A stretch of 64,000 bases of DNA from contig DAOUKR010000012.1 of assembly GCA_034421095.1 (NCBI GenBank), positions 9,592 through 73,591 on the forward strand, given 5' to 3'. The notes under the pieces are model-generated. The model was not told where the DNA came from and searched no databases. It worked only from the letters and a program-made list of their open reading frames with translations. Made by a program: the position numbers and the translations under genes. Within the stretch, counting starts at the first letter, position 1, and each line of letters begins with the position of its first letter. Of the stretch, positions 1 to 64,000 are shown in pieces. The stretch comes from Dehalococcoidia bacterium (GTDB lineage Bacteria > Chloroflexota > Dehalococcoidia > Lucifugimonadales > JAGWBF01).

Positions 1-2
1 CC

Positions 3-620
3 AACGTCCTCACCGACTCCAACATCCGCGGCCTCTTGAAAGTGGTGGACGAGCAGATGGACAGCGTTAGCCGCGAGCAGCGCCAGAGGCTGGAGACCAT
101 CGAGGATGAGCTTGAAGATGTGAAGCGGAAGCTGGGTCGCATCTGGCACTTCATCGAGACGGTCGACAACGTTGAGATGACCGACGCCTCGAACCGCATC
201 CGGGAGCACCGGGACAGGCAGGAGCTCCTTGAGGAAGAGGCCGCTGATGCCAGAGCCATCCTGTCTCAGCGCAGTGCCGCCCTGGACGACGTCGAACCCA
301 TTGCGGCCTACGCTCAGGAGATGAGCGAGTTCCTGATGGGGAGCGAGCTCACCGAGCGCAGGGCTTTCATCGAGACCTTCGTCAAGGAGATCGTGGTGGT
401 GCCCGGAGACGCCCTGATGCGCTACACGATACCTATGCCTGAGGACAGCCGCCTACCAAGCGGGAACGCCGAGACGATGGCGCTGGACGGCTCAGTTCTG
501 TCTACCGTCAAAATTGGTGGAGCTGGAGGGACTCGAACCCTCTACCTCTTCAATGCCATTGAAGCGCTCTCCCTGATGAGCTACAGCCCCCTTTACACGT
601 ACAATATAGCAGAGGGATGA
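3..620 (+). CDS. Large serine recombinase, C-terminal portion (5' end lies upstream of the window)
   Basis: The frame is open from nt 3 (NVLTDSNIRGLLKVVDEQ...), so the start in the ORF track is not the true start. A coiled-coil-rich stretch (RQRLETIEDELEDVKRKLGRIW...) is followed by ERRAFIETFVKEIVVVPGD...MRYTIP, the usual C-terminal layout of large serine recombinases. The last ~35 codons run antisense through tRNA-Ala. Confidence 0.6.
   Translation, partial: NVLTDSNIRGLLKVVDEQMDSVSREQRQRLETIEDELEDVKRKLGRIWHFIETVDNVEMTDASNRIREHRDRQELLEEEAADARAILSQRSAALDDVEPIAAYAQEMSEFLMGSELTERRAFIETFVKEIVVVPGDALMRYTIPMPEDSRLPSGNAETMALDGSVLSTVKIGGAGGTRTLYLFNAIEALSLMSYSPLYTYNIAEG
515..590 (-). tRNA. tRNA-Ala (anticodon GGC), CCA encoded
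   Basis: The reverse complement is GGGGCTGTAGCTCATCAGGGAGAGCGCTTCAATGGCATTGAAGAGGTAGAGGGTTCGAGTCCCTCCAGCTCCACCA, which folds into a full cloverleaf. The anticodon loop is ATGGCAT (GGC), a G3:U70 pair (alanine identity element) is present, and the T-loop is GGTTCGAGTCC. Confidence 0.9.
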
Positions 621-652
621 AACCGTTGCAACGGCCTTGTTCAGAGCGCTAC

Positions 653-1924
653 TTACCTATTCGGGGCCGGGATGACATCGTACCCCGTATACGGTCGCAG
701 CACTTCGGGTATGACTATCGACCTGTCTTCCTGCTGACAATTCTCAAGTATAGATATGACAACTCTGGGGAGGGCCAGTCCCGACGCGTTAAGGGTATGC
801 GCGTATTCGGGGCGTGCCCCCGGCTGCGGCCTGTACCGTACATTCGCTCTGCGCGCCTGGAAATCGGTGCAGTTTGAGCAGGAGCTTACCTCCAGCCACT
901 CCTCGCATCCGGGGGCCCACATCTCTAGGTCATAAGACTTGGCGGAGGCGAACCCCATGTCTCCCGCGCATAGCTCCAACACCCGATAGGGCAACTCCAG
1001 TTGCCGACATACGTCCTCAACGTCGGCTAGCATCTTCTCCAGTTCAGCCCCTGAGGTCTCCGGCTCTACGAACTTGTACATCTCCACCTTGTCGAACTGA
1101 TGGACCCGCTTGATACCCCGGGTGTCTCTGCCTGCAGCCGCCTTCTCACGCCGGAAACAGGGGGTGTAGGCAGTGTAGTACAAAGGCAAGGTTTCCGGCG
1201 CAAGAATCTCATCTCGATGGAGGTTGGTCAGGGGGACCTCAGCGGTGGGAATTAGCCACAGGTCGTCTTCCTCGTCGTGGTACAGATTGCTACTGAACTT
1301 GGGTAAATTGCCTGAGCCTTCCATGACCTCTCGTTTTACCATGACAGGAGGGTAAATCTCCTTGTACCCATGCTCGGTAGTGTGAAGGTCCAGCATCCAG
1401 TTGATGATGGCTCGCTCAAGTTTGGCCCCCATACCGGCGAGGATGAAAAACCGGGAGCCTGAGAGCTTGGCACCACGCTGGAAGTCTATGATTCCCAGTT
1501 GCTCGCCTAGCTCCCAATGGGGACGGGGAGCGAAATCAAAGGAGCGAGGTTTTCCCCAGGTCCGCAACACTAGATTGTCCTCTTCTCCAAGGCCGGGGCG
1601 CACGTCGTCGCGGGGCAGATTGGGAAGCTCTAGGAGAAGACCATGGATGTTGGTTTCAAGCTCAGCCACTTCTTGCTCGAAGATCTTAATCTCGTCTCCC
1701 AACCTGCGTAGCTCGTCAACAAGGTCCGTGGGGCGCTCAGCCATCTGAGCTATCCGCTTGCTGGCCTCGTTGCGATGTGCCCGGAGTTCGTCACCTTTCT
1801 GTATAATCTGTCGGCGTCGGCGGTCCATCTCTGCGAGCCTGTGTATGGGAATATCTTCGCCACGCTTGAGAAGGGCCTGACGCACATATTCAGGGTCTTT
1901 CCTGATTAATTCAATCGAGAGCAT
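653..1924 (-). CDS. serS: Seryl-tRNA synthetase
   Basis: 423 aa. The N-terminal coiled-coil arm (MLSIELIRKDPEYVRQALLKRG...) and class II core motifs (TAEVPLTN, FRRE, GLALPRVV) are typical of SerRS. Confidence 0.95.
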   Translation of the reverse strand: MLSIELIRKDPEYVRQALLKRGEDIPIHRLAEMDRRRRQIIQKGDELRAHRNEASKRIAQMAERPTDLVDELRRLGDEIKIFEQEVAELETNIHGLLLELPNLPRDDVRPGLGEEDNLVLRTWGKPRSFDFAPRPHWELGEQLGIIDFQRGAKLSGSRFFILAGMGAKLERAIINWMLDLHTTEHGYKEIYPPVMVKREVMEGSGNLPKFSSNLYHDEEDDLWLIPTAEVPLTNLHRDEILAPETLPLYYTAYTPCFRREKAAAGRDTRGIKRVHQFDKVEMYKFVEPETSGAELEKMLADVEDVCRQLELPYRVLELCAGDMGFASAKSYDLEMWAPGCEEWLEVSSCSNCTDFQARRANVRYRPQPGARPEYAHTLNASGLALPRVVISILENCQQEDRSIVIPEVLRPYTGYDVIPAPNR

Positions 1925-1995
1925 ATAAGGCTGTCTGAGTATCCTGTGAGTAGTCTATGGTAGGAATTGTTATTCTATCGGTAACGTCCTTCAGG

Positions 1996-3525
1996 TCAAG
2001 CCTGTTTGACGGGTCGCATCTGTGGGAAAAGCACTGCATCCCTTATACTGGGCTGGCCCGTGAGCAGCATTACCAGCCGGTCTATACCTACGCCGAGACC
2101 CCCGGTGGGCGGCATACCGTACTCTAGTGCCAGGAGAAAGTCTTCATCCAATCGATCAACTTCCTCGTCTTTATAGAGCAGTCTTAGCTCTTCCTGGGCG
2201 AGGAAACGTTCCCTTTGAAGGTCGGGGTCGTTAAGCTCGGTATAGGAGTTTGCTATCTCCATGCCGGCGGCAAAGCCCTCGAACCTTTCCACATATCCTT
2301 GGACGTCGGGTTTTGGTTTGGCCAAGGGAGACATTTCCTCGGGATAGTCTACCAGGAAAGTGGGTTGGATGAGGTGAGGCTCCACAAACACCGACAGGAG
2401 CTTGTCTATAAGCCTCCCTCGACTCTCTTGCGCTCTTACTTCGACCCCCAGTTCCCGCATCCTGGAACCCAGAGAGGCAGCTGAGGGGTATTTTTCTATG
2501 TCTACCCCGCTTCTCTGGTAAAGCTCTTCTCTCAAGGAGACGCGTCTCCAGGGAGGTGTCAAGTCTATGGTGTGCTCCTGGTATTCCACCTGACGCGTGC
2601 CGAGGGCCTCAATAGCAGAGGTGGAGACCATCTCTTCCACCATACACATCACGTCATTGTAGTCTGCGTAAGCTTCGTAGCTCTCCAGAAGGGTAAATTC
2701 CGGGTTGTGGTCTTGGTCAATTCCCTCGTTTCTGAAGACTCTGCCCAACTCATACACCTTGTCAAGGCCGCCTACGATAAGCCGTTTGAGATAAAGCTCG
2801 GTTGCTATTCTCAGATAGAGGTCCTGGTCAAGAGCGTGGTGGTGTGTGATAAATGGTCTGGCCAGAGCACCGGCGGCCACGGGCACCAGGATAGGCGTAT
2901 CTACCTCGATGAACCCCCGTCCATTCAGAAAGGACCGTATCGAGTTGATAATCTTGCTACGCTGGAGAAAAGCAGTCTTCACTTCCGGGTTGGAAATGAG
3001 GTCCACGTAGCGTTGGCGATACCTCTGTTCAATGTCACGCAGGCCGTGCCACTTTTCCGGCAGCGGTCTCAGCGATTTTGACAGGACTGTAATCTCCTGC
3101 GCTTCTACGGTTATCTCGCCGGTGCGGGTGCGAAATAGGGGTCCACTTACACCCAAGAAATCCCCCAGGTCCAACTCCTTCACTAGCCGGTACTGGTCCT
3201 CCAGGACGTCACGTCTCAGATGGGCCTGAATCCTGCCGGCACCGTCTCTGAGGTCCAGGAATGAGGCTTTACCCATAACCCGCATTGACATAATACGTCC
3301 GGCGACGGAGATGGGTGCGGCACGAACACCTTCTCCTTGCTTCTTCTCCTCATCCTGGAACAGGGCCACGGCTTCAAGGGAGGTACAGGTCCTGTGATAA
3401 CGTTGAGGAAAGGGATCAATTCCCTGCTGGCGAAGGTGTTCCAGCTTGTCCCGACGACTAAGAAGAAGCTCTTCTCCTCGTTCTGGCATAGGATGACAAT
3501 CCTTGTCTTGAGCTTGTAAGGCCAC
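1996..3525 (-). CDS. lysS: Lysyl-tRNA synthetase, class II
   Basis: 509 aa with an N-terminal OB anticodon-binding domain and a class II core (RNEGID..HNPEFT, GGLGVGIDRLVMLL). The true start may be the internal MPERGEE (about nt 3489). Confidence 0.93.
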   Translation of the reverse strand: MALQAQDKDCHPMPERGEELLLSRRDKLEHLRQQGIDPFPQRYHRTCTSLEAVALFQDEEKKQGEGVRAAPISVAGRIMSMRVMGKASFLDLRDGAGRIQAHLRRDVLEDQYRLVKELDLGDFLGVSGPLFRTRTGEITVEAQEITVLSKSLRPLPEKWHGLRDIEQRYRQRYVDLISNPEVKTAFLQRSKIINSIRSFLNGRGFIEVDTPILVPVAAGALARPFITHHHALDQDLYLRIATELYLKRLIVGGLDKVYELGRVFRNEGIDQDHNPEFTLLESYEAYADYNDVMCMVEEMVSTSAIEALGTRQVEYQEHTIDLTPPWRRVSLREELYQRSGVDIEKYPSAASLGSRMRELGVEVRAQESRGRLIDKLLSVFVEPHLIQPTFLVDYPEEMSPLAKPKPDVQGYVERFEGFAAGMEIANSYTELNDPDLQRERFLAQEELRLLYKDEEVDRLDEDFLLALEYGMPPTGGLGVGIDRLVMLLTGQPSIRDAVLFPQMRPVKQA

Positions 3526-3528
3526 AAG

Positions 3529-3996
3529 TTAATTGATTTCGGAAATCTCCAGCCTTATTTTGCCTGCTGGTATACTGACTTCCGCAATGTCGCCGACACG
3601 TTTGCTCAGAAGTGCTTTTCCTATCGGCGAAACGTTGGAAATCTTACCCTGTGCGGGGTCAGCTTCGGTACTGCCGACAATTGTGTATTCATACCTCCGG
3701 CCCTCCGGGTTGACAACAGTAACCTTGGAGCCAACATGGACCGTGTCGGAGGGGCCGTGTTCCTGGGAGATGATGATAGCATTGTTAATCAGGTTTTCCA
3801 GAGTCAAGATACGGCCTTCGATGAAGGCCTGCTCGTTTTTGGCCTCGTCATATTCGGCATTATCTACCGTGCCACCAATCTCTTTGGCCTTTTGGATTCG
3901 CTCGGCGACTGACTGACGACGGAGGGTGCGAAGCTCCTCAAACTCAGTTCTCAAGTTAGACAGTCCCTCGGTGGTCAAATAATGCGGCTGGGTCAT
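3529..3996 (-). CDS. greA: Transcription elongation factor GreA
   Basis: MTQPHYLTTEGLSNLRTEFEEL...ISNVSPIGKALLSKRVGD is a classic GreA sequence. I moved the start to the ATG at 3996 because a GGAGGG RBS lies just upstream; the 39-codon extension in the ORF track looks non-coding. Confidence 0.9.
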   Translation of the reverse strand: MTQPHYLTTEGLSNLRTEFEELRTLRRQSVAERIQKAKEIGGTVDNAEYDEAKNEQAFIEGRILTLENLINNAIIISQEHGPSDTVHVGSKVTVVNPEGRRYEYTIVGSTEADPAQGKISNVSPIGKALLSKRVGDIAEVSIPAGKIRLEISEIN

Positions 3997-4247
3997 GGCA
4001 CTCCCTCCACAAGAAAGACAAAAAGACTGAGAGCCTGTACAGCAGGCAATATCCCAGTCAACTTGAATTTTAACCCAGCATAGGACGGTTGTAAAGACTC
4101 CGGTAATGGGCAAGAAATGATACCACGCCTAGAGGCGTGTCCTGGTTTCACCCGGCATCCTTGTCATAGCCTCGTGTGTCGTATAATATTAGGAGCACAC
4201 AATAATGAGGTAAGCTCTACATCTTCGCTCCACAAGGAGGACATAGC

Positions 4248-5660
4248 ATGGTGAGTGTTAATGACGGAAATGGCCTGACTACCAAACTTGCAAGTTTCTA
4301 CTCTGCCCTGGACTATGAAGCTCTATCTCCCCAGGTTGTGGATAGGGCCAAGTATTTCTGCCTGGACTATCTGGCTGTGGCGCTCAGAGGGTCCACTACC
4401 CCTTCCTCGGCCTCCATGCAGAAGGTGGTGCGGACCCTGAGCCCCGGTGGTGACTCGGTCATTATGGGTACTTCCTTCCGTGCATCACCGGAATACGCGG
4501 CCCTCGCAAATGGGACCGCTGCACACAGCCTGGAGATGGACGACGTAAACAACGATTCGTCGCTGCACCCGGGGGTAGCCGTGTTCCCGGCGATATTCGC
4601 TTGTGGCGATCTCGTAGAGTCACAAGACCGAGCGCCCATACAAGGCCGGGATGTGATAGTGTCCACTGCGACAGGGTATGACCTGATGATTAGGCTAGGC
4701 AGAGCTCTTGACCCTCGTAAGCACTATGCCAGGGGCTTCCATCCCACCGGCACGTGTGGGACCTTCGCGGCAGCACTGGTAGCCTCTAATCTGCTAGGTC
4801 TGGATACTGAACGGACTTCATGGGCACTGGGAATCGCCGGAAGCCAGGCCGCCGGCTCACTGGAGTTTCTTGCCCAAGGGGCCTGGACGAAACGGATGCA
4901 CCCCGGATGGGCCGCCCACAGCGGCCTCGTTGCCGCAATAATGGCCAAGGAGGGGTTTATCGGCCCGACCTCCATACTGGAGGGACGCGATGGCTTCCTG
5001 CACGGCTACTCCGACGCCTCCGACGTTGCCAAGACCGATGAAGGTCTCGGAGACGTATTTTACATAAATAAGACCAGCATCAAGCCCCATGCCTGCTGCC
5101 GCTACAATCAAGGCCCCATAGACTGCATCCTGGACATTGTGCACACCAATAACCTCAAACCCCAGGAGGTGGAGAAGGTTAAAGTAGGGGTGCTCAAGGC
5201 TGGCTTCAACGTTGTCGCCGCTCCCGAAGAGCAGAAGCGCAATCCCAAGAACGTGATTGATGCCCAGTTCAGTATGCCATTCGGAGCCGCCATAGCTATC
5301 ACTTACGGGCAGGCTTCCCTGGACGAGTATACGGAGGATATGTTGGGACGGTCCGACATCAAAGACCTTATGAATAGGGTCGAGTGTGTACAGGACCCTG
5401 CCCTTGAGGTGAACTATCCGAGCCAGTGGCCCGCATGGGTCGAGGTGGAGACACGGGATGGCCGCACGCTAAAGTCACAGATCGAATATCCCAAGGGAGA
5501 CCCGGAGAACGCCCTCTCATGGGACGAGCTAAAAGATAAGTTCCGGAATCTCACCCAACCGGTCATCTCGCCCAGCCGGCAGGAAGAAATAATAAATGCC
5601 GTAGATTCCCTTGAAGCTCTGGATGACGTCAGGGTGCTGGCCCGCATGACCAGCGCTTAG
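4248..5660 (+). CDS. MmgE/PrpD family protein (2-methylcitrate dehydratase-like)
   Basis: 470 aa. The N-terminus (...LSPQVVDRAKYFCLDYLAVALRGS) and overall length fit the MmgE/PrpD family. AAGGAGG RBS. Confidence 0.85.
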   Translation: MVSVNDGNGLTTKLASFYSALDYEALSPQVVDRAKYFCLDYLAVALRGSTTPSSASMQKVVRTLSPGGDSVIMGTSFRASPEYAALANGTAAHSLEMDDVNNDSSLHPGVAVFPAIFACGDLVESQDRAPIQGRDVIVSTATGYDLMIRLGRALDPRKHYARGFHPTGTCGTFAAALVASNLLGLDTERTSWALGIAGSQAAGSLEFLAQGAWTKRMHPGWAAHSGLVAAIMAKEGFIGPTSILEGRDGFLHGYSDASDVAKTDEGLGDVFYINKTSIKPHACCRYNQGPIDCILDIVHTNNLKPQEVEKVKVGVLKAGFNVVAAPEEQKRNPKNVIDAQFSMPFGAAIAITYGQASLDEYTEDMLGRSDIKDLMNRVECVQDPALEVNYPSQWPAWVEVETRDGRTLKSQIEYPKGDPENALSWDELKDKFRNLTQPVISPSRQEEIINAVDSLEALDDVRVLARMTSA

Positions 5661-5714
5661 GGCTTAAGGGGGGAATGGGGGCAAGAAGAGTCCCCCAAGC
5701 CCGGAGGAAATGCT

Positions 5715-6914
5715 GTGAGTATGCCACTGGAAAGCATTCGTATACTTGACCTCTCCCAGGCCCTTGCAGGACCGGTATCCACTCGTATTCTGGGAGACCT
5801 TGGCGCAGAGATAATCAAGGTAGAACCTCCTGGTGTCGGCGAGTCGGCCCGCCGCATGGGGACCTCCTTTCTCGAAGGCGAGAGCATGTACTACATGACC
5901 TTCAACCGGAACAAGAAGGGAATCACCCTGAACCTGCGGTCAGATGAAGGCCGGAAGATTTTTTACGGCTTGGCGCAAGTCTCGGACGTCGTTCTTGACA
6001 ATTTCAGGCCCTGGGTCACCACCCGCCTGGGTGTGGACTTTGAAACCTTGAAGAAGGTTAATCCTGCAATTGTCTGTTGCTCCATATCAGGATACGGACG
6101 GGACGGACCGTATAGAGACCGGCCCGTCTTCGATTCGGTAATCCAGGGCCTATCGGGGGCTATGAGCGTGACCGGTGAGCCGGACGGGCCGCCCGCAGTG
6201 ATGGGGTTCGCAGTGACAGACATAGGTGGTGGCTGGGGTGCCACCGTAGGCATCCTCGCGGCCCTGATGGCTCGGGAGCGAACCGGAGAGGGGCAACAGG
6301 TGGACTTGGGCCTTCTTGACATACAGCTTACCTATCAGGGACATCTCTCGGAGATGTATCTAGCCAGGGGCGCGATTCCCGGTCCCGGCGGCTCAGTTCA
6401 GTCTGCCAACCTGCCCAACGGGGCCTTCCGCGCCAAAGACGGCAGGTATCTCCAGATTCACTGCGCTACACAGAAATTCTACGAGGCCCTTGCCGAAATG
6501 CTGGCCGCCAACGTAGATGGTTTTGAGGAGCTGCCTAAGGATGAGCGGTTCATCTCCATAGATGGCCGAAGGAATAACTGGGATGATTTGAAGGTCTTGT
6601 TGGAAAAGGCCTTTGCCACCAAAACCGCCGACCAGTGGATGGAGTTGATGGGAGATGAGTTACCCATAGCTCCGGTCAACAACATAGAAGAGGCATTCCA
6701 CGACCCCCAGGTCCTCCACAGAAATATGCTGGTGGAGGCGGAGCATCCCCTGGTGGGCAGGTACAAGATGCCCGGCAACCCCATAAAGATGGGCCAGGAG
6801 GAGACCTTCCTGCCAGCGCCCACCTTGGGACAGCATAACCGGCTGGTTCTGGGAGATGTGCTGGGATACTCAGAGAAGGAAATCGAGGAATTTACCGAGA
6901 AGGGCATCATCTAG
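5715..6914 (+). CDS. Class III CoA-transferase (CaiB/BaiF family)
   Basis: The N-terminus IRILDLSQALAGPVSTRILGDLGAEIIKVEPP is the signature start of family III CoA-transferases. Confidence 0.87.
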   Translation: MSMPLESIRILDLSQALAGPVSTRILGDLGAEIIKVEPPGVGESARRMGTSFLEGESMYYMTFNRNKKGITLNLRSDEGRKIFYGLAQVSDVVLDNFRPWVTTRLGVDFETLKKVNPAIVCCSISGYGRDGPYRDRPVFDSVIQGLSGAMSVTGEPDGPPAVMGFAVTDIGGGWGATVGILAALMARERTGEGQQVDLGLLDIQLTYQGHLSEMYLARGAIPGPGGSVQSANLPNGAFRAKDGRYLQIHCATQKFYEALAEMLAANVDGFEELPKDERFISIDGRRNNWDDLKVLLEKAFATKTADQWMELMGDELPIAPVNNIEEAFHDPQVLHRNMLVEAEHPLVGRYKMPGNPIKMGQEETFLPAPTLGQHNRLVLGDVLGYSEKEIEEFTEKGII

Positions 6915-6977
6915 CGGGCAGTGGATGCGGTGAGAGTCCTGCATACTTAATATAACACAACGGCCCCGGAGGTATTC

Positions 6978-7181
6978 ATGCCCGTATACGAATACTACTG
7001 CAACCGATGCGAGCGCAAGTACGACTCGATGCGGCCCATGTCCAGGAGAGACGACCCCGCTCCATGCCCAGCCTGTGGTGGTCCCGGAGAACGTCAGTTG
7101 TCAGCCTTCGGCTTCAAATACGAGGGCCACTACTACTCAGGACACAGAAGCGAGCGCAGACGCACCGACCCCCATGACTAG
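6978..7181 (+). CDS. FmdB-family zinc-ribbon protein (paralogue 1)
   Basis: MPVYEYYCNRCERKYD...APCPACGG has the CxxC...CxxC ribbon and the MPxYEY start typical of the FmdB/CxxC_CxxC_SSSS family. GGAGG RBS. Confidence 0.75.
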   Translation: MPVYEYYCNRCERKYDSMRPMSRRDDPAPCPACGGPGERQLSAFGFKYEGHYYSGHRSERRRTDPHD

Positions 7182-7225
7182 CATCACACTAGCAGGTCAC
7201 AGCTAGCGAGATACGGGAGGCCCTG

Positions 7226-7447
7226 ATGCCTGTGTATGAGTATTATTGCGACGCCTGCCAGCACCGATATGAGACAATACGAGCGGTGTCGAGGATGGAC
7301 GAACCGGCACCGTGCCCCAAGTGTGGCGAGCCGGGACGCCGACAGCTGTCGGCATTTGGGTTCAAGGATGGACGTTACGGCCGCTTCTGGAGGGCCGGCG
7401 CACCCGCCACCTCCTCACCCAAACCTGAAGAGGGACCGACGGAATAG
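7226..7447 (+). CDS. FmdB-family zinc-ribbon protein (paralogue 2)
   Basis: MPVYEYYCDACQHRYE...APCPKCGE is a tandem paralogue of the previous gene. It is diverged at the nucleotide level. Confidence 0.75.
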   Translation: MPVYEYYCDACQHRYETIRAVSRMDEPAPCPKCGEPGRRQLSAFGFKDGRYGRFWRAGAPATSSPKPEEGPTE

Positions 7448-7539
7448 GATGAGACAAGTCCATTACAATTGACAAACGGTCCACCACGCCGTCTTCTTAG
7501 AGAATGGATAGAAGGAAGGCCCAGCGGGCGATCTGTGAC

Positions 7540-7568
7540 TTGACCAGCCGCCTCGCACGGTATATAGT
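7540..7568 (+). promoter_or_regulatory. Sigma-70-like promoter candidate for the 7712-9366 cassette
   Basis: TTGACC (7540-7545), a 17-nt spacer, then TATAGT (7563-7568), about 145 nt upstream of the ATG at 7712. Confidence 0.4.
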
Positions 7569-7711
7569 GACGCCGCTACGGGATCTACAAGGAACCTCAG
7601 TAAGAGCCGAGCTTATGCATCTGGCTCACTGACTTGTCGCTAGTTGTAAAGAAGGGCAAACCTTATAGCATCGCTTGAAGTATCAGAAACTTGTGACATA
7701 GGTGGCGGCAG

Positions 7712-8128
7712 ATGACGACAAAACTGAGCTTTCCATCGGATTTCCCCGAAAATTGTCCACCAACCGATGCTATCGCTCCAAGTGGAACTTACTACCGCAT
7801 CGTGAGACAGAACCCACCGGTAAGTAGGGATTTCACTCCCAAGTTTCGGGAGGATGAACGCCAAGCCAGAAGACAGGTGAGAAACAGACACTACACATTA
7901 TGCGAAACGATGGGTCTATCAATGTTCAGAGAGATGGAACACGTCATTCAATGCGCCATGCAATTTCCGAAATTAGGTGGTTTCATAGCAGAGATGCAAC
8001 TTGGCTCCCAACATGGCAGAATCAAGCTGACAGGCAGAAGAGGGGATTCTCATCATACCTGGTGGCTGCCGAACGATTGTGAGCCCTTGGGCCTCATAAC
8101 AGACGCCCGGCCCGTCCAGGCAATGTAG
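7712..8128 (+). CDS. Hypothetical protein (138 aa), first gene of an orphan pair
   Basis: Long ORF with plausible codon usage. I recognise no motif (FPENCPPTDAIAPSGTYYRIVRQNPPVSRDF...GLSMF...HHTWW). The next ORF follows after 11 nt. Confidence 0.55.
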   Translation: MTTKLSFPSDFPENCPPTDAIAPSGTYYRIVRQNPPVSRDFTPKFREDERQARRQVRNRHYTLCETMGLSMFREMEHVIQCAMQFPKLGGFIAEMQLGSQHGRIKLTGRRGDSHHTWWLPNDCEPLGLITDARPVQAM

Positions 8129-8139
8129 GCGGCCAGACT

Positions 8140-15419: not shown

Positions 15420-17477
15420 TTGGCAAGCTCCAAGCAGACAAGTGAACCGTCCCTTCAACAGGCTGGATTCACTTTAGACGACCCGGACTCCCGCACCCGC
15501 AGCCAAAGGCTGGATGTAGTGTACGCCCGGACCGACCGGGTGGAGCAGTTCGACATGGGCCTTTTTGAAGGATTTTCCTCCCTGCGCGCCCTGACCTACA
15601 CTTCCAGCATCCCCATGATTCTGGGCTTGCTGCGAGATTTCGACTACGACGATTTTGAGTGTATCTTCGGCCATAGCGGCGTGCTGTCTCCAGAGGCTGC
15701 GTCAATCATGTCGTTCCAGAATGTGGTGGACGAGAAACTGAGCCAAGGATTCGTGGGCGTTAGGGGTCTGTCCGAGGAGCGGCGGCGGGTCATCTACGAC
15801 CGGGCAGCAGCCAACACCGCCCGGTTTTACGTGGTCAAGGACGCCATTGCCCATGCCAAGATATACTTGCTGGAGAGTCCCGAGCACCGCCGAGTCATTG
15901 TTGGCTCGGCCAATCTGTCGGAGACCGCCTTCTCCGGTCGTCAGGCTGAAACTCTCATCGTATTTGACGATGACGAAGGGGCTTGGGACCACTACAACAA
16001 TCAGTATGGCTCAGTGAGGGAAATCGCCAGCAGCCACCTGCCACTCCGGGAAAAGCCGGTCCGGGCGGAGTTGATACCCATCCATGAGACGCCCGCTCTA
16101 CGGGACGCCGAATCAGATTCACAAGGGATAACTATGTATGTGCCAGCCACCCAAGACGAGGAGGCCGACTTCACCCTACCTCGCATCCTAACTCAAGTAG
16201 AGCGCATTAAGCCTGTCCATACCAAAGCTCTGGCTGACCAGAAGCCCACTCGGGACGGCAACTTGCACATAGACTCCCGCATCGTCAAGCAGATGACCCG
16301 AATTGTAACCGCCCGCCAGGATGAGGAAGACACTGGCCCTCAAACTTATCTGTCTTACTCCAACGGGGAGTTTAGCCTATCGGGCAAGGAAATGGATTTG
16401 AAGCCCGACCCTGCAGAGGTGCGCGGCGATGTGGAGGCCCTGCTGGAGTTCTTCACCAACTACGAGAACGGGTTTGTCGGCGATGTTCCGCGCTTGCAGC
16501 GGGACTACTTTACTTTTATGTGTTGGTTCTACTTCTCTCCGTTGATGTGCGACATGCGGAACAAGGCTATTCGCCAGGGCATTTATAGCTTCGACCAACC
16601 CATGTTTGCCGTGCTGTATGGCCAGAGTAACTGCGGGAAAAGCAGCCTGATTGAAACCCTCATGGCCTCCATGTTTGGCTACCCGCGCATCGTGGAAACC
16701 CAGCATTTTACCCGAAGAAACCTACGGGGCTTGCAACAAACCTACAGGCGTTTTCCAGTCGTGTTTGACGACGTTACCCGGAAACGCTTTAGCGACCATG
16801 CGTCGGAAATCATCCAGGACGACAGTATTCCGTATGGAGAATATCCATGCTTCGCCCTGTCAATGAATGCTGAAGCCCGTAGTTTTCAACCAGAAATCAG
16901 GAAACGTTGCCTGATGATTTATACCCGCACTTCCTTGCCCGGTGACAACCCGGCCTCCCGCCGCAGTCTCCAGCGCTCTGTATCGAATATCCGGGATAGG
17001 CTCACCACAGGCCTATATCGGGAATATCTGAGACGGGTCTTGGAGGAAATGGACTCCTTGACACCGTCGGACTACGACGGGCTGGACGTTCTCGAACTGT
17101 CCTCAACCACTCTATGCCGCTTAATCCGTCAGAACCTACCCTCCGGTGCGAAAATGCCTGCCTGGTGCGAACCCATGACCCTGGAACAGTACCAAAGCCG
17201 AGCCTTTGAACGGCCCAGGCTGGTGTTGGAAAATCTGCTGCACCGGGACAAATATACCGGCGAACGGCGTCCCCAAGTGGGTAGTTGGACCATCTCAGGT
17301 GAATCTGTAGTGATGGCCATAGACCCAATGAATGCCCAACGCACCAAAGCGGATATTCCAGACTGGATTCTGGACGACACTGCCAGCGTATCAGATCAGA
17401 TTGTGCTGAAACGCGATGTGCTGGAACAATTCCTGGCCCGAAGAGTCCGCCCGCGACGCTTTTGGTGGCACCGATGA
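15420..17477 (+). CDS. Fusion protein: PLD-family (single HKD) nuclease domain plus SF3-like P-loop NTPase domain
   Basis: HKD-type motif HAKIYLLE-x9-GSANLS (nt 15852-15914), Walker A LYGQSNCGKSSL (16620-16643) and Walker B FPVVFDDV (16752-16775). The start is uncertain: TTG at 15420 directly follows an in-frame TAA, and the first ATG is codon 46. Confidence 0.75.
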   Translation: MASSKQTSEPSLQQAGFTLDDPDSRTRSQRLDVVYARTDRVEQFDMGLFEGFSSLRALTYTSSIPMILGLLRDFDYDDFECIFGHSGVLSPEAASIMSFQNVVDEKLSQGFVGVRGLSEERRRVIYDRAAANTARFYVVKDAIAHAKIYLLESPEHRRVIVGSANLSETAFSGRQAETLIVFDDDEGAWDHYNNQYGSVREIASSHLPLREKPVRAELIPIHETPALRDAESDSQGITMYVPATQDEEADFTLPRILTQVERIKPVHTKALADQKPTRDGNLHIDSRIVKQMTRIVTARQDEEDTGPQTYLSYSNGEFSLSGKEMDLKPDPAEVRGDVEALLEFFTNYENGFVGDVPRLQRDYFTFMCWFYFSPLMCDMRNKAIRQGIYSFDQPMFAVLYGQSNCGKSSLIETLMASMFGYPRIVETQHFTRRNLRGLQQTYRRFPVVFDDVTRKRFSDHASEIIQDDSIPYGEYPCFALSMNAEARSFQPEIRKRCLMIYTRTSLPGDNPASRRSLQRSVSNIRDRLTTGLYREYLRRVLEEMDSLTPSDYDGLDVLELSSTTLCRLIRQNLPSGAKMPAWCEPMTLEQYQSRAFERPRLVLENLLHRDKYTGERRPQVGSWTISGESVVMAIDPMNAQRTKADIPDWILDDTASVSDQIVLKRDVLEQFLARRVRPRRFWWHR

Positions 17478-17608
17478 TAATCAAAACAGACGTCTCTGAA
17501 AAGAATTCAGAGCTATGGGACATGATTTGGTAGCTCAACGCTTGCCGGAGGCATGACATAACATAGAGGCCGTCAGAGGTGCGGTTTTCGGATGAGGAGG
17601 CGGAATAT

Positions 17609-18577
17609 ATGGACATACCCACACTCCAGGACGTGCTGGAGGCACGAAAGACGATAGCCCCTTACGTCCTTCGGACACCTCTTCACCACTACCCGGCCCT
17701 CAGCCAGTTACTTGATGCAGAGGTCCGGCTCAAGCACGAGAACCACCAGGCTCTGGGAGCGTTCAAAGCGCGTGGCGGCATAAATCTTCTCGCTCACATG
17801 AGTCAAGAGGAGCGCGCCCGTGGAGTCATTACAGCCTCCTCCGGTAATCATGGACAGTCCATCGCCTATGCCTGCAAGGTCTTTGGAGCACGGGCCATAA
17901 TCGGCCTACCGGAAGACGCCAACCCCCTCAAGGTGGAGTCCATGCGCAACCTGGGTGCCGAGCTGGTCTTCCACGGGAGCAACTTCGACCAGGCGAGGGA
18001 GCACTGCGAACGGCTTGCCGGAGAGGAGGGCTATCGCTATGTGCATCCTGCCAACGAGCCTCTTCTGATTGCCGGGGTAGCCACCCAGACCCTGGAGATA
18101 ATTGAGGACTACCCCGAAGTAGAAGCTATCTTCGTACCGTTGGGTGGTGGCAGTGGCGCTGCCGGGGCTTGTATAGCTGCCAAGGCCGTAAACCCCGATA
18201 TAAAGGTGATAGCCGTGCAGTCGGTCCAAGCGCCTGGCGGGTACCTCTCATGGAGAAACCGGAGTATTACCTCGGCTCCCATGAACACCAGGGCAGAGGG
18301 TCTCGCCACTGGTACCGGGTATGAGTTGCCCCAGAGCATCTTGTGGGACCTCCTGGACGACTTCGTTCTGGTGGATGACCGGGAGATACTTCAGGCCATT
18401 GCAGTGCTCATAGAGAAGGCTCATACGTTGTCAGAGGGAGCCGGCGCTACGGCTATGGCGGGGGCCACCAAGTATAAGGACGCAATAAAGGGCAAGCAGG
18501 TGGCGGTGATTGTCAGCGGAGGTAACATAACTCTGGCCCAGCTGCATGAGGTCATCAGGACCTATTTGTCCGGGTAG
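17609..18577 (+). CDS. PLP-dependent threonine ammonia-lyase / serine-threonine dehydratase family protein (no C-terminal regulatory domain)
   Basis: Contains FKARGG (PLP lysine), SSGNHGQSIAYA and GGGSGAAG. I moved the start to the ATG at 17609, behind a GAGGAGG RBS. Confidence 0.85.
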   Translation: MDIPTLQDVLEARKTIAPYVLRTPLHHYPALSQLLDAEVRLKHENHQALGAFKARGGINLLAHMSQEERARGVITASSGNHGQSIAYACKVFGARAIIGLPEDANPLKVESMRNLGAELVFHGSNFDQAREHCERLAGEEGYRYVHPANEPLLIAGVATQTLEIIEDYPEVEAIFVPLGGGSGAAGACIAAKAVNPDIKVIAVQSVQAPGGYLSWRNRSITSAPMNTRAEGLATGTGYELPQSILWDLLDDFVLVDDREILQAIAVLIEKAHTLSEGAGATAMAGATKYKDAIKGKQVAVIVSGGNITLAQLHEVIRTYLSG

Positions 18578-18613
18578 GTGTGGCTATCCCATCGCTGCCG
18601 CAGGAGATAGCCG

Positions 18614-19624
18614 CTACCGGCTGAAAAACCTGGCTAGCTCATCCCTCTCGAATTGGGGCAGATGTTCCAGCTCGTGACTTGAGGTTGAGATCATCTGCAC
18701 ACCATCTTCCGGACCGGTAATCTGGCCTATCTCGAAAGCCTCGATCCCCTCTCTTCCCAGAGCTGAGAAAAGCTGAGGCACGTCCTCGGGGGGCAGGGTT
18801 ATCAACAGTGCCCCCGATGCCATCAGCCCGAGGGGGTCCAGGTCGAGGGCCTGGCATATTTCTGCACACTCGGGCAAAATCGGTATACTCCCTTCCTCTA
18901 TAGCAAGGCCTACTCCGGCCGCTTTTGATATTTCCCACAGACCGGTTGCTAAGCCACCCTCGGTAGGGTCATGGAGAGAATTAACATTTACATTTGAGCA
19001 GGCTATATGAGCGTCCTTTAGTACACTTATCCCAGGGTAAAATAGTAATTCCTTTGCCCTGGCGATGGTACCAGCATCAATGCCTGAACCAGCCAGGGAT
19101 TTCTCTGCGTCCCTAGCCAGGAGGGCAGTTCCCTCCAGGGCGATACCCTTGGTGACCACTATGCTGTCCCCGTCTTTGGCGGCACCTGTGTGTACTAATG
19201 TACCTTTATCCACTTCTCCCAGCATACAACCTACAACTATTGGGTGGGAAAGACCCCTGGTTACCTCGCTGTGACCCCCAACTAAGGTAATACTGAGAGA
19301 GTCGCAGGCCTGCAGAATTTGGTCAAATACAGTCTCTGCTTCTGCCTCGGTGAACGTCTCGGGGACAAGAAGTGTAGCTAGGAACCAGCGAGGACTGGCG
19401 CCGGTACAAGCCACGTCGTTAGCGTTTACCTGGACCGCGTACCAGCCGATCAAATCTGTGGCAAAGGTTACCGGGTCGGTCTTGGCTACAAGTACATTGT
19501 TACCATAGTCAATCAGTGCTGCGTCCCCTCCTATACTGGGGCCTAGAAGTACCCTCTCGTCGTTAATCTGCACTTTGGCGAGGAGCCGTTCCATCATATC
19601 TACCGGGAATTTCCCTACCTTCAT
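18614..19624 (-). CDS. AIR synthase-related (PurM/HypE/ThiL superfamily) protein
   Basis: GGDAALIDY...AKTDPVTF...AVQVNANDVACTGASPRW...LVGGHSEV is the PurM-like fold signature. The start is set at MKVGKF (19624); the upstream extension looks non-coding. Confidence 0.75.
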   Translation of the reverse strand: MKVGKFPVDMMERLLAKVQINDERVLLGPSIGGDAALIDYGNNVLVAKTDPVTFATDLIGWYAVQVNANDVACTGASPRWFLATLLVPETFTEAEAETVFDQILQACDSLSITLVGGHSEVTRGLSHPIVVGCMLGEVDKGTLVHTGAAKDGDSIVVTKGIALEGTALLARDAEKSLAGSGIDAGTIARAKELLFYPGISVLKDAHIACSNVNVNSLHDPTEGGLATGLWEISKAAGVGLAIEEGSIPILPECAEICQALDLDPLGLMASGALLITLPPEDVPQLFSALGREGIEAFEIGQITGPEDGVQMISTSSHELEHLPQFERDELARFFSR

Positions 19625-19856
19625 TCCACGCCCTCTGTTCATGTATGAGTCGGATTCCTGCATGTCTTGTGACGAGGTTACTACGGTTTTGGGTACTTGT
19701 CCATCGGCCATCCGCATCTTGCAGATAGGTGAACGGTAAAGCTGAATCCGGACTGTTGTCCTATTGTCAGTAATACGTTGCACGGGGGCTTGGCTGCCAG
19801 TATAGTATGGGATGGCCGCCAGCCTATTTCACGAAAAGCTTTTCTTGGGCGTACAC

Positions 19857-20315
19857 ATGGACTACATATTTACATTCCTTCTGAGCATGACCCCCATAGG
19901 AGAACTACGCCTTGCGGTCCCCGTAGGAATGCAGCGCTACGGATTGCCCTGGTACGGAGTCCTTCCGGTGGCAGTCATAGGTAATCTCCTCCCGGCAGTG
20001 TTCTGGCTGCTGGTGCTCCCGCGGCTGGGGAGGTTCATGACCAGTTTCCCCAATCCCATTGGAAGGCTCCTTCTATGGCGTAGCGAGCGCCTCAGGAAGC
20101 AAAATGCCGACAGGTTCCATCGCCATGGAGCATTGGCGCTGACGCTGCTGGTAGCCGTGCCATTGCCCTTGACAGGAGTGTGGACGGGAAGTCTGGCGGC
20201 CTGGGTCTTCGAGATACCTTTCCGACGAGCCTTACCACCCATAGCCCTGGGTGCTATCATTTCCGGTACCGTAGTTACCGGCCTGACTGTTCTGGGAGTC
20301 CTTGTAGCGGAGTAA
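19857..20315 (+). CDS. Small membrane protein, putative small multidrug-export family (COG2426-like)
   Basis: MDYIFTFLLSMTPIGELRLAVPVGM...VIGNLLPAVFWLLVL, with several predicted TM helices. Confidence 0.65.
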   Translation: MDYIFTFLLSMTPIGELRLAVPVGMQRYGLPWYGVLPVAVIGNLLPAVFWLLVLPRLGRFMTSFPNPIGRLLLWRSERLRKQNADRFHRHGALALTLLVAVPLPLTGVWTGSLAAWVFEIPFRRALPPIALGAIISGTVVTGLTVLGVLVAE

Positions 20316-20371
20316 TACGCCTACCTTTGAATACATTTTGACCGTTCTATACACTTTACAGTTCTGGAAAA

Positions 20372-20391
20372 TTCTTAAATTAGTTTAAGAA
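20372..20391. promoter_or_regulatory. Perfect palindrome in an AT-rich intergenic region (operator candidate)
   Basis: TTCTTAAA-TTAG-TTTAAGAA, located 17 nt upstream of the -35 element of the next promoter. A related TAAGAATTAT motif recurs next to the RBS at about 20447. Confidence 0.35.
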
Positions 20392-20407
20392 TAATTATAT
20401 ACTGGTA

Positions 20408-20436
20408 TTGACAAATGTCGGAACACGTGATATTGT
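20408..20436 (+). promoter_or_regulatory. Sigma-70-like promoter candidate
   Basis: TTGACA (20408-20413), a 17-nt spacer, then TATTGT (20431-20436), upstream of the small HTH gene. Confidence 0.5.
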
Positions 20437-20473
20437 ATCTGAAGACGTAAGAATTATCTAGGAGGCAGCAGGA

Positions 20474-20698
20474 ATGGCGAGGAAGACCAAGCTAATGCAG
20501 AGGGTCGAGGACAGCCAGCAGAGGCCGTTAGAGCGGCTTCTACCAGAGATGGTGAACGAAAAGGGCCTCTCCGTTACAGCTGAGGAGTTGGGGGTGAGCA
20601 AAGCAACCTTGGGATATTGGCTGCTCAAGCTGGGTATCAATGTGCGCCGTGTGGCCCTCGCTCCAGGTGAGACCCTTGAGGTGAAACGCGCCAGCTAG
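20474..20698 (+). CDS. Small putative helix-turn-helix protein (74 aa)
   Basis: LSVTAEELGVSKATLGYWLLKLGI looks like an HTH. It has an AGGAGG RBS and its own promoter. Confidence 0.55.
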   Translation: MARKTKLMQRVEDSQQRPLERLLPEMVNEKGLSVTAEELGVSKATLGYWLLKLGINVRRVALAPGETLEVKRAS

Positions 20699-21092
20699 TC
20701 TTTACCGAAGCTACCCGGAGAACCAGATCTGTCTTGCCCTTGCTTGACGGTCCAGTCGCAGAGAAATGTACTCCGGCACCTCAAAAATGCAGTGACAAAA
20801 GCAGGCCCGCCGGCTCAGTCGGTTGGGCCTTCATCGTTTACAAGATGACATAAGTGTGCTTCCCTCTGACGCCCTGGATTATGGCGGACAACTTCAGGCT
20901 TGTCTATCAAGTCCACCTAGGCCCTCACAGCTTTCTGAGAAGAGGGTAGATGGCAGCACGAGAGAACAAGGTCCAACCACTGAAAAGCAAGAGGAGTCGC
21001 CCGGTATCGCGATTTCTTGACAGGCTTGACTAGACTGTGATAGACAATGACCAGCGGCCCTCCGGGGCCAATCATAGTATCAGGGGAGTCAC

Positions 21093-21653
21093 ATGAAAAA
21101 GCTGGGCCTCCTTGGTGTGGGACTTCTTGGCCTATCATTCATATTGGTGGTGGCGTGCGGAGGCGGTGGTGAACAATCCACGGCTACCAGCGAACCCACA
21201 TCTACGTCACCCCCGGCGCCGACAGCCACCATCGCTCCGCAACCCACGTCTGCGCCCACTTCCCCGCCGATGCCCACGTCCAGGCCGGTAGAAACGTCAC
21301 CCTCAAACGGCAGCGGAGACCCCGTCGCGATGGGCAGAGAACTATACCTGAACGTCCCGGCCAATGCGGCCCCGCAGGCCCTCTGGTGCTATCAATGCCA
21401 CTTCATCGAAGGCATACCCGAGGCGGTCGGGCTTATAGGGCCCGAACACACCCGTATAGGTTCCGAAGCGGCTAGCAGGGTGCCAGGCATGTCGGCGGAA
21501 GACTATTTAAGAGAATCCATCGTGGACCCTGAACTTCGCATTGCGGAAGGTGTAGACAGGGCCACACCGGGCTTGATGACGAAGGCCATTGTGGAGAAAC
21601 TTACGGACGAACAGGTTGATGCGCTGGTGGCATTCATGTTGACATTGAAATGA
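21093..21653 (+). CDS. Lipoprotein c-type cytochrome (mono-haem)
   Basis: Signal peptide with a lipobox (LSFILVVAC), a Pro/Thr/Ser-rich linker, the haem motif CYQCH and a distal Met candidate (PGLM). Confidence 0.8.
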   Translation: MKKLGLLGVGLLGLSFILVVACGGGGEQSTATSEPTSTSPPAPTATIAPQPTSAPTSPPMPTSRPVETSPSNGSGDPVAMGRELYLNVPANAAPQALWCYQCHFIEGIPEAVGLIGPEHTRIGSEAASRVPGMSAEDYLRESIVDPELRIAEGVDRATPGLMTKAIVEKLTDEQVDALVAFMLTLK

Positions 21654-21685
21654 TACTCTACCCTGAGGAGATAAAAACGGAGCAG

Positions 21686-21727
21686 AAGACTGGCCTGGGA
21701 ACTCTACTAGGCCAGTCTTTCGTTTGT
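21686..21727 (+). terminator. Rho-independent terminator after the cytochrome gene
   Basis: 10-bp stem AAGACTGGCC / GGCCAGTCTT (21686-21695 / 21710-21719) followed by TCGTTTGT. Confidence 0.65.
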
Positions 21728-21818
21728 GTACACGTAGAATTGCGCACAACAAGACCGTTGACGCTGGAGCGGGCCAGCTATTATACTACGGCACACATTC
21801 AGGGAGTAGGGAATTGAT

Positions 21819-23024
21819 ATGAAGCTATCGTGCTTACAGGAAAATCTCAGCAGGGGCCTCGCTACAGTAGGGAGAGCAGTGGCTACCAGGACCACCCTCC
21901 CTATAACCCAGAACGTGTTGCTATCCACCGACAGGTCCATGCTCAAGCTATCGGCCACCAACCTGGAGATAGCCATCACCACCTGGATAGGTGCCATGGT
22001 GGAGGAGGAAGGCTCGATTACCGTGCCGGCGCGGCTCCTCACTGAGTTTGTGGCATCTTTGCCCTCGGAGCGCATAGACGTGTCCATGGCTCCCGGGTCC
22101 AAGAGCCTGAGTTTGACATGCGCCAGGTCCGAGGCCCACGTCAACGGCACCGACGTTGACGAGTTCCCGCCTATACCTACGGTCGAGAGCGGGTTGGCTG
22201 CCAAGATAGATCCCCAAGCGTTCAAGACGGCTATAAGCCAGGTGGTATTCGCCGCCGCTACCGAGGAGTCCAGGCCAGTGCTAACCGGCGTCAAGCTGGA
22301 ACTGGAAGGCGGCAAGTTCACAATGGCGGCTGCCGATGGCTTCAGGTTAGCAGTGCATAACGGCGAGCTTATGGAGCCTGTTGAAGAGCCCATAAATCTC
22401 ATACTCCCTGCCAGGACTCTCAGCGAGGTTAACCGACTCCTTGGTGAACAGGACACTCCGGTAGAGATGACTATGATTCCTTCTAAGGGTCAGGTACTGT
22501 TCCGCCTGAACAGCATTGAAATAGTGTCACAACTCATACAGGGTACGTTCCCAAACTATTCCCAGCTTATACCCCAAGGTTACCAGACGCGAAGCGTAAC
22601 AGACCTTCAGGAGCTATTGAGGGCGGCCAGGACCGCTTCTATATTTGCCCGAGACGGCAGCGGGATTGTCAGGCTCCAGATAATGCCCGGGGCCGACGAC
22701 CAATCAGAATCTGATGAAGGTCAGCGCTCCGGCAAAGTAGTGATTTCCGCTAGGGCAGAGGAGATGGGTGACAATCAGGGTGAGGTAGATACCTTCATTG
22801 AGGGTGATGAGTCTAAGATAGCTTTCAACAGTAAATACCTGCTTGAGGTTCTCTCAGTGCTAGAGCGTGGTGAGGTAGTGCTGGAAACCACCACTCCCTC
22901 CAGTCCTGGAGTGTTTAGGCCGATTCGAGGTGAGAAGAAGTGGCGGGACCGGGCGGATGAGGAGCGAAAGCCCGATGAGACCTACGTTCATGTCGTGATG
23001 CCGATGTTCGTGCAGTGGAGCTAA
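21819..23024 (+). CDS. dnaN: DNA polymerase III beta subunit (sliding clamp)
   Basis: MKLSCLQENLSRGLATVGRAV..RTTLPITQNVLL...LKLSATNLEI is a canonical DnaN N-terminus with a three-domain length. It carries an acidic insertion and a charged C-terminal extension. Confidence 0.9.
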   Translation: MKLSCLQENLSRGLATVGRAVATRTTLPITQNVLLSTDRSMLKLSATNLEIAITTWIGAMVEEEGSITVPARLLTEFVASLPSERIDVSMAPGSKSLSLTCARSEAHVNGTDVDEFPPIPTVESGLAAKIDPQAFKTAISQVVFAAATEESRPVLTGVKLELEGGKFTMAAADGFRLAVHNGELMEPVEEPINLILPARTLSEVNRLLGEQDTPVEMTMIPSKGQVLFRLNSIEIVSQLIQGTFPNYSQLIPQGYQTRSVTDLQELLRAARTASIFARDGSGIVRLQIMPGADDQSESDEGQRSGKVVISARAEEMGDNQGEVDTFIEGDESKIAFNSKYLLEVLSVLERGEVVLETTTPSSPGVFRPIRGEKKWRDRADEERKPDETYVHVVMPMFVQWS

Positions 23025-23169
23025 AGCCTGTTCAGGTATCATTTAGCTCCACGCATGACTGTGTCCAGCCTGCACCCTAGTACCTCTTGGCCTGATTGAC
23101 TTTGACAAATGACCCATGGCAAGCGGCGTACACGGCACGGGCCAGCGAAACGAGATAAAGATCGCGGGC

Positions 23170-23490
23170 CTATTGAATATCCGACTTTGAGGTGGCCTCG
23201 ATGCGCGTAACCACGACCTTCTCCCGGTCCAGGAACTCCGGTATCCGGGGAGCAATCTTGTCCTTCCAGTGATCGCTTTGATATACGGCCTCGTACAGAC
23301 GCTCTCGTTCCTCCTCATTCTCAAAACGGCGTATCCAGACGTAGAGGTCTTCCTCTTCCTGGCCCACGAAGCTTCCGATAATCTCCATCCCTTTCGAGGT
23401 CTGAAAGGGGATAATCTCATCTTCCATGAAGTTGACCCACTTTTCGCGCTGACCCGGTAGGGAGCGGTATTGCCTGAGCTCGAAGAACAT
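23170..23490 (-). CDS. NIPSNAP family protein (single domain)
   Basis: MFFELRQYRSLPGQREKWVNFMEDEIIPF... The start is set at 23490, behind an AAGGAGG RBS. Confidence 0.75.
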   Translation of the reverse strand: MFFELRQYRSLPGQREKWVNFMEDEIIPFQTSKGMEIIGSFVGQEEEDLYVWIRRFENEEERERLYEAVYQSDHWKDKIAPRIPEFLDREKVVVTRIEATSKSDIQ

Positions 23491-23762
23491 TTCTGCCTCC
23501 TTGTGCATATTATTGTTGGTTGAATATATGAAGGACACGAATGCTTGTCCCATTGCAACCAGGGAAATTATAGACAGGGTCTCAAGCCTAGTCAACAACG
23601 TCTATGGGCGAGGGAGTTGGGTAAAGGCCCTTGTCAAAGGGGAGGGGCCAAGCGAAGGTGTTCAGTGGTGAGTATGTGAGGTAGCTACGCGGCTCTTGCG
23701 AAGGAAGGCCCCGGCTTACGGGCGCGTGCCAGAATCTTCCCCGCGCAGGCCGGGGCCTTGAC

Positions 23763-24653
23763 TTAATCATTGAGATTGTAAAGCTGTATCGTGTTGTCGC
23801 GCAGGAACTTCCTCTGGGACTCAGGGTTCAGTTCCAGCGCCTGTATCTCCTGCATAGCCCGCTCCATGTCAATGACCGGGAAGTCGGTGCCAAAGATGAC
23901 TTTGTTTCGCCCCCAGCTGTTGATGAAATGGATAAACTCCGGCTTCCAATACCGGGGGGCGTAGGCGTCGGAGCCGACGTACACGTTGGGGTGTTTCCAT
24001 GCAACCGCGATCATTTCCTCAACCCAGGGATACCCGGTGTGAATGCCGACCAGCTTCAGCTCTGGAAGGTCACAAGCTATGGTGTCCAGCAATATGGGGT
24101 GTCCCACGGACCGAAAAGGCGGTCGGTCATTGATGTAGATGAGGCAATGGCCTACCTGCATCTGAATGGGAATGTCCAACTCGATACACTTAGCGTAGAA
24201 AGGGTAATATTTCCGGTGGTCAGGCTCCATTCCGAACCAGTGCGGGTACAGGTGGGCGCCGATGAACCCTAGCTCCTTCACTGCCTGCTCCAAGGCTCTG
24301 ACGCCCTCCATTCCCTCCAGAGGATCTATGCCTGCAAGCCCGTAGAAGCGTTCGGGGTACTGCTGTATCGCGTCGTAGACCTCCTCATAGGAGACCGAGT
24401 CCGTGAATCCCTGATGCTTTGAGCCGAGCTTGGCAGCAACGAGGAATGCCTTCCCAATTCCCGAAACGTCCATTTTCTGTACCAACTCATCCACCGTTAG
24501 AACCGGCTCCTCCTTGCCGAACTGGTTGTTGTAAAGTATCCACTGGTGCTGTCGTTTCTCCACTAACTCGGGAGTTCGAAGGTTGCAAACGGCGTCTATA
24601 GCCATTAAATTGGCTGACTGCTGACCTTGTGTCACAGGCTGCCTGCTCGACAT
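23763..24653 (-). CDS. Amidohydrolase-2 (ACMSD-like) family metal-dependent hydrolase
   Basis: AIDAVCN...GIHTGYPW...VIFGTDFP is the TIM-barrel amidohydrolase_2 pattern. Confidence 0.8.
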   Translation of the reverse strand: MSSRQPVTQGQQSANLMAIDAVCNLRTPELVEKRQHQWILYNNQFGKEEPVLTVDELVQKMDVSGIGKAFLVAAKLGSKHQGFTDSVSYEEVYDAIQQYPERFYGLAGIDPLEGMEGVRALEQAVKELGFIGAHLYPHWFGMEPDHRKYYPFYAKCIELDIPIQMQVGHCLIYINDRPPFRSVGHPILLDTIACDLPELKLVGIHTGYPWVEEMIAVAWKHPNVYVGSDAYAPRYWKPEFIHFINSWGRNKVIFGTDFPVIDMERAMQEIQALELNPESQRKFLRDNTIQLYNLND

Positions 24654-24668
24654 AGACCAATCCTTTCA

Positions 24669-25283
24669 TTACGGGTTTGTCCATTCGCTTTTGCCGATAA
24701 CTGTATCTCTGCCCAGCTGTGTGATGGCGTAATAGCCTGGCCGACCGGGTATTCGCTCCAGCCATCGGAACTTGCTTCTGGCGGCATTACGAAGGGTCTG
24801 AAGGAAGCTCCCGGGTTGTTGCCATCCTGCCAGGTCGAAGAGGCGCCCAAGCTCGCTTTCAGAGACGCCGCTCATACCCAGGTGTCTCCTGGCGCCTTCA
24901 ATAACCAATGCCACCCGCCGCATATCGCCCATCGGGGAGAGGCCACTGCAGAACCTCACAAAAGACTCCTCGGCCTCCAATGTACTTTCATCCTTCTCCC
25001 CCAGTTCCGGGGGGGGAGGATCGCTCTCGACACGCTCAAGGTCGGATGTGGAAGAGTCCTCCTGAAGCTGCGAACCAGCACCCGTAGAAGGTGGCTCAGT
25101 GCTTACATTTTTACTTTGCTCCCCTATTTCATTAGGGGAAGACGTCCTCAACCGCATCTGAATAAGGTCTTTAGGTAGCTCCTTCAGAGCCAGACTCATC
25201 ACTTCACGGAAAACCTGAGGCTCGCTGGCCTCTACGGTTATGAGCGCGTCGCCAGGCAGGTTAATAGAAACCTTTAGTGTCAT
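24669..25283 (-). CDS. Hypothetical protein with a low-complexity acidic linker
   Basis: ORF starting at MTLKVSINLPGD. The middle is disordered and Ser/Glu/Pro-rich, and the C-terminal ~90 aa are structured. No motif recognised. Confidence 0.45.
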   Translation of the reverse strand: MTLKVSINLPGDALITVEASEPQVFREVMSLALKELPKDLIQMRLRTSSPNEIGEQSKNVSTEPPSTGAGSQLQEDSSTSDLERVESDPPPPELGEKDESTLEAEESFVRFCSGLSPMGDMRRVALVIEGARRHLGMSGVSESELGRLFDLAGWQQPGSFLQTLRNAARSKFRWLERIPGRPGYYAITQLGRDTVIGKSEWTNP

Positions 25284-25390
25284 TTTGCAAGCTCCTAGTG
25301 TTCCTGTCACCTACAGTATACGACACAGGTAGAAAAGGTCAAGCGGTTCCGAGGTAGGAATGTAGTAAAAGTGTAACGTATGGAAGAGGG

Positions 25391-27277
25391 TTATAAGGAC
25401 TCTTTTAGCCTTAATGCCAGGGAGCGAGTCATGCCTGGGACGGCCGCGATGTCATCAACGGGAGCCTCTTTTATTCCCCTGAGAGAGCCGAAGCGCCGCA
25501 TGAGCATCCGCTTTCTCTTGGGGCCGATTCCTGGCACCAAGTCTACCCCGGAGGAAGTGCTGGCCTTGCTGCGCAGTTTACGGTGATAGGTAATGGCGAA
25601 GCGATGGGCCTCGTCCCGAATTCGTTGTATCAGGTAAAGGGGTTGAGAGTTAGATGGGAAAATGATGGGTTCAGGGGTTTGGGGCATATATAGCCACTCG
25701 TTCTCCTTGGCTATGGATGCCAAGGGAATGAAGTCAATACCTAGCTCCAGGAATACCTCCAGCGCAGCCGAAAGGTGTCCCTTGCCACCGTCAATGAGTA
25801 CCAGGTTCGGTATATTGCCCCAACTTTCCTCGCCGTCCTTGGAGGATTCCTCAGGGTTGCTTCCATTGCCATTATTGCCGCTACCTTTGCCTTTGATGGC
25901 TGCAATACGTTTGAACCTTCGTCGCAGTACTTCTTGCATCATGGCGTAGTCGTTTATTCCCTCGACACTCTTGATGCGGAACCTCCGGTAGTGGGCCGGC
26001 TTGGGGAAGCCGTCCTGGAAGGTGACCATGCTGCCCACCGCATTGCTCCCCTGAATGTTGGAGATGTCGTAGCATTCGATGCGGCTTGGAAGATTGGGCA
26101 AGCCAAGCTCGTCTTGAAGTCCCGTCATGGCCTCATGGACGGCGTTGACGTTGGAGAGCCACTTGGCCCGCATCTGAGTGAGACCCTGAGAAGCATTCTC
26201 GGCAACCATCTTGATTAGCTTATGCTGTTCGCCTCGAAGGGGTCGGGCAAGGGACATGGATGCGCCCCGCTTCTCCTTCAGCCACTCCTGAATCAGCTTC
26301 TCATCCTCCATCGGGTACTGGAGAATAACCTTTGGTGGGATGTAAGGAGCCGACTGGTAAAACTGCTTTATGAACTCCGACAGGATATGTCCCGGCTGGT
26401 CATCCTGGGTGCCTTCCATTATGAAATGGTCACGCCCCATGAGCTTGCCCTGGCGAATGAAGAAGACTTCCACCCAGGCCTCGTCCTGACCTTCGGCCAT
26501 GGCGATGGCGTCCAAGTCCTGGTTATTGTTGGAGGCCACCTTTATACGCTGCTCTTCCATGACCTGTTCAATGTCGCGAATCTGGTCCCTGAGCACCGCA
26601 GCACGCTCGAATTCCAGATTCTCCGAAGCGTCGTCCATTTTCCGGCGTATGTCGTTTACCACTTCATCGGTCTTGCCTTCCATGAACATAATCACTTGCC
26701 GTATAACCTCGTGATATTCCTCGCTGCTCGCAAGGCCGACGCATGGGGCGACACACCGGTTAATGTAATACTCCAGGCAGGGGCGCTGGTCCTTGCCAGT
26801 GATTACCTTGGTGCAAGAGCGATAGGGGAACAGCTTCTTCAGCAGGTCCATGGTCTTGCGCACGCTACTTGCGGTTGCAAAAGGGCCGAGATAACGTGCT
26901 CCGTCGTTGGCAACCTTGCGGGTAATGTACACCTGGGGAAATTCCTCTGTCAGGTCAATCTTGAGGTAAGGGTAGCTCTTGTCGTCTTTGAGCCGGGCGT
27001 TATAGGTAGGCCGGTATTTCTTGATTAGGGTGCATTCCAGGATGAGTGCCTCGGCCTCCGAGTCAGTCACAATAAACTCGAAGTCCGCAACCTTGGCTAC
27101 CATTCTTCTGATTTTGGGAACCAGATTGTTTGAGGAGCCAAAATAGGAACGAATGCGGTTCTTTAGGCTGCTGGCCTTGCCCACGTAGAGGGCGTTGTCC
27201 TTGGCGTCTTTCATTATATAGACACCGGGCTTCTCAGGGGTTATCCTCAGCCTGTGGGAGAAGTCCTTTCGTTCCAT
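25391..27277 (-). CDS. uvrC: Excinuclease ABC subunit C
   Basis: GIY-YIG N-terminus (GVYIMKDAKDNALYVGKASSLKNRIRSYF), a UVR domain and a C-terminal (HhH)2. Confidence 0.95.
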   Translation of the reverse strand: MERKDFSHRLRITPEKPGVYIMKDAKDNALYVGKASSLKNRIRSYFGSSNNLVPKIRRMVAKVADFEFIVTDSEAEALILECTLIKKYRPTYNARLKDDKSYPYLKIDLTEEFPQVYITRKVANDGARYLGPFATASSVRKTMDLLKKLFPYRSCTKVITGKDQRPCLEYYINRCVAPCVGLASSEEYHEVIRQVIMFMEGKTDEVVNDIRRKMDDASENLEFERAAVLRDQIRDIEQVMEEQRIKVASNNNQDLDAIAMAEGQDEAWVEVFFIRQGKLMGRDHFIMEGTQDDQPGHILSEFIKQFYQSAPYIPPKVILQYPMEDEKLIQEWLKEKRGASMSLARPLRGEQHKLIKMVAENASQGLTQMRAKWLSNVNAVHEAMTGLQDELGLPNLPSRIECYDISNIQGSNAVGSMVTFQDGFPKPAHYRRFRIKSVEGINDYAMMQEVLRRRFKRIAAIKGKGSGNNGNGSNPEESSKDGEESWGNIPNLVLIDGGKGHLSAALEVFLELGIDFIPLASIAKENEWLYMPQTPEPIIFPSNSQPLYLIQRIRDEAHRFAITYHRKLRSKASTSSGVDLVPGIGPKRKRMLMRRFGSLRGIKEAPVDDIAAVPGMTRSLALRLKESL

Positions 27278-27285
27278 AGGGAACG

Positions 27286-27627
27286 CTACCCCAGTACGAA
27301 GGTAAGCGCGATGAGGATGGCCAGAACTCCCCCGGCAAGGGCAGCAATTCGTTTCATCTCTGAGTTAACATATGCATATACCCTTGGCCGGGGTTCGGCT
27401 TGCCTGCTGAAAGAGGACCGTTGAGCGGCAACGGGCTGAGGGGTTGGCATCTGCTGAGGGCTTTCAGTCGCCGGTGGAGGCCCACTACCCGTCTCTACGT
27501 CCTCCGGTGCTTGCAAAGGTTCGTTGGTCTCGGGTATGCCGTGTGGCCCTCGATTTTGACGTTTCTTCCTCTGGCCAAGCTGCGTCTGGCGCGCTGCTGC
27601 TCGTCGGGACCTGCCTCGTTGGGGCAT
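27286..27627 (-). CDS. Hypothetical tail-anchored membrane protein
   Basis: Basic, disordered N-terminus with a single C-terminal TM helix (IAALAGGVLAILIALTFVLG). It ends 8 nt upstream of the uvrC start, which suggests one operon. Confidence 0.45.
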   Translation of the reverse strand: MPQRGRSRRAAARQTQLGQRKKRQNRGPHGIPETNEPLQAPEDVETGSGPPPATESPQQMPTPQPVAAQRSSFSRQAEPRPRVYAYVNSEMKRIAALAGGVLAILIALTFVLG

Positions 27628-27694
27628 CGCCTTAATACCTCCCTTAACCGTCTGCTCATGGGGGTGGTCTGGTTTATATTCCTCATCCCAGGTC

Positions 27695-28714
27695 CTAGGA
27701 CCTGGGATGGCTTTTATCGTATTCCTGGCGCACGTGCTCCGTGGTGAGATGAGTATAGACCTGGGTCGTAGTAATGCTTGAATGACCCAGAAGCTCCTGC
27801 ACGTGTCTCAGAGATGCGCCTCCCTGCAGCATGTGGGTGGCGAAGCTGTGACGCAGGATATGGGGTGTAATTGGAACATTCAGGGATGCCTTTTGGGCGT
27901 AATTTTTCAGAACGTTCCATACCCACTGCCGCGTAAGACGGTCACCGCGATGGTTAATGAACAGGGCTTTCTCCGTCGCTCCCGTTTTGCCATTTCTCCT
28001 GTTCTGACTTTCCGCCCCGTCCCGGTCATTATCCCCCTTGGGGCTACCGCCCCCCGATGGTGAGAGCAAAAGGGGCCTGGCTTCCTCCATATACGCCCCA
28101 AGCACCCCGACGGCCCTTGGGTACATATAGGTGATTCGCTCCTTTGAGCCTTTCCCAATACAGCGTATGTAGCCATCCTGGATATTCACGTCCTGGACGT
28201 TGAGAGAAACCAGTTCACTCACTCTGAGTCCGGTGGCGTAGAGCAACTCAAGCATAGCCCGGTCGCGTCTACCCTCCGGAGACTCCTCCTTGGCAGCTTG
28301 GTCCAACAGCCGGTCCACCTCTTCTTCCGAGAGGAACTTGGGCAGATTACGTCCCACTCTAGGGCCATTTAGAAACTCCGTTGGGTCTTCGTCAATCGTC
28401 TCCTCCTGTACCAGGAAGTTGAAGAACGATTTAAGCGCCGCTACCTTTCTGGCGGTAGTGGTGTCACGGTAGCTTTTTTTGCCTCTCAGGCTGGAAACAT
28501 AGCCGGTAAGAGTGTCCAGGTCCACCCGTTTCCAGCCATCGGTCCCTTTGTAATCCGACGACAGGTCGCCGTTCTGTGGTGTCTCACCATTAGTGCGTCC
28601 ATTGACATAACTTATAAACTGGTAGAGATCGTTCTTGTAAGCCTCGAGAGTATTCTGGGAGAACCCTTTCTCAACCACTAGATGATTTAAAAATGAATCT
28701 ACAGCCTCTTTCAC
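27695..28714 (-). CDS. Site-specific tyrosine recombinase, XerC/XerD family
   Basis: AVDSFLNHLVVEKGFSQNTLEAYKNDLYQF, plus catalytic ...HILRHSFATHML...LLGHSSITTTQVYTH. The start is set at the GTG at 28714 (GGAG RBS, 5-nt spacing). It contains a low-complexity insertion. Confidence 0.85.
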   Translation of the reverse strand: MKEAVDSFLNHLVVEKGFSQNTLEAYKNDLYQFISYVNGRTNGETPQNGDLSSDYKGTDGWKRVDLDTLTGYVSSLRGKKSYRDTTTARKVAALKSFFNFLVQEETIDEDPTEFLNGPRVGRNLPKFLSEEEVDRLLDQAAKEESPEGRRDRAMLELLYATGLRVSELVSLNVQDVNIQDGYIRCIGKGSKERITYMYPRAVGVLGAYMEEARPLLLSPSGGGSPKGDNDRDGAESQNRRNGKTGATEKALFINHRGDRLTRQWVWNVLKNYAQKASLNVPITPHILRHSFATHMLQGGASLRHVQELLGHSSITTTQVYTHLTTEHVRQEYDKSHPRS

Positions 28715-28896
28715 TTTTACTCCAATTTCTATATATGTAATAATATGGGCTGGTCGTATCAATCTCAATTCTACCATAAATCTCCGGCTGCTAAGTATCT
28801 AACTTTTATCAAGACGGCAACACTTTCTTGCACTACTCGGCCCTCGGTGCTATACTCATCCGACTTCATTGCTTGACTGGTGCGTGCACGGGGAAT

Positions 28897-29856
28897 ATGG
28901 GAGAGAAGCAGACGGTTATAGTAAAGGTGCCAGCCACTACCGCTAATCTGGGCCCCGGTTTCGACTGCCTCGGAATGGCCCTGGACCTGTGGAACCAGGT
29001 GAGGGTCGAGGTGCTGGACACTTCCCCGTGGAGCGATGGGCCTGTCGTTCTGGTTCAAGGTCAGGGTTCAGTAAAGTTGCCTGGAGACGGGGGCAACCTG
29101 GTCTACCGCGCCATGGCCCATCTGTTCGGCGAAGCGTGCCTGGATATGCCGGCGCTGCGGCTCCACTGCCATAATGCTATACCACTCAAACGTGGACTGG
29201 GCAGTAGCTCAGCAGCCATAGTCGGGGGTCTCGTAGCGGCCAACCATTTGCTATCGGAGCACGCCCAGTCCGGCGGTCGTGCTTTCTCCAAGGAAGAGTT
29301 GCTGGACATGGCGGTGCATATTGAAGGTCACCCGGATAACGTAACTCCCGCACTGTTGGGGGGACTTCAGCTAGTGGTGCAGGAAGACGATGTTCTGTTG
29401 GCTGCCCCCGTGCCTGTTCCCGACGACGTGCGCGCCGTGGTTTTTATACCTCACGCTACAATAGCCACAGAAGAGGCCAGAGCAGTCCTGCCCGCTAGCA
29501 TCAGGCGGGAGGACGCGGTGTATAATATGGGAAGGACCGCTCTCTTGGTAAACGCTCTAGGCACCGGAAGGTTGGGCGACCTTTACCTTGCAACCAGAGA
29601 CAGGATTCACCAGCCATACCGTCAGAAGCTGTTCCCTGCGATGAAAGTTATTTTTGAGGGCGCACTGAAGGGTGGTGCCCTCGGTGTATTCCTTTCAGGC
29701 AGCGGGTCCACGATACTGGCTTTGACCAACGGGCGCGAGATGACGGTCGCCTACGAGATGGCCGAGGCAGCCCGTCAGGCCAATGTCGAAGGGGAAGTAA
29801 AGGTGACGAGGCCCACTTCTCTGGGCGCTCATCTGGCGGCCGACGAGAGGAATTGA
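28897..29856 (+). CDS. thrB: Homoserine kinase
   Basis: VKVPATTANLGPGFDCLGMAL and the GHMP kinase motif PLKRGLGSSSAA. Confidence 0.9.
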   Translation: MGEKQTVIVKVPATTANLGPGFDCLGMALDLWNQVRVEVLDTSPWSDGPVVLVQGQGSVKLPGDGGNLVYRAMAHLFGEACLDMPALRLHCHNAIPLKRGLGSSSAAIVGGLVAANHLLSEHAQSGGRAFSKEELLDMAVHIEGHPDNVTPALLGGLQLVVQEDDVLLAAPVPVPDDVRAVVFIPHATIATEEARAVLPASIRREDAVYNMGRTALLVNALGTGRLGDLYLATRDRIHQPYRQKLFPAMKVIFEGALKGGALGVFLSGSGSTILALTNGREMTVAYEMAEAARQANVEGEVKVTRPTSLGAHLAADERN

Positions 29857-29874
29857 GGACTTGGTGAGAGACCA

Positions 29875-31119
29875 GTGACGTTGATTGTCCAGAAGTATGG
29901 CGGTAGCTCTGTGGCTGATGCTGAGAAGATTAAGGGTGTGGCGAGACGGATCGGTGAGGCCAGAGATGCCGGGATGAAAGTGGTAGCAGTGGTGTCCGCC
30001 ATGGGAGACACTACCGACGAGCTTGTGAGTCTTGCTAATAGTGTCTCTACTGACCCCGACCCCAGAGAGATGGACCTGCTCTTGTCTACCGGGGAGTTGG
30101 TATCATGTACTCTGGTGTCTATGGCCACGAGGGCACTGGGCTACAACGCCATAAGCCTTAGCGGCTCCCAGGCAGGTATCCGTACGGATACCACCTACGG
30201 GAAAGCCCAAATAGCCAGTGTAGACACGGCCCGCGTGCAGAAGGAGCTAGCTGAGGATAAACTGGTAATAGTGGCAGGATTCCAGGGAGTTACTGAGGAC
30301 ATGGACGTCACCACCCTGGGGCGTGGTGGGTCGGATACCACGGCAGTCGCACTGGCCGCTGCGCTGGGGGCCTGGCGGTGTGAGGTCTACACCGACGTGG
30401 ACGGCATCTATACGGCGGACCCTCGTGTGGTGAATGGTGCCCGTAAGCTGAGCGAGATAAGCTATGAAGAGATGCTGGAGCTTGCAAACTACGGCGCTAA
30501 AATGCACCCTCGCTCCATCGAGTTGGGGGCGGTGTACAATGTACCGATATACGTGGCCTCCAGCTTCAATGACTCTCAGGGTACTCTTATACACAAGGGA
30601 ACACAGCAGGCCCATGAGGAAGGCGAAAGAATAGGCATGGAGCAAAGGGTTAAAGTAACCGGCATTGCTTACGACAGAAACGTAGCCAAGATAACTCTGC
30701 GAGGAGTCCCGGATAGCCCGGGAATCGCAGCTGCCCTCTTTGAGCCTCTGGCACAGGTGGGTATAAGTGTAGATACCATAGTGCAGAACACCAGCGTGGA
30801 AGCCCTCACCGACCTGAGCTTTACCGTGGCCCGCACCGACCTCAAGAGAGCCGTTGACGTGGTTGGGCCGATGGTAGGGGCCATCGGGGCTGCGGCTTTG
30901 ACCACCGATGACAGTCTGAGCAAAGTTAGCATCGTGGGGGCCGGGATGCAGAACTCCCCCGGCTATGCGGCCCGTATGTTCCGCTCTCTGGCCGAAGATG
31001 CCATCAATATCGAGATGATTACCACCTCTGAGATACGTATAACGTGCATTGTTGCGGAGGATAGGGTCCTGGATGCAGTACGCACGTTACACCGGGCCTT
31101 CCAGCTTGAGGAAGACTAG
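29875..31119 (+). CDS. lysC: Aspartate kinase (monofunctional, two C-terminal ACT domains)
   Basis: LIVQKYGGSSVADAEKIKGVARRI...VVVSAMGDTTD...GRGGSDTTA. GTG start. Confidence 0.9.
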   Translation: MTLIVQKYGGSSVADAEKIKGVARRIGEARDAGMKVVAVVSAMGDTTDELVSLANSVSTDPDPREMDLLLSTGELVSCTLVSMATRALGYNAISLSGSQAGIRTDTTYGKAQIASVDTARVQKELAEDKLVIVAGFQGVTEDMDVTTLGRGGSDTTAVALAAALGAWRCEVYTDVDGIYTADPRVVNGARKLSEISYEEMLELANYGAKMHPRSIELGAVYNVPIYVASSFNDSQGTLIHKGTQQAHEEGERIGMEQRVKVTGIAYDRNVAKITLRGVPDSPGIAAALFEPLAQVGISVDTIVQNTSVEALTDLSFTVARTDLKRAVDVVGPMVGAIGAAALTTDDSLSKVSIVGAGMQNSPGYAARMFRSLAEDAINIEMITTSEIRITCIVAEDRVLDAVRTLHRAFQLEED

Positions 31120-31171
31120 TCCTTACCATGTTTATTAGTCTTACATCAGGTCAGGTATATAGAAGTCCCAC

Positions 31172-31951
31172 ATGTCCACAGATCAGTTCCCATCACAAAC
31201 ATCGGACACCCCCTTTCTCTCGGTGATAATCCCGGCCTACAATGAGGAGTCCCGCATCGTAGGCACGCTGAGAGAGGTGGTGGACTATTTGGCGTTCCAG
31301 CCCTACTCATGGGAGGTAGTAGTGGTGGACGACGGCAGCGCCGACAGGACCCCGACACTGGTAGAGTCCTTTGCCAGTTCCGTATCGGGTGTATATCTCA
31401 TTAGCGTGCCCCACGGTGGCAAGGGATGGGCCGTGAATCGTGGCATGTTGTGGACCACCGGTGAATATCGCTTCCTGTGCGACGCCGACCTTTCCATGCC
31501 CTTCGAGCAGGTATCCAGATTTCTGCCTCCCGGGATTTCTCAGTCGGACATCTCCATCGGCTCCCGGAACGTGCCCGGCTCCAGACGTATAGGTGAACCT
31601 CGTCACAGGCACATGATGGGACGCATCTATAACCTGATGGTGCGGTTCCTGGCCCTACCCGGCCTGCTCGATACCCAGTGTGGCTTCAAGTGCTTTCGAG
31701 GACAGGTAGCCATGGAGATTTTCCCTTTCCAGAGGCTCTACGGCTTCGCTTTTGACGTTGAAATTCTCTTTCTGGCCCGCAAGCGCAAATTTCAAGTCAG
31801 CGAAGTGCCCATAGACTGGTACTATCGCTCGGAGAGCAAGATAAGGCCGCTTAAAGATTCCTTCGCGATGACCAGAGACATCCTGAAAATGCGATGGCAC
31901 TATCTTAGAGGCAGGTACAAGAAGGTCTCTGTGCCTGCTGATGTGACCTGA
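31172..31951 (+). CDS. Family 2 glycosyltransferase (dolichyl-phosphate glucosyl/mannosyl-transferase-like)
   Basis: LSVIIPAYNEE...VVVDDGSAD...CDADLS (DxD) is the GT2 signature. Confidence 0.85.
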   Translation: MSTDQFPSQTSDTPFLSVIIPAYNEESRIVGTLREVVDYLAFQPYSWEVVVVDDGSADRTPTLVESFASSVSGVYLISVPHGGKGWAVNRGMLWTTGEYRFLCDADLSMPFEQVSRFLPPGISQSDISIGSRNVPGSRRIGEPRHRHMMGRIYNLMVRFLALPGLLDTQCGFKCFRGQVAMEIFPFQRLYGFAFDVEILFLARKRKFQVSEVPIDWYYRSESKIRPLKDSFAMTRDILKMRWHYLRGRYKKVSVPADVT

Positions 31952-32253
31952 ACTGTGGCAGGTAATTGCGTAAACTTGCCTCAGAAATTGACTAAGGATA
32001 CTTGACCTGACGACAATTTTTAGTGTACTCGTTAAACCATATAATCAAACGGGTCCGAAAGATACCGGGAATTACTGCGATGTAAGGTGGCACAAAAACC
32101 TTGCCTAGCGGATAGTATTGTAATAGTCTATGAACAATAAGCCCTTGACCCATCTTGTATAATTGCGACACCAAGCTCAGGTTCATGGAATACGGGTTTT
32201 CGAGACTTCGGGCAGCGTTTGAGTAGGAAACTACTCAGGGAGCAGATTGAACA

Positions 32254-33123
32254 ATGATTCAGACCCAGTATGAAGAAGAAAAACTAAAAGGGAAAAGAGA
32301 AAAGAGTAAAGAGGCTATATCTCTGGCCATAGAAGGGAAATGGGAAAAGGCCAGGGAAGTCAATATGGTAATATTGCAACTTTTCCCTGAAGACGTAGAA
32401 GCCCTTAATCGTCTCGGCAAAGCATTACTCGCCCTGGGCAGCTACCATGAGGCACGAGCGGCGTTTGAGACCGCCTCGAAGATCGCCCCTTACAACCCGA
32501 TTTCCAAGAAGAACCTTGAGCGTCTGTCTCACCTGAAAGAGAATCCTCCACCGCCAAAACAGGGCAAGGTGGCTACGCCATGCCTCTTCATAGAAGAGGG
32601 CGGGAAATCGGGTACAACAATCCTCCGAAGTCCTGCCCAACGGCATATCCTGGCGAAGATGGCAGCCGGAGACGAGGTGAAGCTGAAGCTCCATGACCAC
32701 ACCCTCATTGTGGAAGGCTCTCAAAACGAGTACCTAGGGCAGGTAGAGCCTAAGCTGGCGATGCGGCTAATTCGTTTCATGGAGGCGGGCAACCGCTACG
32801 CCGCCGCTATTACCAGCATTAACCGCCAGGAAGTATCGGTAATCATTTGGGAAACCCATAGAGCACCCGGCATGGATAATTCATGCTCTTTCCCCACAAG
32901 AAGCGGGCAGGAATCGAGGGTCTATTGGAAGGACGCTCTTCTCCAGTACGAGATGAACAACGACCTGGACGATGATGAGGATGATTTCGCGGGGTGGCGC
33001 GAAAGCTACCCGGAAAGCTCAGGGGTTTCCGGCGATGAGGAGCCTGCCGATGCTCTCTTCCCGGTCAAAGGGGTGGAGACTAGCCTCGACGACGACGATG
33101 ATGAGTTGGATGAGGAAGAGTAG
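32254..33123 (+). CDS. TPR-repeat protein with a poly-acidic C-terminal tail
   Basis: TPR-like helices (EALNRLGKALLALGSYHEARAAFETASKIAPYNP). The C-terminus is DDDDDELDEEE. Confidence 0.6.
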   Translation: MIQTQYEEEKLKGKREKSKEAISLAIEGKWEKAREVNMVILQLFPEDVEALNRLGKALLALGSYHEARAAFETASKIAPYNPISKKNLERLSHLKENPPPPKQGKVATPCLFIEEGGKSGTTILRSPAQRHILAKMAAGDEVKLKLHDHTLIVEGSQNEYLGQVEPKLAMRLIRFMEAGNRYAAAITSINRQEVSVIIWETHRAPGMDNSCSFPTRSGQESRVYWKDALLQYEMNNDLDDDEDDFAGWRESYPESSGVSGDEEPADALFPVKGVETSLDDDDDELDEEE

Positions 33124-33397
33124 CCACTCCGTCTAACGTGTACATAGTGCCTGACTTGGTACTGCACCCTCCCCCTTGCCCTTGTTTGGACCCAGCCCAG
33201 ACAAGGGCCGTTGCTTGTCCCCGGCGGCGCTAAATGAGAATGTGTAGTGCCTCGGGTAAACTCTCTTGTCTGCTGTCACTACATCGGAAACTGCCGGTAT
33301 TCTCTGCTTGTATGGGTAATGCCGGGCTGAATGCTAACACTTGCTGAGAATACCGAAAGCGGGGCCTTGCCGAATAAGCAGCACTATCCGCCGCCCT

Positions 33398-33426
33398 TTG
33401 ACGCTGTATCTCTGGTAGGGTAATAT
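33398..33426 (+). promoter_or_regulatory. Sigma-70-like promoter candidate
   Basis: TTGACG (33398-33403), a 17-nt spacer, then TAATAT (33421-33426), about 27 nt upstream of the ATG at 33453. Confidence 0.4.
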
Positions 33427-33452
33427 ACGTGTATTGAGGAGGCGAGGGTGCA

Positions 33453-34487
33453 ATGAAGGCGGTTTACATAAATCAGCCTGTTGAGGGATTGAATAGCCTG
33501 ATTCACGGCGAAAGGCCAGACCCGGAAGCCGGGCCAGGTGAGGTGGTGCTCAGGGTTCGAGCATCGGCCCTCAATCATGCGGACCTCAACGTTCTTGAGG
33601 GTCGCACCTCTACGCGCGGTTCTCCTCGCATCATGGGGATGGACATTGCGGGCGAGGTAGTCCAAGTAAGTCCCGTCGTCTCCTGGCTTCAGGAGGGGGA
33701 CAGGGTGCTGGTGGACAACCGAATCAAGTGTGCCACTTGCGAGCCTTGCCTCAACGGGAGCGATGAGTATTGCGTCAACCAGATGCGCCTGGGAGTAGAC
33801 GTAGACGGAGGCCACGCACAACACTGCGTCGTGCCCGCCGTCAATGCCCACCGGATACCCGGTTGGATGGGGTTCGAAGAGGCCGCATCCCTCCCTATAG
33901 CCGCTCATACGGCCTGGCACTGTCTGGTGGTCCGGGGGCAACTCCAACCCTGGGAAGATATACTCATCCACGCTGCGGGAAGTGGAGTCGGCAGCATCGG
34001 TCTGGAGATAGCAAAGCATATAGGAGCCAGAGTCATTGTCACTGCCGGGAGTGACTGGAAATTGGAGAAAGCCAGGGAGCTTGGGGCAGACGAGGTGATT
34101 AACTATAACACCACCCCCAAGTTCAGTGAGCGAGTCAGGGAGTTCACGGGTGGCAAGGGCGTGGACATCATATTTGACATCGTAGGTGCTGCCGTGTGGG
34201 ACGAGAGCCTCCTGAGCCTCAAGCCCGGCGGAAGGCTGGTCATTACCGGCACCACCTCCGGCTCCCGCTATGACATGGACCTCAGGGCCTTGCAGGGTAC
34301 TCCCCTCACCCTCATGGGCAGCGGAGGACGCAGCCGCCGCAGTTTTGCTGACATGATGAGGGTCATAAACAACGGAGGCCTGCGGGGTGTTGTTGGCAAG
34401 ACATTTCCCCTTGAGGATGCCGCCGATGCCTACAAGACTATGGAGGACCGCAACTTCTTCGGCAAGCTGGTGCTTCAAACACCCTAG
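33453..34487 (+). CDS. Zinc-type alcohol dehydrogenase / quinone oxidoreductase (MDR superfamily)
   Basis: EVVLRVRASALNHADL...GMDIAGEV...HAAGSGVGS (Rossmann fold). GAGGAGG RBS. Confidence 0.85.
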   Translation: MKAVYINQPVEGLNSLIHGERPDPEAGPGEVVLRVRASALNHADLNVLEGRTSTRGSPRIMGMDIAGEVVQVSPVVSWLQEGDRVLVDNRIKCATCEPCLNGSDEYCVNQMRLGVDVDGGHAQHCVVPAVNAHRIPGWMGFEEAASLPIAAHTAWHCLVVRGQLQPWEDILIHAAGSGVGSIGLEIAKHIGARVIVTAGSDWKLEKARELGADEVINYNTTPKFSERVREFTGGKGVDIIFDIVGAAVWDESLLSLKPGGRLVITGTTSGSRYDMDLRALQGTPLTLMGSGGRSRRSFADMMRVINNGGLRGVVGKTFPLEDAADAYKTMEDRNFFGKLVLQTP

Positions 34488-34825
34488 GTCTTGCTCTTGA
34501 GGTATGCCGTAGAAGGGTAAGATTAGATGCTTTCGCCGCAATGGGTTCAGAAAGGTATAATTTGGGGCGTGAACAATGAGGAGGGCGGATGAATGGCAGA
34601 GGCGATCGCATCCTCCGGCGTGTACTTGCTGGCGGTGCAATAAAGAGAGGCTGGACAGACTGGAACCTTGGTATAGGCGTCTCTGGCGTGCTCTTTTGCG
34701 GAAGGAAAGGTAGGCAGTCGAGGGAAAAGGATGTATCATTAAACACGCTAGATTTACCTCAAGGGCCGGGAGCCAACGAGGTTAGAGGTTAAATGAAGTT
34801 AGATGTCAAAAGATAAGGGGGGTAT

Positions 34826-35578
34826 ATGAAATTCGCAAGATACTTAGCACACGGAACGATCAGCTATGGAGTGGTAGAGGGAGACACCGTGAAGGAACTC
34901 ACGGCTCCCCCCTACGAGGAGTACGAGATCACTGACCATACCCACGGGTTGTCGGAGGTGAAACTGCTGACCCCCACCGCGCCCTCCAAGATTCTGGCCG
35001 TTGGCCTGAACTATCGCAGCCACCTGAAGTCCGACCCGCTGGAAGAGCCTCTTATATTCATCAAGACGCCCTCTTCCCTCATCGCCCACGGAGAAACGAT
35101 AGTGCGGCCCAAGGACGTGGAAACCTTCGACGAAGAAGGTGAACTGGTCATCGTAATAGGAAAGCGATGCAGGAACGTTTCCAGAGAGGACTCTTTGAAC
35201 TACGTACTGGGCTACACCTGCGGCAACGACGTGAGTGCCAGAGAGTGGCAGAGGGGCGATGGTCAGTGGTGGCGGGCCAAGTCCTCCGATACATTCTCAC
35301 CCGTGGGACCCTACATTGCCGATAATATTGATCCCAGCAATGTGACGCTCCGGGCCAGGGTCAACGGAGAGGAAGTACAATCAGAAAATACGTCCATGTT
35401 TATCTTCGACGTTCCATTTGTGGTAAGCTGGACATCCCGCCGCCAGACTCTGGAGCCTGGCGACATGATTTTCACCGGGACTCCCGGCCGTCCTGCCCAT
35501 CTGGTCTCCGGAGATACCGTCGAGGTGGAGATAGATGGCATTGGCGTATTGTCCAACCCGGTGAAGGACGAGGAGTAA
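34826..35578 (+). CDS. Fumarylacetoacetate hydrolase (FAH) family protein (paralogue 1)
   Basis: KILAVGLNYRSH...EGELVIVIGK...GYTCGNDVSAREWQ...GDMIFTGTPG is the FAH-family core. Confidence 0.87.
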   Translation: MKFARYLAHGTISYGVVEGDTVKELTAPPYEEYEITDHTHGLSEVKLLTPTAPSKILAVGLNYRSHLKSDPLEEPLIFIKTPSSLIAHGETIVRPKDVETFDEEGELVIVIGKRCRNVSREDSLNYVLGYTCGNDVSAREWQRGDGQWWRAKSSDTFSPVGPYIADNIDPSNVTLRARVNGEEVQSENTSMFIFDVPFVVSWTSRRQTLEPGDMIFTGTPGRPAHLVSGDTVEVEIDGIGVLSNPVKDEE

Positions 35579-35606
35579 AGATTCATAACATAAAGGAAGT
35601 CCACCC

Positions 35607-37055
35607 ATGACAAGTAGAAAGGCTGACGTGCTGGTCAGAGGTGGCCTGATGGTCACGGGGCAAGGTATCACCCGGCGTGACGTGCTGGTCTCCGGCGGTC
35701 TGGTTCAGGAGTTGAGCGAGGACCTCTCCGGGCGTGATGCGTCGCGGGTAATAGATGCCACGGGAAAGTACGTGCTACCGGGAGCGATAGATTCTCACTG
35801 CCATCCGGTCTATTCCGACAAGATGGACCAGTATTCCATCTGTGCTGCCTATGGAGGCGTAACCACCGTGATAGCCTTCATAGGCAATGTAAGCGCATGG
35901 GGTTATAGCGGCTACACTACCGACGTCATCAAGAGGTTCATTGAGGAGGGTGAGCAGCTCTCCTATCTGGACTTCGCCGTTCATGGCGCGTACACGGCGG
36001 CAGATGAAGATTCACTTCAACGCTCGGTGCCGGAGTTGATACGCATGGGCGTAATCTCCATGAAGGTATTTCTTGCCTACCGCCGCAGGGGTATGATGAT
36101 TTCCGAGGAGGGAATGATACAGGTAATGGACCTGGCGTCCAAAGACGGCGGCCTGGCTATGGTGCACGCAGAAAATGGTTGCTGCATTGATTACCTCGTT
36201 GACCGCCATACCGCCGAGGGTAAGACCTCGGCGGAGTGGTTCCTGCCTTCCCAGCCCAATATCCTGGAAGCGGAGGGAGTCCACAGGGCCGCTATTTTCT
36301 CCCAGATTGTTGGGTGTCCCCTGTACCCGGTGCATTTGAGCACCCACGATGCCCTGCCCCTGGTACGGGACTTTAGAGAGAAGGGACTTCCCCTCTTCAC
36401 CGAGACCTGTACTCACTACCTTACCTTGACCAACGATGAGGTACTTAAGAAGGGTGCGTTGGGCAAAGTGGGTCCTCCGTTGCGTGAGAAGGAGGATAGC
36501 GAGGCACTCTGGGTGGGCCTGGCCGATGGCACCCTTGACGTGGTGGCCAGCGACTCTGGCGGCTTCACAAAAGCACAGAAAGTATCCGGCGGCATGACCA
36601 ACACACTCTCGGATTCCTCCGGTTTGGCTGGGGAGGGCAATATCTTTGAGGCCCGCTACGGCCTCAATACCATAGAGTTCATGGTCCCGGTACTATGGAG
36701 CGAGGGAGTGAACAGGGGTCGCATTACCCTTCCCAGGCTCGTGCAGGTGTTCTGCGAGAACCCGGCCAAGATATTCGGCCTTTATCCAAAGAAAGGCGTA
36801 TTACAGCCCGGCTCTGATGCCGACCTGGTGATATGGGACCCTGGTAAGGTCCACGTTGTAGACCGTCAGCATGGGAATACAGATTTCTCCAGCTTTGAGG
36901 GTTTCGAGCTCCTTGGTATGCCTGAGCTCACCATGCAGCGGGGCGACGTGATAATGGAGAATGGGGAGATTGTGGCGAAGCAGGGTCGGGGTAGGTTCTT
37001 GCCGGGGAACCCCAATGCTGCCGCCTATGCACCAAGGGGTTACAAGATAGACTAG
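35607..37055 (+). CDS. Cyclic amidohydrolase (dihydropyrimidinase / D-hydantoinase family)
   Basis: VLPGAIDSHCHP, a carbamylated-Lys region (ISMKVFLAY), VHAEN and SDSGG, with ~480 aa length. Confidence 0.8.
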   Translation: MTSRKADVLVRGGLMVTGQGITRRDVLVSGGLVQELSEDLSGRDASRVIDATGKYVLPGAIDSHCHPVYSDKMDQYSICAAYGGVTTVIAFIGNVSAWGYSGYTTDVIKRFIEEGEQLSYLDFAVHGAYTAADEDSLQRSVPELIRMGVISMKVFLAYRRRGMMISEEGMIQVMDLASKDGGLAMVHAENGCCIDYLVDRHTAEGKTSAEWFLPSQPNILEAEGVHRAAIFSQIVGCPLYPVHLSTHDALPLVRDFREKGLPLFTETCTHYLTLTNDEVLKKGALGKVGPPLREKEDSEALWVGLADGTLDVVASDSGGFTKAQKVSGGMTNTLSDSSGLAGEGNIFEARYGLNTIEFMVPVLWSEGVNRGRITLPRLVQVFCENPAKIFGLYPKKGVLQPGSDADLVIWDPGKVHVVDRQHGNTDFSSFEGFELLGMPELTMQRGDVIMENGEIVAKQGRGRFLPGNPNAAAYAPRGYKID

Positions 37056-37057
37056 AA

Positions 37058-38083
37058 CTAAACACTCCTGAAAGGCAGACTCAAGGCAGCGCTGGCCGGG
37101 GCCAGGATCTGTTCACCGTCCTGATTCTCTACCCACAGGTCGCACTCCACCAATCCCTGACCATCCTGGATGGCCTTGCCCTTCACTTTGCCCTTGCAGG
37201 TAAGCACGTCTCCGGGGAAGGAGAAGCCTCTGTATCGGAATCCCAATCTTCTGATAGCGCTCGGGTCTCCAGTCCAGTCCGCAAGCATCTGGGCCAGATA
37301 TGCGCCCAGCATCTGCCCATCCACGAAGGGTCTCGGAAACCCGTTCTTGCTGACCCGCTCGTAGTCGTAGTGGTAGCGGTGAAAGTCCCAGGTGGACGCA
37401 GAATAGAATACCATCCTTGGCATATTGATAGCCTTGGACAGCTCAGGAATCTCGTCCCCTTCGTTCACGTCCTCGTGGTACAGGGCGGTCTCCAGCCTCC
37501 GTACATCCCTTTCAGGCTCATCAAAGTCCGGGTCCGGGTTATTCGTACCAGCGCCGGGCCTCATGCCGCCCTCTGCCTCGGAACCTGAAGCCCGGAATAT
37601 GGTGGTCTCCTTGTTGACGGCTATAATCTCGTCCCGATGGTTGGAGAAGGTGACCTCAACGACCAGAAAGATTAGCTTTCCACTCCTGGCTTCCCTCTCC
37701 CGAATATCCGCTATCCTGTACCGGGCTGTGACTGTGTCGTCGGGTCGCATGGGCTGGAGAAAGGTATATTCGTTCTCTCCCCTTATCTCCAGTCCAAGGT
37801 GCAAAGTTGGACGCTTTGATGGAGTCCCTATCTCGTCAAGCCCCCCCGTGAAATACTGCCACGTTTCGCATATAAGGGTCGGGGGGGCTATAATGCTTCC
37901 GTATTTGCTATTGCTGGCGTATTCCGCGTCTAGGTACAGGGGGTTGTGGTCTCCAATTGCCATGGCAAACTTGCGTATTGATGCCCTGCTAATCTCTTCG
38001 GGAGAGGTAAAGACCCATTCCTTGCCCACGAGTGCTTGAATGTCCGGTGTCAATGCTGACGATTCCTGAGTAGTCATCACCAC
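37058..38083 (-). CDS. Double hot-dog MaoC-like dehydratase/hydratase
   Basis: N-terminal MaoC-N/FAS1-DH-like domain (IRKFAMAIGDHNPLYLD...IAPPT) and a C-terminal MaoC-like hot-dog (...GDVLTCKGKV...). Confidence 0.7.
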   Translation of the reverse strand: MVMTTQESSALTPDIQALVGKEWVFTSPEEISRASIRKFAMAIGDHNPLYLDAEYASNSKYGSIIAPPTLICETWQYFTGGLDEIGTPSKRPTLHLGLEIRGENEYTFLQPMRPDDTVTARYRIADIREREARSGKLIFLVVEVTFSNHRDEIIAVNKETTIFRASGSEAEGGMRPGAGTNNPDPDFDEPERDVRRLETALYHEDVNEGDEIPELSKAINMPRMVFYSASTWDFHRYHYDYERVSKNGFPRPFVDGQMLGAYLAQMLADWTGDPSAIRRLGFRYRGFSFPGDVLTCKGKVKGKAIQDGQGLVECDLWVENQDGEQILAPASAALSLPFRSV

Positions 38084-38135
38084 TCCTTCCCGGGCTCTGC
38101 TCCTTGTGTGACCCTAAGCGCCGTTGCTCGGTATA

Positions 38136-39431
38136 TCAATCCAGGATAGCTATGGCATCCACGTATATCAGGAGGCCCGGCGAGGGCACCGAGTTGACCA
38201 CCACTCCGGTGGCAGCCGGAAATGTGGTCCCAAACAACTCTTTTCGCAGGTCTCCCACCGCCCGGTAGTTGTCCAGTCCCTGGGGGGTGACGTACTCAGT
38301 GGTCTTGCAGATGTCGTTCAGGGTGCCCCCGGCAGCCTCTACCACCTCGCGAATGTTTGCATAGGCTTGTCTGCACTGGGCAATTACGTCGTCCCCACCC
38401 ACGATGGCCCCCGTCCGAGGGTCAATGGCAGTCTGGCCTGATATGAAGAGATATTTGCCATTTCTGACCCCTGCTGGACACGGCAGACCGCTGCGGTGCC
38501 CAGCCCACCCGGACACCTGGACTTCCTGGCGCTGGCCACCCGTGACGGCCATGCTGTCTATCTCCAGCAGGGCCTCCGGCCGTAAGAGGCTATTCATAAC
38601 TATGCCGCTGGAGGCCGGGAGCACACCCTGGGAGAACCGTTGCCGGACTTCGGCGGTAGAGGCATAGCCGGACACACAGTCCGGCGTGATGTAGTCCATG
38701 GTTTTCACGAGGTCAGCGGGACTCGCTCCTGCTGCTTCAAGTACCGGCCTCATAGTATCGTATATGGCTGCCGTCTGTTCAGCGGCGGTGCTTCGTGCCC
38801 GCTCCTCTCCTGACCCCGAGTAGTCGAAGGTCCCTATCATGCCCGAGAGGCACAGGAGGTCTCCCGCTCTGACGCCAGGCTGGTAGGTCAATCGGTCATA
38901 GCGTGCCCAGCCGGGGTTTATGAACTCTTTCTCCTCATCCAGCACGGCAATTGCGTCTACCTCAATAAGGGCATCCGGGCGCAACAGTCGCTCTACCATG
39001 ATACCCGTAGCGACGGGCCAGCTGCCATCGAAATACTCCTGGCGGACCGCTCCGGTGCCTCTGTAGTCGGCCAGACCTGCAGGGTTAACATAATCAACTG
39101 TCCTGACAACATTCTTGAAGCTGCCTCCGGCGGCCTCCAGCACCCGCTTGATTTTCTCGTAGGCTATGCGGGTTTGCTCCACTATGCCACCTTTGCACAC
39201 CACCCGATTCAGTGCCGGGTCGTATTCGCTGGCCGTCTCTCCGGACAGGAAAAGGACCCCCTTCTTCTCCACTCCCATGGAGAAAGTGTATCGCTTGTAG
39301 TCCAGCCAGGGGAAATCATCGGGTTCAATTATTCGCTTCTCGCTCACGTACGTCCTCCCGGTGCGCGGTGGGTATAAGCCAGGGATTCGGCTCTTTGACA
39401 CGCCTGCAGCTATGGGAAATGCCGTGTCCAC
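38136..39431 (-). CDS. Triple tandem RidA/YjgF/L-PSP domain protein
   Basis: There are three internal repeats of ~130 aa. Each ends with a RidA-like C-terminal strand: VDYVNP...ALIEVDAIAV, MDYITP...ALLEIDSMAV, TEYVTP...LLIYVDAIAI. Confidence 0.8.
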   Translation of the reverse strand: MDTAFPIAAGVSKSRIPGLYPPRTGRTYVSEKRIIEPDDFPWLDYKRYTFSMGVEKKGVLFLSGETASEYDPALNRVVCKGGIVEQTRIAYEKIKRVLEAAGGSFKNVVRTVDYVNPAGLADYRGTGAVRQEYFDGSWPVATGIMVERLLRPDALIEVDAIAVLDEEKEFINPGWARYDRLTYQPGVRAGDLLCLSGMIGTFDYSGSGEERARSTAAEQTAAIYDTMRPVLEAAGASPADLVKTMDYITPDCVSGYASTAEVRQRFSQGVLPASSGIVMNSLLRPEALLEIDSMAVTGGQRQEVQVSGWAGHRSGLPCPAGVRNGKYLFISGQTAIDPRTGAIVGGDDVIAQCRQAYANIREVVEAAGGTLNDICKTTEYVTPQGLDNYRAVGDLRKELFGTTFPAATGVVVNSVPSPGLLIYVDAIAILD

Positions 39432-39552
39432 TATACCATAGGACTAACGGCGGTACAATTTCTCCCGTCGGTTGCGGTCAGCCAACGGTATAAAGGTATA
39501 CATGACCTCAATGCGGTGGCATAATGTGTGCAGCATCATAAGGGAGTATGTA

Positions 39553-40485
39553 ATGCGAATATGTTCCTTCCTGCCAAGTGCTACGGAAATCGTCTATGCT
39601 CTCGGCTTGGGTGGCCAACTTTACGGAGTCAGCCACGAGTGTGACCATCCATCCGACGCCCGGAAGCTGCCCAGGGTGGTGCATAGCATCTTTGAGGACC
39701 GCCAATACTCCAGCGCCGAAATACACGCGATTATCGAAGAGCGTCTGAGGGAGGGTAAGGGCATCTACGACATAGATGAGGATGTCCTCAGGGGGGCTGC
39801 GCCGGACTTGGTGCTGACCCAGGAGCTGTGCGCTGAGTGAGCCTTGACTGCGCAGCAGGTTGCTGACGCTACGGAAAAGCTACCCAAGAGACCTGAAATC
39901 GTATCCCTGGACCCGACCTCGCTGAAAGACGTGTTCGACGACATCCTGCGAGTGGGCCGGCTGACGGGCGCTGAGGACTCCGCCGAACGCTTCGTGACCT
40001 CTCTCAAGGGTAGGGTTGACTCAGTGGTGGACAGAGCGTCACTGGCGGCCAGCAGACCCAGGGTAGCCTGCCTGGAGTGGATAGAGCCTGTCCTGGTTGC
40101 CGGCCACTGGGTACCGGAGATTGTGGACATGGCAGGCGGCGAGGACTGTCTTGGGGATAGAGATAAGCCCTCCTTCAGAGTAGAGTGGCAGCAGGTCCTG
40201 GAGCAACGCCCTGACGTAATCGTGGTCACGCCGTGCGGCTTTGATGTGAGGCGAGGTCTGCAGGAGGTTGGTCAGCTGACATCACAGGAGGGTTGGAAAT
40301 CCTTGCCCGCGGCACAAAGGGGGCAGGTGTACGTTGTGGACGCCAGTTCCTACTTTAGCCGTTCGGGTCCCAGGTTGGTGGACGGGCTGGAGATGATGGC
40401 TGAGATAATCCACCCGGAGATATTCTCGGGTATGGTTCCGTCGGAAGGTGCTTCTCGCATTTACCGGGACTCTTTTGTGGCCTGA
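39553..40485 (+). CDS. Cytoplasmic BtuF/TroA-like (helical-backbone periplasmic-binding-fold) protein interrupted by one in-frame TGA at 39838-39840 (candidate Sec codon, or a pseudogene)
   Basis: MRICSFLPSATEIVYALGLGGQLYGVSHECDHP...PDLVLTQELCAE[TGA]ALTAQQV...CLEWIEPVLVAGHWVPEIVDMAGGE...PCGF...SYFSRSGPRLVDGLE reads as one continuous family member across the stop. AAGGGAG RBS before the ATG at 39553. Confidence 0.6.
39850..39869 (+). promoter_or_regulatory. Hairpin 9 nt downstream of the in-frame TGA (bacterial SECIS candidate)
   Basis: GCG-CAGCA-GGT-TGCTG-A-CGC gives 8 bp with one bulged A and an apical GGU loop. The loop starts 18 nt after the TGA. Confidence 0.35.
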
Positions 40486-40493
40486 ATGGTTGA

Positions 40494-41228
40494 CTAGTTA
40501 AGTCTGGCTCCTTTGTAGGGGCTTCGCCTGATTAATTCTTCCTTAATTCTCTGGTTTGCACCTTCCAGGAGCGGTATCTCGTACTGTAGGCGTTCCCCAA
40601 TGAATGGCAACTCTAAAAGGCGCTGCTTGGCCCGGGAGGGTAGCTCAAGGTACTGAGCTATGGAATATGATAGTCTCCCTGCATCCGCAGGAATAACGTC
40701 CTGGCGTGACCACCCTCCCTGAAGACCGGACAGGTTTCTCAGATATTCCACAAATAGCTCTCCGGATTTCTCCAGAACACCTTCGTCCAGGTCCCCCGTC
40801 TCCTCGGGCAGGAATTGTACCCTTCCTTTGAGGTAAGGGGCCTGGTGGAGCGTTTCTACTATGCGAAAACGCCTTTCCCCAACGGTGGCAAGGTTCATGC
40901 GTCCTTCTTCAAGACGCTCCACTTTGGTGATGCGAGCGGTTGTGCCGGTCAGGTAAGGACTCGCCGGTCCGCCCACCTCCATTCCTTCCCGAATCATCAC
41001 GACGCCGAAAGGCTCGCCGGCCTCCAGGCACTCGCCAATCATCAGCTTGTACCGCTCCTCGAAGATATGCAGGGGCATCTGCATCCCCGGGAAGAGGACC
41101 ACATTCAATGGGAACAACCTGATCTCTTCAATTGTCTCGTCATCCTGCGGTTGGCGACCTTCCATTTCGGTGAAAAGTATAGTACCAGGAACCCCAAAAC
41201 TCAAGCCTTCACATACGTTGTGGTACAA
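40494..41228 (-). CDS. LON N-terminal (substrate-binding) domain protein
   Basis: IRLFPLNVVLFPGMQMPLHIFEERYKLMI is the classic Lon N-domain start. The start codon is uncertain (TTG at 41228 or ATG at 41165). Confidence 0.8.
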   Translation of the reverse strand: MYHNVCEGLSFGVPGTILFTEMEGRQPQDDETIEEIRLFPLNVVLFPGMQMPLHIFEERYKLMIGECLEAGEPFGVVMIREGMEVGGPASPYLTGTTARITKVERLEEGRMNLATVGERRFRIVETLHQAPYLKGRVQFLPEETGDLDEGVLEKSGELFVEYLRNLSGLQGGWSRQDVIPADAGRLSYSIAQYLELPSRAKQRLLELPFIGERLQYEIPLLEGANQRIKEELIRRSPYKGARLN

Positions 41229-41266
41229 TAACCAGCGTATACTTGGAGATGGTTCAGGAGGTAGCT

Positions 41267-42442
41267 ATGACAAACAACTTGGCTCAAGACGTGGTCGCGC
41301 TGAGTGACCAGCTCGTCGCCACAAGACGGGACTTTCATCAGCACCCGGAACTGTCTTTTCAAGAGTGGCGCACCGGCGAAATCGTCGGAAACAGGCTTGA
41401 TGACCTGGGCTGGAAGGTCAAACGAGGTGTGGCTGAGACCGGAGTGGTGGGCCTCCTGGAAGGAAGCGGACCCGGCAAGACGGTGCTGCTGCGAGTAGAC
41501 ATAGACGCTCTGCCAATTCAGGAACCGAAGGACAGGCCGTATTCCTCCCTGGTGGACGGCGTTATGCACGCCTGCGGACACGATGGACATACGGCTGTGG
41601 GTATGGCCGTGGCTGAGCTTCTCAGTCGTTACAAAGACTCGATAAAAGGCCAGATTAAGCTGGCCTTCCAACCGGCTGAGGAAATCATGAGTGGGGCCAT
41701 CAAGATGATAGAAGAGGGGGTGATGAAGGACCCTGACGTTGACAGGGTGCTGAGCTTCCATCTATGGAGTGGCTTGCCCGTCGGACAAGTGGTGTCTCAA
41801 GCGGGGCCGATTTTCTCCAGCGCAGACGAAATAAGAATCACGGCAAAGGGCAAGGGGGGGCATGGCGGGATGCCCCATCTTTCGGTAGACCCCATCATCA
41901 TAGCCAGTCACATTGTCACATCACTCCAGACTATCTTGAGCCGCGAAATTGCCCCAACCCAGACTGCCGTTCTTGGGTTTGGAACGGTACACGGTGGTAC
42001 AGCCTTCAACGTTGTGTCCGATCAGGTGGAGTTGAGCGGCACTATAAGAACGCTGGATGACTCGGTGCGGGAGTTCGTGTTGAAGCGCGCCGAAGAGATT
42101 GCATCGGCCGTGGCGAAGGGACTGCGAGGAGATGCCGAGTTCAAGCACGTGAGGGGTGCTCCTGCGGTCGTGAACGATGAATCGGTGGCCAGGCTTGTGG
42201 CGGAGGTAGCTGCCCCCATAGTTGGAGAGGAAAATGTGGTGAACATGCCGCCCCCGCAAGTGGGTGACGACGCTACCTTCTTCTTGCGGGAAGCCCCGGG
42301 GTGTTACTTCCTGGTGGGCTGTGCAAATTCCGAAAGGGGGATAACTGCATCCCACCACAACGCCCAGTTTGACATAGATGAAGATTCTCTCCCAATAGCC
42401 ACTCGTATCCTAACCGAGGCCACGTTGCGGTACGTGTCGTAG
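41267..42442 (+). CDS. M20 family metallo-amidohydrolase (N-acyl-amino-acid amidohydrolase / hippuricase-like)
   Basis: RRDFHQHPELSFQEWRT...LLRVDIDALP...HACGHDGH. The start is set at 41267, behind a CAGGAGG RBS. Confidence 0.87.
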   Translation: MTNNLAQDVVALSDQLVATRRDFHQHPELSFQEWRTGEIVGNRLDDLGWKVKRGVAETGVVGLLEGSGPGKTVLLRVDIDALPIQEPKDRPYSSLVDGVMHACGHDGHTAVGMAVAELLSRYKDSIKGQIKLAFQPAEEIMSGAIKMIEEGVMKDPDVDRVLSFHLWSGLPVGQVVSQAGPIFSSADEIRITAKGKGGHGGMPHLSVDPIIIASHIVTSLQTILSREIAPTQTAVLGFGTVHGGTAFNVVSDQVELSGTIRTLDDSVREFVLKRAEEIASAVAKGLRGDAEFKHVRGAPAVVNDESVARLVAEVAAPIVGEENVVNMPPPQVGDDATFFLREAPGCYFLVGCANSERGITASHHNAQFDIDEDSLPIATRILTEATLRYVS

Positions 42443-42478
42443 CGTGATTTGCTCAGGCAGAGGCGCATAACATAACAG

Positions 42479-43273
42479 CTATGTGTCTCTATCCTCGGCC
42501 CTCACGAAATTTCGCAAGATTCCTATGCCACTTATATCCACCTCCACCATGTCCCTGGGTTTCATGGCGGTGGTGGTGCCCGTGGCCCCGGAAAATATAA
42601 GGTCTCCAGGGTAAAGAGTCACATTCTGGCTTATGTGGCTAATTATTCCTGCGAAATCATGTATCATGTCTGAGGTATGGGACCTCTGGACTTCCTGGCC
42701 GTTTAGTCTGACCACCATATCCAGGTCCGAGGGGTCCACGTTGGTCTCAATCCAGGGGCCTACCGGGGCAAACGTATCTGCCCCTTTGGCCCTCCAGAAT
42801 GTCCAGTCGTCCCGTTGCCACGTCCTTTCGCTGACGTCGTTGCCGCAGGAATAACCGAGGACGTACCTCATGGCTTCCTTTGGGGTTACCCTGCGGCAAA
42901 CCTTGCTTATCACTGCCACCATTTCCCCTTCATAGTGGACGTCTCCGCTGGAGTCCCTAGGTATGACTATATAGTCATCATGGCCGATTAGTGCGTTCCT
43001 ACCCTTGTGCCAGGGCTCCGGGCATCCGGTTCCAGGCGTCTTATCCTCGCCGAGCACCGTGCCGGCGAACTCCCGGTGATTGTCGAAGTTCAAGCCGGGG
43101 CACCATATTTGGAGGGGGTCAGTAGGGGGCAAAAGCTTTATGTCCGCAATTTTGTATCTGGTATCGGTAATCCTGAACCTGGTGAATATACTTCCTCGTA
43201 TCTCTGCAATCTCATCCTGGTCTACGACTCCATACGCAGTCCGTCTACCGTCACGGAATCGTGCTATCTTCAA
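42479..43273 (-). CDS. FAH family protein (paralogue 2)
   Basis: (M)KIARFRDG...GLNFDNH...EGEMVAVISK...GYSCGNDVSERTWQ...GDLIFSGATG. TTG start at 43273 with a GGGGAGG RBS. Confidence 0.85.
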   Translation of the reverse strand: MKIARFRDGRRTAYGVVDQDEIAEIRGSIFTRFRITDTRYKIADIKLLPPTDPLQIWCPGLNFDNHREFAGTVLGEDKTPGTGCPEPWHKGRNALIGHDDYIVIPRDSSGDVHYEGEMVAVISKVCRRVTPKEAMRYVLGYSCGNDVSERTWQRDDWTFWRAKGADTFAPVGPWIETNVDPSDLDMVVRLNGQEVQRSHTSDMIHDFAGIISHISQNVTLYPGDLIFSGATGTTTAMKPRDMVEVDISGIGILRNFVRAEDRDT

Positions 43274-43417
43274 CCCACACCTCCCCTCTCTTATAAGAAC
43301 CCTGTGGAGAATTTTAGCCGGCAAACTCTTCCTTAGCAAGTCCGATATTGTTCTTCCAGGCGACCTGACTTACAATTAGCGTAGCTTCATTTCTTAGTCG
43401 GTTGTCAGGAGGTCAAT

Positions 43418-44425
43418 GTGAAACTGGGTTTATTCACCAACAGTCAATACACTTCCAACGAGTCCATGGACAGGAAGATTGGAGAAAGTGTCGAGCAGGT
43501 GGGAATGGCAAGGGAGGCGGGCTTTGACTTGATATGTGCCGGCCAACACTACCTGGCTTCACCCTATCAAATGCCCACGTGCTTCCCGTTCCTCGCTCGC
43601 TTGGCGGCGGAAGCAGGAGAAATGCAAGTGGCCGCGTCCATTATCCTTGTTCCTTTACATAACCCGGTTGAGATGGCCGAGACGGTCGCCACTCTGGACG
43701 CTATCTGTTCTGGCCGGTTCATCTTCGGCGTCGGACTGGGCTATCGGGAAGATGAGTACGCTGCATTCGGCGTAAGACGGCGGGAAAGAGTGCCCCGGCT
43801 CCTGGAGTCCCTTGAGGTCATGAAGCTCCTCTGGACAGAGGACGAGGTGGAGTATCAGGGCAGCTTTTACCACGTGCCGAAGGTCAATCCGACCTGCCGT
43901 CCGATTCAAAAACCATATCCCCCTATATGGGTAGCTGCAAATCACGACACGGCAATAAAACGAGCTGCCCAGATGGGTTATCCATGGTACATCAACCCCC
44001 ACGCTACGGTGACCATGGTCGAAAACCAGATGGGCCTTTACAAGGATGCGCTCAACGAATCCGGCAATGCTCTGCCCGATGACATGCCTATGATGCGGGA
44101 GCTATATGTGGCAGAGGACCGGGAAGTAGCCTTCTACGAAAGCCGCTCCTACCTGGAAAGCAAGTACCAGGCTTATGCCAAGTGGGGACAGGACAAGGCT
44201 CTCCCCGGCAACGAGGACTTCTCAGTACCCTTTGAGGAGCTTTCCAGGGACCGTTTCCTCATTGGCACTCCCGATGACGTGGTCACGGAGATAAAGCGGT
44301 ACGAGAGCAGGTTGGGAATCAACAATATGGTTTTCAGGATGCAGTGGCCCGGTATGGAACATGAAAAGGTGATGAAGCAGCTGGACCTTATCGCCCGGCA
44401 TGTGATACCACAAATCAACAGGTAG
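43418..44425 (+). CDS. LLM-class (luciferase-like) flavin-dependent oxidoreductase (paralogue 1)
   Basis: Typical LLM layout (...FDLICAGQHY...GRFIFGVGLGYRE.EY..FG...). GTG start with a GGAGG RBS. Confidence 0.85.
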   Translation: MKLGLFTNSQYTSNESMDRKIGESVEQVGMAREAGFDLICAGQHYLASPYQMPTCFPFLARLAAEAGEMQVAASIILVPLHNPVEMAETVATLDAICSGRFIFGVGLGYREDEYAAFGVRRRERVPRLLESLEVMKLLWTEDEVEYQGSFYHVPKVNPTCRPIQKPYPPIWVAANHDTAIKRAAQMGYPWYINPHATVTMVENQMGLYKDALNESGNALPDDMPMMRELYVAEDREVAFYESRSYLESKYQAYAKWGQDKALPGNEDFSVPFEELSRDRFLIGTPDDVVTEIKRYESRLGINNMVFRMQWPGMEHEKVMKQLDLIARHVIPQINR

Positions 44426-44503
44426 AGTGAGAGTTGAGACTTGGCCCTTCAGGTGGTAAAATCCCTTTAAGGGACACACTCCCACCGGAATTCCTCTCCA
44501 CAC

Positions 44504-44578
44504 TCCCCAGTAGCTCAGCGGTAGAGCGGGCGGCTGTTAACCGCTAGGTCCTAGGTTCGAATCCTAGCTGGGGAGCCA
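44504..44578 (+). tRNA. tRNA-Asn (anticodon GTT), CCA encoded
   Basis: TCCCCAG-TA-GCTC-AGCGGTA-GAGC-G-GGCGG-CTGTTAA-CCGCT-AGGTC-CTAGG-TTCGAAT-CCTAG-CTGGGGA-G-CCA forms a complete cloverleaf. Confidence 0.9.
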
Positions 44579-44593
44579 ACATCTCATCTCCCA
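44537..44593 (+). repeat. Direct repeat, left copy (tRNA-Asn anticodon loop to 15 nt past CCA)
   Basis: 57/57 nt identical to 44859-44915: TTAACCGCTAGGTCCTAGGTTCGAATCCTAGCTGGGGAGCCAACATCTCATCTCCCA. Confidence 0.92.
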
Positions 44594-44595
44594 TC

Positions 44596-44862
44596 ATGTT
44601 TACTGTTTACGTATTACGGAGCACTTCCACCAAGCGCCTTTACATAGGCCAGACCAGAGACCTGAAGCGGCGACTCCACGAGCACCAATCAGGACTTGCA
44701 GGCTACACTAGGAATCGGGGACCCTGGGAGTTGGCTCACGTGGAACAATGGCCCACCAGACAGAAGGCAATGGAGCGGGAGCGGTTCCTCAAGTCCGGCG
44801 CGGGAAGGGAATGGTTAAAGTGTCAGCTCAGCGGTAGAGTCGGTCCGCCGGAGGCGGATTAA
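44596..44862 (+). CDS. Small GIY-YIG nuclease family protein (88 aa)
   Basis: FTVYVLRSTSTKRLYIGQTRDLKRRLHEHQSG carries the GIY-x10-YIG motif with the conserved Arg and Glu downstream. No obvious SD. It starts 17 nt after tRNA-Asn, and its last 13 codons overlap a tRNA-derived sequence. Confidence 0.8.
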   Translation: MFTVYVLRSTSTKRLYIGQTRDLKRRLHEHQSGLAGYTRNRGPWELAHVEQWPTRQKAMERERFLKSGAGREWLKCQLSGRVGPPEAD

Positions 44863-44900
44863 CCGCTAGGTCCTAGGTTCGAATCCTAGCTGGGGAGCCA
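44825..44900 (+). pseudogene. Decayed second tRNA-Asn copy
   Basis: It retains the D-arm (AGCTCAGCGGTAGAG), both anticodon-stem halves (GGCGG / CCGCT), the T-arm, the 3' acceptor strand and CCA. It lacks the 5' acceptor strand, has a ~14-nt insertion after the D-arm, and the anticodon loop is shortened to ATTAA. Confidence 0.65.
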
Positions 44901-44915
44901 ACATCTCATCTCCCA
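44859..44915 (+). repeat. Direct repeat, right copy
   Basis: 57/57 nt identical to 44537-44593. Identity ends abruptly on both sides. Confidence 0.92.
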
Positions 44916-45231
44916 GCCTTTATTCTCAACACTCTATTCGACCGGCTCTATGTGTTGCGCATCCAGTCCATGCACGGCGGAGCCACATGGGGTGGCTCCG
45001 TAAACCGCGACCAGGTCCGCGACGGAGCGAGAATCATGGCCTCCTTCGTTCCCATATTCGTTGGCCCGATGATGTCTCATCCGGACGAAAATTGGGGCTT
45101 GATGGACCACCCCGTCGTACGATAACACTCCGAGAAGCCTCCGGTCCGGAAGACCAAACCCGGACCATGTCGCGTCAATGCGAGGCAGGCTCAACGCACT
45201 GCCCTTTACAATCCCGGCGATTGAGGAATCC

Positions 45232-45969
45232 ATGAACGAAAGCCCACGGTTGTATTCGGACCTGGCTACCTGGTTCCACCTGCTCACCCCTCCCCACGAG
45301 TACCGTGAAGAGGCGGAGTACAACTCTGGCCGCATTGTCGGGGCGGCATCCGGTCCGGTGAATACCGTACTCGAGCTAGGATCCGGTGGTGGGAACAACG
45401 CCTACCACATGAAGCAGAGATTCACGATGACTCTGGTGGACCTCTCGCCTGGGATGCTCGACGTCAGCCGACAGATTAACCCGGAGCTTGAGCACGTTCA
45501 AGGGGATATGCGTTCCATAAGAATTGCGGAGACACAGTTCGACGCAGTGTTTGTACACGACGCAGTCTCGTATCTGGCCTCCGAAGCCGACGTGCGTGCC
45601 ATGGCCGCGACGGCCGCTTTCCACTGCCGACCGCACGGGTGTGTGCTTGTCGTCCCGGACCACGTCCGCGAGCGCTTCACGCCTCCGTACACCGATTGCG
45701 GTGGCAATGACGGACTAGATGGACGCAGTATGCGATACCTCATGTGGTCTGTGGACCCCGACCCCTCTGACACCACCTACTTTGCAGACTTTGCCTATAT
45801 TCTCCGCGAGTCCGACGGGACAGTTCACGTGGAGCACGACAGGCACGTCCTTGGCATTTTCCCGGAGTCGTTGTGGATAAGTGCCCTTGAGAAGGCAGGA
45901 TTCGATGTCACGGTACATACAGACCCTTGGAATACCCGGGTGTTTTCCGGCAGGAAACGCGCCACTTAG
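45232..45969 (+). CDS. Class I SAM-dependent methyltransferase (small-molecule type)
   Basis: SAM motif I VLELGSGGGNNAYHM, post-I DLSPGML and motif II/III DAVFVHDAVSYL. No DNA-methyltransferase catalytic motif (DPPY/PC) was seen. The start is set at MNESPRLY. Confidence 0.8.
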   Translation: MNESPRLYSDLATWFHLLTPPHEYREEAEYNSGRIVGAASGPVNTVLELGSGGGNNAYHMKQRFTMTLVDLSPGMLDVSRQINPELEHVQGDMRSIRIAETQFDAVFVHDAVSYLASEADVRAMAATAAFHCRPHGCVLVVPDHVRERFTPPYTDCGGNDGLDGRSMRYLMWSVDPDPSDTTYFADFAYILRESDGTVHVEHDRHVLGIFPESLWISALEKAGFDVTVHTDPWNTRVFSGRKRAT

Positions 45970-46114
45970 ACCACCGCTCCTAATAGGCGGAAGACCTGTG
46001 GTTCAGGTAGACCTCGGCGCGACCCGCCTCTGATACTGGTTCAGTTAGCGTGCGTAGCGTATAATTTTATTGGACGTTGGAGAAAAACTACAGCGACTTG
46101 CATTCTGGAGGAGT

Positions 46115-47242
46115 ATGATGCTCACAGGCCTTAGTATCGAGGGATTTCGTGGCATTGAGCAACTTACGATAAGACCCTTGGGGCGCATCAATTTGGTCGC
46201 CGGGAAAAACGGCGCCGGCAAAACTGCTGTCCTAGAAAGCCTTTGGATTCTCAGTGGACCAGACATGCCTGATCTTGCCGTTCGGTTAGATGCCTTTAGG
46301 GGACTACCTCCTCCTAGCGCAGAAACTGCCTTTGTGGATTTGTTCAACAGATTCAATACTCGAGAATCGATCAAGATAGTTGGTGAAGTGAAGTCCCGGT
46401 TAAAACATCGCAAGTTGATGATCCATTTAGAAGATCATCTGTCGTCAACTGCCAGATTGCCCCAGTACGGTAATCCGTCGGAAGCTGCTTTGGAGCGCTC
46501 AACGCAGCTTCAAACGGAAGGGCAATATGAGATAGTCCTCGATTATCAGCATGACGATGGTAAAGCATACAAGTCTCGCGCTTGGTGGGTCGAACAAACA
46601 CTCAGCCCCCCGCCACAGATTCCTGTTCAAATAGCATTGACAAATGCCAGCGTCCGACAGGAACGAGAGCAAGTCCCAGGTAGGCCAGTCTCTACATTCA
46701 TGGGGGCTCTTCACAGAAACAACCTTGAGGAAGACGCTAGAATGTTTGGTGCGCTTCAGCTTCAAGGCGAAGATGGAGAGATATTGGCAATCCTCCGTAC
46801 TCTAGAGCCGAGGCTGAAGTCGATTACACCAATCTTAATCAATAACATCCCAGTGATACATGCCAACATTGGAGTGGATAGACCTATTGCCTCTAGGTTG
46901 CTCGGTGAAGGGTTTAACCGAATGTTCTCAATGGCCGTGGCCATGCAAACGACAAGGGGTGGGATGTTACTTATAGATGAAATTGAGAACGGCTTGCATC
47001 ACTCTGTAATGAAGGACGTTTTCTCTAACTTGCTTGTGTTGGCCAATAAATTCGACGTCCAAGTAGTAGCCACCACACATAGCGCCGAGTGCATAAAGGC
47101 CGCATACGAATCTCTCAGCCACGGTAATGCCGAAGATTTTACATTCCATCGAATAGACCGAGTGGAAGGCCATTCTAAGGCTACCTACTTCGACGGCGAA
47201 ATGCTGGAAACAGCCATGCTCCATGAAATGGAGGTGCGATAA
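46115..47242 (+). CDS. ABC-type (SMC/RecF/OLD-like) ATPase
   Basis: MMLTGLSIEGFRGIEQLTIRP..INLVAGKNGAGKTAVLESL (Walker A at nt 46202-46225); the C-terminus has MLLIDEIENGLH (Walker B/D-loop) and VATTHS (H-loop). GGAGG RBS before the tandem ATGs at 46115/46118, and a TATAAT at 46060-46065. Confidence 0.8.
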   Translation: MMLTGLSIEGFRGIEQLTIRPLGRINLVAGKNGAGKTAVLESLWILSGPDMPDLAVRLDAFRGLPPPSAETAFVDLFNRFNTRESIKIVGEVKSRLKHRKLMIHLEDHLSSTARLPQYGNPSEAALERSTQLQTEGQYEIVLDYQHDDGKAYKSRAWWVEQTLSPPPQIPVQIALTNASVRQEREQVPGRPVSTFMGALHRNNLEEDARMFGALQLQGEDGEILAILRTLEPRLKSITPILINNIPVIHANIGVDRPIASRLLGEGFNRMFSMAVAMQTTRGGMLLIDEIENGLHHSVMKDVFSNLLVLANKFDVQVVATTHSAECIKAAYESLSHGNAEDFTFHRIDRVEGHSKATYFDGEMLETAMLHEMEVR

Positions 47243-47890
47243 GTGGCTGGAGAGCAGCAGGACAATCAGGAATCTTACAGGAAGATACAGATTAGGGAAA
47301 CAAAACAAGTGCTGGTTGAGGGACTTGAAGAAGTACGTGTTTTTAGCCATTTGGCATCCCAATTGAGCCTAACTGATGTGCAGTGTCACTCTTATCAGGG
47401 CAAAATGAATCTGACGAGATTCATAAGAACCTTCTTAGCCTTGCCAGATTTTGCCAAAGTACGCTCTCTTGCTGTAGTAGCAGATGCAGACTTCGATATT
47501 GAGGGAACCCGAACCCGTATTCGACATGCTCTCCAGAATGCGGGACTTCCTCAGCCGTCTGCCCCGCTTACCGAAGCGTCGGAAGGCCATCTGAGGGTCT
47601 CCTACCTCATCCTTCCACATTTGAGGGAGACTGGTATGCTGGAGGATGTTTGCTTAGAGTCGGTTAAATCTGAGCCAGTAATGGAATGTGTTGAACAGTT
47701 TATGGAATGCGTCAAGGGCAAGCGAGAAGATTGGCCCAAACGGGAAGCGAAGGCCAAAGCTAGGGTTCACGCATATTTGGCGTCACAAGACCGCACAGAT
47801 CTGAGACTCGGGGAGGCCGCGGAAAAAGGCATCTGGAACTATGATTCTGACGCCTTCAATCCCTTGAAAGAACTGTTATCAAAGTTGTGA
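47243..47890 (+). CDS. Small TOPRIM-like protein (DUF4435/DUF3226-like by eye), translationally coupled to the ATPase
   Basis: The GTG start abuts the upstream TAA (TAAGTG). QVLVEGLEE (conserved-Glu strand, nt ~47309-47332) and SLAVVADADFD (DxD, nt 47483-47497) give a TOPRIM-style acidic pattern. The family assignment is not verified. Confidence 0.55.
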   Translation: MAGEQQDNQESYRKIQIRETKQVLVEGLEEVRVFSHLASQLSLTDVQCHSYQGKMNLTRFIRTFLALPDFAKVRSLAVVADADFDIEGTRTRIRHALQNAGLPQPSAPLTEASEGHLRVSYLILPHLRETGMLEDVCLESVKSEPVMECVEQFMECVKGKREDWPKREAKAKARVHAYLASQDRTDLRLGEAAEKGIWNYDSDAFNPLKELLSKL

Positions 47891-48183
47891 CGCAGGTTTA
47901 TCCCATGAATCGCACCTGCCGTTTGTCTACCGGTGTCATTGAGCCACATGGGGCAGGCTGAATCACTCCAACTCACAAGTGCTGGCTAGATGATTGACCA
48001 CAGATCGCTAGCCATCCGTGGGCTCCGTTCCCGAGAAGTAGTGCTCTCGCCCTCGGATGCGTTGCTGCCCCTCCTTACTACAATGAGTTTGCGAAAGACA
48101 CCTATAATGTGCCTCATATACAATGGTAATTATTTTGTGATGTGCCGTTAAATCGCTGATATATAGTGATGGCATTCACAATG

Positions 48184-48212
48184 TTGACGAATTACTCTGC
48201 ATAGTATAGAAT
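48184..48212 (+). promoter_or_regulatory. Sigma-70-like promoter candidate with a long leader
   Basis: TTGACG (48184-48189), a 17-nt spacer, then TAGAAT (48207-48212), about 285 nt upstream of the USP/cNMP gene. Confidence 0.5.
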
Positions 48213-48497
48213 CCCACTACAGTGCCGACGCGAGAATATTACTCAGGCACTGTACCCAGGCCAAGGAGGATAGATACCACCTCATCTTTCGTTCAAGTTC
48301 TCTTACCCAAGTCGGTTTCCACCACCAGCGGACCTGAAGTCCAATGAGGGATTGACTGAAGGTCCAGAGAAGGAGGTAGAAGCGATGATTGTGAATGCCG
48401 ATGGAGCCTGCGCGATTATGAAGTAGGGGACATCGGCCTTTATATTGGTGCCGGAACTCACGTATCAGGACTGCTATGACTATTCTGGAGGTGGGCG

Positions 48498-49481
48498 ATG
48501 TACAGGAAAGTACTTGTACCCCTGGATGGGTCCAGAGAATCTGAAGAGGTGTTGACCCGACTGCAAGGCGAGCTTGCACCTGATGGTGAAGTAATACTCC
48601 TAAAAGTCATTCCCCCCATGAGTTCAAGGTCAGTGGGAGGAGGGAATATTATCCTCGGCAGCCAGATGGAGGAAAGTGAGCGAGCCGAGGCATCAGATTA
48701 CCTGAGAGACGTTGCCAGAAGAGAAACTGGAGATTCTTCGATAAGGTGGGGCTATCAGGTGGTGGTAGCCCGGTCTGTGCCACAAGGCATAGTAGACTTT
48801 GCTATGCATAATGAGCCGGACCTCATCGCAATGTATACCCACGAACGGAAAGGCCTGGCAAGGCTCTTCAGGGGGAGTGTCGCTGCTGAGGTGCAAAGGA
48901 CTGCACCTACTCCAGTAAGGGTTTTCACGCCGTCAGAGATGCTCTCAACCGAACCCGTGGAGGCCATTACTGATGCCAGTGCTCAAGTCGAAGAAGGCCT
49001 GACAGAAACGGTGCATGTGTTGAAAGAGGCCGACGTATTTCGTGGCCTCTCGGACGACCAGATAGGGGAGTTGGCTCCCCTAGTCCAACGGGCACGGATT
49101 TCCGAGGGACAACTGTTGGGGAGGGAAGGTGAATTGGGAGACCAATTTTTCATCGTCGCCGAAGGTGAAGCACAGCTAGGCGCTCATACCGAAGTAGGCG
49201 ACATAGCTGCCCGGGTTGCTACCTCCGGCCAGTCCTTTCCCATTGCTATTCTTGCGGGACCAGGCAATTTAATCACCACAGCCAGGGCCTTGACGGACAT
49301 GGATGTGTTGCAGATCGACAGGTCCCAGCTAGTGGACCTATGCTCCCGTAACACTGAGTTGGGCTTACGGGTCTACATGAATCTAGCCGGACTGCTTGCT
49401 GGCCGCTACGGTGACACTCTAAGACACCTGACCCACAGCATCGAAAGGGAGCTACGAGAGACAAACCCAGGAGATAGCTAG
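48498..49481 (+). CDS. Universal stress protein (UspA) domain fused to a cyclic-nucleotide-binding domain
   Basis: The N-terminus is MYRKVLVPLDGSRESEEVL...IAMYTHERKGLARLFRGSVAAEV (Usp). The C-terminus is FRGLSDDQIGELAPL...GREGELGDQFFIVAEGEA (cNMP-binding beta-roll). Confidence 0.8.
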   Translation: MYRKVLVPLDGSRESEEVLTRLQGELAPDGEVILLKVIPPMSSRSVGGGNIILGSQMEESERAEASDYLRDVARRETGDSSIRWGYQVVVARSVPQGIVDFAMHNEPDLIAMYTHERKGLARLFRGSVAAEVQRTAPTPVRVFTPSEMLSTEPVEAITDASAQVEEGLTETVHVLKEADVFRGLSDDQIGELAPLVQRARISEGQLLGREGELGDQFFIVAEGEAQLGAHTEVGDIAARVATSGQSFPIAILAGPGNLITTARALTDMDVLQIDRSQLVDLCSRNTELGLRVYMNLAGLLAGRYGDTLRHLTHSIERELRETNPGDS

Positions 49482-49511
49482 CAGGGCTAAGCACAGACAA
49501 GTGAGGTTGTC

Positions 49512-49739
49512 ATGGCAGCTAACGCGTATGTGTTGATCACGGTCGAACCCGCCAAAACGGAGGCCGTTGGGAAGCGGTTGCAAGCCATCCCTGGTGCGTT
49601 GGTCCGCGAAGTGTTTGGTCCCTACGATTTCGTGGTGGAACTGGAAACGGATAGCGAGGAGGACCTTACAGCCACTATACGCCACAAGATTCGCCCCGTC
49701 TCCGGTATTACTAGCACCGTTACATGTATATGGTTCTAG
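49512..49739 (+). CDS. Stand-alone Lrp/AsnC-type ligand-binding (RAM) domain protein
   Basis: AYVLITVEPAKTEAVGKRLQAIPGALVREVFGPYDFVVELETDSEEDL...I.PVSGITSTVT matches the AsnC_trans_reg pattern without an HTH. Confidence 0.7.
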   Translation: MAANAYVLITVEPAKTEAVGKRLQAIPGALVREVFGPYDFVVELETDSEEDLTATIRHKIRPVSGITSTVTCIWF

Positions 49740-49796
49740 GGGCAAGTACCACCAAGCATCTCTTGAAGGGTGTTTCTAAAGTGGCGTCCCAAGCCT

Positions 49797-49833
49797 CCTC
49801 TCCCTCGATGGGAGAGGATTGAGGTGAGGGTGA
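49797..49833. repeat. Dispersed G/C-rich hairpin repeat, copy A
   Basis: CCCTCGATGGGAGAGGATTGAGGTGAGGGTGA (49802-49833) matches 55631-55662 at 29/32 positions. It forms the CCTCTCCC-TCGAT-GGGAGAGG hairpin (49797-49817), with a second hairpin GAGGG-TGATAC-CCCTC at 49826-49841. It lies between convergent genes. Confidence 0.6.
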
Positions 49834-49889
49834 TACCCCTCATCCCAGTCCGCCTCCGGCGGAGGAGAAGGGGCTTTACAAACGTCCTC

Positions 49890-50129
49890 TTAGTCGCGTT
49901 GCAGGTCGGCTGGGTCCATTATACGAAAGCCAATACCCAGCTTGACCTGGTACCACGCCACCTTGCCATCCTGGATAGCTCCTCTTATTTCCCTTACCTC
50001 AAACCAGTCCAGCCCACGCAGGGTTTGACCTGCGCGGTCTATGGCGCTCTCAATAGCCTGCTGAAGACCCTCTTGGGAAGACCCGACTAACTCAACCAGT
50101 TTGTATGTCTGACCGGAGTTTTGAGCCAT
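49890..50129 (-). CDS. Dodecin family flavin-binding protein
   Basis: YKLVELVGSSQEGLQQAIESAIDRAGQTLRGLDWFEVREIRGAIQDGKVAWYQVKLGIGFRI is the classic dodecin sequence pattern. GGAGG RBS. Confidence 0.8.
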   Translation of the reverse strand: MAQNSGQTYKLVELVGSSQEGLQQAIESAIDRAGQTLRGLDWFEVREIRGAIQDGKVAWYQVKLGIGFRIMDPADLQRD

Positions 50130-50339
50130 TACCTTAACCTCCAGATTTCCGTACTTCGCAAACCTGTGACCTAGGTCTGCTATTTGGCGATAGAATGATA
50201 AAGCACGGTAATATACTTTCGCAATACCCGACCAGAATCCATCCCCCGCTCCTGAGCCATACAGCTACAGGGATTGACAGCATCAGGGCCTGACACTACA
50301 CTCGTGGAAAACTGAGTCGCAGAGCAGGAGGTACAGGAC

Positions 50340-51254
50340 ATGAAGCTGGTTCTCTTCAACGAACACCGTCTTGGCGTGATACAGGGTCAGCGGGTGATGG
50401 ACGCAATGGACGCCTTTGAAGGTCAGCAATTCCGCAGGCCCCAGTACATGGTAGATGAACTCATAGCCCGTTGGGGCGAGTTGAGGCCAAGGATTGAGTC
50501 CGCGATTCAGGGGAGGGACGGTGTTTCCCTGGACAGCGTCAGATTTCGCCCTCCGGTGCCCAGGCCGCCAAAGGTAATCTGCGCTGCAGTGAACTACCTG
50601 GAGTTCGGCCAGCGTGAGCCAGCACTATTGGATGCCTTCATAAAGTCGCCCTCGGCCATTATAGGTGACGGCGATACTTGCGAGCTTCCCCCCGTCACAG
50701 AAGTTTCAGTATTTCACCACGAGCCGGAACTGGCTCTTGTGATTGGCAAGACGGCTACCAAGGTGACCCAAGAGGACGCATTGTCCTACGTCTTTGGGTA
50801 TTGCAATTTCATGGACATGTCAGCGCGCGGTCTGGTGGGGCCAATAGGAGTCAGTCTATTCAAGAACAAGTCCTTCGATACCTTTGCTCCCATGGGCCCT
50901 GCCCTGGTAACCGCCGACGAGATTCCGGACCCCATGGACCTACAGGTACGGCTGTGGAATAATGACGATCCTCGACACGACTTCCCTACCAGTGACATGG
51001 CCCATCCTGTGCGTGAGCTAATCTCCGAGTTCTCAAAGATTACCACCCTGGAGCCGGGAGACGTGATTGCCACAGGATGCAACCACCAGCAAATTGGGGC
51101 TGTACAGGATGGCGACGTTATCCGCATGGAAATCAAGGAACTGGGACCCTCTCTGACCATTCGGATTAGCGACCCGTTAAAGAGAGAGTGGCCGCGCGGC
51201 ATTGACACGGACATGGCAGCCCGTGTGATTGCGTCAGCTCCACGCCAACGGTAG
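50340..51254 (+). CDS. FAH family protein (paralogue 3)
   Basis: KVICAAVNYLEF...EPELALVIGK...GYCNFMDMSARG...GDVIATG. CAGGAGG RBS. Confidence 0.85.
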   Translation: MKLVLFNEHRLGVIQGQRVMDAMDAFEGQQFRRPQYMVDELIARWGELRPRIESAIQGRDGVSLDSVRFRPPVPRPPKVICAAVNYLEFGQREPALLDAFIKSPSAIIGDGDTCELPPVTEVSVFHHEPELALVIGKTATKVTQEDALSYVFGYCNFMDMSARGLVGPIGVSLFKNKSFDTFAPMGPALVTADEIPDPMDLQVRLWNNDDPRHDFPTSDMAHPVRELISEFSKITTLEPGDVIATGCNHQQIGAVQDGDVIRMEIKELGPSLTIRISDPLKREWPRGIDTDMAARVIASAPRQR

Positions 51255-51268
51255 CGGTTGACATAAAA

Positions 51269-52621
51269 TTAGTCTACGGGCGGCAGCAATCGGAAGTTAA
51301 GGGTTGTTTCGCACCAAGCGGCAGCCGCCAGTAACCGGGCCTCGGCGAAGGGAGCAGCTATCAGTTGGATTCCCAGTGGGAGGCCGGATTCCGCTAGACC
51401 TGAAGGGATGGATATGGCAGGCAACCCGCAGGATGTCCAGGGACCCTGAAACAGGGGATTGCCAGTGTTTGTCAGGTCGGCCAGGGGAGGAGTTGGCGTT
51501 GATGGGGTTAGCAACACATCTACCGTCTCCGACAGGATCTCCATATCGGTGATAAACTGCCGCCGTCGCTCAAGGGCTCGAGAATAGGTAGCTGCGTCCG
51601 TGCCTAACCCCCGGCCTATCATTTCACGCAGCTTGGGCTGGTAGTCTCCGGCCCGCTGCTCGAACATGGGCTGGTGAAAGGCCGCACCCTCTACCGCCAT
51701 GACGGTCTGTTGGTCGTCAAATGCAGTGGCCATGCTGTCGGGCAACGGGACTTCCTCTATGGTGGCTCCTGCTTCTCTCAATCTTTCTACAACGGCATTC
51801 ACGTGTCGCCGGGTCTCAACGTCGGCATGGTCATAGAAGAACTGTCGTATGAGGCCGATGCGGGGTGCAGTGGGAGCCGCCAGCGCTTCAAGGTAGTTAG
51901 GTGAAGTCTCCCGAGATGCAACCGGGTCCTTGGGGTCAGGCCCGGACATGACTTGCAACAACAGGGCGGCGTCCTCTACGCTGCGTACCAGCCATCCCAC
52001 CGTGTCCAGGGACCAGCTAACGGGAACCACTCCATGCCGGCTGACCCGTCCAAAGGTGGGCTTGAAACCTACGATCCCGTTGTATGCCGCCGGGCGCAGC
52101 ACCGAGCCCACTGTCTGCGACCCCAGAGCACCGGGACACATCCGAGCGGCCACGGCCACCGCCGACCCGCTGCTTGACCCTCCGGGCGTGTGGGCAGAGT
52201 TCCAGGGATTGATGGTTGGGGACGGGTCCATACAGGCAAATTCGGTGGTTACCGTCTTGCCCAGCATGATGGCCCCCGCCCTCTTCAACAAGGCTACGGT
52301 GGTGGCGTCGTAGTCGGGCACAAAGTCTGCATAAATCTTTGAGCAGGCCGTGGTAGGAATCCCGGCATTGTGGTAAATGTCCTTTAGCCCTATGGGCACT
52401 CCATACAACGGGCCGATTTCAATGCCAGAATCCAGTGCAGACTGCTTTTCCCGGGCCTCGGAAACCACAGACTCCCGGTCCAGGTACATCCAAGCCTTCA
52501 GTTTGGGTTCCAGTGCGTCAATTCGGTTTAACAGGGACTCGACCAACTCCACCGGGGACAGTTCCCGGCGACGGATACTACTCGCCGATTCTGCTACCGA
52601 AAGCTCAAAGGGTTCCGGCAT
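51269..52621 (-). CDS. Amidase (amidase-signature family, GatA-like)
   Basis: The AS motif GGSSSGSAVAVAA and GVPIGLKD are present. The start is set at MPEPFEL (52621), behind a GGAGG RBS. Confidence 0.85.
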   Translation of the reverse strand: MPEPFELSVAESASSIRRRELSPVELVESLLNRIDALEPKLKAWMYLDRESVVSEAREKQSALDSGIEIGPLYGVPIGLKDIYHNAGIPTTACSKIYADFVPDYDATTVALLKRAGAIMLGKTVTTEFACMDPSPTINPWNSAHTPGGSSSGSAVAVAARMCPGALGSQTVGSVLRPAAYNGIVGFKPTFGRVSRHGVVPVSWSLDTVGWLVRSVEDAALLLQVMSGPDPKDPVASRETSPNYLEALAAPTAPRIGLIRQFFYDHADVETRRHVNAVVERLREAGATIEEVPLPDSMATAFDDQQTVMAVEGAAFHQPMFEQRAGDYQPKLREMIGRGLGTDAATYSRALERRRQFITDMEILSETVDVLLTPSTPTPPLADLTNTGNPLFQGPWTSCGLPAISIPSGLAESGLPLGIQLIAAPFAEARLLAAAAWCETTLNFRLLPPVD

Positions 52622-52677
52622 TGCATACCTCCATAGACGCTTCGATTGACCTACAAGCCGCCGGGGAAAGCGGGAGG

Positions 52678-53337
52678 TCACCCCCTTGGAGAGAAGGAGG
52701 TGGGGCGCAGGACCGTGCTATAGTTTTTACGCACCAGCGGGCCGTTCACCTCCGACTCCGCTCGTGCCTTCTGCCACTCCGCATCCCCGCCAAAGGACGC
52801 CCAAGTCTTCTCCCTGTCGCCAAGGCTGGAGTAGCCCAGCATGTACACCAGACGGTTGGTGATGCCGACGTCGTCGGTCCAGTAGCCGACCACCTCCATG
52901 CCATGTTTCTTGAACAGGCGGGTAGTGTGATTGGCAAACCGGTTGTGCAGGTCAGGAAGTTTGCCAGGCATGGCGTCGTAGATGCGCATCTCTTGTACGG
53001 CGGTTGTGATTCTGGGCTCAGGCGAGTAATCGGTGAGGCGCATAAAGGTGTTACGCGACCTGTCTACGTAGAGTCCGTTCTGGGCTGTTTCTTCCCGCAG
53101 GAATTCCCGCCAAGCGGTATCTGCCATGCAGGTGCTCCATTTCGTCTCTCTGTCACCCATACTGTCGAACCTCAACATATAGGTGAGCTGGTTGCTGGTC
53201 CCGATTTCATCGGTCCAGAACCCTATCATCTCGATTCCGTACCTGGCGAAGAGGTCCATGTTGTACGTCCCAAAGCGATTGACGAGGGCCTGCAGTTTGC
53301 CGGGCATTGCGTCGTAGATGCGTAGCTCGTATATCAT
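52678..53337 (-). CDS. Tandem double NIPSNAP domain protein
   Basis: Two repeats are present: MIYELRIYDAMPGKLQALVNRF... and ...EMRIYDAMPGKLPDLHNRF... The start is set at 53337, behind an AAGGAGG RBS. Confidence 0.8.
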   Translation of the reverse strand: MIYELRIYDAMPGKLQALVNRFGTYNMDLFARYGIEMIGFWTDEIGTSNQLTYMLRFDSMGDRETKWSTCMADTAWREFLREETAQNGLYVDRSRNTFMRLTDYSPEPRITTAVQEMRIYDAMPGKLPDLHNRFANHTTRLFKKHGMEVVGYWTDDVGITNRLVYMLGYSSLGDREKTWASFGGDAEWQKARAESEVNGPLVRKNYSTVLRPTSFSPRG

Positions 53338-53390
53338 CTGGACACCTCCTTGAGTATATTGGTAGTGGTTGCTTCTCGCGCCACCTGTGT

Positions 53391-54407
53391 TTACGTTGCC
53401 AGCAACTCTCTTATCGCACCGTCCAGAATTTCCGTATCCTGGGGATTGAACCCCGGGCCTCCCGCCAGGTGCCCCCATATTGAGTGCATGGGCCGTAGCT
53501 CCGCGTTTGGCATGTGCTCGACCTCGTACTCACTGTCCTCCGGCGGGAAATAGAGGTCGGTCTTGCATGGCATGACGATAGCTCTGGCTTTAATGGCATT
53601 GAGGGCCATCTCAAAATCGCCGTTGTATTTCGGGTTGGCGCTGATGTCTGCATTCTGCCAGGACCAGAGCATAGCCAGCAAATCGTTGGCGTCCTGGTCC
53701 AGGCGGCGACCTTCCCAAAAGGCAGTCAGATAGTCTTCAAGCGAGGAGTAGCCAATCTTCAGGTAGACTTCCTCACGGTAGAAAGCTTGAGAAACGGCCC
53801 ATCCTGCATAGACTCTTCCCATCGCCCGCAAGCCTTTCAGTGGCGGCTTCTCGTACCATCCGCCCAGCCAGGCATCATCGGCGGTGAGTGCCGCCTTTAC
53901 GCCCTCCAGGAAAACGTAGTTATGATGGGAAGTTCTGGCCGACCCGCACCAGGGGAGGATGCACTCCACCATGTCGGGGAAAAGTGCGCCCCAATGGAAC
54001 GTTTGCTGAGCACCCATGGACCAGCCGGTGACAAGGGCAATATTTTCGACTCCGAACTTCTCGGTGACAAGCCGATGTTGGCAAATTACGTTGTCATAGA
54101 GGGTTACGTTGGGAAAGCGCGCCCTGTCATAGGGTGAAGGGTTGTTGCTGGGTGATGAGGACAGTCCATTGCCGAACATATTGGGGATGATGATAAAGTA
54201 GTTCCTCGGGTCGAGAGCCATCTCCTCTCCGATTATGGCCTCGTTATGGGTGTGCTGTCCCCCGTAAAAGGTGGGGTAGATGATGACATTGTCCTTCCCA
54301 CTGTTGAGAGTGCCATAGGTCTTGTAGGCAAGTTTGGCATTCCTGAGAGTTGCCCCGGATTGAAGCACCACGTTGCCCAGTTCAAAGACCTCAAAGTCCG
54401 ATGACAT
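53391..54407 (-). CDS. Alpha/beta hydrolase, homoserine O-acetyltransferase (MetX)-like family
   Basis: The N-terminus ...LQSGATLRNAKLAYKTYGTLN..KDNVIIYPT is MetX-like, and a nucleophile elbow GWSMGA is present. GGGAGG RBS. Confidence 0.72.
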   Translation of the reverse strand: MSSDFEVFELGNVVLQSGATLRNAKLAYKTYGTLNSGKDNVIIYPTFYGGQHTHNEAIIGEEMALDPRNYFIIIPNMFGNGLSSSPSNNPSPYDRARFPNVTLYDNVICQHRLVTEKFGVENIALVTGWSMGAQQTFHWGALFPDMVECILPWCGSARTSHHNYVFLEGVKAALTADDAWLGGWYEKPPLKGLRAMGRVYAGWAVSQAFYREEVYLKIGYSSLEDYLTAFWEGRRLDQDANDLLAMLWSWQNADISANPKYNGDFEMALNAIKARAIVMPCKTDLYFPPEDSEYEVEHMPNAELRPMHSIWGHLAGGPGFNPQDTEILDGAIRELLAT

Positions 54408-54593
54408 CTTACCTCCCGGATTCGTCTTCGCACCTCAGTGCGCCGAGTGTAGCAGAGGCTTCAGGCAGCGTCAACCGGATGCCTGTGCTATAGAGATATT
54501 CTGACTGGAGGGCGCTTCAAAAGGTCCTGGAGTTTCTGAGATAATCATGGCGGGATACTTGTAGTCCCGTGTAGCCTGTACTTCAAGGCGGGA

Positions 54594-55478
54594 ATGGATA
54601 TGAAGGTACATCTGATAGATGGCACATACGAGCTTTTCAGGGCCTATTTCGCCATGCCTCCAATCACCGGGCCCGATGGCCGACCGGTCGGAGCAGTGCG
54701 AGGGCTTATACAAACTCTGCTAGCCCTACTGCGCCAGGACGACGTTACCCATGTAGCATGTGCCTTCGATCATGTTATCGAGTCTTTCAGAAACCACCTT
54801 TTCCCAGGATACAAGAGCGGTGAGGGGACCCCGGAAGACCTGATGAGCCAGTTCGGGTTGGCGGAGCGGGCAGCTTCTTCTCTGGGTATCGTGGTCTGGC
54901 CAATGGTCGAGTTCGAGGCTGACGACGCCATTGCCACGGCTGCGTTCCGATGGTGGGATGCTCCGGGCGTGGAACAGGTCGTTATCTGCTCCCCAGATAA
55001 AGACCTCACCCAAATGGTGCGTGGCAAGAGGGTGGTATGCCTGAACAGGCGCACACACGTCACTATGGACGAGGATGGAGTGGTAGAAAAGTTCGGCGTC
55101 TCGCCCGACTCCATACCGGACTACCTGGCACTGGTCGGCGACGCCGCCGATGGAATACCGGGAGTCCCCAGATGGGGAGCCAAGACCACTGCACAGGTTC
55201 TGCAACGTTATGGCCATATAGAGGGTATTTCCGACAAACCTTCAGAGTGGGACTTGAAGCTCCGGGGCGCAGACGCCTTGGCTGCCAGCCTCTCTGAGCA
55301 CCGGGATAAGGCCATGTTGTACAGAGAGCTGGCCACTCTGCGCCTGGACGTGCCCATATCGGAAACCCTTGACCAGATGGAATGGCATGGCGTCTTGAGG
55401 CGAGACTACCTTCTGCTATGCGAGGAATTGGGCTTCTCGGCGCTGTCGGAGGTTCCCCACAAGTGGGCTGATGAGTAG
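54594..55478 (+). CDS. 5'-3' exonuclease / flap endonuclease (Pol I N-terminal domain-like)
   Basis: VHLIDGTYELFRAYFA...FEADDAIAT...SPDKDLTQ...IPDYLALVGDAADGIPGVP.WG.KTA. Confidence 0.87.
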   Translation: MDMKVHLIDGTYELFRAYFAMPPITGPDGRPVGAVRGLIQTLLALLRQDDVTHVACAFDHVIESFRNHLFPGYKSGEGTPEDLMSQFGLAERAASSLGIVVWPMVEFEADDAIATAAFRWWDAPGVEQVVICSPDKDLTQMVRGKRVVCLNRRTHVTMDEDGVVEKFGVSPDSIPDYLALVGDAADGIPGVPRWGAKTTAQVLQRYGHIEGISDKPSEWDLKLRGADALAASLSEHRDKAMLYRELATLRLDVPISETLDQMEWHGVLRRDYLLLCEELGFSALSEVPHKWADE

Positions 55479-55624
55479 GCATCCTCGTGAGGTGTCCTAT
55501 CAGCCAGACCCAGTGCCCCGGCCAGGGTCTTTCGGTTGTACCCGCTTCTCCGATTCCGCTTGTCCCTCACACACTCTTCCTCCTCGTCCTAACCTTCTCC
55601 CACCAGGGGAGAGGGGATATTGCC

Positions 55625-55662
55625 CCCTCGCCCTTGATGGGAGAGGGTTGGGGTGAGGGTGA
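55625..55662. repeat. Dispersed G/C-rich hairpin repeat, copy B
   Basis: CCCTCGCCC-TTGAT-GGGAGAGGG followed by TTGGGGTGAGGGTGA; positions 55631-55662 match copy A (49802-49833) at 29/32. It is preceded by another hairpin, TCTCCC-ACCAG-GGGAGA. Intergenic. Confidence 0.6.
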
Positions 55663-55779
55663 ATCATCGAAAGGCCCAATGCCCCGGCTAAGGGAGTTGA
55701 CTTTGAGGGCGGTTGGATAAACAATGTATTCGGCGGAGACACGTCCCAATTGACATAACGGAAATGGAGGACGGATAAC

Positions 55780-56835
55780 ATGGTGAACGAGACACCGTTG
55801 GCGGGTGGCCCCATCCAGTTTGGCCTCTTTGATTGGATTGAGAGTGACAAGCTTCTCGCACGCGACACCTTCGAAGAGAGGTTGAAGATGCTGGAGTACG
55901 CCGACGAGTCGGGGTTCTTCTGCTACCAACTGGCCGAACACCACCTCACACCGCTGTGCCTCGCTCCGTCTCCGGGAATTTTCCTTGCTGCGGCCGCCCA
56001 GCGCACCAGGCATATCAGGCTGGGGCCACTGGTCTATCTCCTTCCTCTCTACGACCCTCTCAGATTGCTTCAGGAAATCTGTATGCTGGACCATTTGAGC
56101 AACGGGAGATTGGACGTCGGAGTTGGCAGGGGAGTCGTGCCTTTCGAGATTGCCAGCTATAACGTGAACCCCGACGAGACCGGAGACATCTTCAACGAGG
56201 CCCTGGACGTTCTACTCAAAGGCTTTACCAATGACGTAATCTCCCATGAGGGAAGGTACTTCACTTACGAGAACGTGCGTCCCTGGATTCGCCCTCTCCA
56301 ACAGCCATATCCTCCCCTCTGGTATGCTTCTACCAACGTTGAGTCCGCTCCCTGGGTGGCCCGGAATGGGTTCAATACGGCCAATATCTTCAATCCTTCT
56401 TCCGACATCAGGGCATATTTCGACCTGTACAAGAGTTCCTGGCGGGAGCACCAGGATGACCCAGGTCGCCTGAACCCCCACGTTGACATGCCCAAGTACG
56501 GGCTGGTCCGCCACGTTTACGTGGCACCCACGGACCGGCAAGCCGAAGAGGAGTGCAGAGCGGCCCATAAGGCCTGGTTTCACAATATAAGCCTTCTTCC
56601 CACCCTGACAGGAGAACCCAGAAACATGGGCTTCATATCCAACTATGATTCACTCAGGGGCAACGAGGTAATGATTGCAGGTTCCCCGGAAAGCGTGACC
56701 GACCAGGTGAGGCGGGGCATCGAAGATACCGGGTGCAACTACTTCGGCTGCATCTTCGCTTTCGGGGACCTTACCCATGAGCAGGTAATGAGGTCTATGC
56801 GCCTGTTCGTACAGGAAGTTGTGCCGTCCATATAA
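55780..56835 (+). CDS. LLM-class flavin-dependent oxidoreductase (paralogue 2)
   Basis: IQFGLFDW...GFFCYQLAEHH...GRLDVGVGRG is the typical LLM pattern. GGAGG RBS. Confidence 0.85.
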   Translation: MVNETPLAGGPIQFGLFDWIESDKLLARDTFEERLKMLEYADESGFFCYQLAEHHLTPLCLAPSPGIFLAAAAQRTRHIRLGPLVYLLPLYDPLRLLQEICMLDHLSNGRLDVGVGRGVVPFEIASYNVNPDETGDIFNEALDVLLKGFTNDVISHEGRYFTYENVRPWIRPLQQPYPPLWYASTNVESAPWVARNGFNTANIFNPSSDIRAYFDLYKSSWREHQDDPGRLNPHVDMPKYGLVRHVYVAPTDRQAEEECRAAHKAWFHNISLLPTLTGEPRNMGFISNYDSLRGNEVMIAGSPESVTDQVRRGIEDTGCNYFGCIFAFGDLTHEQVMRSMRLFVQEVVPSI

Positions 56836-57004
56836 GCGAATTCAAGCGGGATGGGCCAGCTTTGTCTATTTCTTGACTGTACCCGTGACAAGCTATATAG
56901 TGTGTTCCGAGTGGTAAAGGGACCGGAACACATCGCGGATAGTGCAATCCGGCAACCGGAGGATGGTCCCAGAGAAGGTCAACCTGTTAAGGAGGTACAT
57001 GGAT

Positions 57005-57952
57005 ATGACGACGACATTGGGCGGTGGGAACTTGCTTTACGACCCCATAGAAAGTTGGGAGCAGCTTCCCGACGGGTGGTCCTTTCACGAATGCCCCGGA
57101 GTGGCGGTAGATTCCCAGGATAACGTGTATGTCCTGACGCGTGGTGAGCATCCAATCATCGTGTTCGACAGGGATGGCAAGTTCCTTCGCTCATTTGGTG
57201 AGGGTCTCTTTAGTGAGGACAGGACTCATGGACTCTACATGGCCCACGATGACTCGATACTTGTGGCCGACGACGGGATACACACGGTCCAGAAGTTTAA
57301 CTCCAAGGGCGAGAAGTTGATGGAAATCGGGCAGCGAAATCATCCTGCTCCCAAGTGGAGCGGCCAGCCCTTTAATCGCCCCACGTCGGCGGCCATTATG
57401 CCCAGCAATGGAGACGTGTACATCTCGGACGGCTACGGCAACTCTCGGGTCCACGTATACACCGGTACTGGCGAGTACAAGTTCTCCTGGGGTAGTCCAG
57501 GCATCGACCCGGGCCAGTTCATGCGGCCTCACAATATCGCCATAGACGGCAACGACCGGGTCTACGTGGTTGACCGGGAAGCCCACAGAATACAGATATT
57601 CGACCCCAAGGGCAATTTCATCACCATGTGGAACAACATCCATCGTCCGGACGCCATGGTGCTCTGGCAGGACAATATCTACGTTGGAGAGCTCAATGGG
57701 ATGACCGGTGTTGATGATGCCCCCGGTATGGGGCATCGAGTGAGCATCTTCGACCTGAATGGGAACCTTTTGGCCCGGTTTGGCGCTCCTGAAGAAGGGG
57801 AAGGTCCGGGCCAGTTCATCGCCCCCCACGGCATAGCGGTGGACTCCCGGGGCGACATATACGTGGCCGAAGTAGCCTATACCATCCGAGGGCGCCACAT
57901 GGACCCACCCAGAACGCCGAAAAGCCTGAAGAAGTTTGCCCGGAAGCGGTAA
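57005..57952 (+). CDS. NHL-repeat beta-propeller protein (peptidyl-alpha-hydroxyglycine alpha-amidating lyase-like)
   Basis: Repeated ...D..GN.YV.D..N.R.Q.F... blades are present (VYVLTRGEHPIIVFDRDG, ILVADDGIHTVQKF, VYISDGYGNSRVHVY, VYVVDREAHRIQIFD, IYVAEV). The start is ATG 57005 or 56999, after an AAGGAGG RBS. Confidence 0.75.
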   Translation: MTTTLGGGNLLYDPIESWEQLPDGWSFHECPGVAVDSQDNVYVLTRGEHPIIVFDRDGKFLRSFGEGLFSEDRTHGLYMAHDDSILVADDGIHTVQKFNSKGEKLMEIGQRNHPAPKWSGQPFNRPTSAAIMPSNGDVYISDGYGNSRVHVYTGTGEYKFSWGSPGIDPGQFMRPHNIAIDGNDRVYVVDREAHRIQIFDPKGNFITMWNNIHRPDAMVLWQDNIYVGELNGMTGVDDAPGMGHRVSIFDLNGNLLARFGAPEEGEGPGQFIAPHGIAVDSRGDIYVAEVAYTIRGRHMDPPRTPKSLKKFARKR

Positions 57953-58025
57953 TGGACCGTTTGATAGATAAAACAGACAGGGGCGAGGAATTCCTCGCCC
58001 CTGTTGCTTGACATAAAATCGAAGG

Positions 58026-58955
58026 CTAGAAAATCGCCAGGGGGTTTATGGGCGAGCCAGTAGCGTTGTGGAACCTGAGCGGTGCGACAACGAACATGAA
58101 CTCCCATCGCCCCAGTCGTTGGCAGACTTTGACCAGTTCCTCACAGTTGGCGGCATCAATGAGCCACAGCCCCATTGCCACGATTCCCACACGGTGTACG
58201 GGCAACGATACCTTGCTGTAGCCACTGGGGTCCACGTCCTGGGAGGCGTCGGCCAGAATAATAGAGACGCCTCGCTCGTGCAGCCAGGGAAGAGTGGCGG
58301 CATGAAGACCGGGCCTGCCTGGTGCCGGGGTTGGCGTTTGCTCTCGCTTCTTGTACCAGCCCAGGCGGACCAGCAGAGCATCTCCCTCTTCTACCCTTAC
58401 TCCCTGGGCGCGCTCCGCCGCCTCCAGGTCATCCGGGAAGACCGCCTCTCCTTCTTCCAGCCACTCCTTACCCTTAAGCCGGGCGATGTCAAGAAGCACG
58501 CCACGAGTTACGACGCCGTCCTGTGCTCTGTCAATGTGACCTGCGGTGGCCTTCTGCTGGGCGTTTACCAGGGATGCAGATTTGCCGTTGTACATCTTTC
58601 CATCCCAGAATTGGTGGCAGAGACTATCCAGGTGAGTGATGGTATATCCATGGTAGGACAACCCGATGAAGTCGGATGAGCCTCCGGGGCCGCTGCTTGG
58701 AGCCGATTCGCCGGTATTAATCATGTAGTGCAGGGGCGGGATGGACACTACGTCAGGAGCTATCTCAGGGACAATAAGCCTGGAGCAGGTGACGCTTATC
58801 CCCTCTTTGACCAGCCTCCCCGCTTGGGCCCGTTTCTCCGGCGTAATCAAGTTAAGGGTGCCCAACTCGTCATCTTGGCCCCATCTTCCCCAGTTGCTCA
58901 GGGAGGTCATGTAACCCAGAACTTCCTCCTCGGTTGGGACCTGTCTGGTCGCCAT
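58026..58955 (-). CDS. Cyclase family protein (kynurenine formamidase-like)
   Basis: ...GTLNLITPE...SYHGYTITHLDSLCH is the putative-cyclase HxGTHxD-like region. AAGGAGG RBS. Confidence 0.78.
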   Translation of the reverse strand: MATRQVPTEEEVLGYMTSLSNWGRWGQDDELGTLNLITPEKRAQAGRLVKEGISVTCSRLIVPEIAPDVVSIPPLHYMINTGESAPSSGPGGSSDFIGLSYHGYTITHLDSLCHQFWDGKMYNGKSASLVNAQQKATAGHIDRAQDGVVTRGVLLDIARLKGKEWLEEGEAVFPDDLEAAERAQGVRVEEGDALLVRLGWYKKREQTPTPAPGRPGLHAATLPWLHERGVSIILADASQDVDPSGYSKVSLPVHRVGIVAMGLWLIDAANCEELVKVCQRLGRWEFMFVVAPLRFHNATGSPINPLAIF

Positions 58956-59051
58956 AGCTACCTCCTTAAAAAGATTGCTGGAAAGTGAACACAGGGTTGC
59001 ACCTGTGTGGTATCATATCCGATGTCAACACGCTAGACAAGAGGTGAAAAT

Positions 59052-59795
59052 ATGGTTACGTCACAGCTACAGACAAGGACAGTACAATTCCCCAGCCAGC
59101 AGGATGAAACACTGGTCAACGCATACTTTACCCGGCCCACCTCACGCGGCTTCTATCCGGGCATAATTGTCATAATGGAAGCCTTTGGAATGGTGGAGCA
59201 CATCAACGACGTGGCCCGGCGTTTCGCGACGGAGAAGTTCATAGCTCTGGCACCGGACATGTACACTCGCGAAGGCTCGCCAGACCCCAACAACATGGAT
59301 GAGGTGATGCAGAAGATGTTCTCGGTGCCGGACTCCCAGGCAATGGCAGACCTGGAAGGGGCTGCCGCCTATCTCAAGAGCCGGCCCGACTGCAACGGCA
59401 AGATAGGGGTCATAGGCTTTTGCTCAGGAGGCCGGTATACCTTCATGTTCGCCTGCAACAGCAAGAACGTCGACGCTGCCATTGACTCCGCCGGCGGTTT
59501 CATAATCCAGGACGAACATACCCCTCAGAGGCCGGTATCTCCCATTGATATGGTCCCCAATCTGTCCTGCCCCATGCTAGGGCTATTCGGTGAGGAGGAC
59601 CCCAACCCTTCCCCGGCTCATGCCGCTCGCATAAAGGAAGAGATGAGCAAGCACGGCAAGACCTATGAGGAGGTAATGTACTCCGACGCCGGCCACGCCT
59701 TCTTCGCCGACTATCGGCCCAGCTATCGGAAGCACGCGGCAGACGATGCCTGGGAACGGATGCTGGACTGGTTTGGCCGCTATTTGAGGACGTAA
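59052..59795 (+). CDS. Dienelactone hydrolase family protein
   Basis: PGIIVIMEAFG...IGVIGFCSGGR (nucleophile Cys elbow)...DAGHAFF. Confidence 0.85.
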   Translation: MVTSQLQTRTVQFPSQQDETLVNAYFTRPTSRGFYPGIIVIMEAFGMVEHINDVARRFATEKFIALAPDMYTREGSPDPNNMDEVMQKMFSVPDSQAMADLEGAAAYLKSRPDCNGKIGVIGFCSGGRYTFMFACNSKNVDAAIDSAGGFIIQDEHTPQRPVSPIDMVPNLSCPMLGLFGEEDPNPSPAHAARIKEEMSKHGKTYEEVMYSDAGHAFFADYRPSYRKHAADDAWERMLDWFGRYLRT

Positions 59796-59887
59796 GGATA
59801 CGTTACTATTATCCCGGTCTCTAGAAGGTCGCCCGACCGTGCGAAGGCCGATCCTTAGCCGGCATGACCCCCTAAGAGGAGAAACCA

Positions 59888-60310
59888 ATGACTCTAAATA
59901 CCTATCTGACCTTCGAAGACAACTGCCGAGAGGCGTTCGACTTCTACCGGTCGGTATTCGGTGGGGAATTCACCGTAATGGTGACATTCAGAGACGGACC
60001 GCCCGACATGGGCGTGCCCGAGTCGGAGTTGGACAGAATAATGCACATATCCCTCCCGATAGGGTCTAGCGTGCTGATGGGCAGCGACTCCACCTCCACG
60101 TTCGGGCCGGGGCCGGTGATTGGAACCAACTTCTCCATCTCCTACCAGGCGGAGTCCAGAGAGAACGCCGACGACACGCTCGCCAAACTGTCGAAGGGCG
60201 GCAGGGTGACGATGCCAATGGGGGACCAGTTCTGGGGAGACTACTTCGGATCGTGCGTGGACACGTTCGGAATCGCCTGGCAAGTGCTTGTAGAACAAAG
60301 TCAGGGCTGA
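59888..60310 (+). CDS. VOC/glyoxalase-fold protein, PhnB-like
   Basis: LNTYLTFEDNCREAFDFYRSVFGGE...MHISLPIG.SVLMGSD...FWGDYFGSCVDTFGIAWQV. Confidence 0.75.
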   Translation: MTLNTYLTFEDNCREAFDFYRSVFGGEFTVMVTFRDGPPDMGVPESELDRIMHISLPIGSSVLMGSDSTSTFGPGPVIGTNFSISYQAESRENADDTLAKLSKGGRVTMPMGDQFWGDYFGSCVDTFGIAWQVLVEQSQG

Positions 60311-60530
60311 GTGGGCTTGTGGTGTAGAGTGCGGGGGCTAAGGGTAGGCCCCTTCGATGTAGTCAGGCCGAAGGAAAGGATATAGGGGCGGTCTGGGAAG
60401 GGTATTCGATTATAGACAAGCGAAAGACCCTGACCCATTTCCCGGCTTGTTGATTGACACTCCATTGGGTAGCTGTTAGGATTTAGACGGAATCCAGACA
60501 CAAGGTATCGTATTTTCCGGGGTGGCGAAT

Positions 60531-61934
60531 ATGGTAGGAATTAAATCCTTCGGGGCATATATTCCTAGATACCGGTTGGGCAAGGAAACTGAGGGTTGGA
60601 GATCGTCAGGCGAGAAGGCCGTCGCCAACTTTGACGAGGACAGCGTGACTATGGCAGTGGCCGCCGGGGTCAACTGCCTGGGAGAAATTGACCGTGAGTC
60701 AATAGATGGCCTTCTCTTTGCCACCACTACCCCACCCTATTCGGAGAAGCAGTGCGCCGCCATAATAGCGACGGCCCTTGACCTGAGGCGGGACATCTTT
60801 ACCGCAGATGTGACAGGGGTACTCCGGGCGGGCACTACCGCCGTGAAAATGGCGATGGATTCTATAGCTGCCGGCTCAGCAAAACAGATACTGATAATAG
60901 CCTCCGACGCTCGCCTGGGTGCTCCCAAAGGCGACATGGAGCGTACCCTTGGCGATGGAGCGGCTGCAATCCTCATAGCCCAGGACGGGATAGCCGCCTC
61001 CATAGAGGGAACACATTTCATCACCGAGAACATGCTGGACACGTGGCGGTCCCAGGGCGACCCCTTCATACGGTCCTGGGAGGACCGTTTTATGAATGAG
61101 GAGGGACTTGAGCGCATCCTTGTTGATGCCGTAAGCGGGTTCATGGAAAAGCACGGTGTTACGCCAAAGGCGTTCGCCAAGGTTGGATTTTACGCCCCCG
61201 ATGCCCGCCGTCACTCCCAGCTAAGCAGACGCTTGGGATTCTCACAGGAGCAGCTCCAGGACCCTCTATTGGGAGAAATGGGCAATACAGGAGCCGCATA
61301 TCCGTTGATGATTCTGATTGGCGCCTTGGAGCAATCCGGCGACGGAGACCTGCTGCTCATGGCCAGCTATGGAGATGGCAGCGATGTTCTCTCGTTCCGG
61401 GTGAACGCGAATATAGATAATCTAAAAGACGGGCTGGATATACGGAAGCAACTGGAGTCCAAGAAAATGATTCCCAGCTACGAGACTTATGCTCGTTGGC
61501 GGGAGGTGTGGACCTCCGACGCTGCCAGACGCCCGCCGCCCGCAGTACCCTCCGTCACGGCAATTTGGCGTGAATCGGAGCAAAACATCCGGCTTTACGG
61601 TGCCAGGTGCAACCGATGTGGCTATATACAGTACCCACCTCAGAGGATATGTACCATGTGCCAGTCCAAGGACGATTTCCAGTCCCTGCGCCTTTCGGAT
61701 AAAAAGGGAACTGTCTTCACTTACTCGATGGACTACCTCGCCGGCACTACGGACACCCCCCTGGTTATCACCGTCGTTAACTTTGAATGTGGTGGCAGGA
61801 TGCTGTGTATGATGACCGACAGGGAATTGGATGAAGTCGAAGTCGGGATGCCCGTGGAGATGAGCTTCAGGAAACTACGTGTTGTGAACGGCATTCACAA
61901 CTACTACTGGAAGTCCATACCGGCACGGACCTAA
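60531..61934 (+). CDS. HMG-CoA synthase-like condensing enzyme fused to a C-terminal DUF35 (Zn-ribbon + OB-fold) domain
   Basis: N-terminal MVGIKSFGAYIPRYRL...SEKQCAA (catalytic Cys region). The C-terminal ~130 aa contain the CNRCGYIQYPPQRICTMCQS ribbon and an OB-like tail. An alternative GTG start lies at 60522. Confidence 0.8.
   Translation: MVGIKSFGAYIPRYRLGKETEGWRSSGEKAVANFDEDSVTMAVAAGVNCLGEIDRESIDGLLFATTTPPYSEKQCAAIIATALDLRRDIFTADVTGVLRAGTTAVKMAMDSIAAGSAKQILIIASDARLGAPKGDMERTLGDGAAAILIAQDGIAASIEGTHFITENMLDTWRSQGDPFIRSWEDRFMNEEGLERILVDAVSGFMEKHGVTPKAFAKVGFYAPDARRHSQLSRRLGFSQEQLQDPLLGEMGNTGAAYPLMILIGALEQSGDGDLLLMASYGDGSDVLSFRVNANIDNLKDGLDIRKQLESKKMIPSYETYARWREVWTSDAARRPPPAVPSVTAIWRESEQNIRLYGARCNRCGYIQYPPQRICTMCQSKDDFQSLRLSDKKGTVFTYSMDYLAGTTDTPLVITVVNFECGGRMLCMMTDRELDEVEVGMPVEMSFRKLRVVNGIHNYYWKSIPART

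Positions 61935-64000: not shown

Follow-up and report, generated by a model that had tools for sequence, protein, structure and literature searches.

An in-frame UGA in a BtuF-like protein gene of Dehalococcoidia is a predicted selenocysteine codon followed by a covarying SECIS-type hairpin

Results

The 64-kb stretch of Dehalococcoidia DNA analysed here (the window) carries, on its plus strand, two open reading frames at 39472–39840 and 39844–40485 that lie in one frame and have the TGA at 39838–39840 as their sole separation. Translation agrees with the initial annotation, which had described the pair in these terms and had proposed a 310-residue read-through product. From the ATG at 39553, 95 codons lead to the internal TGA and a further 214 to a terminal TGA, giving a complete gene at 39553–40485 of 310 codons plus the terminal TGA, an extent supported by the translation, the PF01497 match, the homologues and the dN/dS values given below. 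A Shine-Dalgarno-like AAGGGAG (39540–39546) is located 6 nt 5′ of the ATG. The peptide around the internal TGA reads ...LTQELC-A-E-(TGA)-ALTAQQVADA, in which the C93-A-E-U96 motif (TGC GCT GAG TGA) occupies 39829–39840, as defined by the alignment of Cys-form homologues and by the ends of the Sec-form ORFs. The true terminator, the TGA at 40483–40485, is not followed by a hairpin; a further in-frame stop, TAG, comes four codons later. Gene callers split the gene into an ORF of 95–122 aa and another of 184–213 aa.

The read-through product matches Pfam Peripla_BP_2 (PF01497) with E = 6.6e-20 and has 6172 homologues at E ≤ 0.001; in sequence as well as in fold, BtuF and heme SBPs are the best matches in the PDB. 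Full-length Cys-form homologues, for which NCBI gives the name “cobalamin-binding protein,” are 304–325 residues long and 50–58% identical over 97–100% of the length. The full-length homologues share the N-terminus MRI(C/V)S, and the window protein opens directly with the first β-strand (MRICSFLPSATE). This start is common to the homologues and stop codons lie close upstream of it in L006 and L008, which leaves no space for a signal peptide. The earlier description of a signal-peptide-less BtuF/TroA-like protein is therefore borne out by both the Pfam match and the position of the start.

Four cysteines, C30, C93, C96, and C228, are invariant in the 56 full-length homologues. In the Cys forms, C93 and C96 belong to the motif LC-x-V-C-A, both being present in 56/56 sequences, and the TGA at 39838–39840 falls exactly on the column of C96, the second Cys of the CxxC. 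The homologue alignment that had been named as a check thus places a Cys at the TGA column without exception, and the motif LC-x-x-C-A, which the initial annotation had given with the TGA at its second Cys, is indeed that of the family. In the window the codons of Cys30 and of Cys228, the latter within a PCGF motif, are located at 39640–39642 and 40234–40236; both residues are family-invariant in the alignments of 56–57 sequences.

The TGA is found at the homologous codon in 17 of the 17 loci read, at 57–93% identity. The four closest database matches (86–93% identity) span only the C-terminal 59–69% of the query, and their contigs display the same split, with read-through yielding a 310-codon gene and the TGA at codon 96. 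A scan of GTDB representative genomes retrieved three Dehalococcoidia MAGs (86%, 69%, and 57% identity), all with TGA, as well as homologues with Cys at this codon in Acetothermia, Obscuribacteraceae, and Nitrospirota. One further locus, L011, came from a DNA-pattern scan of JGI metagenome contigs; a protein-pattern scan of these contigs with the C-terminal part gave no confirmed relative. Orthologues, to which the initial annotation had pointed as a second check, therefore keep the TGA down to 57% identity, and in all 17 loci the ∼215 codons that follow it are free of frameshifts and extra stops.

The N-terminal fragments tell of the same ORF end on a larger scale. Searching with a profile of the N-terminal 95 residues gave 1022 proteins. 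The best 120 are all 95–112 aa long and end in LC-x-x immediately before the Cys column; their endings are QAICEV (51), QELCGE (25), QELCAE (23), QELCEE (9), and others (12). The named sources of such fragments are Dehalococcoidia, marine metagenomes including Tara Oceans, and an Entotheonellaceae MAG, which is also among the TGA-bearing loci. There is evidence that the Sec form is widespread in soil and marine Dehalococcoidia. Chance falls far short of explaining why a TGA stands on an invariant Cys column both across 17 independent loci and across at least 120 protein clusters.

We measured selection separately on the two sides of the TGA. dN/dS (Nei-Gojobori) is 0.06–0.28 in codons 1–95, 97–125, and 126–305, and synonymous sites are saturated (dS >1) in comparison with L006 and L007. 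Codons 97–125 are under purifying selection though they precede any consistent restart codon. In the closest pairs, dS in codons 97–125 is about half of that in the N-terminal part (0.20–0.25 versus 0.50–0.59); the counts are small, and the lower value fits an additional, overlapping constraint that would act on the RNA.

A hairpin at 39850–39869 starts 9 nt past the TGA and consists of 5+3 bp, with GCGCAGCA on the 5′ side, a GGU loop at 39858–39860, and UGCUG, a bulged A at 39866, and CGC on the 3′ side. The sequence and the predicted fold both agree with the 8-bp hairpin, bulged A, and GGU loop of the initial annotation, and the hairpin is present in the minimum free energy structure of every Sec form. 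In the window, its 3-nt loop beginning with GG, its 5-bp upper stem, the 17 nt that separate the UGA and the loop, and its energy of −10.4 kcal/mol agree with the four criteria of the bSECIS model of Zhang & Gladyshev 2005, including an energy below −7.5 kcal/mol, as these are quoted in PMC13188914. The single-sequence fold is not exceptional against dinucleotide shuffles (z = −0.08 to −1.46). Since a single sequence folds no better than its shuffles, the significance of the hairpin derives from the comparison between loci only.

We made this comparison with 12 distinct Sec-form sequences. The upper stem and the loop are kept, with GGU invariant, and 95.8% of cells pair, compared to 87% after column shuffling and 19–73% when the partners are slid. 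Three pairs display changes on both sides (A-U to G-C; G-C to A-U; G-C to C-G or U-G), and the covariation score of 0.273, compared to 0.114 in the shuffles, was reached by 0 of 500 of them. The element is missing in five Cys-form genes, where just 1–4 of the 8 pairs form at the hairpin position, including genes with a similar peptide (STQQVVDA, TRQVSDA). A fourfold-degenerate Val codon is GUU in every Sec form; Cys forms with Val at this position have GUG or GUC instead. The covariance and conservation analysis proposed in the initial annotation is accordingly positive, with three compensatory pairs. Part of the hairpin conservation coincides with conserved residues of the protein (R/Q-Q-V-A). 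A search of Rfam at the hairpin site returned no match at the gathering score or up to E = 10, and no SECIS family.

By analogy with the standard bacterial pathway, from which we take the recoding mechanism, the hairpin at 39850–39869 would act as a SECIS, recruiting SelB-GTP-Sec-tRNA(Sec) to the ribosome at the UGA, and the terminal UGA at 40483, lacking such a hairpin, would terminate normally. The gene is ended by TGA in 13 of the 17 loci (the window and 12 others) and by TAA or TAG in the rest; TGA is therefore still a working stop there. TGA also ends 5 of the 41 long ORFs in the window, and a general reassignment of the codon is excluded. Motif and tRNA scans found no selA, selB, selD, or tRNA-Sec in the 64-kb window or in 13 loci, which amount to <2% of a genome, too little for the negative to be informative. 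Two Dehalococcoidia MAGs are in the BSepDB top ten for selenoprotein genes, with 49 and 46 (PMC13326102), which lends support at the level of the class. A search of the window for TGA codons with coding potential on both sides returned only the site at 39838 and one at 29854, the latter being an ordinary stop between GHMP kinase and aspartate kinase genes.

Selenocysteine was weighed against four other explanations of the internal TGA. A sequencing or assembly error is flatly refuted, the identical codon being present in independent ENA, NCBI, JGI, and Tara assemblies. The initial annotation had left a choice between a selenoprotein and a fresh nonsense mutation that would make the gene a pseudogene in this strain. 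Such a mutation would account for a conserved domain interrupted by a stop and reported by gene callers as two fragments, but the 17 loci that keep the TGA have diverged to synonymous saturation, the ORF end recurs in at least 120 protein clusters, secondary lesions are absent, and dN/dS after the stop is low throughout. Conservation of the TGA together with purifying selection downstream of it refutes the pseudogene, and the Cys column, the TGA, the hairpin, and the selection pattern all favor the other option.

A truly split gene, in which translation stops at the TGA and restarts and polypeptides of 95 and ∼200 residues assemble, has a very slim chance of being correct. Split domains do exist in bacteria and the window has a TTG two codons past the TGA; however, this TTG is not conserved (ATA or ATT in L003–L007, ATC in L012 and L014), called restarts range from +2 to about +30 codons, and the stretch ahead of them is under purifying selection. 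The cut would hit the CxxC, at a loop in the N-terminal lobe, and a split leaves unexplained why the stop codon is in every case a TGA that coincides with the Cys column and has the hairpin behind it. Decoding of the UGA by a Cys, Trp, or Gly tRNA instead of as selenocysteine has a slim chance as well. With cysteine at this position the ancestral motif would be regained, the Sec machinery of this genome is predicted only, and Mukai et al. reportedly described a SelB-like delivery of Cys by a tRNA-Cys resembling tRNA-Sec. Against such decoding stand the ordinary use of TGA as a stop in the window, a local hairpin that fits the SelB-dependent SECIS model, the richness in selenoproteins of the class Dehalococcoidia (PMC13326102), and the cataloguing of the family as a selenoprotein (PMC9312934, PMC13188914). 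We conclude, on the basis of sequence comparison, that 39553–40485 is very probably one gene for a 310-residue cytoplasmic protein with the BtuF/heme-type class III fold of substrate-binding proteins, with UGA 96 read as selenocysteine in a C93-x-x-U96 motif.

The relationship between Sec and Cys forms can be followed at one locus. The Cys-form gene P0002 (locus L021) shares a ValRS-MFS-CoaBC-PanK neighborhood with the Sec-form loci L015–L017, and these genes are a Sec/Cys orthologue pair. In a low-resolution neighbor-joining tree of the 95-residue N-terminal parts, the Sec forms fall into groups of 64 and 39 and several small ones that are interleaved with Cys forms. The tree, which covers 95 residues only and is used here as a hint, suggests that there has probably been more than one switch between Cys and Sec.

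The AlphaFold2 model obtained for the Cys orthologue P0002 is confident (pLDDT 91.6, pTM 0.90). Its best Foldseek matches are the heme binders RhuT, ShuT, PhuT, BhuT, and IsdE together with BtuF, with E-values of 1e-12 to 1e-17 and TM-scores of 0.79–0.84 on target length. C93 and C96 are located in a loop (residues 91–99) between a strand (86–90) and a helix (100–108), C30 follows strand 23–27, and C228 follows strand 222–225. By alignment and model, C93/U96, C30, and C228 are thus all in loops at the C-terminal ends of β-strands. In the class III fold, these positions line the cleft between the two lobes.

The neighboring genes provide a functional lead in two of the seven Cys-form loci, where the context is of the B12 type. 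The Cys-form gene of an NC10 MAG has a cobalamin riboswitch (RF00174, 101 bits) 134 nt upstream, and a second riboswitch precedes the neighboring operon of TonB-receptor, secreted SBP, FecCD, and ABC genes. In an Acetothermia MAG, the Cys form follows genes for FecCD, an ABC ATPase, and a PP-loop protein on the same strand and precedes that for ATP:corrinoid adenosyltransferase (CobO). FecCD/ABC genes adjoin only the Cys-form loci L008 and L022. The neighbors in the window (RidA-like, Lon N-domain protein, M20 peptidase) are unrelated to B12, as are those in the Dehalococcoidia relatives, where the constant neighbor is a convergent gene with a Lon N-terminal domain that stands beside Sec and Cys forms alike. 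Rfam gave no riboswitch upstream of the window gene.

Discussion

The two ORFs at 39472–39840 and 39844–40485 should be merged in the annotation as one selenoprotein gene. Hundreds of fragments deposited in metagenome protein sets need the same merge; they comprise at least 120 clusters of 95-residue proteins called “hypothetical” or “iron complex transport substrate-binding.” Since published catalogues include the family (see below), the TGA represents a correct selenoprotein call and not a new discovery. The Sec codon itself is low in novelty, and the cobalamin link is the part worth following.

A literature search found no described function for signal-less PF01497 proteins. Given the structure matches and the cobalamin gene context, a cytoplasmic corrinoid role is the best guess, and we hold it possible, with somewhat less than even confidence, that the intracellular task of the protein is to bind or process a corrinoid (B12-type cofactor). 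With their thiol and selenol, C93 and U96 could then form a redox couple or coordinate the cofactor metal (cobalt). A more specific version, which we consider unlikely as it stands, would make the family a cytoplasmic corrinoid chaperone, decyanase/dealkylase, or reductase that takes over imported B12 ahead of adenosylation, with the cleft cysteines, joined in Dehalococcoidia by a selenocysteine, ligating or attacking cobalt. To our knowledge, no contact between a selenolate and cobalt has yet been described in B12 trafficking. The gene-context link to cobalamin makes the function testable; if the proposal is true, it would provide a role for the large signal-less BtuF-like family.

Among selenoproteins with an SBP fold, the SaoB and SaoX proteins (Haft & Gwadz, bioRxiv 10.1101/2022.07.06.499078; J Bacteriol 2023) resemble the window protein in that Sec stands beside Cys in the presumed ligand pocket and database entries end at the TGA. 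They differ in being secreted proteins or lipoproteins with CU or TU motifs, in their relationship to another class of binding proteins (3VVE, 4ZV2, 4NMY), and in belonging to the nine-gene SAO locus of anaerobic Firmicutes and others; they have no sequence relationship to the BtuF-like CxxU family.

The closest structural comparison is to the class III (cluster A) B12 and heme binding proteins, which share the two-lobe fold and PF01497: E. coli BtuF (1N2Z/1N4A), V. cholerae BtuF (5YSC), ShuT (2R7A), PhuT (2R79), RhuT (5Y8B), BhuT (5GIZ), and IsdE (2Q8P). In contrast to E. coli BtuF and its kin, the window protein has no signal peptide, and the four invariant Cys/Sec residues of its family are missing in them. 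The window protein scores 42.7 bits with the BtuF equivalog model NF002894 (NCBIfam), far below the cutoff of 234, and neither btuCD nor other transporter genes lie beside its gene. With signal peptide, equivalog-level score, and transporter genes all missing, it is not BtuF itself. The four invariant Cys/Sec at strand-end loops, which in the class III fold face the binding cleft, are an addition of this work to what is known of the family.

Known B12 proteins provide a possible chemical parallel. BtuM carries out decyanation with a Cys that ligates cobalt, and CblC/CblD perform thiol-dependent B12 processing. A Cys acting on the cobalt of cobalamin could parallel the cleft Cys/Sec of the window family, although there is no homology and the family's link to B12 is one of gene context.

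The hairpin resembles bacterial SECIS elements in its position within the coding sequence right after the UGA and in its small apical loop beginning with G-G/U. It is unrelated in sequence to the E. coli fdhF and fdnG hairpins, a loop of 3 nt is the smallest that the bacterial model allows, and binding of SelB is a prediction here.

A BtuF-type CxxU selenoprotein is listed in Table 1 of Zhang et al., Appl Environ Microbiol 2026 (PMC13188914; example MDE0719563.1) and in a Biomolecules 2022 review from the same group (PMC9312934; example RUA21600.1), contrary to the initial annotation, which did not know the family from selenoprotein catalogues. Both catalogues cite Peng et al. 2016 (PMC5029168) for the BtuF-like family, which goes unmentioned in the accessible portions of that paper's text and supplements. 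The catalogued family shares with the window protein a BtuF-type domain, a single Sec in a CxxU, and a basis in computational prediction only. Matched by these descriptors (BtuF domain, CxxU, “cobalamin-binding protein” name), the two are, with high confidence, the same family, although neither example accession turned up in the cluster look-ups. SECIS, distribution, and function of the family are absent from the catalogues, and the present analysis adds to the BtuF-like CxxU family a defined SECIS with covariation.

Genomic Neighborhood of the Selenoprotein Gene

On its 3′ side, the selenoprotein gene lies tail-to-tail with a minus-strand gene (window 40494–41228) whose product consists of a Lon substrate-binding (N-terminal) domain on its own; 8 nt separate the selenoprotein stop codon from this gene. 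The same convergent pair is formed by the Sec forms, homologues with TGA at codon 96, in the related loci L001–L003, L012/L013, and L015–L019, and the convergent Lon N-terminal domain gene is also present beside the form with Cys at this codon (Cys form) in L023. Among the loci that share this gene, the genes upstream of the Sec or Cys form vary. In the window, a 121-nt gap separates the selenoprotein gene from a divergent gene (38136–39431, minus strand) whose 431-residue product contains three Ribonuc_L-PSP (RidA-like) stretches, and this divergent arrangement is kept in L001–L003. Mobile elements occur by the gene in some relatives: IS3-type (HTH_Tnp_1 and rve) and IS110-type transposases have inserted between the RidA-like and selenoprotein genes in L002 (2563–4889), and an IS3-type element together with a group II intron (RF00029) is found 3′ of the Cys form in L021 (6314–8114).

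In one Sec-form locus (L016:5286–5330), the upper stem of the SECIS-type hairpin reads CGA instead of CGG, creating an A·C mismatch at the third pair. This pair is intact in L015 and L017, which are near-identical to L016. The mismatch is a variant that the hairpin tolerates or else an error in the assembly.

TGA Usage and Other Features of the Window

TGA is the rarest stop codon among the 41 long ORFs of the window (5, compared with 16 TAA and 20 TAG), despite a G+C content of 55%. Elsewhere in the window, only the TGA at 29854–29856 has coding potential on both flanks. This codon terminates a GHMP-kinase gene (28828–29856) in the usual way and is not a recoding site; an aspartate kinase gene comes next, in the same frame from 29875.

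A long minus-strand ORF (33384–34739) overlaps another on the plus strand (33453–34487); the predicted 450-residue product of the minus-strand ORF had no Pfam match at E≤1e-5. A tRNA-Asn(GUU) gene (44504–44578, plus strand), located downstream of a luciferase-like monooxygenase gene, has a syntenic copy in L001–L003.

Cobalamin Context of Cys-Form Homologues

The NC10 MAG locus L022 (JAGWQH010000063.1) contains two cobalamin riboswitches (RF00174), the first (4629–4866, 101 bits) directly 5′ of the Cys-form homologue P0067 (5001–5915), and the second (6020–6223, 88 bits) 5′ of a TonB receptor/Peripla_BP_2/FecCD/ABC operon. This arrangement puts one member of the BtuF-like family, P0067, in a B12 regulon. 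In an Acetothermia MAG (L008:233–4170, JAJHSH010000052.1), FecCD, ABC ATPase, and Diphthami_syn_2 PP-loop protein genes are followed on a single strand by a Cys-form homologue without a signal peptide, directly 3′ of which lies an ATP:corrinoid adenosyltransferase gene (CobA_CobO_BtuR).
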